This document shows, in pieces, positions 1 through 64,000 of a stretch of 64,000 nt of DNA. The translations under genes were made by a program, and so were the position numbers. The notes under the pieces were generated by a model. It did not search any database and was not told the DNA's origin. It saw nothing but the letters and a program-made list of their open reading frames with translations. Location of the stretch: the NCBI GenBank assembly GCA_024704765.1, contig JAKMXF010000298.1:124001-188000 (forward strand), read 5' to 3'. Origin of the DNA: Oopsacas minuta (Eukaryota > Animalia > Porifera). Within the stretch, counting starts at the first letter, position 1. Every line of letters starts with the position of its first letter.

Positions 1-256
1 TGATATACCAAACAGTTCCTAACCTTCTTCAATAGCGGACCACCTATAGTACCAATTTTAACACATTTGTGGACTCCCTTCCTGCTGTCGTCAGTAGATC
101 ACCAAGGATACATGGACCCCAGGTTTGGAACCGCTGTCATATAGAATCTACCTAGCAACGAATCAAGAATGCAATATAAAGTGAATAGAGTTGTATACTT
201 CACTCTTAAAACGCTTAAATCATATAGAAATATAAAAGATACTCAATAAAGTACTA

Positions 257-1327
257 TTAAGTTTGTTTAGCTATCTCTCCTATAAAATAATCACATTTCT
301 CCATTAATATCTTAATAGACTCCTTCACAATGTCAATAGCAGGTAGAACTCCAATAGATTCTACAGTGAAAATAAAATGATCACTAATTCTTGATAATTC
401 GACCAAATCTTTGAGTTCTTTATGTCTACACACTTCTCTAGTAGCTGTATCCTTCCTGGCATCAAGTACAAAAGCTACATCGATATTATTCACGGTTTTT
501 AGACCGATTACTCCCTCAGCGAAACAAGATTGTAGTTTCCTAGCTAATTCACCTGTGATGGGTTCCAATAGCTTTATAGAAGGTAATAGTCTATAGGTAG
601 CAGTTGCGACAGGTGAAAACTTAGCATGATCCTTGCCTACACCCTTCACACAGTGCAATTTCATTTTAATCTCCTGTCCAGGTCTCAGTTTCATAATTAA
701 GATATCATCTTGACAAGTCTTGACCTCTCCCAACAGCTGTGCTTGATCACCAATAGGAACCCATTTCATATGACGTGTGTATACATTAGAATTCTTATAC
801 TTCTCCTCTGGTAATGTAGCGCCTACTGATGCAGCTTTATTGTGTGAACACTTTATACTAAGCTCAAATTCTAGAACTGAATTAGAGTCTACAATTAGTT
901 GGTTCTTTTCGTTATAAGCGGGGAAATTGAATAGCCTATTAGATTAGAAAATTTAGTTAAAATAGCAAAATTAGAGTAGGGGGTGAATACGTCATAATTA
1001 CCTTGGATCAGCTTTAATAGGAATAAGCCCCATCCTGTGTGCTAACACATCATCTGGCATGACTGACGTATTATTCATCATATACACCTTTTCAATAGCC
1101 ATAATAGGAACTTCTGCTAGCATTATCCTACGGTAAGCATTAGCTATAGAAGCATCAACTCCAATTAAATCAAACTGAATCTCCTCGTCTGTTTTGTACT
1201 TTATATCTACACGGATATCTTTCAGGTATTGCTCAAATGTTTTACCTGTTTCAGCGTGTACATTCTTTGTATCAACTTTGGTCTCACTCAATATTATCTT
1301 TGATTTTATATCACTTAGCGACGCCAT
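257..1327 (-). CDS. POLR1C: RNA polymerase I/III subunit AC40 (RPAC1), 2 exons (1002-1327, 257-935), 334 aa
   Basis: Motifs FDLIGVDASIANAYRRIMLAEVP, LAHRMGLIPIKADPR and HAKFSPVATATY. A 66-bp GT-AG intron (936-1001; AG|GTAAT...CTAATAG|G) joins the two ORF-track pieces in frame. Start is MASLSDIK at 1327. Confidence 0.93.
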
Positions 1328-1351
1328 AGCTAAATTGGAATTTAACGTAGC

Positions 1352-1379
1352 TGATTGATTGATTGATTGATTGATTGAT
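1352..1379. repeat. (TGAT)7 microsatellite
   Basis: tgattgattgattgattgattgattgat read directly, just upstream of the POLR1C start. Confidence 0.95.
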
Positions 1380-1486
1380 AAATAATATACAAATTTAAAA
1401 TATTGGATAAATAATAAACAAACAAATTCCATTCAAAATCTGGGAGGTTAGGAAAACATAAATGTACCAGAATCAAGCGACTCTAG

Positions 1487-1834
1487 TCAGTATTTTAGGG
1501 ATATATATATGGCAAAGTACAACAGTAGAAAGACCACGCCCATCAAAGTGACAATTATCCCGATAACAAGGAAGATAATTGCGATAACACGAGCTATTCT
1601 GTTATACAATATAGCTTTATCGTATTCACCCTTCTGAAACTTCAGGTATGCTATAACTAGGAATATTCCAGCTAGTAGGCCAGGAAATCCAAACATAAAG
1701 TATCCAAGTATAACTAGCACAGCTGTAATCAACAGAGCTCTTTCAGTAATGGGTGCTTCCTGTGTTTGGAGAGTAGCCCCATCAGAAGTGTTGGTCCTCT
1801 GTTGCGATACTAACGCAGTTTTCTCCTCAGTCAT
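1487..1834 (-). CDS. Small two-hydrophobic-segment membrane protein, CD225/dispanin (IFITM/PRRT)-like
   Basis: 115 aa. Pattern hydrophobic-GFPGLLAGIFLVIAYLKFQKGEYDKAILYNRIARVIAIIFLVIG resembles the dispanin hairpin / GDxxxA / second TM layout. Confidence 0.55.
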   Translation of the reverse strand: MTEEKTALVSQQRTNTSDGATLQTQEAPITERALLITAVLVILGYFMFGFPGLLAGIFLVIAYLKFQKGEYDKAILYNRIARVIAIIFLVIGIIVTLMGVVFLLLYFAIYISLKY

Positions 1835-1990
1835 AATATATGCTAAAATTATAATTATTAATGCATTATCATTACAAGGATTTTGACCAGTAACCGGATT
1901 TAACTACGCCTTATAATAATTGGAAAGTTTAATTAGAATCTAAAGTATGATAATGGTAATACGTATAAGGAATTGCTATACTCAAAATAG

Positions 1991-3247
1991 TTATTTCCCT
2001 TTGACTTTACGCTTGAGTTTTGCGAATATTGAACTATAATCGTGTTCCTTGTATTCACCATGTATATCTTCAGGATCGAGAGATTTGGCGAAATTCAATA
2101 AATATTGATGTTGATCTTCAGTTAAGTCTTTAGGTATAGTAATCTTAACATGTAAATAATGATCACCTAGTCCAGTTCCGTTTATCCTTGGTATCCCTCT
2201 GCCAGTGAGTCTTATTTTGTGATGTGATTGAATGCCTGCAGGAACAGCAACATCCATCATGCCATTCAGACCAAGGACACGAATATTCCCACCGAAAACA
2301 GCTTGCACCATATGTACAAAAACATCAGAATGAATATCATCTCCGTCTCTACGGAAGTCTCGTGACTCATGTACGCTAAAACTCAGAATAATCTTCATTC
2401 CTGAGACAGGATCTGTTACCATGGTGCTCTGCCCATGTACCACCCCGGCTGGCACACGAATAGACAGCTCACGTCTTTCCTTTACACTTCCTGTGCCTTT
2501 ACAGTCAAGACACATCCTCTTTGGCATTTTCCCCGCCCCTCTACATCCATCACATGTCTCCTGTATGCGAATAGGCCCTAGCTGGATACCCCGTACTCCT
2601 GAGCCCTTACAAAAGCGACAGGTAGTATATCCGTAACTATTATCAGCTCCATGTCCCTCACAAGTTTCGCACTGCACCTGAAAACTATGAGGAACTTGTT
2701 TAGTACAGCCCTGTACAGCCTCCATAAACGTCAATGCTATTGTATACGAAATCTGAGAGCTACCCATTGACCCACCTCCCATAAACTGACTGATAATATC
2801 CTCAAATTCCTGTGTAAATGAGTGAAACTGTTGCTCAGCTCCATGAAAATCTTGATACCTGAATCCACCACTTCCAAACGAATGATCCTGATGCCCCATT
2901 AAATCATACTGCTGTCTCTTATCCTTATCAGACAGAATCTCATACGCATTACTAATCTCTATAAACTTCTCTTTAGCTCTTGGATCTTTTGTATTCTTAT
3001 CAGGATGGAATTTCTTAGCTAAGTTAAAGTATGCTTTCTTTATTTCTGAATCTGAAGCAGATCTACCTACACCCAATACTTCGTAGTAATCTCGTTTCGC
3101 CAAAAGGGCTGGACTAGTGAATAAGGTACGAGTGAGAGAGGGTGTAACAATGGGTGACGTCACCCTAGGATGGACCTTGTATAAGTTAGGTCGTAAAGAA
3201 AGTGATGTGAGATAGAGAATACGAGAATAACGGAAGATATGACTCAT
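1991..3247 (-). CDS. DNAJA3: Mitochondrial DnaJ (Tid1/DNAJA3-like), intronless
   Basis: R/S-rich N-terminal presequence; J domain DYYEVLGV...HPD; G/F region; four CxxCxGxG repeats; C-terminal [12 protein letters not shown] at 3247. Confidence 0.88.
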
Positions 3248-3357
3248 CACTAATCTTCCCTAAACAGAAAAGAAAAGTTACAATATTGAAAAATAAAAGC
3301 AAGAAGTTCAAACTAAAATTATTATATTATACGATATAACTACTAATATACATTGTT

Positions 3358-4242
3358 CTAAATATGATTATAAACCCATTCAGCCATCAGTTCGGGTCCA
3401 TTAAACATAAACGCATGCAATAAACCTTGATTACACACATGTATATTATTGTTATCAGGATAGTCCCTGACCATGTCAGCTTGAAAAGTCAGAGGTGCCC
3501 AACCGTCGCTCCGTCCGTAATAGAACACAATTTTACTGATGTTCTCCCGTAAAAACTCGTTATCCCGTCTATAAATAAGTTCCATTTCTTCTGTGGATAA
3601 TCCCAAGATATTTGACATTGAGGTAGGGTTTAGAATTGATACGGTAGAATTTGTAAGTATCTTACTACGCTGTGCAGATAGACTACGATACTTCAAGCCT
3701 ATAATAGCACTTAGAAATCTCCTGGGTAAACAATAATGGAAGAAGTATGTCATATAGTATAGCAGCCTATGACAGAAGCGCCCTGTCCTAGATATGAAAA
3801 ATGCACCTTTTGGTGTCAGTCTCATACGCTCGATAGTTGGAAATAGAAAGAAGGATTTAATAACTCTGTCAGGAGGTAGAATTTTCATCATTTCCTGTGT
3901 CACATAACATCCCATTGAATGACCGATTAGAATAATCTTAGAATTCTTATGCGAATCCAATTCTAAGTAAGCCAATTTATGATCTGTTTGATCTTTGAGG
4001 GAGAAGTAAGGAGGCTCTCCCTGCTTAACAACAGGAGGTGAATGTCCAGCATGTGAAATAACTGATACAGCATTTACTCGTTGTGTTAGAGTGAATATGT
4101 GATAAGCAAATTCGTAAAGATACTCTGCATTACCTGGGTTACCTGGTATTATAACTATTTTATAATCACTACTGTCTGTGTTACGTGGTGAAAACTCTAT
4201 TACACCTGTGTCTATACCGTTCAATAATATTCTACGTGACAT
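3358..4242 (-). CDS. LDAH: Lipid droplet-associated hydrolase (alpha/beta hydrolase)
   Basis: IIPGNPG, nucleophile motif GHSMG, FLFPTIERM, FYYGRSDGWAP and HAF, all as in LDAH/C2orf43. Confidence 0.88.
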   Translation of the reverse strand: MSRRILLNGIDTGVIEFSPRNTDSSDYKIVIIPGNPGNAEYLYEFAYHIFTLTQRVNAVSVISHAGHSPPVVKQGEPPYFSLKDQTDHKLAYLELDSHKNSKIILIGHSMGCYVTQEMMKILPPDRVIKSFFLFPTIERMRLTPKGAFFISRTGRFCHRLLYYMTYFFHYCLPRRFLSAIIGLKYRSLSAQRSKILTNSTVSILNPTSMSNILGLSTEEMELIYRRDNEFLRENISKIVFYYGRSDGWAPLTFQADMVRDYPDNNNIHVCNQGLLHAFMFNGPELMAEWVYNHI

Positions 4243-4334
4243 TAATAGCTAATAGAAAAAAACACAATAATATTACTGATAAATATTAAAAGAAGGATAT
4301 TAGTATTGACAAAATTATAACACATAAATACAGT

Positions 4335-4829
4335 CTATTTGGAAATTAATCCTTTCTCCAATAAATCAGGTATTTCCACTGCTATCCATGGAGATAATCC
4401 GAATATTAACAAATGAGATATTCCATACTTTGGTGTATTTCTTGCCCAAAGTGGGTAGAAATGATCCGTTAAACAGATCTTTCCACCTTTATACATTTTC
4501 GCAGTTTTTCCCTCCAATTCCGGGATGAGGATTTCAGGAGCTGAATTAGGGTAAGCAGAGGGAATTGAGAACTCAAATGAAAATTCGTATTTTGTGTAAT
4601 TCTGCGTATGCCAACATTTTCCAATCCATTTCTTTCCTTCTTTATCAGATTCTATTTTAAACCAATCATTTCCATTCTCCTTATTCTTACTAATATACTG
4701 TATTAAACTAGTGTATTCCTCCTTCAGTCTAGCCGGCCATTTCTCATCTCGTGGAGAAGCGTTAATTGTCATAACAGGGGCTGAACCTACTAACTGTTTA
4801 TCCCAAACTTTACTTGTCGATGTTGCCAT
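4335..4829 (-). CDS. UFC1: UFM1-conjugating enzyme 1
   Basis: [40 protein letters not shown] (active-site Cys) and WIAVEIPDL. Confidence 0.97.
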
Positions 4830-5907
4830 TATTTAATGCTATGTATTCGGTCTAGATACTAAATAATCATCACTAGCTTACAAGGTATACATTTCAATTA
4901 AACTTTACACTAAACGCTTATTGTACTAGAGAGTGTTTTCTTAGTGACATAGATTGACGAGCGTAATTCAATAGTTTGTGTATGTAGAAATATTCCTAAA
5001 CAACATAATAGATACAAATTTAGAGTAACCGAGATTAAACATTGTAAAGGAAATAGAGGCAGGAAATAGAGGCAGAAATTCCAACATTAGTCTGTAAACA
5101 TATAATTACTCCTTTTAAAATGCTATATACACTCATACTGAAATTCTTACACAATTTTGAGGGCTCAGAGTGCAAATTCCTAGACTGCACGTGGATTTAA
5201 AGAAAAAGCCATATTCCGTATGCAAAATCATAAGTAGACAAAACTGATACAATATTTTTAGCAAAAATCCAAACAACAAACATATAACATCTTCCAACAA
5301 GCTGGTAGAACACGTGGACGAATAAATTATGTGATATTATGTTGAATTAAATTTTGCTAGGAATGTGACAAGGATGTATAAACTATGTGAAACCTGGTCA
5401 TATGCTAAATTAATCTTGCATAGTATTACCAATTACCAGCCTGGTGGATAAATGTTAATTAGAACTTTGATGACGATAAGTTGAAATAAATTCAGATTAA
5501 GGATTAATAGACTAACAAACAATCCTACATACGGTGACAGACAATCATACTCTGCCTCTTCAGGTTAACAAGATATCTGTTAACTGTGAGGGTTATATCA
5601 CTGCTCATTTAGTGCTGCTAAAGGATAACGAATGAATTATCCTACAACGTAAATATCATTATCAACTAGTTTGATCAATGATCACAAACTAGATTAAATA
5701 TACTCATTATTAATTCCAGGATTGTGTTGCGAAAACTTTTAACTAAGCGTTATTATAAAGTTCTACAGCGTGTTACTTTGTATATCTGCCGTGTCAGGTA
5801 ATTATACACTGATTAAACCTATAATAGTAATATATTAGATAGCAACTATGCCACTATATAAACTCAGAAATTACATTCGGAATAAAATATAATTAAACCC
5901 AACTAAA

Positions 5908-7218
5908 ATGGATTCATTCGAAGATAAACTGACTATCGACAAATATGAAGATTTAGTGTATATGCAAGCAGGGACCATCTATGGAGGCTATGATTCGGAT
6001 ATATTCCTACAAAGTATCGATGAATTTACATGCAGCATTTGCCATGGTGTTGTCCGTGATCCGAAAATAGTTGTATCGTGTGGCCATCTCTTCTGCACTG
6101 CATGTATTGAGAATATCGATATACAGAAATGTCCACTTGATAACAGTATCATAGAAGATGGACAGATCCAAGACGAGAAGTTTATAAAGAGATTGACCCT
6201 CAAAAAGATAGTTCGATGCCCACTGAGCAAACGGCTGTGTGAATGGGAGGGAGAGTTAAGCTCGCTCGCTAACCATCTGAACGAATGCGAATGCTTTATG
6301 ATACGTTGTCCGAATAGCGGATGTGAGAGCGTAGTGAAACGAACCAACTTTAACCTCCATAATGAGGTATGCCCGAATGCACTTATCCGCTGCACTTGGT
6401 GCGACATGAAGCTAAAACAACTCAACTATGATACGCATGTAACCAGTAACTGCCCATTGTATCCAGTTAATTGTCCTAATGGTTGTGACGTAGAAGAGAT
6501 GGATAGAAAAGATCTTATACTACACATACAGAACGAATGCACTAAGGCTAAAGTGAACTGTCAATACAGAGAATTTGGGTGTTATGAAGGCCTTGAAAAG
6601 CATGAAAGAGATTTGCATTATGAAGAAAAGATGAAAGACCATCTTCTTATGATAAAGAATAACATACTTGAAATACAGTCAGAACAGGATAAATTACGAG
6701 AAGATAACTTGAAGCTAAGAGAAGAGAGCTTGAAGCTAAGAGAAGAGAATGAAGAACTGCGAAATATCACACAAAATCTCGACAAAACAATAAAGCAGAA
6801 AGATAAGAAACTAGCTCGTTTCAAGGATATATCATGCGATCAAGAAGAGAGACTCCGAGCTATCGAGCGGGTCATATTCCAGAGGACGCGACAAGATGAC
6901 GTATCAGACTGTGAACCTGAGATAGCAAATGAAATATCCTGGTGGAGCACGAGCAGCAACGAGGAGGTAGAAAACACCGCAGAGGGAGATTACAATGCAT
7001 GGGCTTATGAACAGAGAGTAGAGACTAACACAAGTGGTCTGTGGTCTTACAGAGAATATCCAGAACAAGCAGAACTATTGTGGGGCAGCAGAGCAAACCC
7101 AATCCTCATCTCAATGGAGAACTCAACTAATCGTAGCCCTAGTGTGGAAAGTCAGCAATTACTAGAAGTACTACGTCATGACGTATCTCCACAAAGTGAA
7201 CTATGGACGCACCACTAA
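5908..7218 (+). CDS. TRAF-like RING / TRAF-zinc-finger / coiled-coil protein lacking a MATH domain
   Basis: C3HC4 RING (CSICHGVVRDP..CGHLFCTAC...CPLD); five TRAF-type fingers (CPLS..CEW, CPNSGC, CTWC, CPNGC, CQYREFGC); heptad coiled coil; non-MATH acidic Trp-rich tail. Confidence 0.85.
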   Translation: MDSFEDKLTIDKYEDLVYMQAGTIYGGYDSDIFLQSIDEFTCSICHGVVRDPKIVVSCGHLFCTACIENIDIQKCPLDNSIIEDGQIQDEKFIKRLTLKKIVRCPLSKRLCEWEGELSSLANHLNECECFMIRCPNSGCESVVKRTNFNLHNEVCPNALIRCTWCDMKLKQLNYDTHVTSNCPLYPVNCPNGCDVEEMDRKDLILHIQNECTKAKVNCQYREFGCYEGLEKHERDLHYEEKMKDHLLMIKNNILEIQSEQDKLREDNLKLREESLKLREENEELRNITQNLDKTIKQKDKKLARFKDISCDQEERLRAIERVIFQRTRQDDVSDCEPEIANEISWWSTSSNEEVENTAEGDYNAWAYEQRVETNTSGLWSYREYPEQAELLWGSRANPILISMENSTNRSPSVESQQLLEVLRHDVSPQSELWTHH

Positions 7219-7509
7219 CTATCATATAATCCCTCTCATGATGTTATTCCCATCCCATTCAAGCTCCAACTGAATTATTATTATAATCATAGAAAGGAGT
7301 ATCTGATATAATATTTGTTTTATTAGCGTTTGTGAACTTTGTATCGTATTTTCAATAAATGGTAAAATTAAATTTTAATTAATAAACCAGGGAGTAACAC
7401 ATTAAAGTAATTTACTGTGTACGATGGTTATAAATTGTGGCAGATTCAATTACATATGTACAAACCATATATAGTCATTGGGATTAGGCTAAATTGTATT
7501 AGAAAATAA

Positions 7510-8841
7510 ATGGCTTATATCAGAGTTGAAGACTCAAAACAAGATTATTCGCTAAGCAGCGTCGAAATAGCGAAAGGATATGATGAAATAAATACCGTAT
7601 TTTGTGTAGAAGATGACGAGAGTCAAAGAGCATTAGACAAAGTTAAATCTATTTTGAAACCGATAAATATTTTCCTAGTAATGATAGGATGGCGGCCGAT
7701 TAGCGTAGCTCCTTATAAGAAGAATAAATACATGCTAGCAAAGGTTTGGAATTATGTATGGCCGGTAGTAGTGTTTTGCTTGTTGGCATCAACAGTTTTA
7801 TTGCAAATTTTATCCTGTGATAAAAGGGTCGATTTCGAAAATCAATCAAATGACAGAGACAAGCTACAAAATTGTCTAAAAAATTTAGTAAGCTATTACA
7901 TATTCCCCGCTGGTCTAATTCTAGTCAGCTACACTTACATGCTTTATCTAATTCGCCGCGAGCATAGTGAGCATTTCGCGAACATCATGGAAAGAGTATT
8001 CCTACTCTACACACAGAAAAGAGGGAGGTTATCCCAATCCACCTTAAAACGCACTGTAGCAATATTCTTCTTAATGAGCATCTGTTGGTTAATATTTTCC
8101 AGTTTATTGCTAATACTGAGGAGTATATTAAACATCACTTATAAAACAACAGACCTAAAATCTATATTGAATAATGAAACCGGTACTCAGCCTCTACAGA
8201 TATTAACAATAGTCGTAGAACCTATTCCAATCGCCTTATACGACCTATTCTACGTATCACAGTTGCTCTCATACAGCTTACAAGCTCAGCTCCTGATTTA
8301 CTATTTCAACGGGCTGTATAATCGAATAAAATTTAATGAAGTAAAGCTACAAGATGCAATACAAGAGATAGGACATGCTTCAGAGGCTCTGGGGCAATTA
8401 AATGGGAAAATAGCATTTTCAGTGTCTCTAGTGATTATCAATGTTACCATGGGACTAGCTAATACTATCCACCAGCTATTGAACAGTGTACACGCAGAAC
8501 CAATACGGGCTATGCTTGTAATATACGGGTTATTATCATCTCTTCGGTGGATAATGATACTATATGTACCGCTAATACAAGCAATGCTAATAACCATCGG
8601 TACAAAACGTGTAATGCATGTAGGATTAATATTAAAAACTAGACCGTATGGATATGCAGAAACGTCACAGGAAGAACTTAACTACTTTCAACTCTACACC
8701 AGTCATCTACAATTGAGAGGGAAACTATTCGCTATACCTATCTATCCATGGGTTGTATCGTTAATTGTGTTAGGGCAGCTATCAGCACTATTACTATGGC
8801 TTAATATTGATCCAGATATCCATGCTCTATATTGGTTGTAA
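7510..8841 (+). CDS. Multi-pass membrane protein, candidate gustatory-receptor-like (7TMIC/GRL) family
   Basis: 443 aa, no signal peptide, about 7 hydrophobic segments. N-terminal LKPINIFLVMIGWRP; C-terminal EELNYFQLYTSHLQLRGKLFAIPI followed by a final TM, resembling the GR IL3-TM7 layout. Confidence 0.55.
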   Translation: MAYIRVEDSKQDYSLSSVEIAKGYDEINTVFCVEDDESQRALDKVKSILKPINIFLVMIGWRPISVAPYKKNKYMLAKVWNYVWPVVVFCLLASTVLLQILSCDKRVDFENQSNDRDKLQNCLKNLVSYYIFPAGLILVSYTYMLYLIRREHSEHFANIMERVFLLYTQKRGRLSQSTLKRTVAIFFLMSICWLIFSSLLLILRSILNITYKTTDLKSILNNETGTQPLQILTIVVEPIPIALYDLFYVSQLLSYSLQAQLLIYYFNGLYNRIKFNEVKLQDAIQEIGHASEALGQLNGKIAFSVSLVIINVTMGLANTIHQLLNSVHAEPIRAMLVIYGLLSSLRWIMILYVPLIQAMLITIGTKRVMHVGLILKTRPYGYAETSQEELNYFQLYTSHLQLRGKLFAIPIYPWVVSLIVLGQLSALLLWLNIDPDIHALYWL

Positions 8842-8974
8842 GGATTGTAGATAGGTAGTGACTGCGTGGAGTATTTCATATATTTATGTTTAATAATTTT
8901 ACTGTATATTTAGGCGTGTATATCCCTTGTCTCTCTATAACTCGATGTAACAAATAATTATTAATGATAATTAA

Positions 8975-9193
8975 TTATAATCTAGAAGAGTTCTTTGGAG
9001 TTTCTAATACAGGTTTTTGTGGAATTTTCTGGGCTGTAATTCCTAGCCGCTCATCTCTTGATTTTGGGATAGATTTCTGTTCAGATAATTTCTCTTTTTG
9101 GGAGCGTTCAATTCGTCTATTCTCCTTGGCAGCTTCATACTCTGCTAAGTCGCTAATGTTGTTTTCAAGGCGAGTTAATGGCCGACGAAACAT
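8975..9193 (-). CDS. CDC26: Anaphase-promoting complex subunit CDC26
   Basis: N-terminal MFRRPLTRLENNISDLAEYE matches the CDC26 signature MLRRKPTRLELKLDDIEEF; small size with a charged tail. Confidence 0.8.
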   Translation of the reverse strand: MFRRPLTRLENNISDLAEYEAAKENRRIERSQKEKLSEQKSIPKSRDERLGITAQKIPQKPVLETPKNSSRL

Positions 9194-9276
9194 TAAGCTA
9201 AAAACTGGCTAGTAAAAATAAAAATAAAAAATAACTCGAATTAAACATATAATTTTACTAATTTCTACATTTTGAA

Positions 9277-10344
9277 TTAGTTTTCCCTAGTCTGACATAA
9301 ATTAGGTTTCCATAATGATATCATCCCATCTTCACAACTCGTTATAATCTTCTCATTAGCAAAATTACAATAGATTGCCCTAACGTCAGTTTGGTGACCA
9401 TTTTGTAAACTTAGAACTGGTGTATATCCACCATTTTCATTCAATGTAAGAATTTTAACTTCACCTTTCTCATTACCAACAGCTGCTAGAAGTTTTTCAC
9501 TTTTTTCGTCGTAAAAGCAATCAATCACGTCATCAATATCTTTACCTAATGTCGTCTTAAGATATTTACATAGTTCATTTCCTTCAGTGGATTCCCAAAG
9601 GAAAATATTTCCCTCATCCGTAATACAATAAATATTATTAAGTTTTGAGTCGAAAAAGTGAATTTTGGAAATTCCAGCTTCAGTATTCAAGACATACTGG
9701 CAAGCCTCATTCTGATTCTCTCTGACATCAAACAAATACACTAATCCATCTCTACAGCCTGATAGCAGTAAATTCTTGCTATTTGGATGGAATACAACAT
9801 GATCAATAGATTCAGCATATACGTCAGTATATACTTGATAGTAATCCTTCATTTTAATATCCCATATGTAGAGGTTAGCCTTCGTTCCTTCTTCATCATG
9901 TTCTATTGACTCACTACCACTGCTAATCAGCTGATCATCTAAACTAAGACTAACACTCAATAGCTTATCTTCATCTAAAGATTGTAGTGTAATCTCATTT
10001 AAATTTGTACGTAGATCCCAGCAACGTACAGTCCCATCTAAGCCAGAAGACCATGCAATGAATGGATTAGTTTTTGTAAAGCAAGCATCCGTAACAATAT
10101 CGTTATGTCCAGTTAACACTGCCATAACAACCAGTGTATTTACATCAATACATTTGAGAACATTCTCAGCAGAAGTAGTTATTAAAACATTTGATAAATT
10201 AGCCTCAAGATTAACCTCGTTTGCCTTAAATTTTAGTGGATAGATTTTGCTGTTTAGTGAGAATAATCTTTGTTCTGCAAGCTCATAAGATGAGTTATCA
10301 CAATTTAATGGGTTCGAAATCGTGTTGACGATATTATTTGCCAT
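9277..10344 (-). CDS. WDR89: WD40 repeat protein, WDR89-like
   Basis: WD repeats: GHNDIVTDACF...SSGLDGTVRCWDLR, SIDHVVFHPNSKNLLLSGCRDGLVYLFDV and GHQTDVRAI...EDGMISLW. Confidence 0.75.
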   Translation of the reverse strand: MANNIVNTISNPLNCDNSSYELAEQRLFSLNSKIYPLKFKANEVNLEANLSNVLITTSAENVLKCIDVNTLVVMAVLTGHNDIVTDACFTKTNPFIAWSSGLDGTVRCWDLRTNLNEITLQSLDEDKLLSVSLSLDDQLISSGSESIEHDEEGTKANLYIWDIKMKDYYQVYTDVYAESIDHVVFHPNSKNLLLSGCRDGLVYLFDVRENQNEACQYVLNTEAGISKIHFFDSKLNNIYCITDEGNIFLWESTEGNELCKYLKTTLGKDIDDVIDCFYDEKSEKLLAAVGNEKGEVKILTLNENGGYTPVLSLQNGHQTDVRAIYCNFANEKIITSCEDGMISLWKPNLCQTREN

Positions 10345-10735
10345 TAAATGTTATTTAAAACCTCTAAAAAGTTAATAAGTAATTCTCTTGTTATAATTAG
10401 AATAGACTAAATGTTTTAATACACATAGTAACCTACTGAATGCATTAACGTATGTTTAATGGTAGAATTCGAATAATTACAGGGGGATGAATAGATAAGC
10501 AATTATATCGAACTTACAAAGCCTCAGGTAATACGTTGAATTGCCAGGTGGATAGTTCACATAAAAATTGTTCTTTACTGGTTATAGGATATGTGTGGGT
10601 AAAAGTATGATCAACAACAATATCAATAAACAATCATCATCTACAAATCCAAAAGTTACCTAATAACAATCTTTCGAATAAATTAAGAAATAATTACGGG
10701 TCTCTAAAACTATAGAATTCTCTCTAAATTATAAA

Positions 10736-12628
10736 CTAATCTGATTTTGCTTTTTCTTTGCCCTTTTGGAATTTCTTCTTGTACTCTATCCTCATTTTCA
10801 CCAAGTCAAGCAACAGGTTCCTCTTCAATATAGCAGAGGCACACAACACACCTCCGTATAGAGCACCAGCGAATCCACATGATAACACATCCTGTCCTGT
10901 TAGGTATAGTCCATTAATAGGCGTGGTAGACTTTAGGTAACAGCTGTTGGCGCCTGAAAAGCGTTGTACGTCATGATCAATACCATATATCTCTCCTTTA
11001 GCGTATTGTAAGTAGAAGCTGTTTGTAAGCGGAGTTCCTAATTCAAAATAGTCAACTTTATCTTTCAATTGCGGAAAAATTCTCAAAGTTTGACTCCACA
11101 TTCTCTCCCCAAATGTTTTCTTCAGAGTTAGATAATGATCACCCTTCTTTCCATCAGTGTAATCATTCCGCCAATCTTCAAACCATCGGTACGGGACAGG
11201 TGAAATAACCTCACAGACAGACTTCCCAGGGAAGTGTGCAGACCAGGCAGGATCTTTTGTAGACGGAAAAGAAATGAATAAAATAGGCAGATCTACTTCC
11301 AAAGCATCTTCCATACTCAAATTACAGAAATTATCCAAATCCTGTTGTGTAGCATTAGATACTTGATGCCATATGTTAGTAGCCGAGAGATTTAGCTCTT
11401 CATTGCTCCCCTTCAAGCCAATGAAAGCTGTCAAACACGTCATACCAGGATTGAACTTATTACATACACCATCTAGGAGATATTTCTGTTTGACACTGGC
11501 ATTTAATAAGCTATTATACGTATTATGTAGCCCAGCGTTGGAAATTACGATTGGAGCAAGAATATTAATACTCTCCGAACCTTTCTGTACACAAACACCT
11601 ATAGCTTTACATTGATCAGTGCTAGTGAGTATTTCAGTGCATTTAGCTCTTACAAGCACTTCACCACCTGCTTTACGTATAGTCTGTATTAAATGGTAAG
11701 CAACATTACTAGGGCCTCCTACAGGGAAGTATGCACCCTGAATGAAGTGTTGTTGCAATATAGCATGCATTGAGAATGGGGCATCTGCTGGGGCGGTACC
11801 GTAATCACCGTAATTGTAGTAGAGAATAGCCTGTAAGTCCTTGTCATCTATCAAACTCTCTACGACAGTTTTCAACGAAACTTCGCAATAATTGTAATAT
11901 TTGAATATCCGATTGAGTAGATTTAGTTTACGCAGAATTAGTATTAGTTTTTTCGGCATGAATTTAGTTAACATAGCAGGAAGAAATGACAACCGTGCGG
12001 CCTTTTGCATATTAAAATATTTCTCAATCGATTTGGTTTCATTCGGAAATCGTTTCACTAAATCATCTTTAAATTTATTACCAGTGAGACTCGAACAAAC
12101 ATCAAAATCAATTCTCTCATCGCCACTACCAATTACAACGCGGTCAAAGTTTTCGGGCAATGTATTCCAGCCAATTTGGCCGTCAGTAATCTGATCGATA
12201 AGTATAGTGGTCATCATGCCTTCTGATAATTGGCCGATTATATGAATTCCAACGTCGAATAGATAACCTTTATCTTCATAGACATGAAGGCATCCACCTG
12301 CTCTATCGTGTTGTTCCAATACTAACACTCGTTTACCAAGTTTTGCAAGCAAAGCACCCGTAGACAAACCACCAACTCCACTTCCTATTATGATTGCGTC
12401 TAAATTATCTGGCACGTGTTTGGGCAAAAATCCTTTTCTAAGGACTTTGTCCCTAACAGCTTGAGGCTCGATAGTACTCTGATGCGGTGGATCATGTTTA
12501 AGAACCTCCGTAAAAGGATTCGGGCCCTTACCCCAGTTTATACCGAGGAATATGAAAAACCATTCGAGTTTGTAAATAATCCAAATTGCGAATATTAGCA
12601 AAATGCACGCACTTAGCAGCCAATACAT
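10736..12628 (-). CDS. RETSAT: All-trans-retinol 13,14-reductase (carotenoid isomerase/RETSAT family), intronless
   Basis: N-terminal membrane anchor; FAD motif IIIGSGVGG; EQHDRAGGCLH; FDVGIH; GEIYGIDHD; LYLTGQDVLSCGFAGA. Confidence 0.9.
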   Translation of the reverse strand: MYWLLSACILLIFAIWIIYKLEWFFIFLGINWGKGPNPFTEVLKHDPPHQSTIEPQAVRDKVLRKGFLPKHVPDNLDAIIIGSGVGGLSTGALLAKLGKRVLVLEQHDRAGGCLHVYEDKGYLFDVGIHIIGQLSEGMMTTILIDQITDGQIGWNTLPENFDRVVIGSGDERIDFDVCSSLTGNKFKDDLVKRFPNETKSIEKYFNMQKAARLSFLPAMLTKFMPKKLILILRKLNLLNRIFKYYNYCEVSLKTVVESLIDDKDLQAILYYNYGDYGTAPADAPFSMHAILQQHFIQGAYFPVGGPSNVAYHLIQTIRKAGGEVLVRAKCTEILTSTDQCKAIGVCVQKGSESINILAPIVISNAGLHNTYNSLLNASVKQKYLLDGVCNKFNPGMTCLTAFIGLKGSNEELNLSATNIWHQVSNATQQDLDNFCNLSMEDALEVDLPILFISFPSTKDPAWSAHFPGKSVCEVISPVPYRWFEDWRNDYTDGKKGDHYLTLKKTFGERMWSQTLRIFPQLKDKVDYFELGTPLTNSFYLQYAKGEIYGIDHDVQRFSGANSCYLKSTTPINGLYLTGQDVLSCGFAGALYGGVLCASAILKRNLLLDLVKMRIEYKKKFQKGKEKAKSD

Positions 12629-13231
12629 AGAAAAAAATGATATCTATTTTAGCGTCTACATTGACACAAAAAGGTTTCAAGGCTCAATAATAACTAAAAG
12701 GAGAAGCAAGGAGAAGTTACATGTGAAATTTCGCACTGCACAAATTCCAATTTATAACATATATGTTAACTTCTAACAACATAAACAGGTCAGACAAGTC
12801 TAAACGAACTGTAACACAATAACATGCAAATATGTATATCAAAATACATAGTGGATCAAAATAAAGGGTATTGAATCCAAATGACTAATCAAATGAATGT
12901 AATAGAACACCATTGAACAGTGTATAGAGATACAAAACAGGATTGATGGATAATTATATTCCAATTGGTTAATAATAGTGTGTGTAACCCAACAAAAGCG
13001 ATAAGACAAAGATGTTTAGCTATGCCAGCTATTTCCATTACTGGCCACATATAAACGCAAATCTATATAGGCTCAGGTTAGCTCATATGCTGATAATAAA
13101 TTATTGATATATTATCTTTATGTTTGAAATAGATAAATAATCATATACTACAGACGTATATTGATATAAATACAGTGTGATTAGCAAGAGGAGAATACTA
13201 GAGGAAAGATTATATTGAAGTGTTTGAAGAA

Positions 13232-15863
13232 ATGAATGAGGTAAATATGTAATTTTGGTGCTTAAAATATTAACCTTAATAATAATTGTGTTTACAAATG
13301 TAAAACAAATTCGTGTATTAGAAAAATTGAGTGTTTGAACAGCTGATCGAATTTAAAAATTATTAAATATTTACTCCTCAAATATTGTCAAAAGTCTGTT
13401 GTCCATCATTATACATATCCAAATTTAGAATATTGGAGAACAACCATGCATCGAAATAAAACCATGCAATAAGGAAAAACAATGCTTTGGCGAAGAGGAC
13501 TTTCCCCTGCCACCACCTGAATCGGACTGGAGATTAGGTAAATACTTTGACGCAATGAACAACATAGAAGGATGTCCAGAACCTCCAGAATTCGAAGAGA
13601 TAGAAGGATACCTTTCGAATTGCACAGACACAGACATGGATGAGTCAGCTTCAGTTTTATACGCTTACAATTATCTCAAAGAATACGTACAGCACATGAA
13701 ATCAGCTAGACAAGCTAAAACCAACTTGATGGCAGCATTACCATCGCCGCAAGGGCAATCGCCCTCTCCAATGTAAGTTCTATGCAAATCCTCGAATAAT
13801 TACAACCAAAATAACCATCAAAAATTGTGTTGATTGGAACCATCTTCTTAATTCGTAACACTTAGTTTTGCAATCAGTGTCAGTATATTAATGGCTATTG
13901 ACATATTAATACAAATATAACAGAACATTCAATTGTTTTAATTAAACTAAAATTACAATTCAATAATTCAAAGCCAAAATGTGGCAAAATTGAATGGAAG
14001 TAGCAAATTAGACAAAACAAATTAGAACCTATTGAACAATCTCACATACGTAGTGTGTAGGACATTTATCACAGTTAAATAATTAAATGAACATTTTATA
14101 ATTATATGTGGTTCACACTATAATATTGGCCAATTATCGCTTATACTAAACTATGACCTCAATTTTTACAAGTATATAGGTCAGTTTGTATATTCTCTTA
14201 TACGTACATATAGGAAAGATTCAGATACAAGTCCGAATAGATATCAAAATACAACAGCTGCACATCGTGGTACACCAAGCGTAGACGACATGGAGGAGTA
14301 CGATCATCTGTCAAGTACAAAGGAAGAATCTTACTACGCAAGCATGAATATTAGACCTGATTATAATCCTCAACTAGAAGTGAGGAGAACGTTATCAGAT
14401 GGCCCTCAGAAGATAGCACACAAGAACGGTTACGCTATTCCCTACATCACAAGGTATCGCACATCAAATCTACATTTACCAATAAGTAAGTTACAAAGCA
14501 CGAAATGACTTTAATTACGAATAAATTTATACAATAAACTCCTGTTATATCAAGGAACAAGGGACCGTGATAATTAATTCGACATAATGAAATTCGACTT
14601 CACCGGATAAATATATGTTACCTTAACTTCGATATGAGCTGGTATTTTGATATATCCGTGTTCGAAATAAAGGGAGTTGATTGTAATATTCTTCTTATAG
14701 AGGGAATGGTATCGTATCCAAATAACATACAACGTCGTGAACAAGCAGAAATAGTGGAGATTTGCTCACCTAGCGATACGTCTATGTGTAGTACCCCTTA
14801 TTGGCTGAATCGGCCCGCTGCCCCAGGGAGAAATGAGAGAATAGTATACGAGAGTGTCGATAAGCTAGGAGTGAGGCAAGATAGTGATGAGTATTTTCTA
14901 CCGAGGACAAAAGACAAGCAAAGTAACTCAGATTCATCTAATAGTCATCATCACCAGAATATGACAAATGAATCTAATCGTACAATCCCAAAGAGGAGGA
15001 AATTCAAACGCCCGAATAATCGCAGTAAAATATACGTCACAACTAATACAGTATTCAATCAGCCGATTATACACTCTAAGCAGTGTCTAGATTCACTCAA
15101 TTCCGATGAAGTACGGCCATGTGATTGTCTGAAAACAGTTGTTGCAAACCAGAAAAACAAACAACAAACTAATAGCCCGTTAAAGAACGTACATGTAATG
15201 GAGTCTATTCAGGACGGAGAAATCTCAAACTTTACCTCTGTCATAAAGAAGAAACTGAACAGGACCCGAGGTGTTGATGACTGGGCTATTCCTTGTCCAC
15301 ATTCTATCAGTTCTGACAATACATATGCAGATGATTTCAATACATACGATCGAACTAGTAATCACGAGTACATAACACGTAGCTTTACGTCATATAACTC
15401 GTGCGATGGTACAATGAACGATACAGATTCATTATCTCAAAGCTATACACATATACCTTACAATCCTAATAAAGAAAATTTCCAGGCAAGCGGTGAGGAA
15501 ATCAACAAGTCACCAATGTATATGCCGAATGAGAGATGGAATTTCGCATTTGTACCCTATAATCCAACGGAAAATAGACCAAAAGCATGCAGATTTCATA
15601 GCATTGATACACTAACGAGTAGTGACAACAGATCTGTTGCGGAAAATTTCAGATCTGACTCAAGTTTTGTTTCCAAAAACAGTTCGAAAAACACAAAATC
15701 AGAAGCTAGCGCTAGCTCTTCTTGCTCCTCAAGAGGTAGTAGCTTAAACAACAATTCGAAAGAACACAAACCTTATTCCAAATCATTCTTCAAAAGTTTC
15801 TCTCCTAAGTTCATCAAAAGCAACAACAAATCTCCGGTAAAGAGACAAGTGAGTGAATTATAA
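13232..15863 (+). CDS. Uncharacterised, largely low-complexity Ser/Asn/Tyr-rich protein, at least 4 exons (13232-13240, 13429-13772, 14214-14485, 14701-15863), about 595 aa; further 5' exons possible
   Basis: Phase-compatible junctions: GAG|GTAAAT...TTTAG|AAT (phase 0); AT|GTAAGT...ATAG|G (phase 2); A|GTAAGT...TTATAG|AG (phase 1). These link three ORF-track pieces into one frame. Confidence 0.65.
14532..14683 (-). mobile_element. MITE family A copy (Tc1/mariner-pogo type) filling most of intron 14486-14700
   Basis: TA|caataaactcctgttatatc ... gggagttgattg|TA. The internal agggaccgtgataattaattcgacataa is the reverse complement of the family core ttatgtcgaa..tatcacggtccct. Confidence 0.8.
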
Positions 15864-16038
15864 GCTTGTCTAATGAATGATCGATTTGATATACCGGTGT
15901 ATTTGTGAAGGATAAATACATATTTATTAAAATATTTGATAATTATACACCAAGTTTGGGTAAAAATAATTCAGAATTATACCTCGGGTGTAAGTCTATT
16001 AATACATATATGCATTTTTCAATTGGAAAAAGTGTTAG

Positions 16039-18978
16039 TTATTTTCTACCCTTCCGTTCATTTGATTTCTCATGCAATTTACTTTGATATTTTCTTTCCA
16101 ACTCAGCTCTCTGTTTCTTAGGCAGAGTTTTGCAAGTTTCTTTATGAGAAGTTCTGCAATCTGACCTAGCCATATTGCTACATCCGTGTACTTCATATTG
16201 ACAATGTTTAAGACAAAAATTCAGTTTGCAATACACACAATATTCTCCAAGTAGTTTAGTAGATTCATTGCATTTATAGAAATTGCAAACTTCTTTCAAT
16301 CTAAACGCGGCTTCTAACACTGTGAAATCATCTTTCAAATCAAGTTCCTTCTTTAAATTTTTAACGTTAGAAACGATGTGTGATTTTGCCTTTGAATTAG
16401 TTGACTTTTTAACTTTCTTTTTCGAATGTGTGGGAGCATTTTTAACGGTTACTATTGCAGAATCAACTTTCTGGTTCAGCTGAGAAATACGTAGACAATG
16501 AACCTGGTGTGTAACAAGATTCAATTGTGGTATATACTTGTTACAAATCTCACAGGAAACGAATGAATCATTCGGCTCTATAGTCTCGATATTAAGTTCA
16601 TCGTTTTGTACTATACAAGGTTCTTGTATAGTAATAAGGTCAGTAAAACTATCTTCATTTATCAATTTGGGAATTTTTGGCTCAATTAAAGTAGTATTCT
16701 CTTCATTTACAAATTTACCAATTACAACTTTACGCTCAAGTCCTATTCCCTTGCTTGAATGACACAATCCTAACTCTTCACATACCTTATGAACAATGTA
16801 ACGCTCCCTTGAAGTTAGATCATGCAAGTTTAGATTTTCTGTATTATCATCTTCAGCGAATTTCCTAATCCGTTCACTCAATTTTCGTTCCTTTTCTTTA
16901 CTTTCTAAGAAACTCACGGGACGCTCCTTCCTCTCTTGATTTGCATTTTTCTCAGTAATTATAACTTCAGCCTTTCCAACAGAATTATCAGTAATTCCTT
17001 CATTAATAAAATCAAAACCTGACCTAACCTCACCGTTAATATGAATATACTCCAATAGACCTCTTATGAACCTTTGATTTGAGATAGTAATGGAATCACC
17101 GATAACACATAAATGTCGTTTAGCCCTCGTAATAGCTACATTAGTTCTCCTTACTTCACTTAAGAATCCAATTTCTCCTCTATCATTAGACCTTGTAAAT
17201 GAAATGATCATTGCTTCTTTCTCCCTTCCCTGAAACCCGTCTACTGTATGTACCTCAACATTATATACTTCTAATAGGGCTAGTTTGGTTGTAATCAGTT
17301 CTACTTGCAAACTATATGGGGCAATTACAGCTATTTCGGATTGGGAAATACCAAATTTGATTAACATACCAACATATTGAGATACCAGATTAGCTTCTCC
17401 TTCATTGCTCTTAGAAACATCCTCAGAAACAGCTGATTCATGAAAATCACAGCCAGCAGTATCTATAAATACGAGCGGAGTCTCAGTGTAGCAATTAGCC
17501 TCAACATGTCTTATTCCTGACAGAACTTGGTTACCAACACTCTCATGAGGTATGAGCTTCCCCTTGTATAGGAAACGAGATGGCCAATGCATGATATGTC
17601 TATTCATACGATATTGTATTGACAATAAGGATACTAATGCATTGCCGTATAGTGAAATTAATCGCTCCATAAGAGTGATTTTTAAACCTGATTTAGCTGC
17701 TTCTTCCGATACAATTGTGGGTGGCAATTGGAGATGGTCACCTGCTAATACACATTTCCCAGCATGTAGTAATGGTATCCAACAACCAGGCTCAATAACC
17801 TGAGCACATTCATCAATAAATACAACATCAAAATGGTTTCTGTCTAAAGTTTTTAACGGGCCGTCTGACGAAGCGCTTGTTGTTGTTGACAATACTACGT
17901 CACACGCGGCTAATATCTCGTGAACAACCGCGTTTTCTCGATGATGCAATTCGTTCCTTAACTCTCTAACTTCAGCCCAATTAACCTTACGTTTTTTCTT
18001 ACCCCCAATACCTAAAGCTGTCTCAATCTCACTTCTAACTTGTTTAATTATTTCAAAGTTATCACTAGAAGTAACCTGAGCATCTAAAGTATATCTTTGT
18101 AGCTCTTTGGCAGCTCTGGCAGGGTGACCTAGTCTCACAACACGACAATGAGGAGCTAATTTCGATAACAGATTATCAACCGCGATGTTAGATGGTGCAC
18201 ATGCTAATACCTTACGAGATCGTCTAACAAACTGTAAAATACACTCTACAACTGTTGTAGTCTTACCTGTACCAGGTGGACCATGGATGATAGAAATATC
18301 CTGACGTGAGAGAGCATCTACAACAGCTTGACGCTGTACATCATTCAATTGAGGGTTGAAAATAACAATTTCAAATTCGTCAATAACTCTAGCCTTCTTC
18401 CCATCAACGATATTAGATAGAAAGTATTTCGGATTTATAGGCAATAAATCAGTGTTTTCAAAACACACATAAATAATGTGTTTAGCTGGACTATGTATGT
18501 AGTCTAACAAACATTCTAATGCACGTTTTAACCTCTTATGGGTGACGTCACTATTAACTTTAACTAGGGATACGTTTCTGTCATCGAATATATTATCCTT
18601 AAATGGTTGCTGGTCAAATGCGACAGTAATTGAAGTAGGGTTAATATGGGTTATTACACCAGGATTTTCTGAAGAAATTGTACCTGTAAAGATAGATACG
18701 ATATCTCCTACAGTGAAAATACTAGAAAATATCTTTTTACTGTTTTCGGTATCGTTTTGCGTGCATATTTGAGTCAAATGTTTACTGTTTTCAAGTTTTA
18801 TAACAGTACGACCGTAGAAACCACATCGTTGCCCAGTTATGCAAAGTTTCCTAATACAAATCCCTTTATTTTCAAGTTCTTTAGCATTGAATTGTCCTAT
18901 TATTTGCTGACTCTGTGCTAATTCTGCTTGCTGTTCTAAATCCAATAATTCCGAGAATTTCTTCACAAACTCTTCCAT
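16039..18978 (-). CDS. IGHMBP2: DNA-binding protein SMUBP-2 (SF1B helicase + R3H + AN1 zinc finger), intronless
   Basis: Walker A GPPGTGKT; LACAPSNIAVDNL; DECAQ; LAGDHLQLPP; QYRM; TVDGFQGREKE; RRTNVAITRAK; R3H (RYIVHKVCEELGLCHSS); AN1 finger (CNFYKC...CVYCKLNFCLKH...HGC). Confidence 0.95.
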   Translation of the reverse strand: MEEFVKKFSELLDLEQQAELAQSQQIIGQFNAKELENKGICIRKLCITGQRCGFYGRTVIKLENSKHLTQICTQNDTENSKKIFSSIFTVGDIVSIFTGTISSENPGVITHINPTSITVAFDQQPFKDNIFDDRNVSLVKVNSDVTHKRLKRALECLLDYIHSPAKHIIYVCFENTDLLPINPKYFLSNIVDGKKARVIDEFEIVIFNPQLNDVQRQAVVDALSRQDISIIHGPPGTGKTTTVVECILQFVRRSRKVLACAPSNIAVDNLLSKLAPHCRVVRLGHPARAAKELQRYTLDAQVTSSDNFEIIKQVRSEIETALGIGGKKKRKVNWAEVRELRNELHHRENAVVHEILAACDVVLSTTTSASSDGPLKTLDRNHFDVVFIDECAQVIEPGCWIPLLHAGKCVLAGDHLQLPPTIVSEEAAKSGLKITLMERLISLYGNALVSLLSIQYRMNRHIMHWPSRFLYKGKLIPHESVGNQVLSGIRHVEANCYTETPLVFIDTAGCDFHESAVSEDVSKSNEGEANLVSQYVGMLIKFGISQSEIAVIAPYSLQVELITTKLALLEVYNVEVHTVDGFQGREKEAMIISFTRSNDRGEIGFLSEVRRTNVAITRAKRHLCVIGDSITISNQRFIRGLLEYIHINGEVRSGFDFINEGITDNSVGKAEVIITEKNANQERKERPVSFLESKEKERKLSERIRKFAEDDNTENLNLHDLTSRERYIVHKVCEELGLCHSSKGIGLERKVVIGKFVNEENTTLIEPKIPKLINEDSFTDLITIQEPCIVQNDELNIETIEPNDSFVSCEICNKYIPQLNLVTHQVHCLRISQLNQKVDSAIVTVKNAPTHSKKKVKKSTNSKAKSHIVSNVKNLKKELDLKDDFTVLEAAFRLKEVCNFYKCNESTKLLGEYCVYCKLNFCLKHCQYEVHGCSNMARSDCRTSHKETCKTLPKKQRAELERKYQSKLHEKSNERKGRK

Positions 18979-19139
18979 CCCTGTAAATACACTACAAACC
19001 TTTAATGAGTAAATTTAAATAAATAATTGTATGTACTTTATGTAAAACGGTATATTGAGTAATCTACAATGATTATCTTCATCACTATCTCTACAAACTA
19101 GGTCACATAAGCTATAAACTGAAATATGTAATACATTAT

Positions 19140-20062
19140 TTATGAATCCTTCTCAGCTATGACAGAGAGATGATGCTCTATATCTTCTTCACTTAAAGTC
19201 CTGAATGCTGTATTATCAGATGTCACAATACCAACTTCGACTTCCCTAGCTTTCAAATCAACAGATAGAACTGTTAATAAACAGTTCAAAGCTAGCTCAA
19301 TTGCTTCAGAAATATTCCAGTCGGAATCAGGACGCTTTTTTACTTTCTTCTCCAAATAATTATTAGCCTCTGTTTGCTTTACACCTGCTGAGATAGCCTT
19401 ATACCCACAGTAGTAACCCGCGGGGTCTGTTTTATAAACAAGAGGTCCTTTTTCTGGGTCAATTCCTACTAGGATCATGCAACAACCTAATGGTCTCATC
19501 TCAGCGTTCTGTGTATATATCTACAAAAAATCAATGAATTTCTATCACAGTGAAGCCTCCAAAACGGCGAAAATATATACAACAAATTCCCGTTCCTATA
19601 CAAATGAACCTTCACAATTGGAAAATGGCTATCATTTCGACGTCCATGACAACCAATTTATGGAGTGTACACTGTATATACTTTAACGCTTACTTGTGCT
19701 ATATCAGCTAGACGTTTACATAACACATCAACTGGAATTTCATAGTTGTATTTATATCTGAACTCCGCTGCTTCTGACCGAGCTCTGCGGACCTGGAAAC
19801 GACTATCCGGTATGATGCCGGTCATAACACAGCCTACATTCTCAGTTATCTTATATAGATGTGTTACTGTAGAAGGGTCTAGTAACTTATCGGGTACTTT
19901 CTTCTGTGTGGCAATAACCGCACAATCCTTTCCGCGAATAGCTACAGCAGTCATTCCTCCTAAATTGATAGCTTTGAATGCATACTCTACTTGATAGAGA
20001 CGGCCTTCTGGAGAGAATATAGTGATGAGATGGTCAAAACCTGCAGCTCCGCTACGAGACAT
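19140..20062 (-). CDS. PSMA6: Proteasome subunit alpha type-6, 2 exons (19694-20062, 19140-19520), 249 aa
   Basis: [32 protein letters not shown]; [14 protein letters not shown]...[14 protein letters not shown]. Phase-0 intron CAA|GTAAGC...TTTGTAG|ATA. Confidence 0.96.
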
Positions 20063-20185
20063 GCTAATTGGAATTTATCGTAATTTCATTAAGATAGAAC
20101 ATCAAGTAATATATTTATACACAATTGATCTGCCACTACATATACACAAAATCTCATAATACAATAAATGAAAGTTCTCGAATAA

Positions 20186-21580
20186 TTACGCACTCACGCC
20201 AAATAATTTAGTGAATTCCTCAAAGCGTTCGATTTCTTCCTGGCTAACTGTCCCGTGGATTTGTTCTAGAGCTTTCATAAAGTCTATAAGTGCTAAATTT
20301 CGTGGACGGATTTGATCAGTTTGAATATCATAGAATGATTTTTGGACAGAGAAGCTAGTTGGTGCCGATTCAGGGATCCATTTCGCGATATCTTGATCCC
20401 ATTTCCAATCCTGTGTACTCTGCAATTCTCTAAATGGACCTAACATTGCTTCACAACATAGAGCACAAATATCTGAACAAGAAAATCCACCCAATTTACC
20501 AGCTAAATCAACAAACTCAGAATCACTCATTTCATTCTGTACACAATCAATAGAATCTATAAGTATCTGCTTTTTAGTTTGTAAGTCAGGAGGTGAAATA
20601 TACACACGCTTATTAAAACGTCTTAAAAATGCCTTATCTAACTCCCAAGGACAATTCGTAATACCAATTATTGATAGTTTACAATTAGCATGTGCTCCTT
20701 TCTCCATTTGTTGCATAAGTTCTGTCTTGATCCTACGACTGTAATCCTCTTCATTAGATTGTCTCTGTCTACACAGACTATCTATCTCATCGAATAGAAT
20801 AAGAGAATATCCCTCTTGTTCCTTGGCTATTCGTAACAAATTTTTTATAAACTTTTCACTCTCTCCCACCCAACTTGATAGAATATCTGCACTTGATATT
20901 GAGAAACATTTCGCGTTGAATTCGTTAGCAAGAGCTTGAGCGAGTTGAGTTTTGCCAGTGCCAGGTGGACCGTAGAGCAGAATATTCTGATTTTTGAATG
21001 GGAAAATACCTTGAAATAGTTTAGGGAATATTAAGCTCTCTTTCAAGATAGATTTCGCCTTAGAATAACCAGTAATATTTTTGAATGTAAGATTACTATC
21101 AAATGGTAATAAAGTTGATTCTATAGCTGTAGTGTATTTATCATTAGCAGCTATACCATGGCTATTAGAAGCTACATGATCTTGTGGGAGCTCTGTAGCT
21201 ACACCTTGCATTCTATTTCTCTGTTTCAAAAGCACTGCTATATGACTTTCCACTATAACAGATATTTGTTGTAAAGCCTGTCTACGAGTTGGATTCCCCT
21301 CATATGGTATAAGGGTCACAAGCGTATTTGCACAACTCATTAAGTTGGATAGGATGTGATTAATATTGATACGATCTGTTTTCAAACATTCATTTGATGC
21401 CATTTCAATATACTCAACTGCATTCAAATACACTTCACTTGTATTGGTGATATTATTAATCATTGATTGGTGAAATTGTGCATCTTCTCCAGTCAATGTA
21501 AGCGATTGGGACACCAAGCTACTACAGCCTTCGATACCAGACGATTGACAGTTTAATAGTTCAGAGCTATTCTCTATCAT
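20186..21580 (-). CDS. VPS4-like meiotic-clade AAA ATPase with divergent N-terminus
   Basis: Walker A GPPGTGKT; pore loop SSWVGESEK; Walker B FDEID; SRRIKTEL; TNCPWELDKAFLRRF; Vps4_C-like tail DFMKAL...TVSQEEIERFEEFTKLFG. Confidence 0.85.
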   Translation of the reverse strand: MIENSSELLNCQSSGIEGCSSLVSQSLTLTGEDAQFHQSMINNITNTSEVYLNAVEYIEMASNECLKTDRININHILSNLMSCANTLVTLIPYEGNPTRRQALQQISVIVESHIAVLLKQRNRMQGVATELPQDHVASNSHGIAANDKYTTAIESTLLPFDSNLTFKNITGYSKAKSILKESLIFPKLFQGIFPFKNQNILLYGPPGTGKTQLAQALANEFNAKCFSISSADILSSWVGESEKFIKNLLRIAKEQEGYSLILFDEIDSLCRQRQSNEEDYSRRIKTELMQQMEKGAHANCKLSIIGITNCPWELDKAFLRRFNKRVYISPPDLQTKKQILIDSIDCVQNEMSDSEFVDLAGKLGGFSCSDICALCCEAMLGPFRELQSTQDWKWDQDIAKWIPESAPTSFSVQKSFYDIQTDQIRPRNLALIDFMKALEQIHGTVSQEEIERFEEFTKLFGVSA

Positions 21581-21687
21581 TTCTGCGAATATTTTAGATC
21601 GTTTTATTAAAATCCAGGAAAGACAACGAAATTAATAAACCAACGCAAAACTAACATTACAATAAGTAAAATTAATAATATGAACAA

Positions 21688-22387
21688 TCACTGTGTGTAG
21701 TTTGGAATATAGGAATAATCAGGGCATACTCTCTGTGTAAGGTCTGGCTGATAAGAAACTGGATTATGTGTCCCAATAGCAATAGAGTATAACTCATCCA
21801 TTGTACTACTAATAGAATCTCCTTGAAATGATAATTCTTGTTCTAGCAAGGTATCCATCTCTCCTTCTATAGGGTAAACATGATTTGTCACGTATAAGTG
21901 TGAATCAGCTGAGTTAATGAATTGGGCATATTGTTGTGGTATGAGCGGATTGTTCTCTATATCCTCGCGAAATACATCGAGGAAATTTCGATACTTATCC
22001 AGCTGTTCTCTATCCTGACTATTCAATTTCTCAATTCGCCTGGAAATACACAATTGATAAAACAAGTAATTTCCTAATTAATAAGCATAATTCATAAATT
22101 ATTCCTTACCTTCTCTTTAAGTATCTAGATGGAAGTGAACCGAAATTTTCTCTCATATTTTTCAGAATTTTCTGGGAGATATTAATATTTCTTTTCTTAA
22201 CATTCAATGCATTAGTAGATACATTGAGTGGTTTAAAAGTTTGAATAAACGCAAGGATGTTTGTATCTTTTATATTTCCTGATTTTTGGGTGTATCTTGA
22301 TTTAAATCCTTTTTCATAAAATTTATGTCTCAAATGAGCCGGGATTATTCTTGTTGATGAAGATCGTTTTTTCGATGATTTTTGCAT
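21688..22387 (-). CDS. Hypothetical basic/acidic protein, 2 exons (22110-22387, 21688-22039), 209 aa
   Basis: Phase-2 intron AG|GTAAGG...TTTCCAG|G joins two ORF-track ORFs in frame. No family recognised. Confidence 0.6.
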
Positions 22388-22884
22388 TGTAATGTTGAGA
22401 AATTTCGCGATTTTAATTGTTGGGAAATATCCTCGTTCATCTCTCTTTTATAGCGAATTTCTGTAATTATATTTTAAGAAATAGCTGTGAAAAATCGCTA
22501 TTTTGAATTTAACAAACGAATTTCGATAGCTCCCAAAATTCAATGAAAAACGAACTGTGAAAGACAAAATATAACCAATCAGATGAGCAATGCCATCGTG
22601 TTGGCATGAATAAACGCAGAAAACTTACATACAAATCTAGTTAACAGTAAACAAATAGCAAATAATTTTGTAATCAATTTTAGAAGATGGCTTTTGTATT
22701 TTTACAAGATTATCAGTGAAGAGGAAAGCAAAATTGGTTATATTTTGGGAAAATATACAAAATATCTTAGCAATCGGCGCTAAATCGATTTCGAGGAAAT
22801 AATACGAACGATATAGACAATTTGATAATAAATAATTGGGTAAGAATAGTGTGAATAAGCGATAAATTGTGTATATTTGAAGAA

Positions 22885-25830
22885 TTAACTTTTGGTCTTT
22901 GATCTGGCAATAAGATGTACTATCCTTTGAGAATCAGATTTGTCAATTGTCTTAGAAATATTTCTAACCAAATCTCTAGCAGATAGGAGACTATGAGCTC
23001 TCAGGCGCGCTAGAATTTCAGAATTATCTTTAAAAAATCCTCCTTTTATCCATTGTTCATGATCTCTTATATAATCAAACGCTGTTCTTTTTCGTTTATT
23101 AACTAAAGTATAATCACACGCGTTTTCTAACAGTTTGGCTGCAGCGAAATCGTTATCAAGTCTACAAGCAATAAATAGAGGAGATTCTCCTAGCTTATTT
23201 TGTTGGTTAACATTCGCTCCGGCATCAATTAATATCTCTAATACAGGTGTAGTGCCTAATTGGACAGCTAAATGTAATGCATTATTACCAGATCTATTTG
23301 TATGTAACATGTCTACACCTTGTGTTATAAGGAATTGGGTTGTCTGGAGTAAATCTGAACACACAAACTCTTGTGCTAGAGATTTGAATAACAACTTTTC
23401 TGGTTCATTTGTGTAGAATAATAATCCATGGTTCAAGAGGGTTGCAACACAAGAATGTCTCTGTGTAACAGTAGCATGGTATAGAGGAGATTTAGCCCCA
23501 TACTCTAGTGTATTTTCTCTGATAGCTACTTCAAGCTCTTGGCCTTGCTCGCCTTCCAAAAGTGTTTCCATCAACTCATCATTACCGTGTATAGCACACA
23601 TATGTATTGGTAGTAATCCATCTGTATTAGGATACAAATTCGATACGTCAAATTTTAGCAAATAACTTACACAAGATTGTACCTCAAGTACTTCAACTGA
23701 GGAATAATTGTTTGAACAAATGCTATGTAAAACTGTATTTTCGTTAAAATCTTTCGCATTTGGGTCAGCTCCGCACTCTAATAGAAGCTCAGCTGTTTGT
23801 TTATTTGTGACGTAATGTAGTGGGGCTTTACCATGTGCATCAGTTAGATTGATATCAATAGCAATATCTGAGTAAACGCGGATAATTCCACTTATGTTAT
23901 ATTTCGCAGCAATGTGTAGTAAAGTCATTCCTGAGTAAATTCTAGAACGAAGAGAAATGAAATTATTTTCATGGTCTCTGACTAATTTTTCTAACTCTTC
24001 AATTTCTCTATTCAAATAGAATTTTAGTGTCTTTGCCAATTGATTTTTCTTATCTAACATTATACGTTTTAACTCTACATTACGGACAATGTCAATAGCT
24101 GTTTTGTTGTTACGATCTTTCAAATCAGGATTTACACAATTCTCTAATAACAACAGGCCAGCTTCCTTTTGTATAGAATCTAGTGCCAAATAGAAAGGCG
24201 ATTGTAGAAGGGAGTTACAAATATTCACGTTTGCACCATTTTGCAGTAACAATTCACAAATATCAATGTTATTATTCTTGCTAGCATAATGTAATGCAGT
24301 ATTACCAGTGCTATCTTTTGAATTCACAAAGGAAAAATCGCTATTGAAAAACGTAATTAACTTTTCAACGATTATTATCTCTCCTACACGACTTGCTCTA
24401 TGCAGGAGCTTTTCGCATTGAGCCCGTGTACCAGGAAATACTTGATATAATAGCGGTGCATTAGCTGGTAACTTCTTATTCCTTGTACTACTACTGACAA
24501 ATATATTATACTTTTTCTCGTGTTTACTTTGTGAGATTTCAACTAGTTTCCCTGGGGGCAGTCCAAGCATTTTGTATATTTCCTCAGAGTTTAATTGTCC
24601 AGTGAAATTATCAGAATACAATCCTTTACTACGTTCATACAAAACAAGTTTTCTATCCGGCCAAATAGTTTCTTTCGTTACAGGGCGATAAAACGCGATA
24701 TTACAAGTTAATCCTAGATTAATTGCAAACTCTTCACACATCTCATTTATCGTCATAGGGGAAGGACAATCTATCTGATCGAATCGTATGTCCATCTGTT
24801 TTAGGATCTTATTACGAATCATTAACTGTACATCTACAACATGTTTATGCCATTCATCACAGTGTGCTAGGTCGAATACACTGGATAATTCCTTATATTC
24901 TTTCTGATGATTCTGCAAATTATTTTCTAGTGCTACCGTTTTCAACTTGAGTGCCTCGGCTTGCACAGGCCCAGCTTCAAGAATCAAATCCAACTGAGAT
25001 TTATTCTCTTTCAATAAAGTTACAAGTCTTTTAGCTCTCTCTCTGACTAGAGTTTCTTGTCGGTATCTTACCCCTTGAATGCATAGAGCAGCTACAAAAC
25101 CAGACAACGCCCATTCATCTCCTGCCAATAGATCAGGCACTTCCATCAGGAAATTAGTACGTAGCGCTTTCGTCACACCCTCAAGACACAGAGAGATAGT
25201 CCAGCGATCACTTAACAGAACTTCTGCAGTGAAAGTACCCGGAATGAATGTGTTAATAATCGCACATAACACACGACTATCAGCTAACCCACTCATATCA
25301 CTTAACTGTAATCTCTTGGTGTATTTATCATTACGTAAAATACGATTAATAATATCTAAGCTTAATCTCTCGAGTGAGTCAATATTCAATGAACTCTTAT
25401 TATCTTCCTGTGCACTGAATGTTAGCCTGCTTTTTATTAAACTAGCTGGATGGGATGGTTGCAAGAACTTGGGTAGAACGTTACGAATACCAATCAAGTT
25501 GTAGAGTATCAAATAAGCAAGAGTTGTAAAAACAACTTCTGAGGATTTTTGAGCGAATCGTTTCGATTCTATTTGATAATTATTCGGTAATAATTTCGCC
25601 TTCTTAAGACTGCTAATAAACCAATCTACACGAATAACTTTTTGGTTGTCAGTCAAGCCCTGCATACTCTGTATTCTAGTCTGAGGCTGTCCAGTCATTG
25701 ATTCTAACAGTAATTGTAATGTGTTACCTTCCATTAGTGAATTTAGGATACTACTTGATTCTGATTTACGAGCTAATACGCTATTTATCCAGCCGGTGAA
25801 CCCATGAGCTCTTGAAACAAAGTTGTCCAT
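22885..25830 (-). CDS. Tandem calponin-homology-like / coiled-coil / ankyrin-repeat protein, intronless
   Basis: CH-like motifs FTGWINSVL..LMEGNTLQLLLE and LADSRVLCAIINTFIPG; several ankyrin repeats (GNTALHYAS, GMTLLHIAA, GKAPLHY, GNNALHLAV, GESPLFIAC). Confidence 0.8.
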   Translation of the reverse strand: MDNFVSRAHGFTGWINSVLARKSESSSILNSLMEGNTLQLLLESMTGQPQTRIQSMQGLTDNQKVIRVDWFISSLKKAKLLPNNYQIESKRFAQKSSEVVFTTLAYLILYNLIGIRNVLPKFLQPSHPASLIKSRLTFSAQEDNKSSLNIDSLERLSLDIINRILRNDKYTKRLQLSDMSGLADSRVLCAIINTFIPGTFTAEVLLSDRWTISLCLEGVTKALRTNFLMEVPDLLAGDEWALSGFVAALCIQGVRYRQETLVRERAKRLVTLLKENKSQLDLILEAGPVQAEALKLKTVALENNLQNHQKEYKELSSVFDLAHCDEWHKHVVDVQLMIRNKILKQMDIRFDQIDCPSPMTINEMCEEFAINLGLTCNIAFYRPVTKETIWPDRKLVLYERSKGLYSDNFTGQLNSEEIYKMLGLPPGKLVEISQSKHEKKYNIFVSSSTRNKKLPANAPLLYQVFPGTRAQCEKLLHRASRVGEIIIVEKLITFFNSDFSFVNSKDSTGNTALHYASKNNNIDICELLLQNGANVNICNSLLQSPFYLALDSIQKEAGLLLLENCVNPDLKDRNNKTAIDIVRNVELKRIMLDKKNQLAKTLKFYLNREIEELEKLVRDHENNFISLRSRIYSGMTLLHIAAKYNISGIIRVYSDIAIDINLTDAHGKAPLHYVTNKQTAELLLECGADPNAKDFNENTVLHSICSNNYSSVEVLEVQSCVSYLLKFDVSNLYPNTDGLLPIHMCAIHGNDELMETLLEGEQGQELEVAIRENTLEYGAKSPLYHATVTQRHSCVATLLNHGLLFYTNEPEKLLFKSLAQEFVCSDLLQTTQFLITQGVDMLHTNRSGNNALHLAVQLGTTPVLEILIDAGANVNQQNKLGESPLFIACRLDNDFAAAKLLENACDYTLVNKRKRTAFDYIRDHEQWIKGGFFKDNSEILARLRAHSLLSARDLVRNISKTIDKSDSQRIVHLIARSKTKS

Positions 25831-26000
25831 TCAAATCACTAAAATTTTTCCCTAAAATAGACAAAATAATATGCAGTCAGTCTATTCTACATTTGTTAAC
25901 TGCGATTTCGCGGAAAGTCTAGTCGATTGGGACAGTTCAGCCAACTGAAGGCATAATCTATGCAATTATGTCAACGAATTAATATTATACAAATGCTTTA

Positions 26001-26053
26001 TGACGTAATGGTAAGTATGTAATTGATTAATAACAAATCAAGCACTGACGTCA
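26001..26053. promoter_or_regulatory. CRE-like sites (TGACGTAA at 26001, TGACGTCA at 26046) in a divergent intergenic region
   Basis: Motifs read directly in the 443-bp head-to-head spacer between the CH-ankyrin gene and the 7TM gene. Function unproven. Confidence 0.25.
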
Positions 26054-26273
26054 CACCATATGGGCAATAAATCATAAAATATTATATTTCTATAATACCA
26101 TATAAAGTATTGGGTTTTAATCTACGTACCATAATACCTCATGTGTAAATTTAGTAATGAATAATAAGCATGTGGGTCCAATCAGCTCACATGAGCAATG
26201 CCAGTCAATGGATAGGATTATGTATATTAATATATATTGTACAAATTTAATAATTCCAAAATAAGCTTCAGAA

Positions 26274-27272
26274 ATGAAATTCCAAATTCTAGACTATGTA
26301 AATTTCGGGTTAGAAGGCTTGTATATAATCTGGTCATGTGTTATATTTATTTTCGCGATTATATGGCTCAGGGCTGTTATAAAAGATTCAATGTCTAAGA
26401 TGAAACGTTTGAAAAGTGAACGTTTACTTGGCGAACATGTAGACGTAAAAACAATGGAAAATCAACTGAAATACAACAAACTAATAATTTTCTTAATAAT
26501 AATCGCATTGCTATATCATATAACCTTCATTACGAATACCATATTTTTCGCAGTATTCCTCGAATTATGGAAGCAATCTGCAAACAGTACAAGCAGTGCA
26601 ATTGCGTTATGTGGATCCTTCTGCATGTTCGCGTCCGGAGCTCCTATCTCACTATATCAGCTATACTACTTATCAATTGCCATGATAATTACACAGATTT
26701 GGTGCGTATATAAAAACAAACATTTCTACACATTTCTGTATTGGTCAGTGCTATCCATACGAACTCTGTTTCTACTCGTACTATGGACTGTAGAAAAAAC
26801 GTATTTGATCGGGAAAACATTAACATCAACGGTAATGGTATTTGACCTTGTTTGGATAGCTGCAATATCAATAAATACATATCAATTGATGGATAGAAAC
26901 CTACAATTAAGAGTAAGGCAATTCCGTATACACCTGGATGATAACCTCATAAACGCCCAGAAAAGGAGTGTAGCTCGGTTCAAACTTGCTATCCTAAGTT
27001 TCTATCCACTCTTCCTAATGTACACGACTGTATTCGTTATCTATATATCCGTCTCTATATTTGAGGTAATTGAAATGGACTCAGATTTTATTCATGAAGA
27101 ATATGGACCCACGCCAGGGACACTGCCTAGATTTTGGGGAAAGTCCTTAGTGCATTTCTACAATGCTTGTGATTTGGTAACAAATGTGATAGTTATCTTC
27201 TGGGATATGCCATTCCTTATTATAGGATTCAGCAAACTTAAAGGAATTTACCAGTTCGAGACAGCTCAATGA
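26274..27272 (+). CDS. Orphan multi-pass (about 7 TM) membrane protein
   Basis: 332 aa with six to seven hydrophobic segments separated by charged loops; no DRY/NPxxY or other family motif recognised. Confidence 0.7.
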   Translation: MKFQILDYVNFGLEGLYIIWSCVIFIFAIIWLRAVIKDSMSKMKRLKSERLLGEHVDVKTMENQLKYNKLIIFLIIIALLYHITFITNTIFFAVFLELWKQSANSTSSAIALCGSFCMFASGAPISLYQLYYLSIAMIITQIWCVYKNKHFYTFLYWSVLSIRTLFLLVLWTVEKTYLIGKTLTSTVMVFDLVWIAAISINTYQLMDRNLQLRVRQFRIHLDDNLINAQKRSVARFKLAILSFYPLFLMYTTVFVIYISVSIFEVIEMDSDFIHEEYGPTPGTLPRFWGKSLVHFYNACDLVTNVIVIFWDMPFLIIGFSKLKGIYQFETAQ

Positions 27273-27347
27273 TTTGTGTTTTGTTTCTAAATGCATGTTT
27301 TATCTTAGAAATATTATTAGTAAAATTAAAATAATAATATAAAGTGA

Positions 27348-27486
27348 ACAGCTGTTATATAGAAGTATTAATTTGTTCAAATATGGTCATAAGCCGTTAA
27401 AGTATATTCCATCGGTGATATTGAACTCCGCTTATGTCGAAGTAACTATCACGGTCCCTTGAGCTTCGATATCACGAGGTAAATGT
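27348..27486 (+). mobile_element. MITE family A copy (degenerate ends)
   Basis: Core caaatatggtc...cgcttatgtcgaagtaactatcacggtcccttgagcttcgatatcacgag is shared with the copies at 53270 and 57954. Confidence 0.75.
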
Positions 27487-27533
27487 AAAATTCCTTTAGC
27501 TATAAAAATGTAAGAGGAGCATGGTATCATAAT

Positions 27534-29222
27534 TCAGTTATAACTCAACAAGCTTCGGTAGCTATCATTAGCTTTATATATAATATTCCTGGTTAAAATA
27601 CTGACAAATATCCTTTCTCCGATATCTGTAAACCCAGCGTTATATAGTTCACCAGCTATTTCCTCCCAAATTCCAGTATCCGCGTTGAAATCGTACAGCA
27701 ATTGATTTCCAAAATTGAAAGGGTCTGTTTCACTTAAAATTATTTGTACTGAGAGTATGGCTAAGCCATTTCTTATGTATAATAGTAAGAGGTTAGCCAG
27801 GTCGATAACTGGTTGATAATTGTTAGTAGGGCTTAGTAAAAGGAGAGCTTTATCCATGGTTGGTTCGTGTAATAGAAACGAAACGAATTCATCATCCTTG
27901 AATTCTCTGATATAATTAAATAGAGCGATAGGTCGTTGCATAGAGTAGAGACATGAAGCAATCATAGGACGATCTTTGATAGCAGTGAATACGTGGAGAG
28001 CTAAGCTCAAATATTTTGCATTAGTCGGGTATTGTGAATACAGCAGGTATCCTAGTTCATTAGAAAAGCAGACCAAATTCTGGAATATTGACTGAGATAG
28101 TAAATCGAATTTTCCTTGTTCTCTCATTACATTAACACAAACTATGGATATGTCATGGGGAAGTGTGCCAAATGCGGGTACAGTATCCAGTAGAACCTGA
28201 CAGAATATCATTATAGCAGGCTGTTGATCGGGAAGATTCGTAGCTTCATTGAATCTCTGTAATATCCCGAAAGTACGTAGGAATCCTTTTGGGGAATTCC
28301 CGGCCTGTATTGCGGCTTCTAGATACTTACCAGCCGCGAATAACTCATTAAACATATCCAAATAACTCAACATAAGTTCAGTTTCCTTCTCAATACTAGC
28401 ATCATCAATTTCTGGAGTAGAACCAATTGTAGTGCTGGATTGGCATAAGATCCCTTGAATTAGCTCAGAATAAGTCTCTTCCGCGGTATGTTCTAGCTCA
28501 TGAGATGTTTGTATAAGTTGTAATGCCGTTGAACAAGTCTTAATCTTCGTAGATAATTCCGAATTTTTCTGAATAATATCCATTTTCAATTGTTCCCTCT
28601 CAAGGAGATCTGAATTAAGTTTCTCTTTGGTTGATATTGGTTTATAGCGTGTATTTTTGGAAGCTAATAAATTGCCTATTTCTCTTTTCCTCTTATCAGT
28701 TGCATTAGTTAGTTTTGATATATCAAATACCATATCCTGATTTGCCAGGCTAGGCAAGATACTTTTACGTCTGTTTAATGATATAGAAAGTTTATTCTGC
28801 ATTACAAGACTCTCTAAATTTCTTCTCTTTTCAATTTCTATTTTCTCCTGCTTCTTTCTTGATATCTTCCCCTTTATATCACGACTTGTTGTTCGGTATG
28901 ATTTAAGCTTTGAATCTATGTAATTTTCCCGATCCTTTATATGCTCGATAGTTTCATTTTGATTTTGAGAAATTTCATCAATATCATTTTCGAAAAGGTT
29001 CATTTGCTCAATTTTGAGTTTATGGCGAATAGCAGTATCGTATATATGTTGAATCTTAGCTAAGCTGAATATATATGCGGGAAGTTGTGATAAAATATCG
29101 CCAAACAGCGCTTGTTTTTCGATCAATTCCTGATGGGTTGAATTTCTTGAAATGTTGAAAGTTGAAATCTTTTGATGATTGTCAGATAATTTCTTCTCAT
29201 GAGTTTTACCCGATGGCCTCAT
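27534..29222 (-). CDS. CLHC1: Clathrin heavy chain linker domain-containing protein 1 (coiled coil + CHC linker); start uncertain
   Basis: ELFAAGKYLEAAIQAGNSPKGFLRT matches the clathrin linker motif LF.QG.Y.EAA..AAN.PKG.LRT, after an N-terminal coiled coil. First ATG at 29222. Confidence 0.75.
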   Translation of the reverse strand: MRPSGKTHEKKLSDNHQKISTFNISRNSTHQELIEKQALFGDILSQLPAYIFSLAKIQHIYDTAIRHKLKIEQMNLFENDIDEISQNQNETIEHIKDRENYIDSKLKSYRTTSRDIKGKISRKKQEKIEIEKRRNLESLVMQNKLSISLNRRKSILPSLANQDMVFDISKLTNATDKRKREIGNLLASKNTRYKPISTKEKLNSDLLEREQLKMDIIQKNSELSTKIKTCSTALQLIQTSHELEHTAEETYSELIQGILCQSSTTIGSTPEIDDASIEKETELMLSYLDMFNELFAAGKYLEAAIQAGNSPKGFLRTFGILQRFNEATNLPDQQPAIMIFCQVLLDTVPAFGTLPHDISIVCVNVMREQGKFDLLSQSIFQNLVCFSNELGYLLYSQYPTNAKYLSLALHVFTAIKDRPMIASCLYSMQRPIALFNYIREFKDDEFVSFLLHEPTMDKALLLLSPTNNYQPVIDLANLLLLYIRNGLAILSVQIILSETDPFNFGNQLLYDFNADTGIWEEIAGELYNAGFTDIGERIFVSILTRNIIYKANDSYRSLLSYN

Positions 29223-29506
29223 AATTGATGAAATCGTTTTTATACGAATCTTCAAAGGAGGAACCCGAAAAAGGTAGGGTAAGCCTGTAGACAGTAAGCC
29301 TCCTAATCAAATTGCAATTTAATATAAATTATATGAATAATTACAAATGTTAAGAATTAACCAATATTTCCATTAAATATGTGTAGTTGAAAACAACAAT
29401 ATAATATTATAAAAATATTTTAAATTGCAATTAATGAATTAATAAAAGAGTAGAATACAAAGATAAATAATTCCTAAAATAAGTAAAAATAAAATTGAAT
29501 AAATCT

Positions 29507-31423
29507 TTATAGAGTAGTAAGTATGTCTTCATAATCAATGCATTCACCAATGTGACCTTGTAGGAAGGGAGGACCATAACAATCGCGTAGACAATCATTA
29601 TCATAGGTTTGCCCATTAGAACCGCAAACTTTATTAAGAGGATCGTTACAAACACAATCTTGAACAGCACAGTAACCAACAGGAGATGTTATAGTATGAT
29701 TTACGTTAGTTACCGGCATGGGATAAGGAATGTTTGGGAATTCAGCTCCTGGGATACAAACCAAACCCTTTTGACATGAGAAATTCCGATCATCAGCTAA
29801 ATTAGTATAACACTTCTCATTCCTAGCCGGTTTAGGTAAACAAAAGCTTGCTACGCCGTGTTCAGAAACTGTCAAATTTGGCAGTAGAAAACTATCGGAA
29901 AGATAGCGTATCTGTGGTCCACTTAATGCATAATCAAACACAGATACATAGCTGATAGAACCATTGAACATGTAATTACTAGTACGAGGTCTGCCACCAA
30001 TCCATAGCTCATTAGAAATATCAGAGAACAACGGTATACCCTCAAGCATCTGGTATTCAAGGAGATCACCATCAACGTACAGAGCCGCTCGCATGGTATC
30101 AGTATCAATAGTAGCAGCTATAGTATGATATACACCATCATCTATAGGAGATTCATGAAAGAAAACTTGAGTAGTATAATTCCCTCCAGTATTGCTATAC
30201 ACTAGCCAGGTGAAGTCTTCAGATCCTCTGAGGTATAACCCGAAATCTCGCATAATTACGTCATGACCTTTGGCTATGAGATATGCATCATTATCCGGGA
30301 CCTGATTGAATACACCGAATAGTGTAATGTCTGGGGTGAGGGCTGGATGATCTGTAGCGGGGATTGTTAAAAATGTCAAATGACTTTGAGTAAAATCGTG
30401 GAGAGTATCTACATAGTTGTGACCCATCCCAATCAGGTTTAGGGAAGGGTCTGGAATCACAGAAGAGCCATCATCTGGTAGAGGACCGTAACAGAACTCT
30501 GAACCAGCCAGACAATCAGTATAATCCTGACACATATGAGATGCAGTAGGCTGACAAGACCATGTTGCATCAGGTCCATTAGGGTAGCAGGATAATCCTA
30601 TGTCACATAAATCCAGATCATTAGTACATGGTCCTTTCTCTAGCCTCGGGGAGTAAGGAGCTGGACAAGTTTCTCCAATTGTCAAATAAGGCTGACAACT
30701 TCCACTACGGTCACTCTCCAAACGACAAATAGATTCAGCATCAGTGTTATCTAGTGCTCCATGATACACAAATATATGATAGATATTCCCAGAGAATCTG
30801 TAGTTACCAAACATACGCGCTCCGATCAAGAAAGAAGGCTGAACTCCACTCAAACTCGTGAGATTAGAAGTTATGTCAAACGACCTACCGCTAGGAGCTG
30901 TTGCAGTAAGAACAGCATTATTTATTCCGTTTATGTATAGCGTAAGTTCATTTGATTCTACTTTGAGTAATAGGCAGTAACGATTACCGTCATTTATTGG
31001 GAAGTTTGGCTTGAACTGATTCAATTCATAGGTCTGATCATCTAGTGCTGTATAAACCCAGATATATCCCATATCATGAATGTGTATAGCGAGAGCACGA
31101 GCATCGGGATCTTTCCCGAGGAAGAATAGATAACCCCGGCTACCTGGGGAAGCTCTAAACGCCACAGATACTGTAAAAGGAGTTGTAATACTCATGAGAG
31201 GCTCGTAGAGAGGATAGGATAGGGGAAAGAAAGTTGTTCCAGAAAGATCTGTAATCGGTTCGGATAATAAGGCTGTTACTGTCAATTCGGGCCGCGAAAC
31301 GGAACAAGTTTTTCTACAAAACTGTCCCGAAGCGCATGCGGAATCTGAAGTGCATTGAGAATGCAGTGAGCCAATAAAGAAACAAATAGTCAAGAATGAA
31401 ATATAAGTGATTCGGGTAACCAT
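29507..31423 (-). CDS. Secreted protein: signal peptide, two LamG/TSPN-like domains within Cys-rich modules, C-terminal Kazal domain
   Basis: Signal peptide MVTRITYISFLTICFFIGSLHSQ; LamG motifs FLIGAR..FSGNIYHIFVY and LWIGGR...FNGSISYVSVFDYALS; Kazal CVC...VCGSNGQTYDNDC...C...H.GEC. Confidence 0.8.
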   Translation of the reverse strand: MVTRITYISFLTICFFIGSLHSQCTSDSACASGQFCRKTCSVSRPELTVTALLSEPITDLSGTTFFPLSYPLYEPLMSITTPFTVSVAFRASPGSRGYLFFLGKDPDARALAIHIHDMGYIWVYTALDDQTYELNQFKPNFPINDGNRYCLLLKVESNELTLYINGINNAVLTATAPSGRSFDITSNLTSLSGVQPSFLIGARMFGNYRFSGNIYHIFVYHGALDNTDAESICRLESDRSGSCQPYLTIGETCPAPYSPRLEKGPCTNDLDLCDIGLSCYPNGPDATWSCQPTASHMCQDYTDCLAGSEFCYGPLPDDGSSVIPDPSLNLIGMGHNYVDTLHDFTQSHLTFLTIPATDHPALTPDITLFGVFNQVPDNDAYLIAKGHDVIMRDFGLYLRGSEDFTWLVYSNTGGNYTTQVFFHESPIDDGVYHTIAATIDTDTMRAALYVDGDLLEYQMLEGIPLFSDISNELWIGGRPRTSNYMFNGSISYVSVFDYALSGPQIRYLSDSFLLPNLTVSEHGVASFCLPKPARNEKCYTNLADDRNFSCQKGLVCIPGAEFPNIPYPMPVTNVNHTITSPVGYCAVQDCVCNDPLNKVCGSNGQTYDNDCLRDCYGPPFLQGHIGECIDYEDILTTL

Positions 31424-31811
31424 GGAACTTTTGATACAGTTTCTGGGCTAATTTGGTTCTTTATACTGAAACAATAGAACAAGTAATTATTGATGCGATT
31501 GAGAACTAAGTTTCAAACATATGAATGACTTGTTTGAGATGCGAAAGCAATGAATACACCATTCACGTTACGTAATTTAATATTGTTTAGCAGATTGTGG
31601 TGTGAGAAAACGTAGATTCACACTAGTCATCAAAGATGTTTACCTGTTATCATAAAATATGACGAAATGTCTGATTGTTTGTTTGTATAAAGGAAGTCAA
31701 AATAGAAAATTAATGATAATTAATATATAAACATGAAATGTGTTAGCTAACGTAAAATCACAAAAACTTCATTATGAATAATTGGGATTAGTAAAATATA
31801 GATTCACGGAT

Positions 31812-33521
31812 CTAAAAATTCATACGAACAGAAATAGAATTCTGTAGAGACTCGAGCTTCATTGTAACTTTCAATTTTTCCGTATTTATCTGATCTATAA
31901 GCACGTTTTGAGCAATGAGGCCATAATGACTGTTTTCTATGTAAAAAAATATTTGTACGAGAGGTGTGAAATAGCGTTCAACAGTCATCACATTTACATT
32001 TAGAATAGCTTCAACTGGTATTTCAAGTTGTGAGGATAGAGCTTGTCTAACAAGCCCATTGATAGTGTCCAGACCGGAAGAAGTATTCAGGCTGGAATCT
32101 GGTGTTCCGAAGAAAATTGAAGCGAGTCGCATCTGTAATACAACAGTGCCAACCTCAATAGCATTACAAGTGTACGCGAGGTCATCAAATTTCGTGATAT
32201 ACAACAGCTGACTAGGTGCCGTATGTGCGTATAAACATATACCATTATCACAATCTGAATTCAATAAACACTTCTGCCCAACATCACAGGGTGTACAATA
32301 CGGCCCACCACAATCTCTATCAGTTTCATGACTACTTGTAATATTGTCAAAACAAGTGATTTCTTCCACTGTAAGATAAGCAAAAGAGCTAGTAACACTC
32401 CCTTCTGTATTACTAATAACACAATAGTACATACCATCATCAGCTAAAGTAGCGTTACTAATATACAGAGCTCCATCAGTTAGCACTGAAATACGTTCAT
32501 CATCCTGAAATGAATTTATAATAAAGATACCGTTACGATACCATGTAACGCTAGGTATAGGTAACCCAGTGTTTGAGCAATTGAGTCTAATATCCTGTGT
32601 GGTGAGAATAGAGGCGTCTTGAGGTTGTGTTATAAAGCTTGGAGCAAAGCATGTTAAACCAGTGACAGTTGTCAATGTCATTGTATTAAGATTGTCAGGC
32701 ACATCACAGAATGCTATGTCTGCATCGCTAAAGTTGAGTGTTCCTGGTGCGGCTATAAGTCCTGTCAAATTTGGCAGGAAACAATCACAGGACCATGGAT
32801 TATCAGCTAAACGTATTTCAGTAGAAACAAGGGATGAGAAGATACCATTTGGTAGCGTTTCGAGATTATTGCCAGATAAATCGAGGAGAAATAGCTGAGT
32901 CAAACTTGTAAATATGGATACTGGTAAATTAATAATTAGATTATCAGAAAGGAATAACTCTTCAAGAGTTGAGCTTATAATATCAAAAAACGTTGGGCTA
33001 AGATACTGATAAAGATTAGAGTCTAAATTCAATGTCTTTAGTTTGGTAAAGAATCCTAAAAAGTTATTAGTAATCGGTAAAGACAGTTGGTTACCGGCTA
33101 GTGAAAGAGAGGTGATATTCTCTGCCCCTGTGAAATTCTCTGGGACCAGGGTATCTGGAGTGAACAGGTTACCATCTAGTGTTAGAGTCTCTAAAGACAC
33201 CAAACCATCAAAAGTACCAGCAGGGATATAAACCAGGGAATTTCTACTCAAATCTAATCTCTTTAGATTAGTCAGATTCCTGAGTTGACCTGGCTCTAGT
33301 ATAATACCGTTACCGGATAGGTCAAGGTTCTCAACAGCTGTATTGATCTCAGAAATTGGAATTCGAATCCTTCCCTGATCTATACACGCAATTGAAGTAG
33401 CGACAGTGCCAACGAATCCAGTACATGCACACTCTGGGTCTAGTGGACAAATTTGTGCAGTGATTACTATAAAAATATTCCAGAGTATTAGAAAATTGAA
33501 TAACATAGATTGGAGAGACAT
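31812..33521 (-). CDS. Secreted/cell-surface LRR-LRRCT-Ig protein with an ETDxDCGG Cys module; 3' end may splice further
   Basis: Signal peptide; LRRNT (CPLDPECAC); LxxLxLxxN repeats; LRRCT NPWSCDC; Ig I-set (LNCSNTGLPIPSVTWY...DDGMYYC); HETDRDCGGPYCTPCDVGQKC. Possible donor GTATGA near 31825. Confidence 0.82.
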   Translation of the reverse strand: MSLQSMLFNFLILWNIFIVITAQICPLDPECACTGFVGTVATSIACIDQGRIRIPISEINTAVENLDLSGNGIILEPGQLRNLTNLKRLDLSRNSLVYIPAGTFDGLVSLETLTLDGNLFTPDTLVPENFTGAENITSLSLAGNQLSLPITNNFLGFFTKLKTLNLDSNLYQYLSPTFFDIISSTLEELFLSDNLIINLPVSIFTSLTQLFLLDLSGNNLETLPNGIFSSLVSTEIRLADNPWSCDCFLPNLTGLIAAPGTLNFSDADIAFCDVPDNLNTMTLTTVTGLTCFAPSFITQPQDASILTTQDIRLNCSNTGLPIPSVTWYRNGIFIINSFQDDERISVLTDGALYISNATLADDGMYYCVISNTEGSVTSSFAYLTVEEITCFDNITSSHETDRDCGGPYCTPCDVGQKCLLNSDCDNGICLYAHTAPSQLLYITKFDDLAYTCNAIEVGTVVLQMRLASIFFGTPDSSLNTSSGLDTINGLVRQALSSQLEIPVEAILNVNVMTVERYFTPLVQIFFYIENSHYGLIAQNVLIDQINTEKLKVTMKLESLQNSISVRMNF

Positions 33522-33677
33522 GATCAGCTGATTCTGTGTTAATTCTAAAGTGTAACAAACAACAAATAATAAAATTTCACAAAAACTGGGTCGAATCTAA
33601 AATATCAAATATATATATATATAGAATGAGATGCAAATATTCAAACACATACAAATCTATTATTTGTTCCTCTGCTG

Positions 33678-34352
33678 CTAGGTTACAACATTTGATGTAA
33701 ACAAATGCTGTATGAAGTAAACAAAAGCTATAGAGCATATGACTAACACAATACAACTAAACGTAGTTTTTAAACAGGACTTTTCATTCGGATTCGGTGG
33801 CTGACCGTTATTAATGTATAGCACATACAGATATCCATCTTTTGGTTTGTTTTTTACAACATACAAGTCGCGAATACGATTGTGACGTATAAAATGAAAT
33901 TTCTGATAGAATGCGATTGCTGGATTATTATTGGTCAAAACGTGTAGATACATAGCTTTACATCTTGTGTAATTCTGTGAGGTATATTCCGCGTACAATT
34001 TTCGCAATAAAGTAGTTGCTATTCCTTTCCCTCTATACTTGGTCGTTACACATAAATTTAGAATATATAATGTATTGTCGTAATAATGTGATTGATTTAG
34101 AAAGCCGTAGTCATCTGAATCAAGACGTGAATATTCGCGAATTTCGGCTATAATCATCCCAATAATCTGTTCATTCTCAAGTGCAGCAATGCTATAAAAC
34201 TTACCTGAGACTAAATCTGCATATAAAGAATCTGGATAAACGAGTGGGAAGCATTCTATGAATAATGATTTGACTATTGCTTCATCTGATACAGTTAACG
34301 CTCTGAAAGTATATGGACTAGCAACTCTTTCAGTGAAAATACTGTGTTCCAT
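33678..34352 (-). CDS. NAA60: N-alpha-acetyltransferase 60 (NatF)
   Basis: ECFPLVYPDSLY; GNAT motif YRGKGIAT; CKAMYLHVLTNNNPAIAFY; KDGYLYVLYINNGQPP. ATG at 34352. Confidence 0.88.
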   Translation of the reverse strand: MEHSIFTERVASPYTFRALTVSDEAIVKSLFIECFPLVYPDSLYADLVSGKFYSIAALENEQIIGMIIAEIREYSRLDSDDYGFLNQSHYYDNTLYILNLCVTTKYRGKGIATTLLRKLYAEYTSQNYTRCKAMYLHVLTNNNPAIAFYQKFHFIRHNRIRDLYVVKNKPKDGYLYVLYINNGQPPNPNEKSCLKTTFSCIVLVICSIAFVYFIQHLFTSNVVT

Positions 34353-34637
34353 TTCTAGTATAATTAATGATGTCAACTACAAGGAACGAGAAAAATGGGA
34401 TATTAAGACCCTAGAATAGTGTATATATTGTGAGACGATAATTTTTCGAGAAGAGAGCACTATGACTAACATTATTGCAATTTTGAGCATATAAGACGGA
34501 CTCATAACTTTCGCGATATGTCCATATAAAGTGGTTGAGCCACAAGCAAAACCGTTATAGACTAGCTTAACTATTGCTAACGTATAACAAATTATAATTA
34601 ACAAATGATCGAATAGACGTAACGCTATGTAGTTCAA

Positions 34638-34961
34638 TTAATCCGAAGAAACTGTATCTAAAGCTGATAAGCAAGTGACTGTTGATGCTAATTCAGACTC
34701 AGCGTTTAAAATCTCAGAGTTTATAGCACTCATCTTAGCCTCAATGTTTGATATAACAAGTGTCAATAGCTCTGTGTGTAATTCAGCTACCTTCCTTGTT
34801 AATTCCAATTCAAAATGCTTATCTTCAGTGGCTGAATAAAACTCTGTGTCTACGCTAGATTCGCTTAGAGTTAAATCTGTTAGACTTTTAGTCGCTAGTA
34901 AAGATTGATCCACTAAATCATCTCGATCAATGCAGAGGTCTGTTAAAGAGTTTGACGTCAT
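34638..34961 (-). CDS. Small acidic protein with C-terminal coiled coil, unknown family
   Basis: 107-aa ATG-initiated ORF preceded by an acceptor-like CAG; heptad pattern in the C-terminal half. No homology recognised. Confidence 0.5.
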   Translation of the reverse strand: MTSNSLTDLCIDRDDLVDQSLLATKSLTDLTLSESSVDTEFYSATEDKHFELELTRKVAELHTELLTLVISNIEAKMSAINSEILNAESELASTVTCLSALDTVSSD

Positions 34962-35160
34962 GAAAATGCTGCTAATAACTGCTAATATGTGAATTATAGA
35001 GTAGTTGACGACAACGCAAAATACAGTAATTTCCCGTTACAACCAAGATATAACGAGGGTCCCAAGTAAAATGCAAATGATCTCAATTCTTTAAAGTATA
35101 ACTCAAATCAAACATAGAGACAAAACTATCAATGAGGTATCGTATGACGTCATAAGCTAT

Positions 35161-37044
35161 CTATACATTAGGGGTTGCACCCTTTTCTAAGTTTGGGTCT
35201 GCAGGAGGAGGAGGTGGTTTCATAGATGACATCTCATCCCATTTACCATATTTGGGTGTGGCAGCTATTTCGTATTCATCTATAAGAGAACGTAGAACTT
35301 CTCCAGAATCATCAAATTCATGACCATCTGCTAGCAAGGGTATATCTTTAAAATGATGAAAGTGTACTTTTCGCTTTCGCATTTTATCAAAATCTTCCAG
35401 AATTTCACCTCTAAATAGATTAGCTATACTGGTATGGTTAGCCATTAGTAGACCACTAACTCTATGCTGTGCTTCTACATAAGGAGATTTCTGAGATAGA
35501 GCTACCTGGATACTGGCAGGACCCCATGGAATGAAGTTGACCTTTTTCTTTTCTCGAATTCGCTGAAGACTTTTATGAACTTGAGTGGGATCGATTGTCT
35601 TATCATTTCCTATAAAAACGCAGAAATAACTCCTACACTAAAAGGTTAACAAGATGGTGTCCAAATGAAAACAAAAACCCAACGCTAAATTTCCATGATA
35701 AATCTAACCTTGTATGACATTAAGAATAGATATATAGCAGTGATTATGAGAAGGCTGAGACATATTCTTATCAGACATAGGCCACATCATATTCTTAGGC
35801 TGTAGCAATCTCTGCATAACATCCAATACAGATGTCTTACGTATATTTAACCCCAGCTGCTCATCTGATGTATCAGCAAATGTGAATGGTGTATAACCAG
35901 TCACGAGGTAGTGTAGTCTTGGAGTTGGTATGAGAGAGGCAATCATTCCGATTAAGTCATTGTTCATATAGCCAGGATATCTGTAGGGTAAATACGATAG
36001 CATTCTGTTAATTAAATGCCCCATATATGCTTATTAGCAAACTAAATCCGCTATCCATGGTTAAATAACTAATCAACTCACCTCAATGTTGTAGTACTGG
36101 CAGCTATAACTGTACTCACCAGGTGATTAATATGTAAATCTAAATCTGGCTTAGCAATACCTAGCCTCTCATTAGCAATAAGATTAAGTGAATGGTTGTG
36201 TACTACAACTACACAATCTGCGAAATGTGTCAGTCTCTTAAGAGTGAGCACCATATTATACGGCTGTACAACTACATCATCACGACCGGGGAATATAGAA
36301 TATGTTTGTATTAGCTTTTTGGAATAACGTTGATTGAGAAGTTCTAATATGTAAGAACCTAGTCCAGCACCAGTACCACCAGCAATGCTATGAAATAGCA
36401 TAAATCCTTCTAAACTATCTGTATTGTTATCTGCCTCTCTGTCTATCTTCTCTATCAATTGTTCTGCCATTTGTTCTCCCTATAAAATTTGACGTCATAA
36501 TACCAAAATAAATTGAATAGTGAACAGAAATATACTGCTTATTAGATATCTAACCATGGATGGTGAATTTCATTTATCTGCTTGGATGTTGTTCTAGGTC
36601 ATTTGAGGCACTCCTCGCTTTTTAAAGGGGGACTACTATATAACATAAAATAAAGGAAATTCACCATCCATGGTTAAGTATTCCATTTTTGCCATAACAA
36701 CTTACCATTGAGTAACCAATCCCCCAGTTATTACCAGCACCACCACCACCAAAATCATTCAGCACATTCTCCTTATTGTATAGAGTTGGATACTCAGTAA
36801 GGATCTTAGATATAACTCGAGGTTCTAGATCAACTAACAGAGCTCTAGGCATGTAATGCTCGTCATCAGCTTGATAGAAAAACACATCTTTCCTGTCTAA
36901 ACCCTCAAATTGACTTTCTTTCCCTGCGTAATCAAACTGTCCATCTTTCCTGATACCATGTTCAGATAATAACAACTTCCAGAAAGCATTACCAACTTGG
37001 TTACCACACTGTCCTACCTGTAGTGTTATTATTTCTCGAGGCAT
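35161..37044 (-). CDS. TUBG1: Gamma-tubulin (divergent), 4 exons (36706-37044, 36082-36479, 35709-35980, 35161-35609), 485 aa
   Basis: [16 protein letters not shown]; [12 protein letters not shown]; [10 protein letters not shown]; [13 protein letters not shown]; MANHTSI. Three phase-compatible GT-AG introns. Confidence 0.93.
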
Positions 37045-37074
37045 TATTTACTATTAATAAACTACAAGTGCATA

Positions 37075-37127
37075 CAGTCAACTAGCAACCCCCGTTGTAT
37101 CGAAGCTCAATGCACCGCGATAATTAC
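37075..37127 (-). mobile_element. Partial MITE family A end
   Basis: TA|cagtcaac...gttgtatcgaagctcaatgcaccgcgataattac resembles the reverse complement of the family right end. Confidence 0.55.
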
Positions 37128-37524
37128 ATTATTTCTGATTTCACTAACTTCCTAATATTTCTGAAAAAGACAACCCGTCTATTCAAGTAAATCGCAGTTA
37201 CCAACCATTATCACCCGTGGACTGTAATACAAATTTTGAGATCCTGTGGACCATCAATGGTACCATGGACCCATGATGCGAACCACATAAGATAAACCTT
37301 CCCTCTGACCCAGTCCGATCCTATAACAATTAGACTTCATCACACAAGTAATCAACAAAATAGAATTGACCTAGAACACAAATACAACACAATAATAATA
37401 TCCCTAAAATGCTAATATAGATTGTATAAATCAGGTAAGATCAAATAGTTCTCTAAAGTTATACTAATTACTATTTCACCATACACACAAAGTAGAATGG
37501 TGTGACAGAAGGTAAGCTAAGGGG

Positions 37525-40050
37525 TTACAGCTTGTCTAGGAAGCGGTCTAGTGGTGGGATAGCTTCAGCTAGAGCCTTGCGTTTACGTGTTTCAGTTACG
37601 ACAATTGATGCTTTGTTTGACGCTCCTGCTTCCATTGGGTCTCCCGGGAGAAGCTGCCAATGATCGAATACGCATTGAGGGAAGGCCTGTCCGCCTGTAT
37701 TACTCCTTAGATCAGCTGTAAAGCCAAAAGATTCATTGACAGGTAGGTAAGATTTGATGACAAACATGGGTGTACCTTCCTGTTGATACTCTTCGAACAC
37801 ATGACCTCTCCTACGGTTCAAAACACCATAAATACCACCTACAGCTGTCTCAGGGCACTGTATTTCGCAGAGATACACTGGTTCTAGAATCCTAGGTGCT
37901 GCAGTTAAGATACTAGCGTAGAATACACGTCTAGCTGTAGGTATAATCTGACCACCACCTCTGTGTATTGTGTCTGTATGAAGTGATACGTCATAGATGT
38001 TGCAACGAATCCCACGGCAATTTTCATCACAAAGAACTCCCTCCTTACTCGCCCACTGGAAACCGGCTACCACGCTATCTTTAATCTCATTCAAGTACTG
38101 TACACCCTTTGTACAATCCACAAGCATATTGGGACCAGTTCCATCCGGACCGAATCCCCAGATCTTTCGAGCTTCACTCACATCCCACTCATACTTATCA
38201 GCAAGATATCTAGCTCGAGCTTTAGCCTCCCCGTTAGGCTCTACTTCTCCGTCATCAATATCCTCGGCTATCCCTTCAGTCAGTGGTTGGGCTTTACAGA
38301 AAAGTCGATTATGTTTATTAGCAGATTTTGATAAACACATTTGACTACTCATCTCTGATATAGTCTCACGATACGATACAACTGGATCGGATTTCTTTAT
38401 AGGGATACCAGCATGATCTTCTTCCAGATCTTTTAAGCAAATCTCGAGATGAAGTTCACCCGCACCAGCAATAATATGCTCCCCTGACTCTTCATTAAAA
38501 CACTGTACCATAGGATCAGACTTAGCCAAGCGTTTTATCCCTTCAACAAGTTTTGGCAGATCCGTAGCATTCTTAGGCTCAACTGCAACACGTACAACAG
38601 GACTGACACTGAATTTCATAACACGCATGTTATGTGCCTGATCAAATGTAGTAATGGTTCCTGTCTTTACTAGAAATTGATCAATCCCAACTAGACCAAC
38701 TATATTACCACATGGCACATCCTCAATAGCTTCAACAGTTCTACCCATCATCAATACGGTACGCTGGATACTCTTATTGTAAAGATCTTCCTTCTTTCCA
38801 GGTTTGAAGTTAGGTCCCATGATTCGTACCTTCTGTCCTGTGGAGACTGTACCGGAGAACACACGGCCGAATGCGTAGAAGCGTCCCTTATCTGTGGTGG
38901 GTACCATCTTGGACACGTACATACAGAGAGGAGCTTCAGGATCACAGTTCTTTACACCAATAGCCAGGATATCATCCTTTGGTCCTTCGTACAACATTTC
39001 CATACGGTATTTTTGTGCTGTAACGGGAGAAGGAAGATGAATGGTAATCATTTGGAGGAGAGTTTCACCCGCGGGTAACCAGCGACGCATACATAACTTC
39101 AACAGAGGTTTACCTTCAAGCTTTTGCTCCTCAATATTCAATTTGATTTTGAGCTTCTGGATTAGTTTAGTTGATTCGTCTTTTTTGAAGTTCATAATAG
39201 AATGGAATAGTTTGTAGATAGGATCAAGGATTAGCATACAAAACCCGCGTTCATATCCTGGACCAGATTCTTTCTTCCATTTCTTATCAGTAGAGCTGTA
39301 GAACTGATCGTCCCATAGACGTTTCATCAATTTTTTGGGCTCAAGTTTGAATTTCTCAACGTATATTTCAGCGAATTGTTTCAAGGTAAATGCCCAACCA
39401 TGCAGACCAGATCCGAAACCAACTGTACCATCACTCGGGGTAACCGTGATATCTCCCATGGGTGTGTCTTCACCGTATGTCTGGATAATGACGTTTACGC
39501 TCTCAACGATACGATTGAATTTCTGATACAAATCCTCTTTATCCAATTGAAGTTCAAGCAGTGCACGGTCCATCTTGTTCATGAATAGGATAGGCTTGAT
39601 TCGTTCTGCGATAGCTTGTCGTAGTACTGTACCTGTCTGTACGCAGACACCGCTGACGCAATCAACCACGACTAGAGCACCGTCTGTTACACGTAGAGCA
39701 GCTGTTACTTCCGAGGAGAAGTCGACATGTCCAGGGGAATCGATCAAATTGATGAGGAAGCCATTTCCTTCCGATTGCTGTAATACGTAATCCATATCTT
39801 CCTTCTTCAGTTCGTAGTAGAGGGAAATAGCGGTCGACTTGATGGTGATACAGCGTTCTTGTTCATCTTTACGCGTGTCAGTGTATCGCATGTCTCCTGC
39901 ACGTTCACCAGCGATGATACCGGCTTTGGAGACCAGCGAGTCGGTTAGTGTTGACTTCCCATGATCAACGTGAGCAATGACTGACATGTTTCGGATGTTA
40001 GTCCGCTTGCTCATGATGGCGCGAACTTGTTCGATGGTAAAGTTGACCAT
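37525..40050 (-). CDS. EEF2: Eukaryotic translation elongation factor 2, intronless
   Basis: [13 protein letters not shown]; [14 protein letters not shown]; [16 protein letters not shown]; NKMD; diphthamide loop [14 protein letters not shown]. Confidence 0.99.
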
Positions 40051-40814
40051 GATGATGGTAATCGAATAGTAATTTTTCCCCCTAAGTAACTAATATATTA
40101 TCATTAAAATTTGATAAAAATGTAAAATCGATCGCGATCCAAAATAGAATGGTAACTTGAGGGAAAATTTGATATTCATCACACAAAACTCATGGGTCAT
40201 TATGAATTTATGATAGTAACATTAGAAAAAGTAGAGTAAATTAATGATTCGCCTAGCAAAAACGTATCCTAATTACCTGAAATGTGGATTGAAATTTCCC
40301 AAAATAAAGTTGGGGGGTTAAAATTAGAAACGAAGAAGTGGATAAAAATAGAGCATTGAAAATTAAGGCAAGCTTATGAACATAGAGCTTATGGGTTAAT
40401 TAAAAGTTACTATTCTTATATACTTTGTGTTCTAAAATAGATATCACTTACTCCACAGCACCTGCATAGCCAAATGTATTACACTAAATTTAGAATTTTC
40501 TAAATATAGAAATCACGAGAAAAATGATGTCATATAAAATGCAATGATTTTAGTGTGTAGCTGGTATATCGAATTCCTTAGTAGTTTCTAGCTTAGCTAC
40601 TACTAATCAGGGTAAGATAGTGTCAGATTGGATAATGTATTTTACGTAAAAGCTATAGGGCAAATTAATGGTGAAAGAAGGGCGGTACGAACCTAACTAA
40701 TTACTTCATGGTATAATTGCAATTTATCGAGGGATGGGAGGAATTCTGGTTATATATTAGCTGCATAGCGTGCGTAATTGTGAACTAGTCCATAACATTA
40801 TACTTTCGGGATTA

Positions 40815-40987
40815 CAGTGTAACCTCCACAAACGAGGTGCCAGGGGGGGGCGAAAATCTTACCCCGTTCCACTCGTTTCTACCAAATTCTCCGTTGATGG
40901 AGGTTCATTTGAACGGGAGTAGGAATTCGCTCTAGATATTTATAATTCACTCAGTTTCCACAGGCCACGTTTGTGGAGGTTTCACTG
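40815..40987. mobile_element. MITE family B (173 bp, about 21-bp TIRs, TA target-site duplication)
   Basis: TA|cagtgtaacctccacaaacg ... cgtttgtggaggtttcactg|TA; a single mismatch between the TIRs. Confidence 0.88.
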
Positions 40988-41173
40988 TAACCTTGCAAAT
41001 AGCACAATATTTTCCTATTGATCATTAGTTCCACATAATCCTATAGCTTACAAATCCGTGTAAAAATAGAATGTGACTTGCAACTTAATATAGCGAACAC
41101 AAGCCTATAGTAATATTCTAATAATAATATGCAAGTTAATTGAGTAAGAAATCAATTGCCTGAACAATTGGAA

Positions 41174-44100
41174 ATGAAAACTATTTGGTACACATTTGTT
41201 TATCTTCTAATAGCATTCACTCCCTTGGCTGTGTCACAAACAATCTGTTACGGACAAGATTTCATACTCGAACATGAAAATACAACTCTACTCCTCTCGC
41301 AGCTACAAACATACTTCAGTAACTGCGAATATGTGTACGATAATCTTGAAATAGTGTTCACTGAAATGATAATTATCCCAGCGGAGTTTTCAATGATATT
41401 TAGTTCAATTCGAGAAATCAGAGGGTATTTACTTCTAGAAAACATTGAAGCAGATTCTCTAACTTTTACTGAACTCGTAATTATAAGAGGAATGAATAGT
41501 TTTGCGGTAAACAACACGTCAAATGCGTTAGTGTTAAAAAACACTAAAATAAACTCGATAATATTCCCAAATTTTAGAGAAATATCACAACATGATGTAA
41601 CAGTATATAACAGTCAATCAAATATTTCAACAGCTTGTAATCTCAATGGAGTAAACTGGGCTGATATCCTGAACCAATCTCCTAGCCAAAAAATCAATTT
41701 CAATATTACTAATTGCACCACACCAAATTGTGTAGCATGCACATCAGGTTTTTGCTGGAATGAAAATAATTGCCAATTGCTCACAAAAGAACCATGTAGT
41801 TCGTGTAGTGACAGATGTCTGCCAACTGACAACACATCCTGTTGTGACCAAGAGTGCAGTGCAGGTTGTGAAGGAGCAATATCAACTTGTGTAGCATGCT
41901 CTTCATGTCAAGATTTGACACTACCAATAACATGCATATCATCATGTGCTGATCCAAGCGCTAAAATAATTACGACTTTTCTTTCACCGCCTCGACTGGA
42001 CGGACAAGGTACATGCATATCTCCACTAATCCTAGAAAATCCCAATTTAGACTTTTGCAAAAAAGAATGCAATGAAGTCAATACAATGTGTGTTGAGGGG
42101 GTCGGATCGAATATGCTAAGCTGTAGAGTATGTGGATTAAATGAGGATGTATGTGGACAACCTTATACTCTAGCTAATAACGAAATAGGCCCAGCTCTCC
42201 TTGTACCAATTATACCAAAGTTATCTTGTGGAATTATACCCATATTCGTAAGCATAAGATTAAACATGGATAGTTTTAATCATATAAACCCAGTTACTCC
42301 TGTGTATTTAGAAGTGTTCAATGGTTTGTTAGAGATCAGTGATTATCTAGTGATAGAAGATTATCCGAGTTTCTACGGCGAAGCATTCACATTTTTAAGT
42401 CAGTTAACAAGAATAAGAGGTGATACACTATACATGGGTTTGTATGCAGTGTATATCAGGGGTAACGCATTCAGGGAAATCGATTTGAGAAATCTACAGT
42501 TCATTGACCAAGGCTCTATTCTGATTGAGAATAATACAGAACTGTGTTATCTACCAACTAGCTCAGGTTTTGAAAGTTTAAGATCTGGGATATCGGTATC
42601 AATTCTAGGTCAGGATTTAAACTGTCCATGTCATATTAATTGTGAACAGAGTGAAGGTTGCTGGGGGCCCTCTAATACACAATGCATTATATGTGCTCAA
42701 GTTCAAATAAGCAGTACTTGTCAAGAGAACTGCGAATCTTTACCAAACACATTCGCAGATTTAACAAACAGACAATGCGTTCCATGCGATGTAGAGTGTA
42801 ATAACTGTACAGGAATTGCTACGAACTGTACTCAATGCATAAATGTACGTTATGAAGGCGAATGCATACCTGAATGTCCTACAACGACATACGAAACAAA
42901 TGGAGAATGTTTACCATGTAATGATAACTGCAAAACAAATAATATCACAGGGCCAATATGCTCAGGTCCAACTAATATGTTTGGCTTAGCTTTCAATGGC
43001 TGTAACGAATGCAGTTTGTATACATTCGAAAGCACAAACAACTCAACAATATCAAACTACACATGTATTTCTATATGTATAGGAGGTTATCAAGAGTTTG
43101 ACACTTCACCTAGTCCCGTTTGTAGAGATTGTAATTCTGCTTGTACGAGATGTACTGGCCGACGAGTAGAAGATTGTGACATAGATAGTTGCACATTTTT
43201 CTTACAAGAAAACGATCAGCAATGTACATTGACATGCTCTAACTCCACACAGTATAGCCCTGCAAATAACACATGCAGGAATTGTGATGATAATTGCATT
43301 GGATGTAATGGAGAAACTAGTATGGATTGTAATGAATGTAGATTCTTGAGCAGAGGATCTGAGTGCGTTTCAAGTTGTAGAAACAATGAATACATAACCA
43401 GTAGCAATGAATGTGAATTATGTAATCAAGAACTATGTAGTACATGCAGTGTATCACGAGATAATTGCACGAGTTGTTCAAAAGCTGCCTTCAGCCAGAA
43501 CGACACATTAATTTGCTTGGAAATGTGTCCAGCAGGCTACTACAGAGCTGGTAACATATCGTGTTTAACCTGCAATAGAGAATGCATTAACTGTACTGAA
43601 GCTCTAGACACTGACTGTCAAGGTTGTAGGAATTTTCATGTCTTACCAGAAGATAGATGTGCAAGTGAATGTCCATTAGGTGCAATGGTAATGAATGCTA
43701 CTAAAACCTGTCTTGTCATAGACACATTTTTACAGCCCGCAGTTATAGCCGGATTAAGCGTAGGAGCTATTGTATTCCTTGCCATAGTGTGTAGTGTCAT
43801 AACCGCGATTATAATAGCCACTGTATGCAGTAGGAGGTATAAAAAGAAACTAGTCACGAAGGAAAGAATGGAAGAAGGTACTCTCCTCCCAATGAGAGAA
43901 AAGGGACAAATCCAGCGGACTATACAAGGATTACCTGAATTTACACTACTAGGCTATAATTATGAAACACTAGATGACGTCACGCCTAAAGATTTCCCTC
44001 TTACAATAATAGACCGCAGTTATCTTGAGCCTCGAGAGCGAATTGGGAAAGGTTTTCACAGTTATGTGTATGCTAACTTTTATACACATAAAGTAGGGGA

Positions 44101-45403
44101 AGCATTTCCTGTTGCAGTTAAAACTTTCTATGAAGTAAGTTTGAAAGATAATTATCAAGCCGGATTTGACCATGTTATAAGGGATATGTCGAAAATGTCA
44201 CATCCATCTTTTGTACAGATTTTCGGTTATAATACGGCGAAACCTGACCCTTATATTGTCACACAACTCTTAATTGGACCATCTCTTCACACGCTTTTTT
44301 CGCAATATCCTGGAACAATCAGTGAAGAGAAAATATTCAACTTCATAGCTCAAATAAATGATGGAATGCTGTATTTAGAAAGTCACAAATTAGTATACGG
44401 AAATCTCACAGCAAGAAATGTACTCCTCGTTAACCATGATGAAATAAAACTGACAGATTACTTTATTCACAGATTTTCTGAACCCAGACCAGAAAATGTA
44501 GTCGAATTACCAATTCCTGACAGATGGATGTCTCCAGAACTCGCGCTAAGTCGTGTTCCAACACATAAATCGGATATTTGGGCTTTTGGTGTTGTATTCT
44601 GGGAGATGTTAAGTTTCGCAGAATTACCTTACAATAGAGTAGCAGATGATGACGTAGTAACCATATTACAACAAGGACAGAGATTAGCACAGCCAAAATC
44701 CTGCACCGTCGATCTCTACGGATATTTACTACAGTGTTTTATATTCGAGCCAATCGGGCGTCCTACGTTTGAGAAGTTACATAACGAATTGAAAGAAATG
44801 GCGAAAAACCCTAACAAATATATTTTCATACAAGAAGACACTATTGAAAGAATTAATATAAATACATTAGAGCCTTCTCGTATAAGTAAAGACAGTGCAA
44901 CACCTGGCAGCAAAGATAGGACATTGGTTATTGGCAATACAAACGTATGCACATTAACTCATGAGGATATTCAACCTGATGAGCTGGGCTTAGGTGAATA
45001 TATAGATGAAGAAGAAGTAAATAAAAACATTGATGAGGATGTAACACAAAATTCCCAAGATACCCATCTATTAAATGCTGAATACAGTGAAATTAGTGAA
45101 GTTGAAATAAATCAAACTGTAGTGAACGAATATGATGAAATTGACGTGACCAAACTCACAAAAGAAACTGCAGACATTGCTAGTATCCCTGAATCACAAC
45201 TGCCCCTATTTATAAGTTGTGCACCAATTAGCACTCCATTAAGTTCATTAGGTTTACCAGAAATGATATCACCTAAACATGAAGATATTGTGAACCCATA
45301 CGAAACAGTTGGAGGACAAAACAATTCAATATTCTCCCCCTATAGTGACCCTGATAACTTGGGGATTAATAGCCATGATCAACTGTTAGATAACTCTAAC
45401 TAA
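41174..45403 (+). CDS. EGFR/ErbB-like receptor tyrosine (pseudo)kinase, intronless
   Basis: Signal peptide (MKTIW...); two receptor L domains (NCEYVYDNLEI, ELVIIRG; LTRIRG..LY..YA); furin-like Cys repeats (GCWGPSNTQC); TM AVIAGLSVGAIVFLAIV; TK domain with VAVK and SDIWAFGVVFWEMLSF; Tyr-containing tail. Confidence 0.9.
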   Translation: MKTIWYTFVYLLIAFTPLAVSQTICYGQDFILEHENTTLLLSQLQTYFSNCEYVYDNLEIVFTEMIIIPAEFSMIFSSIREIRGYLLLENIEADSLTFTELVIIRGMNSFAVNNTSNALVLKNTKINSIIFPNFREISQHDVTVYNSQSNISTACNLNGVNWADILNQSPSQKINFNITNCTTPNCVACTSGFCWNENNCQLLTKEPCSSCSDRCLPTDNTSCCDQECSAGCEGAISTCVACSSCQDLTLPITCISSCADPSAKIITTFLSPPRLDGQGTCISPLILENPNLDFCKKECNEVNTMCVEGVGSNMLSCRVCGLNEDVCGQPYTLANNEIGPALLVPIIPKLSCGIIPIFVSIRLNMDSFNHINPVTPVYLEVFNGLLEISDYLVIEDYPSFYGEAFTFLSQLTRIRGDTLYMGLYAVYIRGNAFREIDLRNLQFIDQGSILIENNTELCYLPTSSGFESLRSGISVSILGQDLNCPCHINCEQSEGCWGPSNTQCIICAQVQISSTCQENCESLPNTFADLTNRQCVPCDVECNNCTGIATNCTQCINVRYEGECIPECPTTTYETNGECLPCNDNCKTNNITGPICSGPTNMFGLAFNGCNECSLYTFESTNNSTISNYTCISICIGGYQEFDTSPSPVCRDCNSACTRCTGRRVEDCDIDSCTFFLQENDQQCTLTCSNSTQYSPANNTCRNCDDNCIGCNGETSMDCNECRFLSRGSECVSSCRNNEYITSSNECELCNQELCSTCSVSRDNCTSCSKAAFSQNDTLICLEMCPAGYYRAGNISCLTCNRECINCTEALDTDCQGCRNFHVLPEDRCASECPLGAMVMNATKTCLVIDTFLQPAVIAGLSVGAIVFLAIVCSVITAIIIATVCSRRYKKKLVTKERMEEGTLLPMREKGQIQRTIQGLPEFTLLGYNYETLDDVTPKDFPLTIIDRSYLEPRERIGKGFHSYVYANFYTHKVGEAFPVAVKTFYEVSLKDNYQAGFDHVIRDMSKMSHPSFVQIFGYNTAKPDPYIVTQLLIGPSLHTLFSQYPGTISEEKIFNFIAQINDGMLYLESHKLVYGNLTARNVLLVNHDEIKLTDYFIHRFSEPRPENVVELPIPDRWMSPELALSRVPTHKSDIWAFGVVFWEMLSFAELPYNRVADDDVVTILQQGQRLAQPKSCTVDLYGYLLQCFIFEPIGRPTFEKLHNELKEMAKNPNKYIFIQEDTIERININTLEPSRISKDSATPGSKDRTLVIGNTNVCTLTHEDIQPDELGLGEYIDEEEVNKNIDEDVTQNSQDTHLLNAEYSEISEVEINQTVVNEYDEIDVTKLTKETADIASIPESQLPLFISCAPISTPLSSLGLPEMISPKHEDIVNPYETVGGQNNSIFSPYSDPDNLGINSHDQLLDNSN

Positions 45404-45468
45404 ATTACAAATATGTACAATTAACTTGTAATTGTTACTGTATATTACCTCAATATTTATGTATTAAC

Positions 45469-46941
45469 TTATTTAGTGTGTCTCTGTGCTTGCACACTAA
45501 ACTCAAATCCACCAGAAACTATCTCTTTTCCAGGTTGTGCGGTTTCTAACTGCTTCAGAACATACTCTAAAAACTCAGCTGATTTCTGATCAACAGCTGA
45601 GTTCTTTTCCTCAGTTAATGTTTGTCTTATAACATCCAATAATTCGTAATAGCCATAGCAATACGCAGCATTTTTCAGTTTGTTTAGTTCTGATAAAAAC
45701 GCAGATTGTCGTTCAGTCATCTTTTTTGCATATCTCTGTAACTTAGTGATATCTGTATGAAGAGTGTCGTATTTAAGCCAAATATGGGAAGTACCTGAAG
45801 AATAAGAAAACTCGTGATCTCTAATCGGGATTTGTGGCTTTTCAATACATCCTATTCTATCCATAGGGCCTAACAGTGGGTTAGAAGCTCCCGGGGGTAA
45901 CACTGATAATACAAGGTTAATACTGCGCTTTTTAGAATCATCATTTGTCGCGAAAATGTAAGCGAACCAATCTGGTCGAAGTTTAACAACAGCAACTTTC
46001 TCAGAGCGTAGCAATGAAGTGTAAAGAATTACACGGAGAGATGGTTGTTTGGTTAAATCTTCTTGGAAATCGACTGGTTGCTTCTCAAGCGAATTTGAAC
46101 AAGAAAGACTAACTCTTTTCGAATCAAGAATCAAATGTCGAGTTAGACAAGGAGTAAATTGAGCATCTTTACTATGAATAAATCCAAAAATATTCAATTC
46201 TTCTGGAAAAGTCTGACAAAGATTTCCACAAATTCGATAACTCTTCGAGATTTCATTAGTAAGGAAATCAACATTTGATTCAAACAGCGTCAGTGATGGT
46301 GGTGGAAACAACGAAATTTCGGATTCTTTAAATCCAAATCGGAGCATACCATTAAAAGGCAAAAACTGTGAAGCACAAAGCTGTGTAGCCAACTCAACAA
46401 CATTCGTAGATGTAATGGTATTTTCAAGAGTGTATAAGTACTCAAAAGCGTGCGTAGGATCGCGGAAAAAGTTTTTAAGTGGTTCAATTCGATGCTGTAT
46501 AGTCTCGTAATTATTTAAGAAATACCAATATACTCGACATGGGAAAGGAAATAGAATAGATTCAATTGGATTTTCTAGAATATTTGGTGGAGAAAATAAG
46601 CCATCGCTTATAATGATAAGATTCAGAGGTTGATATGAGCTCCAATCGTAATGATAACCGCGAATAAACTGTTTAATGCATTTAACTATATCTGATTTAT
46701 CACCAAAAGCATAGCACGATAAACGTTTTCTAATTTCCTCATAAGATCCAGCTGGCATTTTAACTACGCCCGAGCTAAACGTAGCAAGAGTAACGAATTC
46801 GAATTGGAAATTCTCTTTGAAATAATCGAAAATTGTAGCGACAACTTTACACGCAAAATCGAAAACACGAACACGTTCATCTATGTTGCTGATCTGCCTC
46901 CACATAGACAAAGATCGATCAAGCAGTATAATAACAGGCAT
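45469..46941 (-). CDS. INTS14: Integrator complex subunit 14 (VWA9)
   Basis: N-terminus MPVIILLDRSLSM corresponds to INTS14 MPTVVVMDVSLSM; FEFVTLATFSS; IISDG; LHTDITKLQRYAKKM...FLSELNKL..AAYCYGY. ATG at 46941. Confidence 0.82.
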   Translation of the reverse strand: MPVIILLDRSLSMWRQISNIDERVRVFDFACKVVATIFDYFKENFQFEFVTLATFSSGVVKMPAGSYEEIRKRLSCYAFGDKSDIVKCIKQFIRGYHYDWSSYQPLNLIIISDGLFSPPNILENPIESILFPFPCRVYWYFLNNYETIQHRIEPLKNFFRDPTHAFEYLYTLENTITSTNVVELATQLCASQFLPFNGMLRFGFKESEISLFPPPSLTLFESNVDFLTNEISKSYRICGNLCQTFPEELNIFGFIHSKDAQFTPCLTRHLILDSKRVSLSCSNSLEKQPVDFQEDLTKQPSLRVILYTSLLRSEKVAVVKLRPDWFAYIFATNDDSKKRSINLVLSVLPPGASNPLLGPMDRIGCIEKPQIPIRDHEFSYSSGTSHIWLKYDTLHTDITKLQRYAKKMTERQSAFLSELNKLKNAAYCYGYYELLDVIRQTLTEEKNSAVDQKSAEFLEYVLKQLETAQPGKEIVSGGFEFSVQAQRHTK

Positions 46942-47395
46942 AAAGCTATATGTAAAAGAACTGTTAATGATGAGTAGGGATAGTTGAAATCTGACCAACC
47001 GGACCGTCTCTTACGGCCATGTAATAGACTGAATCAAGATTCCCTATCCTCCCAAATAAAGTGAAATAATAGAATCAGAAATATAATCATGAATAATAAA
47101 CAAACACAAGTTATCATAATGTAAGAAGCCGAAGCTCAAAATATAAAACAAATTATACCAAATGATTATCAAAATCTGTATTATTGTGTAATTAGAAGTT
47201 TGATTCGGAGATATTACAAGAATTACAGTTAGTTTGAGATAGTAGAATATGTCCATTTGTTTGGTTGTCACATTCAGTAATTAAACATGTATTTACAAGT
47301 ATACAACTAACACTATATACACATAGAAATACGCGTAGAAAAGAGCGTTTTGAGCCGAAACATACAGTAGATATTTACATAGACATTTGTGAGCT

Positions 47396-49066
47396 TCAGT
47401 ATTCAGGTATCATCCGGTCTAAGTCTCGTCGGAAATGCCGGATTTGTTCAGAGAGGGGTATATCACAAACTCGTGGTTTGCGTTTCTTCTTTCTCAGAGG
47501 GGAAATCTCTATTCCCTCGTCAGAATCAGAAGAATCGTCATCAGAGGAGGCTAGGTAGATATACGGGTAAAGAGAGGGGAGAGGTTTGCGCTTTTTCGAG
47601 GCCTCTTTCTTAGCTTTGATCGTATCAAGATACTCGTCAATCTTTGAACGTTTGTACTCATCAATTTTCTTGTTAAGCTTAGCAATGCGTTTCTTCCACT
47701 CATAATCAAACCACCATTCATCACCTGAGGGGAAAAGTTCAGTAAATAACAAACAAACAAACAAACAAACAAACAGACAAATAAATGACTTACATTTCTC
47801 AACATATTCATAGAACTCTTGATCTTGTACTCTACCACTACGGTGATTGTAATGCCTCTCTACAACATGCTTCTTCTGTCCAATCTGGTGTACGACTGCT
47901 ACAATCTCTTTATCCTTTTTGTAATCATACACATGCTTCACTTCTTGCTTAACCTATCAGAAAATAACCCCATAAAATACAGATATTCTACCAGTTTGAC
48001 TTATAAAAGGAAAATAACTCACATGTCCTTCTCCCTTCCGTATAGACTTCCTTGCTAAGTAGATGGGTCTAGGCCGTTTGCAAGATTCAGTTGACATCGA
48101 AAGAATACCAAATGAGCAGGATGAGTATGGATCCTTCGGGTCCTCGCTTGCAAACTTTTTCAAACGTTCATTGGCTCTCCAGCCGCTTGAAAAGAAAGGT
48201 ATCCCAATGAAGGGATCAGCAAGCCCACTCAACCTTGCTTTATGATAATCTCTCCAGAATATATCATCAATGGCAGAATCCATCAATTCTTCATCATCGT
48301 CAAGCGCGTATATATAATTATAGAAATTTGATCCTTTCTTGAATGGGTGACTGGGGAGTTGCCTATAAGAAATGTGTCACTTAGTCCTAATTAGTTAACA
48401 GTAAATTTTAGTAGAATTATGAAGCATGTAACAAAAGATTGAAATAAATATGAAAGAATTCGTGAGGTGGAGTTCAATTGAGCAAGCAACCTCCCCCATT
48501 AGCCAAAAGAGAAGTTAATTGGCGTAGAAATCATAAGAAATTCCAAAGTGTGGAATAGTTGCTATGCAGTTTATGCAACGCAATGGTAAGTTAAGAATTT
48601 CGGGGATAATTATACAAATTCCTAACGAATTAAAATATTAATATAAACTATGAGAAAATCCCCTGGGAAAATTACGCTACATATTTGCAGCTAATTAAGT
48701 TACTATGACACAACATCAAATTAAATTTAACACTATAGCGGTTGAGAAATCTATTGAAATTAATATTATTAGATCCGAGAATATCCAATAATAGATTTCA
48801 TAGGAATGAAGCATATAACTATGCTTCGTTAGTGATTCTATGAGGGTATCGTATAATTTGTGGTCATGTTTGTTTGCCCATTAATAACTGAATATTTACT
48901 GTCAAGGATTCACATTTCAATCTGAAGCGGCTTTGCATTTTGAAATTAACAAAAAACTCCCCAAAAATGTGAGAACTACATTTTACGAAATAATGTAAAA
49001 TTTGCAAACTCACTTGTAAAACTCATCATCAAATTCGTCCAAGAAGCGTTGACCAATAGTAACCAT
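47396..49066 (-). CDS. Myeloid leukemia factor (MLF)-like protein, 4 exons (49014-49066, 48023-48362, 47794-47953, 47396-47724), 293 aa
   Basis: EVKHVYDYKKDKEIVAVVHQIGQKKHVVERHYNHRSG...FDYEW resembles the MLF core (ETR...DS.SG.EKMAIGHHI.DRAH...RSRNHRTG...FDDEW). All three introns are GT-AG and phase-compatible. Basic NLS-like RKKKRK. Confidence 0.65.
47748..47774. repeat. (AAAC)n microsatellite, about 7 units, inside the 69-bp intron 47725-47793
   Basis: aacaaacaaacaaacaaacaaacaaac read directly. Confidence 0.92.
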
Positions 49067-50585
49067 TTTCACTCAAATATGTGTCAGTTGCGAAATTAGT
49101 AAATTCTACAAGAAAGGGAAATTATAAGAAACGACTCAGCATATCTGTTTATAAATAGAAATACAAGGAATGTTAATGAGAAAAATATGTGGCGATTAAG
49201 TAGCTAATGCATACAGGTAGAAACTAAGGACGAAATGAGTTTGTGAATCGTCTCTAAAAAATGTAAGATTATCGTAATGATATTAAGTTGCAAATATTAA
49301 AATTTGGAATAGAATTCATACTCTATAATTACCTCTCGGGATGATGAATAATTTTGAGAAAGAAATGAAATAAAAATATAACTCGCGATGCTTAATAAAA
49401 AATAAAATGAAAATAAAATCGAAATGATGATTTTCCAAAGGAAATCACCTATTTATTCCCGAAAATGCGAAAACCGCAAAACATAAAATAACCGACTCAC
49501 CTTAATTAGTTCCAATTCCAAGTATCGGATGATAGCACAAATGTAAACAGAAATTGAACGTATACTTCGTCCATTATACATTTCTTTATATAGCTTTTGT
49601 ATAACAACTAAATGGGTAGGATCAATAGCTATAGAATGGAATTTGTATAACTTTACACTACACAATAGCAATCAATATAAATGGTAACTAAGGTAGAAGC
49701 CTGTTTGAACAATGAAATGTGACATAGAAATGGCACAATTAAGGTAGACATAACCGCAATGATTATATATTAAAGAAAACAAGATTTCTTTAGAAATGAA
49801 AAAGCCACATGCATGGAAATGTAAACAAGTGCTAACGCATGATAAATAAATAAATAGAATTATTGGCAAATTTAGAGCGACACGTTTACACAAATTCTAA
49901 AAATATAAATATATCAAATTGCCTAACGACAAATGTTGATTACAGATATTCAGAGGAAGGAAATATGTGAATGGTTGCTGAAGTGGTTTAATGATACGCC
50001 ACATTCCAAATGATATATTTGATCACCATTATTAACATACCAAGTCACATATTATTAACAAAAATTTTGTTATCAATTTCGCTAAGGGATCTAAAGATAA
50101 TATATTTTCACACCTCTGATATTATATTAACCGCAAATATCCTAATCAACTACATGAATGCGTAGATGACCTAAGAATTGAATAAGTGCTATATCAAAAC
50201 AAATTCCATTGTGCTTCCTTGGTAACCACAATTGATAACTGCAAATAGGTAACAAATCATGCGGCTGCTGATTTTATGGCTAAACACAAATCAAGTGGTC
50301 AGATTAACTCAAGGGGTTCTAATTACAAGGATGTTTAGTTTCAAACAAATAAACATGTGCAAATTGAATAGCAGTAAACTACTCTTGATGTCGTCACACA
50401 TATCTCTGATTATTTCTTAGCTCCACCCTAGAGCTTTGGAGAATTTCAAATATATTTCATTGAACAAAACGTAGGACTGAGCATGAATCATAAAACATTG
50501 AGAAACTGAGTGGACGCCATTACAACATAAATACAAGGCAAAAAGTATATTAATTCGACATATAAGTGGTAATGTTGATCATGTC

Positions 50586-51263
50586 CTATTCGCTAGCAGA
50601 ACATCTAGGACATGGGACAAGCCCTATTTCGTTGCATGAAGTGCATTTCAAAGCTTTAAACTCATCAGTAAAATCATTCCTCACTCCATTCTTACTCCCA
50701 TTACACAGACTACACAACACAAACCCTGTAGCATTGCATAGCTGACATAGACACGTTAAATCAGATCGTTCATAATTCGTAATCAATCGCTTCAATTCTC
50801 CAGTCTCATTCATCTCAATAACCATTTCTGCATCTCCCACTATATCACCGTTAATAAACACTACTGGTACAGTAACCTCGCCCTCCAAGCGTTTTTCTAG
50901 CTCAGAAATATAATGCTTATTCAATGCAATGTCTTTCTCAAATACTTTACAACGATGACCTTCAAATATTGCTTTCACCCTTCTACAATTATTAAAAGTT
51001 TGTCTAATGGTACTTAAGGATGTTGTGTAGATAACTACTTTGCCTTTCTCATGGAAATCATGCAAGGGATCTGTACGTGTTTCGCTCTGCTTTTTAAGAC
51101 CTTCAAATTTCGCGATACTATCCTTTGCAATATTCCTCATTCCGCGGATATCATCACCTTTTTGTATCTTACCAGTGACGCCGTCAATTTTCAAAGAACC
51201 GGGCTTTTTAAGGTAGTCAGGAGGGCTGTCGCTATCAGGGGTAAATTGACGTCTCGATGCCAT
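50586..51263 (-). CDS. Glutaredoxin domain-containing cysteine-rich protein (GRXCR1/2-like)
   Basis: GKVVIYTTSL..IRQTFNNC..VKAIF; VPVVFING; C-terminal CxxC pairs (CQLC, CSLC, CTSCNEIGL, CPRC). Confidence 0.88.
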   Translation of the reverse strand: MASRRQFTPDSDSPPDYLKKPGSLKIDGVTGKIQKGDDIRGMRNIAKDSIAKFEGLKKQSETRTDPLHDFHEKGKVVIYTTSLSTIRQTFNNCRRVKAIFEGHRCKVFEKDIALNKHYISELEKRLEGEVTVPVVFINGDIVGDAEMVIEMNETGELKRLITNYERSDLTCLCQLCNATGFVLCSLCNGSKNGVRNDFTDEFKALKCTSCNEIGLVPCPRCSASE

Positions 51264-51365
51264 TAGCTAAATTATATAATTAATTTTCGGTTTATTTGCC
51301 TTAATTAAACATAATTGTAATAATTAAATATAGATTTAATAAATCACAAATAGTCCCTATCGTAT

Positions 51366-53213
51366 CTATTCAGGTCTATGTAATTTGTGTGCGATGATAC
51401 TTTTACGAGTTTTAATCTGTTTATTCGGTCTTCTGAATTTGCTACCTTTATTCAACGATTCTTTAACTTTCATAGAATAGTATGAATCATTTCGCAATTC
51501 TCGGATTGGAAGGCGAGATTGTGAGAGAATATTCGTGCCAACCATTATGAGATTAATTCGTAATAATTTCTTCATTTTTATTGGAGTAGTAACAAACAGC
51601 ATTTTCCGTTTTTCATCAATAAATCGTACAAAACCTAATCCGACACATGCATAGATATCCTTTGGATTCAAAAACCGTATTTCTTCACTTAAAACTGTGA
51701 TATTTTCATGCACAATAGACTCACAATTAGCTATCCCGAGTCCAATTATATTTGCATTAATAACATCCATTAATCCAGAGCTAGGAAATTCTACAGATAC
51801 CTTTTGATAGAAACAATGAGAAATAGGAAGTTCATAAAGTTGGCATTGAAATAACATTTCTTCTAAATAGGTGAAATTTGACTTAATTTTAAACCCTCTT
51901 GAAAAGTTTGAGATTATATTCAAAGTACGTAGGTCAGATGGTAATAATGCTGGTGTTTTAACAGTTGGTGAGATTGTTGATAGAAAACTTTTGTACTGGA
52001 AAACAAGGCATTTATCAGATGTGAGATTAATCGCGTGTAATGGAGAAGGTGCTGTATGTATTATTTCACTTGTATATGGAGTAGGATTCTCGTTTTTGGT
52101 AAATATACGATTTGAATTAATATTCCAAGTTGTAAGTTTTCTAAGCCAATCTTTCGTAGTGCGTAGATATTGTGCAACAAGAATATGTGGATTGAAGAGA
52201 TAAATAAGATCTGATAACAAATTAATCCCTAATCCATCTACCCACCCACAAGTATTTACAACTACAGGGATATTATTTGTATTGAAATCTAGTTGCTGTA
52301 TTTGTTCCCACATTTTCGTGATTATACGAATGTATAATTCTGGATTGCAACTGGGAGTTGAAGAGCCATAGAAATACTGTACATCTGATATTACCTTGTG
52401 AGTATAGGCTGGCCCAATTGTTCCATTACGAAGTGCTTGAATCCCTAAATTGCCTGTTGGGATAAACTCAGGTTGGCCAGGATCGCATTCAACAAATAAT
52501 ACGCATTCGTGTGTGTTAAGCAGATAATTTACTAGGTAAACGGAGTAGGAAGATTTGCCAACTCCTTTGGAGCCAACTACCATTACTTTAGTGGAAAATT
52601 CATACGAAATTTGCTCCATCAAAACCTCCCAATTTTCTGTTATTTCCGGCGTTAATAGACTATTTGCGGTTTTCAGCGGATAAAAGAAAGGGAGTATAGG
52701 TTTAGTATTCGCAGCATGAAATATATTTTTAAACTTTTTCCGTGTAAAATATGCGAGAGGAGTTGATAAGGACTTAACGGTGCATAAACAGAGATAGATG
52801 TCATTATCAACTTCAGAGAGTTTATATAAGATATTTTCAGCGTCTTCCACAGGCAAACCAAGACTACGATTTATCCGAGATGAAAATAGAAATTCTTCAA
52901 GTGTTGAAATGCCCATATAAGGGTATGTCATGGAGTTATAACTGATATATGTAGGATGAGTAGTTGTGGAAAATAAATTATGAAATGTACTATCTGGATT
53001 GATAATGGTACCATGGATCTTAACACTCCCATAGAGCACCTTTAAACGAATACATCCTCTAAAATGGAGCACGGAATGTTCTTGAAATGCCATATAAACA
53101 TTGGAATTATTCATACCATATATATACATTACGGGTGTATGTATAGGTGTTGTAATTTTGTCTGTATTCTCATTTGATTGCTGAGGGCCTTCAATAGCTT
53201 TCAAGGTCTCCAT
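51366..53213 (-). CDS. NOL9: Polynucleotide 5'-hydroxyl kinase NOL9/Grc3-like; start uncertain
   Basis: P-loop VGSKGVGKSS; ECDPGQPEF; PVVVNTCGWVDGLG; CVGLGFVRFID. First ATG behind an acceptor at 53213. Confidence 0.82.
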   Translation of the reverse strand: METLKAIEGPQQSNENTDKITTPIHTPVMYIYGMNNSNVYMAFQEHSVLHFRGCIRLKVLYGSVKIHGTIINPDSTFHNLFSTTTHPTYISYNSMTYPYMGISTLEEFLFSSRINRSLGLPVEDAENILYKLSEVDNDIYLCLCTVKSLSTPLAYFTRKKFKNIFHAANTKPILPFFYPLKTANSLLTPEITENWEVLMEQISYEFSTKVMVVGSKGVGKSSYSVYLVNYLLNTHECVLFVECDPGQPEFIPTGNLGIQALRNGTIGPAYTHKVISDVQYFYGSSTPSCNPELYIRIITKMWEQIQQLDFNTNNIPVVVNTCGWVDGLGINLLSDLIYLFNPHILVAQYLRTTKDWLRKLTTWNINSNRIFTKNENPTPYTSEIIHTAPSPLHAINLTSDKCLVFQYKSFLSTISPTVKTPALLPSDLRTLNIISNFSRGFKIKSNFTYLEEMLFQCQLYELPISHCFYQKVSVEFPSSGLMDVINANIIGLGIANCESIVHENITVLSEEIRFLNPKDIYACVGLGFVRFIDEKRKMLFVTTPIKMKKLLRINLIMVGTNILSQSRLPIRELRNDSYYSMKVKESLNKGSKFRRPNKQIKTRKSIIAHKLHRPE

Positions 53214-53269
53214 ATGACTGAGTATTGCATAATATTTTACAAAATAAATACGTAGTGCATTATCTGGTA

Positions 53270-53426
53270 CAGTCAACTCCCGTCACGGATATATTGACAT
53301 ACTCGCTTGTATCGAAGTCTGAAATTGTACAAATATGGTCCCAAACCGTCCAAGTAACATATTTTATCGATTATACCGAAGTAATTATCGCGCTCCCTTG
53401 AGCTTCGATATTACACGAGTTTACCG
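53270..53426 (+). mobile_element. MITE family A copy
   Basis: TA|cagtcaactcccg...cccttgagcttcgatattacacgagtttaccg|TA. Confidence 0.82.
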
Positions 53427-53585
53427 TATATCAATTTACAAGATAGAAATAAGGCAGAATAATTTATAATAGAAATAATAGCAATATAGAAATTGCTATT
53501 ATTAAATTAATATAAGAAATGATTAAGGAAAACGAAGAAATAGTGTGAATAATACGTCATAAACTAGAGAGCTAGAAAAAGTGAT

Positions 53586-54146
53586 TTAGTTAACGCCACG
53601 AAGCTTCCCAATATTCATACCCGACTGATTCGCACCAGTATTTGTACCCATCTGTAGACCTATGATAGCATCGCCACTCCTCAACTGTTGGTCAGTGAAC
53701 TGCCTGGCCTCTCCCACTGCTTCTTTCACACCTAACACAGGACCTTTGAACCCTTGCTTCTGTGCAGCCCGACCTAGTCCATCGATACATATGACAACCT
53801 GCCCAATGTTCGTACCATCAAACAGATCAGCTGTTTGGAAAAGATTAGTATCAGTGACACCGTAATTTTTCGCGGCTTTTAGGAAGTTAGAAATGTTCTC
53901 CATCTGTGGGAAAGCAGTAGAGCTCTCACTGATCTTTTTGACAGAGCCTGGTTTCAATGCATTCATCAGTTGACATAGAATAACTCCAGATTTCAAACTG
54001 TCTCCAAATGGCCCTGGTGGGAATGGTTTCTTCAGAATAGCTCCAATCCATTTCCTTTCCTCTTTTTCAAGTTCATGGTTGTATTTCTGAGCTTTTTTCT
54101 GATCGCACTCAGCGGTATAACCGAAACCATCAGGTCTAGATGCCAT
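53586..54146 (-). CDS. Transgelin/myophilin (calponin family): CH domain plus one calponin repeat
   Basis: LKSGVILCQLMNALKPGSVKKI; FPQMENISNFLKAAKNYGV..LFQTADLF; calponin repeat IIGLQMGTNTGANQSGM. Confidence 0.92.
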   Translation of the reverse strand: MASRPDGFGYTAECDQKKAQKYNHELEKEERKWIGAILKKPFPPGPFGDSLKSGVILCQLMNALKPGSVKKISESSTAFPQMENISNFLKAAKNYGVTDTNLFQTADLFDGTNIGQVVICIDGLGRAAQKQGFKGPVLGVKEAVGEARQFTDQQLRSGDAIIGLQMGTNTGANQSGMNIGKLRGVN

Positions 54147-54631
54147 TCTAACTTACCAAATGATAAAATGGAATACTCAAAAAAATGGAAAATATATCTT
54201 TTCACAAAAACTATTCAACTTTATAACCTAACAATTTTCCTTTATTAGAAAAAATTAGTAGATCATATTGGGTAAAAATAAATAAATACGCGGCATTCGA
54301 CAACGTGATGAACTAAAACTGTCAAAAACTTCCTAAAGATCCCATATAAACAATCTGAGAGAAACAAATAGAGAAATGAAAAAATGCACATCTACATACA
54401 ACACACTGATAATTATAATATATTAATGACAGAAGACATTGATAACTTAATTAATGTGTTTATTATCAGTAAATAGGTATCAATATATGAATAATTAGGG
54501 TACTACCTAAAAAGCTTACTTCTATCTGTAAAAAATGCATTTACAATACATAGTCTCTGTTTGTAACCTGAATAAATAAGATTTGGAAAGAGACAGAGTA
54601 TGAACATGTCTTTACACAGTTTCACAGAGTG

Positions 54632-56572
54632 TTATTTAGGTGTTGTAGCATTTGTTTTGTCGATATGTTGAGCAAGAGCATCGCAAACGCTTGAGTCCTG
54701 TGGTAGGACACTTTTTCGTCGCTTTAAATCCGCGAGAAGCTTCTTATCACGAATCTTTGATTGTCCACGTTCGATATCTTTAGGATCAGCTAGCAGCACG
54801 GTATTAGTTTGTTCTTGTTGAAGTTGAACTGATAAGTTTGACAGGATATTGTCAAACTCTTGAGCGTTAGGATGCTTGCGAGCTGCTTGGATAATCTGTT
54901 CCCAACATTTCTGCTTCCGAGCTAATTCATTCTTCTCATTTTCTTTGTTCTGTTTATAAACAGTGTTACACTCGTCAAATAAACTCTGGTTCATATCCAT
55001 GAACAGTTTCATAGCGTTATACACCAGACCAGATATAGTTTTATTCCAATGTGTAGTAGCGCTAACCTGGAGTGCTTCGAACATGATAGGCAAGATAGTA
55101 TCAACATTTTCGTTGATCAGACTCATGATATATTCGTTATTCCAGTAGTAGAGAGCACGTTCACATACCTGGAAATGTGGACTCATAACGCAACGGGCCA
55201 TATGCTTAAAAAGATCCTTTTGAATTTTACTAAACTCAATCGGTTCAATAACGTCAAGAATTTCTTCCATTTCATTCAGATACATAACTTCTTTTGGACT
55301 GTCTGTTTTGGGCCAAAATTTGAGGAGGCCCTTGACAACCGGCTCAGTGAGGGTTGGATCTTTCTCCAGAAACTGTACGATACAATACGCAAGCTGGGGA
55401 TGGTAAACGCTAAGGGAACGTCCTTTATGAAGTGGGATCAGTACGTGTAATAAGAACGTCTTATGTTCTTCTTTCAACGGCAATGCAAACCCGTTTATGA
55501 TAGAACCTAATATCTCAAGAAGTTCAGCTATACCATTGTGTTTCTCACTCTCGTAGATGTAATGATAGAAAATGTTGTTTATTTGTTTACGAATATATGC
55601 ACGTAGTCCTAGAAATTTTCCGTAAATACGATGTAGAATGGTTTTAAGATAATCACGTTCACGCGGATCTTCACTATCAAAAAGGTTCAGGAGCTGGATA
55701 ACGAATTTCTGATCAATGAACTTTTTACAGTTTTGAGGTGAGAAATCAGCTGACTCGAGAAATCGCAAGAAGAACTCATACACAACTTGGAGATGCGGCC
55801 AAGACGCTTCGAGAGTTGGTTCATCTTCCTCGGGATCAAACTCAGCCCCCATGGGATTTGTAGCTGGAGGGAGACTACGAAAAGTGTTGGATGAAAACAT
55901 TTTACAAGCCTCAGGGTATATCGCATCAGTTATAACTCCCTTGTTACTCATTACAAAGTCTGCACATTCATTTAAGGCTGCGCGTTTTATTTCTTTATAG
56001 CGAATATCACTCAATGGATCTGTAAAATCGAATATAACTGAGCATTGAATAAGTTTTTGAATGAAGATAGCTTCTCTTTCATCTATATTAGCATCTTTGA
56101 GTGGAGGCAATTTCTTCAGCTCTCTATTATGTGAGATATTATAACGTGAAGAACTTGTAGCTTTATTCTTTTTCAACATACCAGGGGCAAGCAATTTTTC
56201 ACGAATATGTGATATAGCATTTGGTGGCGTTGTAGGGATATTATCGCGTTGTACACGTTTGATGCCAGATTCATTGGGTGAATTTAGGCCAGGTAATTGT
56301 GCTGGAGGAGGTTCAGCACTTACAGGTGAAGTTGGAGTGGGATCAATATGGGGTGCTACATTTGTAGCTACGTCACTGTTAGTAGTTTTAGTTGGGACAG
56401 GTTTAAGTTCAAAGCCTGCTGACTGCTTCTCCTTTTCTCTCAGTTTTTCTCTCTCCTTCTCGCGTTCCTTCTCTCGCTCTCTTTCCTTTTCCCTCTCTTT
56501 CTCTTCCCTCTTTTCCCTTTCTTTCTCAGCCTTAGATTTTTGAGAATTCTTAGTTTTCACTTTGATCGGCAT
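54632..56572 (-). CDS. PP2A regulatory subunit B56 (PPP2R5 family), intronless, with a charged ER/EK N-terminus
   Basis: [19 protein letters not shown]; [26 protein letters not shown]; [26 protein letters not shown]; [18 protein letters not shown]. Confidence 0.96.
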
Positions 56573-57144
56573 GTTCTCTACGAATAATACAATTCCTACG
56601 TAGCCTAATACAGAGTAAATACTTATTCAATCAACTTATTGCCCCTTGCTTTTTGGCGTATATCGATGGCCTATTTATTCAATAGAGAAGACAGCCAAAT
56701 AGAAAAGTAAATCAGATTTTGATATAATTATCCTGCATAAGCTAATTTGATGAACCAAATTTAAAAGCCTATAGATGACTCACAAGTTTTAATACACCAG
56801 AACACAATTAGGTCCTTATGTAAAGGGATTACCATTGTTCTGGGCAAATAGCCAATTTACATAAACAAGATTATTGAAACAATATAAACGAGATTTAGTG
56901 CACATATTATTCTATTGGTAACGATGTATATATGTTCATAAATGTTCGCAAAAATTATAAATTTTGATCAGATATATACTATGGGGAAATATAGTCCAAG
57001 TCATCTTGATTCAAATTAATAATTAATCATGTCTATGCTGACCATTACAGTATTCAAAGGAAGATTTATACGAAATTTGTACATTAATTAACAAGACCAC
57101 TTGTATAATTATATGTAAATTTCGATCTCAGAAATGCAAATATT

Positions 57145-57209
57145 GAGTAAACGGGGAAACGTGGTAGCATTTTCAGCGTCTCTAGCACCCATTCGTGGAG
57201 GTTATACTG
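57145..57209 (-). mobile_element. Degenerate partial copy of MITE family B
   Basis: gagtaaacgggg...attttcagcgtctctagcacccattcgtggaggttatactg aligns to the reverse complement of the left arm of the 40815 element. Confidence 0.55.
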
Positions 57210-57953
57210 AATTAGAATTGTGCAAAACTAATTTGAGATTTATCTAATGAAAATACATAACATTATCACTTTTATATAAGTGTACAGTTTAGGTGAGGAG
57301 TGAGTGTATAACCTGAATAAATTAATACCAAATTTCCAAGAAGAAATATACCCTGATAGCAATCACGAGTAGATATTACAGATAGAAATTTCTAAAAGGA
57401 AGGATAAATTTCAATAGATTGAAGGTCATTTCAAAGGTGCGTAGTTTTGCTAGTCGAGACAAACCCTAAAGGACTTGTTATGAAAGTTTAATAATTATTT
57501 CACCTAAACTCTAAAATAATCCTTGATTTACGTAGACTCGCCCATTACTATTTATATTTTATCTGTAAGAGGTAGATATTGTTGTGCATTGACGATTTAA
57601 TTCCAAGAAAAGTATTTAAACCTCTCAAGAAATTCACCTTTCAATGCTCTGACCAGAATTTAGACTACCCAATGATATACAACATAGCTAATTTCATAAA
57701 TGTATTCTTCTTAGTAATGCAATACACCATGCGACGTGGTATCAAGAGGTTATGATACCGTCAAATTCTAAATTGAATTAATCCATAGCAAGTATCACCA
57801 AAAAAGAAACTCAAGATTCCATCTGCGGTCCAAATTTCGCCTGCCTATTAAGTCAATACATTTCGCTATTATGTACTTGCCAGTAGCTAAATATCAGACC
57901 GTCTATTTAGAATTACATGCGATAGAGCAATTGGGATAGTGGCAAATGATGTA

Positions 57954-58088
57954 CAGTCAATTCCGGTTATATCGAAGTCTGAAAGTGTACAAATATGGTC
58001 ACAAAACGTCAAAAGTAACATAAATTATATCGCTTATGTCGAAATAATTTCGCGGTCCCTTGAGCTTCGATATAACGTAAGTTAACTG
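57954..58088 (+). mobile_element. MITE family A, best-preserved copy (135 bp)
   Basis: TA|cagtcaattccggttatatcgaag ... cttcgatataacgtaagttaactg|TA; imperfect TIRs of about 24 bp with a TA duplication. Confidence 0.88.
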
Positions 58089-58475
58089 TATACAAGTATA
58101 AGTGTTTGGACACTTTCTTAGTTTGTAATCTTTGGTAAAAATATCTCAAATGCAACTTCATCTATACATCCACATTGCTACGTAATTACCATGGTGATAC
58201 CTTCCATATTACCTCTGGCTACATGATAAAACACCTCAATCCCCCCGACTAACGTCAAGTAAATATTATTATATTATTCAAAATAGGAATTTTCCCAAAT
58301 ATCTTCTTAGTATTAAATTGCTATTCTCTCAACCCTTCCAATATCTAAATAAACACACAAATATAAAAGGGATAATTATTTATAAGATAATGACATGTTG
58401 ATTGACAATCAAGCATGTTTGTCTCTGTGAATAATTTCGCTAAAGGACATAGTGAGTGACATAATGCAATCAGTG

Positions 58476-59804
58476 CTAGCGGGAAGCTCGTATTTTCCCT
58501 GTGTTGCAATTGTATCCTGATTTGCAAAAGAACACCAACGAAAGGTCAGTATCTTCTGGTGGGAAGGTGTAGTCCTTAGTCGCGAGCGCTGGCACCACAC
58601 GACGCTGTGTCAAACTTTGGTACGATTCAGAAACTTCTAAATAGAAGCGTTTCAATGCACAGAACCTACAATAGCTATGATAACTCAACACATAAGCACG
58701 ATCAATTATACACGCGACACTATTATCATCGTAATGCCGAGACACGAACACTTCCATATCCGAAGAAGAATAAGTTGTAATTAGCGACTCAACATTTTCA
58801 GGTCTGTAATACCAGTATACAGTCATCATCATTGAACTATCTTTTTGTTGTACGTCATCCAATTCTATCGTATCCGCCCAAAAACTAGCTACCTTCGCTA
58901 CATATGGTCTCTCAATTCCCTCCCTTGGCGGCCGAATCAATATAATATCACGGACATATATTATAGTATTTTTTCGTCGAATTCCAATGTAATATGTGCG
59001 TGTTCGTTTGATGGAATTACTTTTGTATGGTTTAGATTGAATCGGATCACCATGCCATGACCAACCATTTATTTTGCTTTTTTTAATACCAATTTCAGGA
59101 TCAATCTTTGATTTGTAAGTAAGAACATCCTGGAATTTTTTGGGTACATATATTTCTGTTGGCTTTTCTGAATTATGTGATAAAGTTAGATTATGTACTC
59201 TACTTGCTGTCTGTTCCTTTTCAATTTGTTTCCGTAGTATTTTACTTCTCTCCATTGTGTATCTGAAATTCAAACACTTTTCATTGGAAATTTTTACAGG
59301 GTTTATGCTAATGGTCAAATCTTTAGTAGATGCTCTACCAAACTTACCAGAAAATGAATGACATCTTTTGATAGCCGATCTTTCCAAAACTTTCCCATTA
59401 GATTCGCTTTGTGTTTCACCCTTGTTTTCCTTTGAAATATTTGAATTATCAGTTTGACTGTCAAAATTATTGGCTTTCAAAGTTTTACCTTTCGTATGTG
59501 AATATGTATTCGTATCCTCTGTTTCATTGGTATTCAGTGAAGATGCTTTATCCAAGTTTTCTGATGGTAGGGTAGGAAGTTCAAAGAGGGGGTTCCTCTT
59601 AGAAATGAGGTTTGAATCATCTGATTGTGCCGTGGTCGGGTCTACGATGGTATTATGCAAGAATATTTTCTCCACATCAATTGATATCATCGAGTTGAAG
59701 GGATGGGATGGCAAGTAATCTGTAGTGTCAGTTGTCAAAGTTCGCATACGTTTCGGTTTACTACCATCAAATGGGTGTTCACCAATCGAATTATATTCGA
59801 GCAT
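58476..59804 (-). CDS. BAHD1: BAH-domain protein, BAHD1-like; 5' end uncertain
   Basis: VRDIILIR...PYVAKVASFW...MMTVYWYYRPE...EVFVSRHYDDNSVACI...YCRFCA...PEDTD..LVFFC closely follows the C-terminal BAH domain of BAHD1. The N-terminal region is disordered. Confidence 0.75.
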   Translation of the reverse strand: MLEYNSIGEHPFDGSKPKRMRTLTTDTTDYLPSHPFNSMISIDVEKIFLHNTIVDPTTAQSDDSNLISKRNPLFELPTLPSENLDKASSLNTNETEDTNTYSHTKGKTLKANNFDSQTDNSNISKENKGETQSESNGKVLERSAIKRCHSFSGKFGRASTKDLTISINPVKISNEKCLNFRYTMERSKILRKQIEKEQTASRVHNLTLSHNSEKPTEIYVPKKFQDVLTYKSKIDPEIGIKKSKINGWSWHGDPIQSKPYKSNSIKRTRTYYIGIRRKNTIIYVRDIILIRPPREGIERPYVAKVASFWADTIELDDVQQKDSSMMMTVYWYYRPENVESLITTYSSSDMEVFVSRHYDDNSVACIIDRAYVLSYHSYCRFCALKRFYLEVSESYQSLTQRRVVPALATKDYTFPPEDTDLSLVFFCKSGYNCNTGKIRASR

Positions 59805-60573
59805 ACCAACCAAATAAGCAGACCCAGCGAAATGTCTAAACTGATTTGATTGTGAGTGAATCTATTTACGATAGGGCAAAAGAAAACTAAATCGGATTTC
59901 TTGGTGTCAATTACCCACCATTTTACTCGTTTTTCGAGACCCATTATATAATCTCTATGTAGAATCTAAATATTTTGGTGGCTTAGTTAGCTACCAGATT
60001 AAGGATTTTGGTGGCTAACGCCACCAAACCACCTAATTTGTCGAGTACTGACTGTGATACTTCGGTGACTCAAAAACAACTAACGATCTCTTTTTAGAGA
60101 ATAAATTATAGGGTTGTTTGCGCTGACTACCGATCTCGGCTCAATTTTTGAGTTTAGCAGTATCGATAATTATATCTGGGACGTAACCAACTGAACATAA
60201 CGGTTGTTAGTTGATACATTGGTACGGGTATCAAACCAACAACCTCGTGCCTGGTGGCTTACGGCCCTACAGTATCCGTGCTCACCCCATACCAAAACTT
60301 GGTGGAGAAGAGGAACTCGTATTATAGACGGAGATCCGATATATGGGCCATACGTTATGGTAAAATTTGCCCTCATATTTCAACCAATTATGTAATTAAA
60401 ACGCTTAAATATCGAAATAGCCTTATGAATATAAGTCTGCATCAATCTAAAAAATTTACATCGGAAATCACACATTTATATCAAATTTTATACCAGACTA
60501 TGTTCGGAAGGTTATAATTTTGACATTACGTATAAGGAAATTTTCGAGAAATACCTCTCTCTATATTCGATAG

Positions 60574-60616
60574 TAGAGGCGTAGCTGGGCAATCATTTAA
60601 CTCTAGCTACCCCCTG
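60574..60616. mobile_element. 43-bp hAT-like remnant with a perfect 8-bp target-site duplication
   Basis: TTCGATAG|tagaggcgtagctggg...ctctagctaccccctg|TTCGATAG; the ends fit the hAT (C/T)A(A/G)NG terminus. Confidence 0.72.
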
Positions 60617-60746
60617 TTCGATAGTACTCTGTCATACGGACAAGTTTCACTTTTCTCCTACCTATTTTGGAGATTTTACTCACTTTTGCTGAACAAAAAA
60701 TGAACACAATCTAGAGAATATACCTTAAGTATAAAATTAATTATTT

Positions 60747-60947
60747 ACTGGCATACAATTGGCAATGAACAGTTTCAAGCACAAATAATGAGGGTTTCAA
60801 GTCTCGGTCTTAAACACAAATTGAAGAAATAATGGTTATAACGTTGGGTTAGAATTTTGAGCTATTATCCATTCCTGTGTTCAAGACCGAATATCAATAG
60901 TAGATTTATTTTACTTGAAACTGTGCATGGCCAATTTGTATGCCAGT
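60747..60947. mobile_element. About 200-bp foldback element with roughly 33-bp TIRs and nested internal inverted repeats
   Basis: actggcatacaattggcaatgaacagtttcaag pairs with cttgaaactgtgcatggccaatttgtatgccagt; inner pair tcggtcttaaacaca / tgtgttcaagaccga. Confidence 0.7.
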
Positions 60948-61472
60948 TTTGTATTCATTTCTCAAGGACATATTCTTTAATCATCAATTTTTGTTTTAGC
61001 TCAACCTAACGTTATAACCTCACGAAAATACAATCTACGGCATTTGTACTTTGTAGTTAGTACAATTATTTATCGTAGAATTAAATGGTACAAATTTATC
61101 CGAAAAAGTGTCGCTCTTCTACTTTTATAGAGTAATTTCAAATATTTTATATTCACCTAACTATCTGAATTTCAAATTATATACTTGTGGTAGAATAGCA
61201 AATCCCAATGTATATTCATATTTTATTCATTCATTCTTGAAACATATGAACCCCAGTAAAATAACAATTCAGGTTCAAATCTGACAAACTCCACGTAGAC
61301 AAAATACACATAAAATGAAAATAAGAACAAAGGATATGAATATTAGTATCCTAAGAAATGACGAGCCATTGTGTCAGCTTACAATAAACTACTGTGTCCT
61401 ACTTAAAATTAAGAATCTATAGAGTTGCTTGTTATCACTTTTCTAGAAACTAAGCAAAAAGTAAAAATAATA

Positions 61473-63146
61473 ATGGCAGAAGTTAAGAAATGTAATTCTT
61501 ATTATGTAGGGGTTGATGTAGGAACAGGTAGTACACGTTCTATGTTGTTACGAGATGACGGCAAGAGAATTGCTTTATCCACTTTCCCTATAAAAACGTG
61601 GTCAGACACTGGCCATTATGAGCAATCATCTGACGATATTTGGAAAAGTGTATGCAAATGCGTCAATGAAGTTACCAAAAGTTATAGTAAAGATCAGATT
61701 CTAGGACTTGCATTTGACGCAACTTGCAGTCTTGTGGTTTTAGACAAAGATAGTAATCCTATTAGCGTCAGTACAACACAAAATAATTGCCAGAATATTA
61801 TCTTATGGTTGGACCATAGGGCCATAGAGCAAGCCAAATTGATTAATGGTACAGCACATGCTGTATTGAAGTGCGTAGGTGGAAAGGTATCTCCAGAAAT
61901 GGAATTGCCAAAGATTCTTTGGTTAAAACAAAACATGTCGGATCAACAATGGTCAGAAATTGGTCATTTTATGGACCTCGCTGATTTTCTAACTTACAGA
62001 TCCACTGGCTCTCTCACACGCTCTTTATGCTGTTTGGTTTGTAAATGGAATTACGTTGGATTTCAGGCGGATGATTTGCAATTGGGTTGGTCAGATTCAT
62101 TTCTGTCATCAATTGGATTATCTGAGCTAATTGACGGTAATTATTGTAAAATAGGTAACACTGTGTTTCCTCCTGGTAAATGTATTGGTGGTTTGAATGC
62201 TCAGAGTGCCAAAGATCTTGGCTTGAAGCTAGGTACACCAGTAGCTACTTCAATGATTGATGCACATGCTGGTGGGATCGGAATGATAGGCCCTGAGTTA
62301 CCAGTGGAATTTGCTTGTAGTTATAAAAATGATATTTGTAGGAGGATGGCGTTGATTTGTGGCACTTCAACTTGTCATATGACAATATCTCGTCTCCCCG
62401 TATACACTCAAGGAATATGGGGGCCGTATTATTCTGCTATGGTTCCTGGTTTCCATTTGAACGAGGCTGGTCAGAGTGCTGCTGGAAAACTTATTGATTT
62501 TGTTATTGAAACGCATCCGTCTTACAAAGAACTCGCTACACTTGCAGACGATAACAAACACACTGTATATGCTGAACTTGAAAATATACTTGTCAAGTTA
62601 GCAAATAAGTTGAATATTTCGCAAATATCGCTACTCACCAAAAATTTCCATGTTCTACCGGATTTCCACGGCAACAGATCACCGCTCGCAAGACCGGAAA
62701 TGACAGGAATGATATGCGGGCTAACACTCAATAATAACCTGGAAAACTTGGCGATAATATACCTAGCAACTATACAGGGCCTCGCTTACAGTAGCAGGCA
62801 TATTGTAGACAAACTAATTGAGAGTGGATACGAGATAGATTTTGTATTTATGTGTGGTGGCTTAATACATAACAAATTGTACGTACAATCACATGCCGAC
62901 ATTCTAAACAAAATCGTGCTTATCAACAATGAAGAAGAAGCAGTGCTAATGGGGAGTTGCCTATTAGCAACAATAGCAGCTGGGGATACAGAGAATATCG
63001 AGGAAGCTATGCGAAAATTAATATCTGTAAAGACTATAGTGAACCCTGAACCTACAACATTAGGTTACCATAAGCAGAAATATAATGTGTATTTGAGTAT
63101 GAGTCAATCTCAATTGAATTATATTGAGATGATGCAAGATGTTTGA
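61473..63146 (+). CDS. FGGY: FGGY carbohydrate kinase domain protein (D-ribulokinase), intronless
   Basis: YYVGVDVGTGSTR; FDATCSLV; WLDHRA; SPEMELPKILW; IDAHAGG; GTSTCH; PDFHGNRSP. ATG at 61473. Confidence 0.93.
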   Translation: MAEVKKCNSYYVGVDVGTGSTRSMLLRDDGKRIALSTFPIKTWSDTGHYEQSSDDIWKSVCKCVNEVTKSYSKDQILGLAFDATCSLVVLDKDSNPISVSTTQNNCQNIILWLDHRAIEQAKLINGTAHAVLKCVGGKVSPEMELPKILWLKQNMSDQQWSEIGHFMDLADFLTYRSTGSLTRSLCCLVCKWNYVGFQADDLQLGWSDSFLSSIGLSELIDGNYCKIGNTVFPPGKCIGGLNAQSAKDLGLKLGTPVATSMIDAHAGGIGMIGPELPVEFACSYKNDICRRMALICGTSTCHMTISRLPVYTQGIWGPYYSAMVPGFHLNEAGQSAAGKLIDFVIETHPSYKELATLADDNKHTVYAELENILVKLANKLNISQISLLTKNFHVLPDFHGNRSPLARPEMTGMICGLTLNNNLENLAIIYLATIQGLAYSSRHIVDKLIESGYEIDFVFMCGGLIHNKLYVQSHADILNKIVLINNEEEAVLMGSCLLATIAAGDTENIEEAMRKLISVKTIVNPEPTTLGYHKQKYNVYLSMSQSQLNYIEMMQDV

Positions 63147-63446
63147 ATTTTGTTGTTGTTTACTAAAATCCACAATATATTTCCAATTTCTATTAATAAT
63201 ACACCTTGAAAGTATTGAAACCAATAACCACTGAAGGTATTAAAAATGGCAAAGTTCGATTATATTGCTATAATTATAATGTTCAGAGACCTTAGATCAG
63301 TCTCTGCCGAGTAATTTCTCCGAATTTATAATATCTTTCAATTTTTCTGCGAATCATTTTGCTCCCCAGACCTGCTCCGTGTTCATTACTATATAATTGT
63401 AAAGTGAATGTAAATACGATATTACCTTTCTAGTTTGCTATCAATA

Positions 63447-64000
63447 ATGGTTAGTGAAAGGAAAAGATTCAATAGTATCGATCAGTTAGCTTTTTCTAGA
63501 CAACATGTAAAGACATCCAAGAGCGTTGAAGATCTTACAACTATTTCTGGTGAGTGTATATTTGTATAATTATGTGAATTTTTTTCTAATTTATTCCAAA
63601 TAATTTTTGTTCAGACATATCTCCCGTAAATCTTCTTCCACCCAAACCTCCAAAACCTCACAAACCATCTCATCTCTCACAGCCTATTTCTCCAATTTTC
63701 AGAAATACAACTATATCATGTTCAGACTCAACAGGTACATTCATTGACATTCCTTTTGACAGATTTAGTAACCAACGTAAGAGCGAGCCTATTGTTCCAA
63801 CATTAAGCATTATAAATAAAGTAGAACCTGCAAAACCTCCAACGCGGCCTCCTAAGCCTCACAAGCCTGTTTTCATCCCCAGAATATCTGTAATAGACAC
63901 TACAGACTCATCTAAATGCTTGAAGCGAGCAGCTAGCTCTCCTAGTAGAAGAAGAGCTAACTATTCTAACTTTACTCTTGGTGAAGAAGATATAACAGAG
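63447..64000 (+). CDS. 5' part of a proline-rich protein (exons 63447-63549 and 63615 to window end); truncated by the window
   Basis: Phase-1 intron G|GTGAGT...TTCAG|AC; the frame stays open to base 64000 with PPKPPKPHKP and PPTRPPKPHKP motifs. A possible extra 5' exon starts at 63246. Confidence 0.65.

Follow-up and report, generated by a model that had tools for sequence, protein, structure and literature searches.

A conserved run of eight closely spaced, co-oriented genes in the glass sponge Oopsacas minuta, with putative trans-splice acceptors and possible co-transcription

Results

A run of co-oriented genes

The DNA analysed here (the window) is a stretch of 64,000 nt from the glass sponge Oopsacas minuta. 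Near its left end five genes follow one another on the minus strand, in the order UFC1 > LDAH > DNAJA3 > CD225/dispanin-like > POLR1C, as read from the sequence and its list of open reading frames. The first-pass annotation had named these five genes, placed them on one strand, and given the stop-to-ATG gaps as 92, 110, 156 and 159 nt; strand and gaps are exact, and the names are backed by Pfam, with the CD225 match falling below threshold. It had also taken the run to be five genes long. The run is in fact cut by the window edge and continues leftward with three further genes, giving a total of eight unrelated housekeeping genes. They are listed below, with negative coordinates lying to the left of the window.

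4335..4829, minus strand: UFC1, 164 aa, intronless, heads the run (Pfam PF08694, E 4e-73)
3358..4242, minus strand: LDAH, lipid-droplet hydrolase, 294 aa (Pfam PF10230, LIDHydrolase, E 2e-56)
1991..3247, minus strand: DNAJA3-type DnaJ, 418 aa (Pfam DnaJ, DnaJ_C, DnaJ_CXXCXGXG)
1487..1834, minus strand: CD225/dispanin-like, small two-helix membrane protein, 115 aa (Pfam CD225 sub-threshold, E 0.0014)
257..1327, minus strand: POLR1C/RPAC1, 334 aa, exon 1 at 1327..1002 and exon 2 at 935..257
-32..-3081, minus strand: LONP, left of the window
-3280..-4206, minus strand: TMEM192, left of the window
-4376..-8380, minus strand: FANCI, left of the window

LDAH is 62-73% identical to its glass-sponge orthologues (P0001-P0007), and the CD225 domain is matched by Pfam in five of the six orthologues of the dispanin-like gene. 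POLR1C is interrupted by a single GT-AG intron of 66 nt (1001..936) and was searched exon by exon, rather than as the joined protein. Pfam RNA_pol_L/RNA_pol_A_bac was matched in each exon, and exon 2 is 100% identical to the RPAC1 protein of Oopsacas minuta at NCBI (P0167, 334 aa).

Spacers and their acceptors

The spacers between these genes are as follows.

4243..4334, minus strand: spacer UFC1>LDAH, 92 nt; pyrimidine run and TTAG, with AG at 4250-4249, 6 nt from the ATG
3248..3357, minus strand: spacer LDAH>DNAJA3, 110 nt; long pyrimidine tract and TTTAG, with AG at 3261-3260; second TTAG, with AG at 3251-3250
1835..1990, minus strand: spacer DNAJA3>CD225, 156 nt; ATTAAA; TTTAG with AG at 1844-1843, 8 nt from the ATG
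1328..1486, minus strand: spacer CD225>POLR1C, 159 nt; (CAAT)7 microsatellite; TTTAG with AG at 1331-1330, 2 nt from the ATG
1..256, minus strand: most of the 288-nt spacer POLR1C>LONP, which crosses the window start

An acceptor-like YAG had been proposed at the end of each of the four spacers inside the run of five, and it is there in every case: TTAG closes all four, at 6, 12 (also 2), 8 and 2 nt 5' of the respective ATG. In the LDAH>DNAJA3 spacer the motif TGTTTAG/RNAAG (here and below, a slash marks the putative splice point) is common to O. minuta and two related sponges (L001 and L002). The ATTAAA of the next spacer lies 58 nt past the DNAJA3 stop, which leaves about 60 nt to the following acceptor, and it is kept in L001. 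UFC1, the head of the run, likewise has a YAG 9 nt 5' of its ATG and a conserved CTAG/AC about 22 nt upstream.

These acceptors are part of a wider pattern. Of 42 gene starts mapped over 94 kb, 29 show a YAG no more than 15 nt from the ATG; among control ATGs the figure is 238 of 706 (Fisher P 8e-6). The acceptor lies within 9 nt of the ATG in 11 of the 13 genes that follow a short gap, as against 5 of the 14 genes that come first in a run. Acceptors are also present at 10 of 15 genes with long upstream gaps, and at 8 of 14 first-in-run genes. Since genes at the head of a run, UFC1 included, carry acceptors as well, the acceptor does not mark operon membership.

Conservation in related glass sponges

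Gene order and orientation are kept in five further glass-sponge assemblies: L057 and L058 carry all eight genes arranged and oriented as in O. minuta, while L001, L002 and L005 carry part of the run. The order of the flanking genes on the opposite strand, however, is kept equally well in these relatives, and synteny therefore gives the run no special status; across the six assemblies its linkage is no stronger than that of neighbouring non-operon genes. Extensive microsynteny among glass sponges was already known (PMC10282587).

The acceptors are conserved in position. Among 35 orthologous gene starts from the six species, a YAG precedes the ATG by at most 15 nt in 33, against 34% in the control (binomial P of 7e-14, uncorrected for shared ancestry). 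The spacers are otherwise unalignable between species, and a search for conserved motifs within them across the relatives yielded none besides the acceptor.

Spacer length varies considerably. Orthologous UFC1>LDAH spacers measure 75, 76, 131, 134 and 245 nt, so that this junction spans 75-134 nt in five of six species, O. minuta included; in four species the LDAH acceptor follows the UFC1 stop after only 66-101 nt. Junctions of the run are also stretched or split in some relatives. In L005 a transposon nest of 5.4 kb, with antisense ORFs, divides LDAH from DNAJA3; in L001 the DNAJA3>CD225 spacer is about 1 kb long; and in L058 two junctions of the run measure 245 and 352 nt.

A spliced leader on LDAH in a relative

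An RNA contig of LDAH from a relative (L006) opens with a leader of 15 nt, joined exactly at CTAG/A, 30 nt 5' of the LDAH ATG, and thereby verifies the LDAH acceptor in the genomic sequence L005. The leader (nt 1-15 of the contig) was not found in the 16.9 kb of L005, about 8 kb to either side, with up to 3 mismatches allowed, nor in the other loci compared. Because a non-local leader is joined exactly at the acceptor, spliced-leader (SL) trans-splicing of LDAH in this relative is well supported. Judging from the sequence, O. minuta probably uses the same acceptors as its relative.

The O. minuta genome also holds a candidate family of SL RNA genes, with at least 13 dispersed copies ending in ...ATACAG/GT, which match 12-13 of the 15 nt of the relative's leader. 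Its copies are preceded at about 57 nt by TATAAG and followed at about 30 nt by a U-rich AAUUUUG, and there are several variants of the 3' end. The family has no match in Rfam, and its predicted fold is no better than that of shuffled sequences; a search for the leader fused to non-GT sequence, the sign of a retro-copy, found none. The first two recurrent genomic matches to the leader pattern were rejected as SL genes, being an integrase-like and a hAT-like transposon.

Head-to-head junctions and gap lengths

The first-pass annotation had placed the promoters at the divergent junctions and described these as much longer than the spacers of the run. Much greater length is true of the three that were quoted, namely UFC1/TRAF-like (1078 bp), EEF2/RTK (1123 bp) and BAHD1/FGGY (1668 bp). 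There are exceptions, however: a junction of 443 bp inside the window, between ANK-CH and a 332-aa gene, and the pair DNTTIP1/MED7, 114 bp from ATG to ATG, located 12.6 kb left of the window start. The latter indicates that two promoters can fit into a space like the gaps of the run. The transposon remnants reported in the two longest junctions are borne out as interspersed repeats, about 180 bp (at least 40 copies) in the 1123-bp junction and about 150 bp (at least 25 copies) in the 1668-bp junction. The junction that adjoins the run is single-copy.

4830..5907, no strand: UFC1/TRAF-like junction, 1078 bp, single-copy, head-to-head

Two conserved elements stand in it, TATATAAA about 50 nt 5' of the TRAF ATG and a block some 180 nt from that ATG; the conventional promoter of the TRAF-like gene carries a conserved TATA box.

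Leftward along the run, the tandem gaps POLR1C>LONP (288 nt) and LONP>TMEM192 (198 nt) are longer than those among the first five genes. A division of tandem gaps into two classes (80-198 versus 284-497 nt) is not significant (P of about 0.18, no gain in BIC, n=28). Nor is the clustering of strand switches significant, given the strand bias (P 0.21).

RNA across gene boundaries

None of the RNA contigs retrieved runs across two genes; the data are sparse, and their silence is not evidence of absence. Exact-match searches with the UFC1, LDAH, DNAJA3 and CD225 proteins of O. minuta gave no record among those open to the search. No RNA was found for UFC1, DNAJA3, CD225 or POLR1C of the relatives; neighbouring genes returned genomic records only, and the POLR1C search gave no spliced glass-sponge transcript. 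Two Logan contigs that carry both UFC1 and LDAH (L003 and L004) were considered as bicistronic RNA and rejected: both stem from runs tied to a metagenome assembly, L003 in addition crosses the head-to-head junction, and we therefore treat both as DNA. A third Logan contig (L027), with a UFC1 that is 70% identical and 459 nt 5' of its ATG without a leader, was left out because it could not be assigned to DNA or RNA.

Discussion

The reading we favour is that the eight genes form a conserved, co-oriented run whose mRNAs are each SL trans-spliced, and whose tightest junctions are co-transcribed by read-through; we place it only a little short of an even chance. Each mRNA of the run would be matured by SL trans-splicing at the YAG 2-12 nt 5' of its ATG. 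A short spacer would then open with the 3' UTR and 3'-end signals of one gene and pass directly into the pyrimidine tract and acceptor that serve the next. With only some 65-150 nt between a stop codon and the following acceptor, the primary transcript of the second gene would have to begin within the first or before it. This geometry favours overlap of neighbouring transcripts, and read-through co-transcription of some pairs seems to us the likeliest way in which such overlap would come about. Read-through at UFC1>LDAH>DNAJA3, and perhaps beyond, would produce small polycistronic units resolved by SL trans-splicing, rather than one obligatory operon of five genes. For the tightest pairs, co-transcription seems to us nearly as probable as its absence. 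We suggest more tentatively that the tightest junctions are true polycistronic units resolved by the leader; the best candidate is UFC1>LDAH, probably reaching DNAJA3. The operon reading of the first-pass annotation thus survives in part, drawing on acceptors that are conserved and look functional, on the non-local leader of the relative's LDAH and on a geometry suited to overlap, whereas the junctions that are stretched or, in one case, split by a transposon nest in relatives and the lack of specificity in the synteny tell against it.

The close packing could instead result from genome compaction, with no polycistronic RNA at all, if each gene had its own compact promoter, located either in the spacer or towards the end of the gene before it, and a short outron that is replaced by the leader. 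We regard this as plausible, although on balance doubtful. That tiny promoter regions work in this genome is demonstrated by the 114-bp DNTTIP1/MED7 pair; relatives tolerate the 5.4-kb nest, the 1-kb spacer and spacers of 245-352 nt; acceptors occur at genes with long gaps and at those first in a run; no bicistronic RNA turned up among the sparse contigs; and the two classes of tandem gaps are not statistically separable. Yet a promoter in the UFC1>LDAH spacer would have to share the 66-101 nt before the LDAH acceptor in four species with the 3' end of UFC1, and the spacers have no conserved motif besides the acceptor, whereas the TRAF promoter has its TATA box. Moreover, same-strand pairs as close as these are usually operons in other animals that trans-splice. 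The working definition of chaetognath operons asks for same-strand genes less than 250 bp apart together with SL evidence (PMC12460157), and all four gaps among the first five genes lie within that distance.

The opposite extreme, in which no promoter is internal to the run and a single one in the UFC1/TRAF junction drives one transcript across all five (or eight) genes, appears improbable. The shared orientation, the gaps of 92-159 nt, the single-copy junction upstream and the order conserved in six species are all as this would have it. But the gaps on either side of LONP exceed the others, there is no RNA support, and the transposon nest between genes 2 and 3 in L005, together with the 1-kb spacer between genes 3 and 4 in L001, is hard to reconcile with an obligatory single unit. 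Least probable, and by our estimate very unlikely, is that trans-splicing plays no part and the YAGs are acceptors of ordinary 5'-UTR introns spliced in cis, the spacers containing short non-coding first exons. GT dinucleotides are indeed present in the spacers; but a promoter, an exon and an intron could not all fit into spacers of 75-110 nt, no copy of the leader of the relative's LDAH exists in the 8 kb to each side even at 3 mismatches, and that leader resembles the multi-copy family of O. minuta.

SL-resolved operons occur in nematodes, tunicates, flatworms, chaetognaths and a few other groups. The SL2-type operons of Caenorhabditis elegans resemble the run in joining unrelated same-strand housekeeping genes across spacers of about 100-160 nt, with upstream 3'-end signals followed by a trans-splice acceptor, putative in the sponge. 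They differ in their polycistronic RNA, specialised downstream leader and U-rich Ur element, while the sponge run is known from sequence, and spacers in relatives of O. minuta reach 250-1000 nt. The operons of tunicates (Ciona, Oikopleura) and chaetognaths have in common with it close spacing, housekeeping genes and a compact genome. Tunicate operons mostly lack intercistronic spacers, whereas those of the sponge run measure 75-290 nt, and the leader was seen in a relative rather than in O. minuta reads. Microsporidia, too, have compact genomes with overlapping transcription units, in which intergenic distances of about 100 nt force neighbouring transcripts to overlap; they have no spliced leader, unlike the sponge, whose mRNAs would have their 5' end set by the leader acceptor.

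The earlier remark that operons are undescribed in sponges agrees with the literature: none are reported for hexactinellids (PMC7986045), and later literature searches found none for sponges. If the tight pairs are co-transcribed, Porifera would have its first demonstrated operons, and one of the earliest animal lineages would have evolved SL-resolved operons, or kept them, alongside the compaction of its genome. If they are not, the run illustrates the small size to which promoters and overlapping transcription units of an animal can shrink. Whichever holds, annotators of glass-sponge genomes can use the conserved acceptor just 5' of the ATG to help locate gene starts.

SL trans-splicing itself has already been reported in hexactinellids (PMC7986045; PMC10282587; Douris et al. 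2010, as cited in PMC7986045 and PMC12460157), and the leader of Aphrocallistes vastus is about 37 nt long (PMC10282587). The system described here, with unpaired acceptors just 5' of start codons and a non-local leader joined in a related glass sponge, does not differ from it in kind. What the present sequences appear to add is the conserved position of the acceptors in six assemblies and a candidate family of SL RNA genes in O. minuta.

An eight-gene run on one strand

Between positions 257 and 4829 the minus strand of the window carries five complete genes. They are co-oriented and separated by stop-to-ATG gaps of 92, 110, 156 and 159 nt, as the first-pass annotation had described and as our re-measurement confirms.

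Genes of the run inside the window (window coordinates)
4829..4335, minus: UFC1 (Pfam, high confidence)
4242..3358, minus: LDAH (Pfam, high confidence)
3247..1991, minus: DNAJA3-type DnaJ (Pfam, high confidence)
1834..1487, minus: two-helix membrane protein, CD225-like, 115 aa (CD225 Pfam match sub-threshold)
1327..1002 and 935..257, minus: POLR1C, with a 66-nt GT-AG intron (Pfam, high confidence)

POLR1C was searched exon by exon; its exon 2 is 100% identical to the NCBI RPAC1 of Oopsacas minuta, whose 334 aa equal both exons joined. The small O. minuta protein falls below the Pfam threshold for CD225, which five of its six orthologues match.

In the 30 kb fetched to the left of the window, 3' of POLR1C, the minus strand continues with a multi-exon Lon protease, TMEM192 and FANCI, beyond which comes a convergent MBOAT gene. 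The full run comprises eight unrelated housekeeping genes in about 13 kb, with gaps of 92, 110, 156, 159, 288, 198 and 169 nt. Since the window edge cuts the run, the unit to be explained is eight genes: the five proposed earlier are real, but do not mark its extent. Two MBOAT paralogues stand there in tandem on the plus strand, with 310 nt between them (L029:8355-9779 and L028:90-1502, in stretches left of the window; window -11645..-8498).

Conservation in other glass sponges

A search with LDAH returned seven glass-sponge orthologues on long contigs, and we fetched five of these loci. Two (L057, L058) contain the complete eight-gene run in the order and orientation of O. minuta, and three (L001, L002, L005) contain parts of it as far as the fetched stretch reaches. 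The opposite-strand flanks (TRAF-like, a 440-aa gene, CDC26, WD40 and amine oxidase) are conserved equally, so conserved order by itself gives the run no special status, in line with the extensive microsynteny published for glass sponges (PMC10282587).

Spacer lengths from homology-anchored starts (nt; O. minuta first)
UFC1 to LDAH: 92, 75, 76, 131, 134, 245
LDAH to DNAJA3: 110, 112, 114, 128, 352; 5450 in L005
DNAJA3 to CD225-like: 156, 155, 255, 269, about 1018
CD225-like to POLR1C: 159, 215, 237, 280, 290

The 5.4-kb insert of L005 (L005:8990-14043) is a transposon nest of inverted hAT-like C-terminal fragments, a Helitron-like N-terminal ORF and a satellite of units of about 50 nt, open in several frames. 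Inside its run (L001:9028-10233 and 12630-14054), L001 has two tandem partial DNAJA3 duplicates with the J domain only (176 aa each) and a second CD225-like copy; among these copies lie pseudogene scraps, from DNAJA3 and from POLR1C exon 1.

Acceptors before start codons

The acceptors considered here are YAGs (TAG or CAG) just 5' of the ATG. The first-pass annotation had placed one at the end of each of the four spacers, and we do find TTAG in all four, preceded by pyrimidine-rich sequence, at 6, 12 (also 2), 8 and 2 nt from the ATG. Across species nothing in the spacers can be aligned except the acceptor. Of 35 orthologous starts, 33 have a YAG no more than 15 nt from the ATG (binomial P = 7e-14 against background, uncorrected for shared ancestry); that it is kept in otherwise unalignable spacers is strong evidence that the acceptors are under constraint.

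The surroundings were assessed on a 94-kb map of 42 genes, curated with Pfam. Of the 42 starts on this map, 29 have TAG or CAG no further than 15 nt from the ATG, compared with 34% of 706 control ATGs (Fisher P = 8e-6), and 11 have TAGC within 14 nt, compared with 4% of controls. Among genes behind a short gap, 11 of 13 have an acceptor within 9 nt, against 5 of 14 among those that come first in a run; UFC1, the first of its run, also has an acceptor.

Several individual sites may be recorded here. The spacer before POLR1C holds a (CAAT)7 microsatellite (window about 1346-1375), whose terminal CAG is some 20 nt short of the proximal TTAG. The first MBOAT paralogue sits 92 nt after MED7, with a TTAG acceptor followed by CT. 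B3GALT lies only 80 nt after DNTTIP1 (L029:6612-6693; window -13388..-13307) and the 40 nt before its ATG contain no YAG; its sole acceptor-like site, AATAG followed by CT, is about 62 nt upstream, directly past the DNTTIP1 stop codon.

The TRAF-like gene (RING/zf-TRAF) has no acceptor before its ATG at 5908. About 50 nt before that ATG is a TATATAAA box (window 5851-5858), kept in four glass sponges. To judge by sequence, TATATAAA with no acceptor would be the look of a conventional promoter in this genome; TATA promoters thus appear to coexist with leader-accepting genes.

A leader on the LDAH mRNA

In the species of L005, the LDAH orthologue is represented by an mRNA, the Logan contig L006 (1006 nt). 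Contig and genome are colinear between a point 30 nt 5' of the ATG and one 73 nt beyond the stop. The first 15 nt of the contig have no genome match, with the breakpoint directly behind a genomic CTAG. What is seen here is a spliced leader added in trans to the run's second gene, a process already known in hexactinellids (PMC7986045; PMC10282587). Cis-spliced 5'-UTR introns, as an alternative for the YAGs of the run, are very improbable: the 15-mer is absent, allowing up to 3 mismatches, from 16.9 kb around the gene and from all other loci fetched.

Gap sizes and head-to-head junctions

Intergenic distances on the 94-kb map
Tandem, stop to ATG: 80-198 nt (13 cases), 284-497 nt (12 cases), 609-2302 nt (3 cases)
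Convergent: 65-435 bp
Head-to-head: 114, 443, 789, 1078, 1123, 1668, 2005 bp

The empty interval of 198-284 nt does not significantly define two tandem classes on this map (n = 28, P about 0.18, no BIC gain). The earlier contrast of short tandem gaps with long head-to-head junctions holds for medians, but has exceptions. DNTTIP1 (minus) and MED7 (plus) start 114 bp apart (L029:7250 and 7365; window -12750 and -12635), both with a YAG near the ATG; the MED7 Pfam match begins at model position 1, and the DNTTIP1 frame has no upstream extension. Either this interval would serve as a very small bidirectional promoter, or the transcripts would begin within the neighbouring gene.

Repeats had also been noted in two head-to-head junctions, and they are real: about 180 bp in EEF2/EGFR (window about 40811-40990; at least 40 copies, 70-82% identity) and about 150 bp in BAHD1/FGGY (window about 59901-60051; at least 25 copies, up to 91% identity). 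The UFC1/TRAF junction is single-copy.

Co-transcription or separate promoters

We tentatively favor co-transcription across the tightest junctions, at somewhat short of an even chance. From the UFC1 stop to the LDAH acceptor there are only 66-101 nt in four species, so that the UFC1 3' end and the LDAH outron must overlap under any model. A conserved ATTAAA lies 58 nt past the DNAJA3 stop, with the next acceptor some 60 nt further on, an arrangement that closely resembles the intercistronic regions of nematodes. That the acceptor is the sole conserved item in the spacers, and is nearly always present at short-gap genes, also argues for operons, as does a spacing that satisfies the rule used to call chaetognath operons (PMC12460157).

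Against this, searches in relatives returned no RNA for run genes besides LDAH and no RNA contig across two genes; run junctions are stretched or broken in relatives; and acceptors, being general in the genome, do not mark downstream genes. The 114-bp pair indicates that this genome can make do with very small promoter regions, which lends some weight to a compact promoter for each gene, a reading that we consider possible, if doubtful. The single five-gene operon first proposed is improbable.

With its leader acceptors, this packed and conserved run adds one more case to a mechanism already known. In the O. minuta genome paper there is no mention of operons or of trans-splicing. As the first-pass annotation supposed, no sponge operon appears in the literature searched, and none is reported for hexactinellids (PMC7986045); operons, if true here, would be new for the phylum, and we offer them as a proposal.

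Candidate leader genes

The relative's leader plus GT, used as a query on the O. minuta genome, gave three recurrent match families, two of which we rejected as leader genes because they are transposons. The third is short, non-coding and dispersed, with at least 13 copies that share a conserved block of about 260 nt. No Rfam family matches it, and it folds no better than shuffled sequence. Its members read ...ATTCACAAAC(T/C)TAG(A/T)TACAG and then GT, with several 3'-end variants; the sequence that ends in ...ATACAG agrees with the leader of the relative at 12-13 of 15 positions. TATAAG stands about 57 nt upstream of the GT and a U-rich, Sm-like AAUUUUG about 30 nt downstream. On these sequence features we regard the family as a candidate for the spliced-leader RNA genes.

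Copies of the candidate family (O. minuta genome contigs, G000)
C343:560756-560996, plus
C343:612017-612256, plus
C334:228047-228239, minus
C10:64032-64206, minus
C299:1022062-1022221, plus
At least eight more (loci L037-L049)

What the first reader, a model, noticed from the sequence alone, without database searches (positions are those of the whole stretch)
44030..44830. ErbB/EGFR-like receptor is a pseudokinase with a HER3-like catalytic Asp-to-Asn change
Seen: the catalytic loop reads YGNLTARN instead of HRDLAARN (Asn codon at 44401); DFG reads DYF (44456); the Gly-loop is GKGFHS; no obvious alphaC Glu (GFDHVIRDM). VAVK Lys and later subdomains are intact and the 4.2-kb ORF is undisrupted, so it is not a decayed pseudogene. 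The tail keeps docking-type tyrosines (EYSEI, EYDEI, PYETV). Established: vertebrate ERBB3 has Asn at this position and signals as a heterodimer partner. Inference: an independent, convergent origin of a kinase-dead ErbB-like co-receptor, which implies an active partner elsewhere in the genome.
Basis: partly seen in the sequence, partly recalled or inferred. Interest (0 to 1): 0.7.

Follow-up and report, generated by a model that had tools for sequence, protein, structure and literature searches.

The report
Glass-sponge kinase-dead EGF receptor
The glass sponge Oopsacas minuta carries an old, well-conserved EGF-receptor gene whose kinase can no longer work; it arose separately from human HER3 and probably acts, like HER3, as helper and docking platform for the sponge's one working EGF receptor.

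Summary
The intron-free gene at window 41174-45403 (+) encodes a complete ErbB/EGFR-type receptor. Its kinase reads YGN for HRD, DYF for DFG and has no alphaC glutamate. Contigs from three runs of one sample match the gene exactly.

The "HER3-like Asp-to-Asn" reading does not hold. In eight syntenic orthologues this position is N/I/I/I/L/H/L/L, so the Asn is a later change at a site that was already dead. The Gly-loop serine is also specific to this species.

The gene is a maintained pseudokinase. Kinase dN/dS is 0.10-0.18. Its C-lobe is as constrained as that of the active paralogue, while its N-lobe is about ten-fold more relaxed. All five tail tyrosines are invariant.

The ectodomain tree puts it in a sponge ErbB clade (100/99), and an AU test rejects grouping with ERBB3 (p = 3e-102).

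The genome holds exactly one other ErbB, G000:C354, with all catalytic motifs intact. It occurs together with the pseudokinase in at least six species.

Mapped onto the human EGFR asymmetric dimer, the dead copy keeps the activator face and has lost the receiver face. The active copy keeps the receiver face but has Asn or Arg at the V948 position. A complex model scored 0.80 against 0.00 for controls, with that orientation.

Inactive EGFR paralogues are already reported in vertebrates, Lottia and Schmidtea, so this is a new, non-bilaterian member of a known kind. Binding, activity and expression are untested.

The parts
41174..45403 (+). Whole intron-free gene for the kinase-dead ErbB receptor (1409 aa plus stop). 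The mechanical ORF starts at a TTG at 41156.
   Evidence: gene models of seven syntenic orthologues
41174..41236 (+). Probable signal peptide (MKTIWYTFVYLLIAFTPLAVS)
   Evidence: Read from the sequence. No predictor was run.
41237..43738 (+). Ectodomain: L1, furin-like CR1, L2, domain IV and further Cys-rich repeats
   Evidence: Pfam. Best PDB matches are the Drosophila and human EGFR ectodomains. dN/dS 0.10-0.20.
43739..43831 (+). Hydrophobic stretch, taken as the transmembrane helix
   Evidence: Read from the sequence. No predictor was run.
43832..44029 (+). Juxtamembrane segment, well conserved (mean pairwise identity 66%)
   Evidence: dN/dS about 0.09-0.12 in most pairs
44030..44287 (+). 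Kinase N-lobe. Gly loop GKGFHS at 44045-44062 and VAVK at 44111-44122; no alphaC Glu; receiver-face positions degenerate.
   Evidence: dN/dS 0.17-0.34 against 0.013-0.037 in the active paralogue
44288..44839 (+). Kinase C-lobe. YGN at 44396-44404 in place of HRD; DYF at 44456-44464 in place of DFG; invariant alphaH 'VDLYGYLLQCFIFEP' around 44708-44752, which is the activator-face equivalent.
   Evidence: dN/dS 0.06-0.17; forms the predicted interface
44840..45400 (+). C-terminal tail of 187 aa. It has only five tyrosines, all invariant in eight species: Y1276 (44999), Y1304 (45083), Y1320 (45131), Y1376 (45299), Y1390 (45341).

Best explanation
The gene encodes a full-length ErbB/EGFR-family receptor of the glass sponge Oopsacas minuta whose kinase domain is a pseudokinase.

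Shown here:
- The catalytic Arg and Asp of HRD, the Phe-Gly of DFG and the alphaC Glu are lost in all eight orthologues found.
- The beta3 Lys and the DFG Asp are kept in all eight. The Gly loop is kept in seven of eight and the catalytic-loop Asn in five of eight.
- The gene is under purifying selection.
- By its ectodomain it belongs to a sponge ErbB clade, separate from vertebrate ERBB3.
- The genome has exactly one other ErbB, and that one is catalytically intact.

Inferred: after ligand-driven heterodimerisation, the C-lobe of the dead receptor docks on the N-lobe, juxtamembrane latch and alphaC helix of the active paralogue. This is the EGFR-type asymmetric dimer. The dead receptor switches the active one on allosterically, and the active one then phosphorylates the five conserved tail tyrosines of the dead receptor (EY[I/V]DEE, EYSE, EYDE[I], PYE, SPY), which recruit SH2/PTB proteins.

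The active paralogue carries Asn or Arg where human EGFR has V948, the site of the engineered activator-dead V948R (V924R in mature numbering). It may therefore be a poor activator of itself and depend on the dead copy.
For: ErbB identity:
- Pfam architecture.
- Best PDB matches are ErbB4, ErbB3 and EGFR kinases at E about 1e-44, and EGFR ectodomains.

Pseudokinase status and age:
- Alignment of eight orthologues, all in the conserved order tubulin - EF2 - gene - IntS14.

Selection:
- Kinase dN/dS is 0.10-0.18 in unsaturated pairs.
- In the same species pairs, the N-lobe gives 0.17-0.24 in the dead copy against 0.013-0.037 in the active copy. The C-lobe gives 0.07-0.13 against 0.08.

Independent origin:
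- The ectodomain tree has a sponge clade at 100/99, with ERBB3 nested among vertebrate ERBB4/3.
- An AU test rejects a clade of the pseudokinases with ERBB3, p = 3.5e-102.

Partner:
- G000:C354 has GKGAFG, VAIK, KEAV, HRDLASRN and DFG and is named EGFR [Oopsacas minuta] by NCBI.
- Only two ErbB ectodomains exist in the genome.
- Both genes are found in the same five ENA samples, and their gene trees are congruent.

Interface split (the roles of I682Q and V924R were checked in PMC4902571):
- Activator face is V,Y,G,L,I, invariant in the dead copy. In the active copy it is S/T/N at 941 and N x6 or R x1 at 948.
- Receiver face is L,I,I,M,L, invariant in the active copy and degenerate in the dead copy.

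Complex model:
- ipSAE 0.80 against 0.00 for the best of 3 controls.
- That mark was reached by 51 of 78 solved complexes and 2 of 108 mismatched pairs.
- The runs agree in at least 40% of contacts, and the partner's pLDDT is at least 82.
- The interface joins the active copy's N-lobe side to the dead copy's alphaG-alphaI region.

Tail: all five tyrosines are invariant.

Fold: intact, pLDDT 84.9; the nearest solved structure is inactive-state EGFR.
Against: - No biochemical or expression data. No RNA run was found.
- The complex model may score high from memory of solved EGFR/HER3 dimers.
- The interface residues were carried over from human EGFR by alignment. It is not shown that sponges use the asymmetric-dimer mechanism.
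- M945 is Gly in the dead copy. The Sycon ErbB also has a polar activator face, and no partner is known for it.
- The kinase-domain tree alone cannot reject grouping with ERBB3 (p-AU 0.205). The dead clade sits on a very long stem (2.99).
- The retained Lys, DFG Asp and Gly loop leave room for nucleotide binding or weak activity.
Confidence: 0.6

Rival explanations
1. It is a weak or atypical kinase, not a dead one. It still binds ATP and transfers phosphate slowly without a catalytic base, as reported for HER3. This would matter for its own or its partner's phosphorylation.
For: The beta3 Lys and the DFG Asp are invariant. GxGxxG is intact in 7 of 8 orthologues and the catalytic-loop Asn in 5 of 8, even though the N-lobe is relaxed. 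Weak HER3 activity is reported by Shi et al. 2010, as cited in PMC4902571.
Against: The losses go beyond those of HER3. The HRD Arg is Gly in all eight. The base position varies freely (N/I/L/H). The DFG Phe and Gly are replaced. The alphaC Glu is absent. Three species also lose the catalytic-loop Asn.
Confidence: 0.15
2. It is a decoy or dominant-negative receptor. It captures ligand or pairs with the active ErbB without activating it, and so dampens signalling.
For: The ectodomain is complete and conserved (dN/dS 0.10-0.20) while the kinase is dead. The predicted pairing with the active copy says nothing about the sign of the effect.
Against: A decoy needs neither a C-lobe as constrained as that of an active kinase nor five invariant tail tyrosines in a tail that otherwise evolves quickly. 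The activator-face residues are invariant.
Confidence: 0.13
3. It is a scaffold that works without the ErbB paralogue. Its tail is phosphorylated by cytoplasmic kinases such as Src-family enzymes or by another receptor kinase, as with RYK, ROR or PTK7-type pseudokinase receptors.
For: The EY(S/D)EI tail motifs resemble the pYEEI-type preference of Src-family SH2 domains (from my own knowledge). O. minuta has many other receptor tyrosine kinases.
Against: The complementary activator and receiver faces in the two ErbB paralogues, their co-retention in all species where both could be looked up, and the confident heterodimer model.
Confidence: 0.1
4. It is an assembly error or a decaying pseudogene.
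For: None found.
Against: Contigs of three runs agree exactly. Intact orthologous ORFs of 1396-1413 aa exist in seven other assemblies. dN/dS is about 0.13-0.18 over the whole gene.
Confidence: 0.01

Closest known systems
Vertebrate ERBB3/HER3
   Same: A full-length ErbB receptor with a catalytically impaired kinase. It lacks the catalytic Asp and the alphaC Glu (His in ERBB3). The DFG Phe is Tyr in ERBB3 and in several of the sponge orthologues. The receiver face is degenerate and the activator face conserved. The tail serves as a docking platform. An active paralogue acts as partner.
   Different: Separate origin: a sponge clade against a clade nested in vertebrate ERBB4/3. ERBB3 keeps HRN and DYG. 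The sponge protein has also lost the HRD Arg and the DFG Gly, and its base position is unconstrained (N/I/L/H). Its tail has five EY-type motifs rather than ERBB3's YxxM sites (the latter from my own knowledge). Its partner seems to have lost its own activator face; in this alignment all 29 non-sponge active ErbBs keep a hydrophobic residue at 948.
Putatively inactive EGFR paralogues of Schmidtea mediterranea and Lottia gigantea (Barberan et al. 2016, PMC4914847)
   Same: Lineage-specific duplication of EGFR followed by loss of kinase motifs in one copy, read as independent evolution of HER3-like regulation.
   Different: Those are bilaterian (spiralian) cases described from single species. 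This one is in a non-bilaterian. It is shown here to be conserved with synteny across eight species and to be under purifying selection, and its interfaces are complementary to those of the partner.
Sponge EGFRs already on record: the single active Amphimedon queenslandica EGFR, Halisarca dujardinii 'EGFR 2' and a Sycon ciliatum ErbB
   Same: Same family. Halisarca EGFR2 falls in the same sponge ectodomain clade. Barberan 2016 lists one active EGFR for Amphimedon.
   Different: Halisarca EGFR2 and the Sycon ErbB keep HRD, DFG and the alphaC Glu, and Amphimedon's is listed as active. None is a pseudokinase.

Membership tests
ErbB/EGFR receptor tyrosine kinase family | Ectodomain made of L1, furin-like Cys-rich, L2 and domain IV | tested here: met
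   Pfam finds Recep_L x2, Furin-like and GF_recep_IV above their cut-offs. Best PDB matches are EGFR ectodomains at E 8e-47 to 1e-35.
ErbB/EGFR receptor tyrosine kinase family | Tyrosine-kinase-fold domain closest to ErbB kinases and placed in the ErbB clade | tested here: met
   ErbB4, ErbB3 and EGFR are the top PDB hits. It lies inside the ErbB clade against Ack, Syk and Fer outgroups at 99/92. The predicted fold matches EGFR.
ErbB/EGFR receptor tyrosine kinase family | Single transmembrane helix between ectodomain and kinase | tested here: inconclusive
   A hydrophobic stretch at residues 856-886 is followed by basic RRYKKK. No transmembrane predictor was run.
Pseudokinase (lacks at least one of the beta3 Lys, HRD Asp or DFG Asp) | Catalytic Asp of HRD absent | tested here: met
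   N/I/I/I/L/H/L/L in eight orthologues. The HRD Arg is Gly in all.
Pseudokinase (lacks at least one of the beta3 Lys, HRD Asp or DFG Asp) | No phosphotransfer activity | not testable with these tools
   Needs a kinase assay.
ERBB3/HER3 orthology group | Falls within the vertebrate ERBB3 clade | tested here: not met
   In the ectodomain tree ERBB3 is nested among vertebrate ErbBs and the sponge proteins form a separate clade at 100/99. AU p = 3.5e-102 against the union. The kinase domain alone is inconclusive (p = 0.205).
ERBB3/HER3 orthology group | Conserved HRN catalytic loop (Asp to Asn) | tested here: not met
   Asn is present in 1 of 8 orthologues, and the Arg is lost in all.
HER3-like allosteric activator (a way of working, not descent) | Activator (C-lobe) face conserved while the receiver (N-lobe) face has decayed | tested here: met
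   Position mapping. In the same species pairs the C-lobe dN/dS equals that of the active paralogue, and the N-lobe is about ten times higher.
HER3-like allosteric activator (a way of working, not descent) | Forms an asymmetric kinase dimer with an active ErbB and activates it | tested here: inconclusive
   The model scores 0.80 against 0.00 for controls, with the expected interface. This may come from memory of solved ErbB dimers. No experiment.
HER3-like allosteric activator (a way of working, not descent) | Tail tyrosines are phosphorylated in trans and recruit adaptors | not testable with these tools
   Only conservation was shown: 5 of 5 tail tyrosines invariant.

The most novel reading that the evidence does not exclude
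The two glass-sponge ErbB genes may form an obligate, fully divided pair. One copy is activator-only: dead kinase, decayed receiver face, invariant activator face and a docking tail. The other is receiver-only: active kinase and intact receiver face, but an activator face disabled by Asn or Arg at the human V948 position. Neither could then signal alone. This would be a natural counterpart of the engineered I682Q/V924R complementation pair. It would also show that the EGFR asymmetric-dimer mechanism predates the split between sponges and bilaterians.
Probability: 0.3. Interest if true: 0.75.

Novelty: new member of a known kind. Interest (0 to 1): 0.58.

Why it matters
Kinase-dead ErbB co-receptors are known from vertebrates (HER3, a cancer drug target) and have been suggested for two spiralians. 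A separately evolved case in glass sponges, conserved across at least eight species, would show that pairing a dead activator with a live receiver is a repeated outcome of ErbB gene duplication.

If the interface reading is right, the allosteric asymmetric-dimer mechanism was already present in the common ancestor of sponges and bilaterians.

The pair also looks like a natural experiment in which the two roles have been divided between two genes. That can be tested directly with recombinant intracellular domains.

Tried and rejected
- The kinase-domain tree could not settle the question. The pseudokinase clade sits on a stem of 2.99 changes per column in an unresolved position. AU tests reject neither grouping with ERBB3 (p = 0.205) nor grouping with the active sponge clade (p = 0.327). 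I used the ectodomain instead.
- The timing of the duplication stays open: within glass sponges, or before the split from demosponges. Halisarca EGFR2 joins the active clade with only 86/73 support.
- The last word search, with a profile of sponge ErbBs, found no further sponge ErbBs. Candidates were capped at 8000.
- The list from the exhaustive profile search is crowded with multi-kinase proteins. It showed no relative scoring between the pseudokinase cluster (625 bits) and ordinary ErbBs (269 bits or less) other than the active paralogue.
- No run on record as RNA holds the gene, so expression is unknown.
- The contig table was cut, so I could not read the catalytic codons in the roughly 95%-identical relative, run X5.
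- I could not name the species behind the seven ENA assemblies. A search for SAMN14422898 found nothing, and the link to the Vazella project was my own guess and stays unverified.
- The O. minuta genome paper does not discuss EGFR or tyrosine kinases.
- Assembly error and pseudogene were rejected.
No spliced model was needed, because the gene has no introns.
Full report
**What is there.** Window 41156-45403 (+) is one open frame. The database gene model starts at the ATG at 41174 and gives 1409 aa. Pfam finds two Receptor-L domains, a furin-like region, growth-factor-receptor domain IV and a tyrosine-kinase domain at residues 960-1212. The kinase domain's best solved relatives are ErbB4, ErbB3 and EGFR, at E about 1e-44 to 1e-41. 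The ectodomain's best relatives are the Drosophila and human EGFR ectodomains. This is a true ErbB-family receptor.

**Organism.** The genome has 61.46 Mb in 365 contigs. Its second ErbB gene is 100% identical to an NCBI protein named [quoted passage not shown], on a contig of the same length, 1,096,098 bases. The organism is therefore the glass sponge O. minuta, as earlier notes of this scan also said.

**The observation.** Direct reading confirms:
- D-Y-F at 44456-44464;
- GKGFHS and VAVK.

Aligned to EGFR, the alphaC Glu position holds His or Val depending on the alignment, never Glu. Contigs from three runs of one sample cover 40300-46200, intergenic DNA included, with no differences in the gene. 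They look like DNA runs and may be the assembly's own source.

**Orthologues change the reading.**
- A word search found seven proteins of 1396-1413 aa, 58-72% identical in the kinase region.
- Each lies in another ENA assembly in the same gene order, tubulin - EF2 - this gene - IntS14, as a single uninterrupted ORF. I take these assemblies for related glass sponges, but their records carry no species names.
- All eight have Gly for the HRD Arg and none has the catalytic Asp. That position reads N (O. minuta), I, I, I, L, H, L, L, with codons AAT, ATA x3, CTA, CAC and CTT x2.
- On the gene tree the likely ancestral state is Leu or Ile. The Asn of O. minuta can be reached from Leu through His in single steps. 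It is therefore a later change at a site that was already dead, not a HER3-style Asp-to-Asn event.
- DFG reads DYF, DCF, DSL, DYL or DFF.
- The beta3 Lys and the DFG Asp are invariant.
- GxGxxG is intact in seven of eight orthologues. The Ser in GKGFHS is peculiar to O. minuta.
- The catalytic-loop Asn is kept in five of eight.

**Selection.**
- Nei-Gojobori dN/dS in pairs with unsaturated dS is 0.10-0.18 for the kinase domain, 0.10-0.20 for the ectodomain and 0.22-0.35 for the tail.
- I fetched the active paralogue from the same samples and compared the same species pairs.
- N-lobe: 0.17 and 0.24 in the dead copy against 0.037 and 0.013 in the active copy.
- C-lobe: 0.068 and 0.125 in the dead copy against 0.081 and 0.076 in the active copy.
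- So the C-lobe of the dead kinase is held as tightly as that of a working kinase, while its N-lobe is roughly ten-fold relaxed.
- The 187-residue tail is the fastest-evolving part (51% mean identity). It contains exactly five tyrosines, and all five are invariant in eight species, each in a small conserved island: LGLGEY(I/V), EYSE, EYDE(I), PYE and SPY.

**Origin.**
- An exhaustive profile search of 1.84 billion representatives found nothing between the pseudokinase cluster (625 bits), the active sponge paralogue (420 bits; it was part of the profile) and ordinary ErbBs (269 bits or less).
- I named representatives by cluster look-up: erbB-3b, erbB-2, erbB-4, a lamprey ErbB4-like protein, crinoid and hemichordate EGFRs, Halisarca dujardinii "EGFR 2" and a Sycon ciliatum ErbB.
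- In the kinase-domain tree the eight pseudokinases form a clade (100/100) on a very long stem (2.99). They lie outside the main bilaterian clade (96/90; the nematode EGFRs fall outside it too), but their exact position is unresolved. AU tests could not reject a union with ERBB3 (p = 0.205) or with the active sponge clade (p = 0.327).
- The ectodomain is not affected by kinase decay and is decisive. The pseudokinases, the active glass-sponge ErbBs and Halisarca EGFR2 form one clade at 100/99. ERBB3 is nested among vertebrate ERBB4/3. The AU test rejects a pseudokinase-ERBB3 clade at p = 3.5e-102.
- The dead copy therefore arose from a duplication inside the sponge lineage. Whether that duplication predates the split between glass sponges and demosponges is unresolved (86/73 support).

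**The partner.**
- A six-frame search of the whole genome with the kinase domain gives one clearly closest paralogue, on G000:C354, about 724134-730043 (-).
- That gene encodes a 1969-aa ErbB with GKGAFG, VAIK, the alphaC Glu (KEAV), HRDLASRN and DFG intact. Its 694-residue tail holds 44 tyrosines, including about 18 tandem ERTA..EYL(E/D) units.
- A search with the L1-CR1-L2 part of the ectodomain finds only these two genes.
- The active gene has orthologues at 77-88% kinase identity. They lie in the same samples as five of the pseudokinase orthologues. The two gene trees have matching topologies.

**How it probably works.**
- In human EGFR the kinase is switched on when the C-lobe of an "activator" molecule docks on the N-lobe of a "receiver". 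I682Q (N-lobe) and V924R (C-lobe), in mature numbering, disable the receiver and activator roles respectively. This comes from Zhang et al. 2006, as used in PMC4902571.
- The full lists of five residues per face (L704, I706, L760, L782, V786 and I941, Y944, M945, V948, M952 in precursor numbering) are from my memory of that work. I anchored the numbering on a fish EGFR and checked it against ten landmark residues.
- Across 29 non-sponge ErbBs in the alignment, eight of these ten positions are always hydrophobic. At 786 and 941 a few carry T, P, Q or C.
- Active sponge copy: the receiver face is L, I, I, M, L, invariant. The activator face is polar at 941 (S/T/N) and at 948 (Asn in six species, Arg in one). 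The Arg is the same residue as the engineered activator-dead mutation.
- Dead copy: the activator face is V, Y, G, L, I, invariant in eight species. The receiver face has decayed: position 706 is I/E/E/V/R/R/K/V, 760 is acidic or Ser, 782 is small or polar, and 786 is Pro.
- ERBB3 shows the same kind of receiver-face decay (A, I, T, P, L).

**Complex and fold models.**
- I modelled the active copy's juxtamembrane segment and kinase together with the dead kinase domain. The score was 0.80, against 0.00 for the best of 3 controls.
- That mark was reached by 51 of 78 solved complexes and 2 of 108 mismatched pairs. The runs agree in at least 40% of contacts, and the partner's pLDDT is at least 82.
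- The confident contacts are the active copy's N-terminal extension (EADMTQL-VIADL), alphaC helix and beta4-beta5 loop. They touch the dead copy's alphaG-alphaH-alphaI region (QQGQR..VDL.GY..QC.IFEP). That makes the active copy the receiver and the dead copy the activator.
- Solved EGFR/HER3 dimers exist, so this pass shows likeness to them, not binding.
- The dead domain folds confidently on its own (pLDDT 84.9, pTM 0.86). It most resembles inactive-state EGFR structures.

**What is known already.**
- Barberan et al. 2016 (PMC4914847) surveyed EGFRs across animals. They list one active EGFR for the sponge Amphimedon. They report putatively inactive kinase domains in vertebrates, Lottia gigantea and Schmidtea mediterranea, and read these as independent evolution of HER3-like regulation.
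- The O. minuta genome paper does not mention EGFR or tyrosine kinases.
- The general idea is therefore known. What is new is a non-bilaterian case with evidence of age, synteny, selection and a defined partner, plus the apparent division of activator and receiver roles between the two genes.

**Verdict.** Binding, activation, phosphorylation of the tail and expression are all inferred, not shown.

Noticed in passing
window 40811-40989: A short repeat about 200-360 bp upstream of the gene's start. Many contigs from elsewhere in the genome match it at 85-90% identity, summed depth rises more than ten-fold, and there are many loose ends and 'skips'. It looks like a dispersed MITE-like element.
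   Followed up: no
L033:1501-9348 (P0016) and L034:1501-9633 (P0013): In two other assemblies the active ErbB orthologue is one ORF of 2615 or 2710 aa holding two complete ectodomains in frame. The upstream copy is almost identical to the downstream copy of the same species (branch lengths 0.001-0.02). The junctions differ between the two species. This is either a recent independent internal duplication or a long-read assembly artefact. O. minuta has only one copy.
   Followed up: partly
G000:C354, L022:4135-5500 (-): The tail of the active ErbB holds about 18 tandem units of roughly 15-17 aa ending in ERTA..EYL(E/D), and 44 tyrosines in 694 residues. This is a very large array of possible docking sites. 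The scan noted it separately as s1-309888.
   Followed up: partly
L022:1024-2655 (+) and L034:11055-11133 (-): An ORF of about 545-552 aa lies a few kb downstream of the active ErbB gene in O. minuta and in one other species. In L034 it carries the hAT dimerisation domain (PF05699). The L022 ORF was not scanned, so its hAT assignment rests on position and size only. Conserved position would suggest a domesticated transposase rather than a mobile copy.
   Followed up: no
window 37525-40050 (-) and 45469-46998 (-): The flanking genes are an intron-free elongation factor 2 (841 aa) and an Integrator subunit 14-like gene. This order is kept in all seven other assemblies.
   Followed up: partly
P0233 (Sycon ciliatum ErbB): This calcareous-sponge ErbB has intact catalytic motifs and an intact receiver face, but polar residues at three activator-face positions (R945, T948, T952). 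Role splitting might not be limited to glass sponges. No partner was looked for.
   Followed up: no
run X5 on window 43227-44615: A run from a different organism and study holds low-depth contigs about 95% identical to the gene (67 differences in 1389 bases). This points to a close relative or a divergent population of O. minuta.
   Followed up: no
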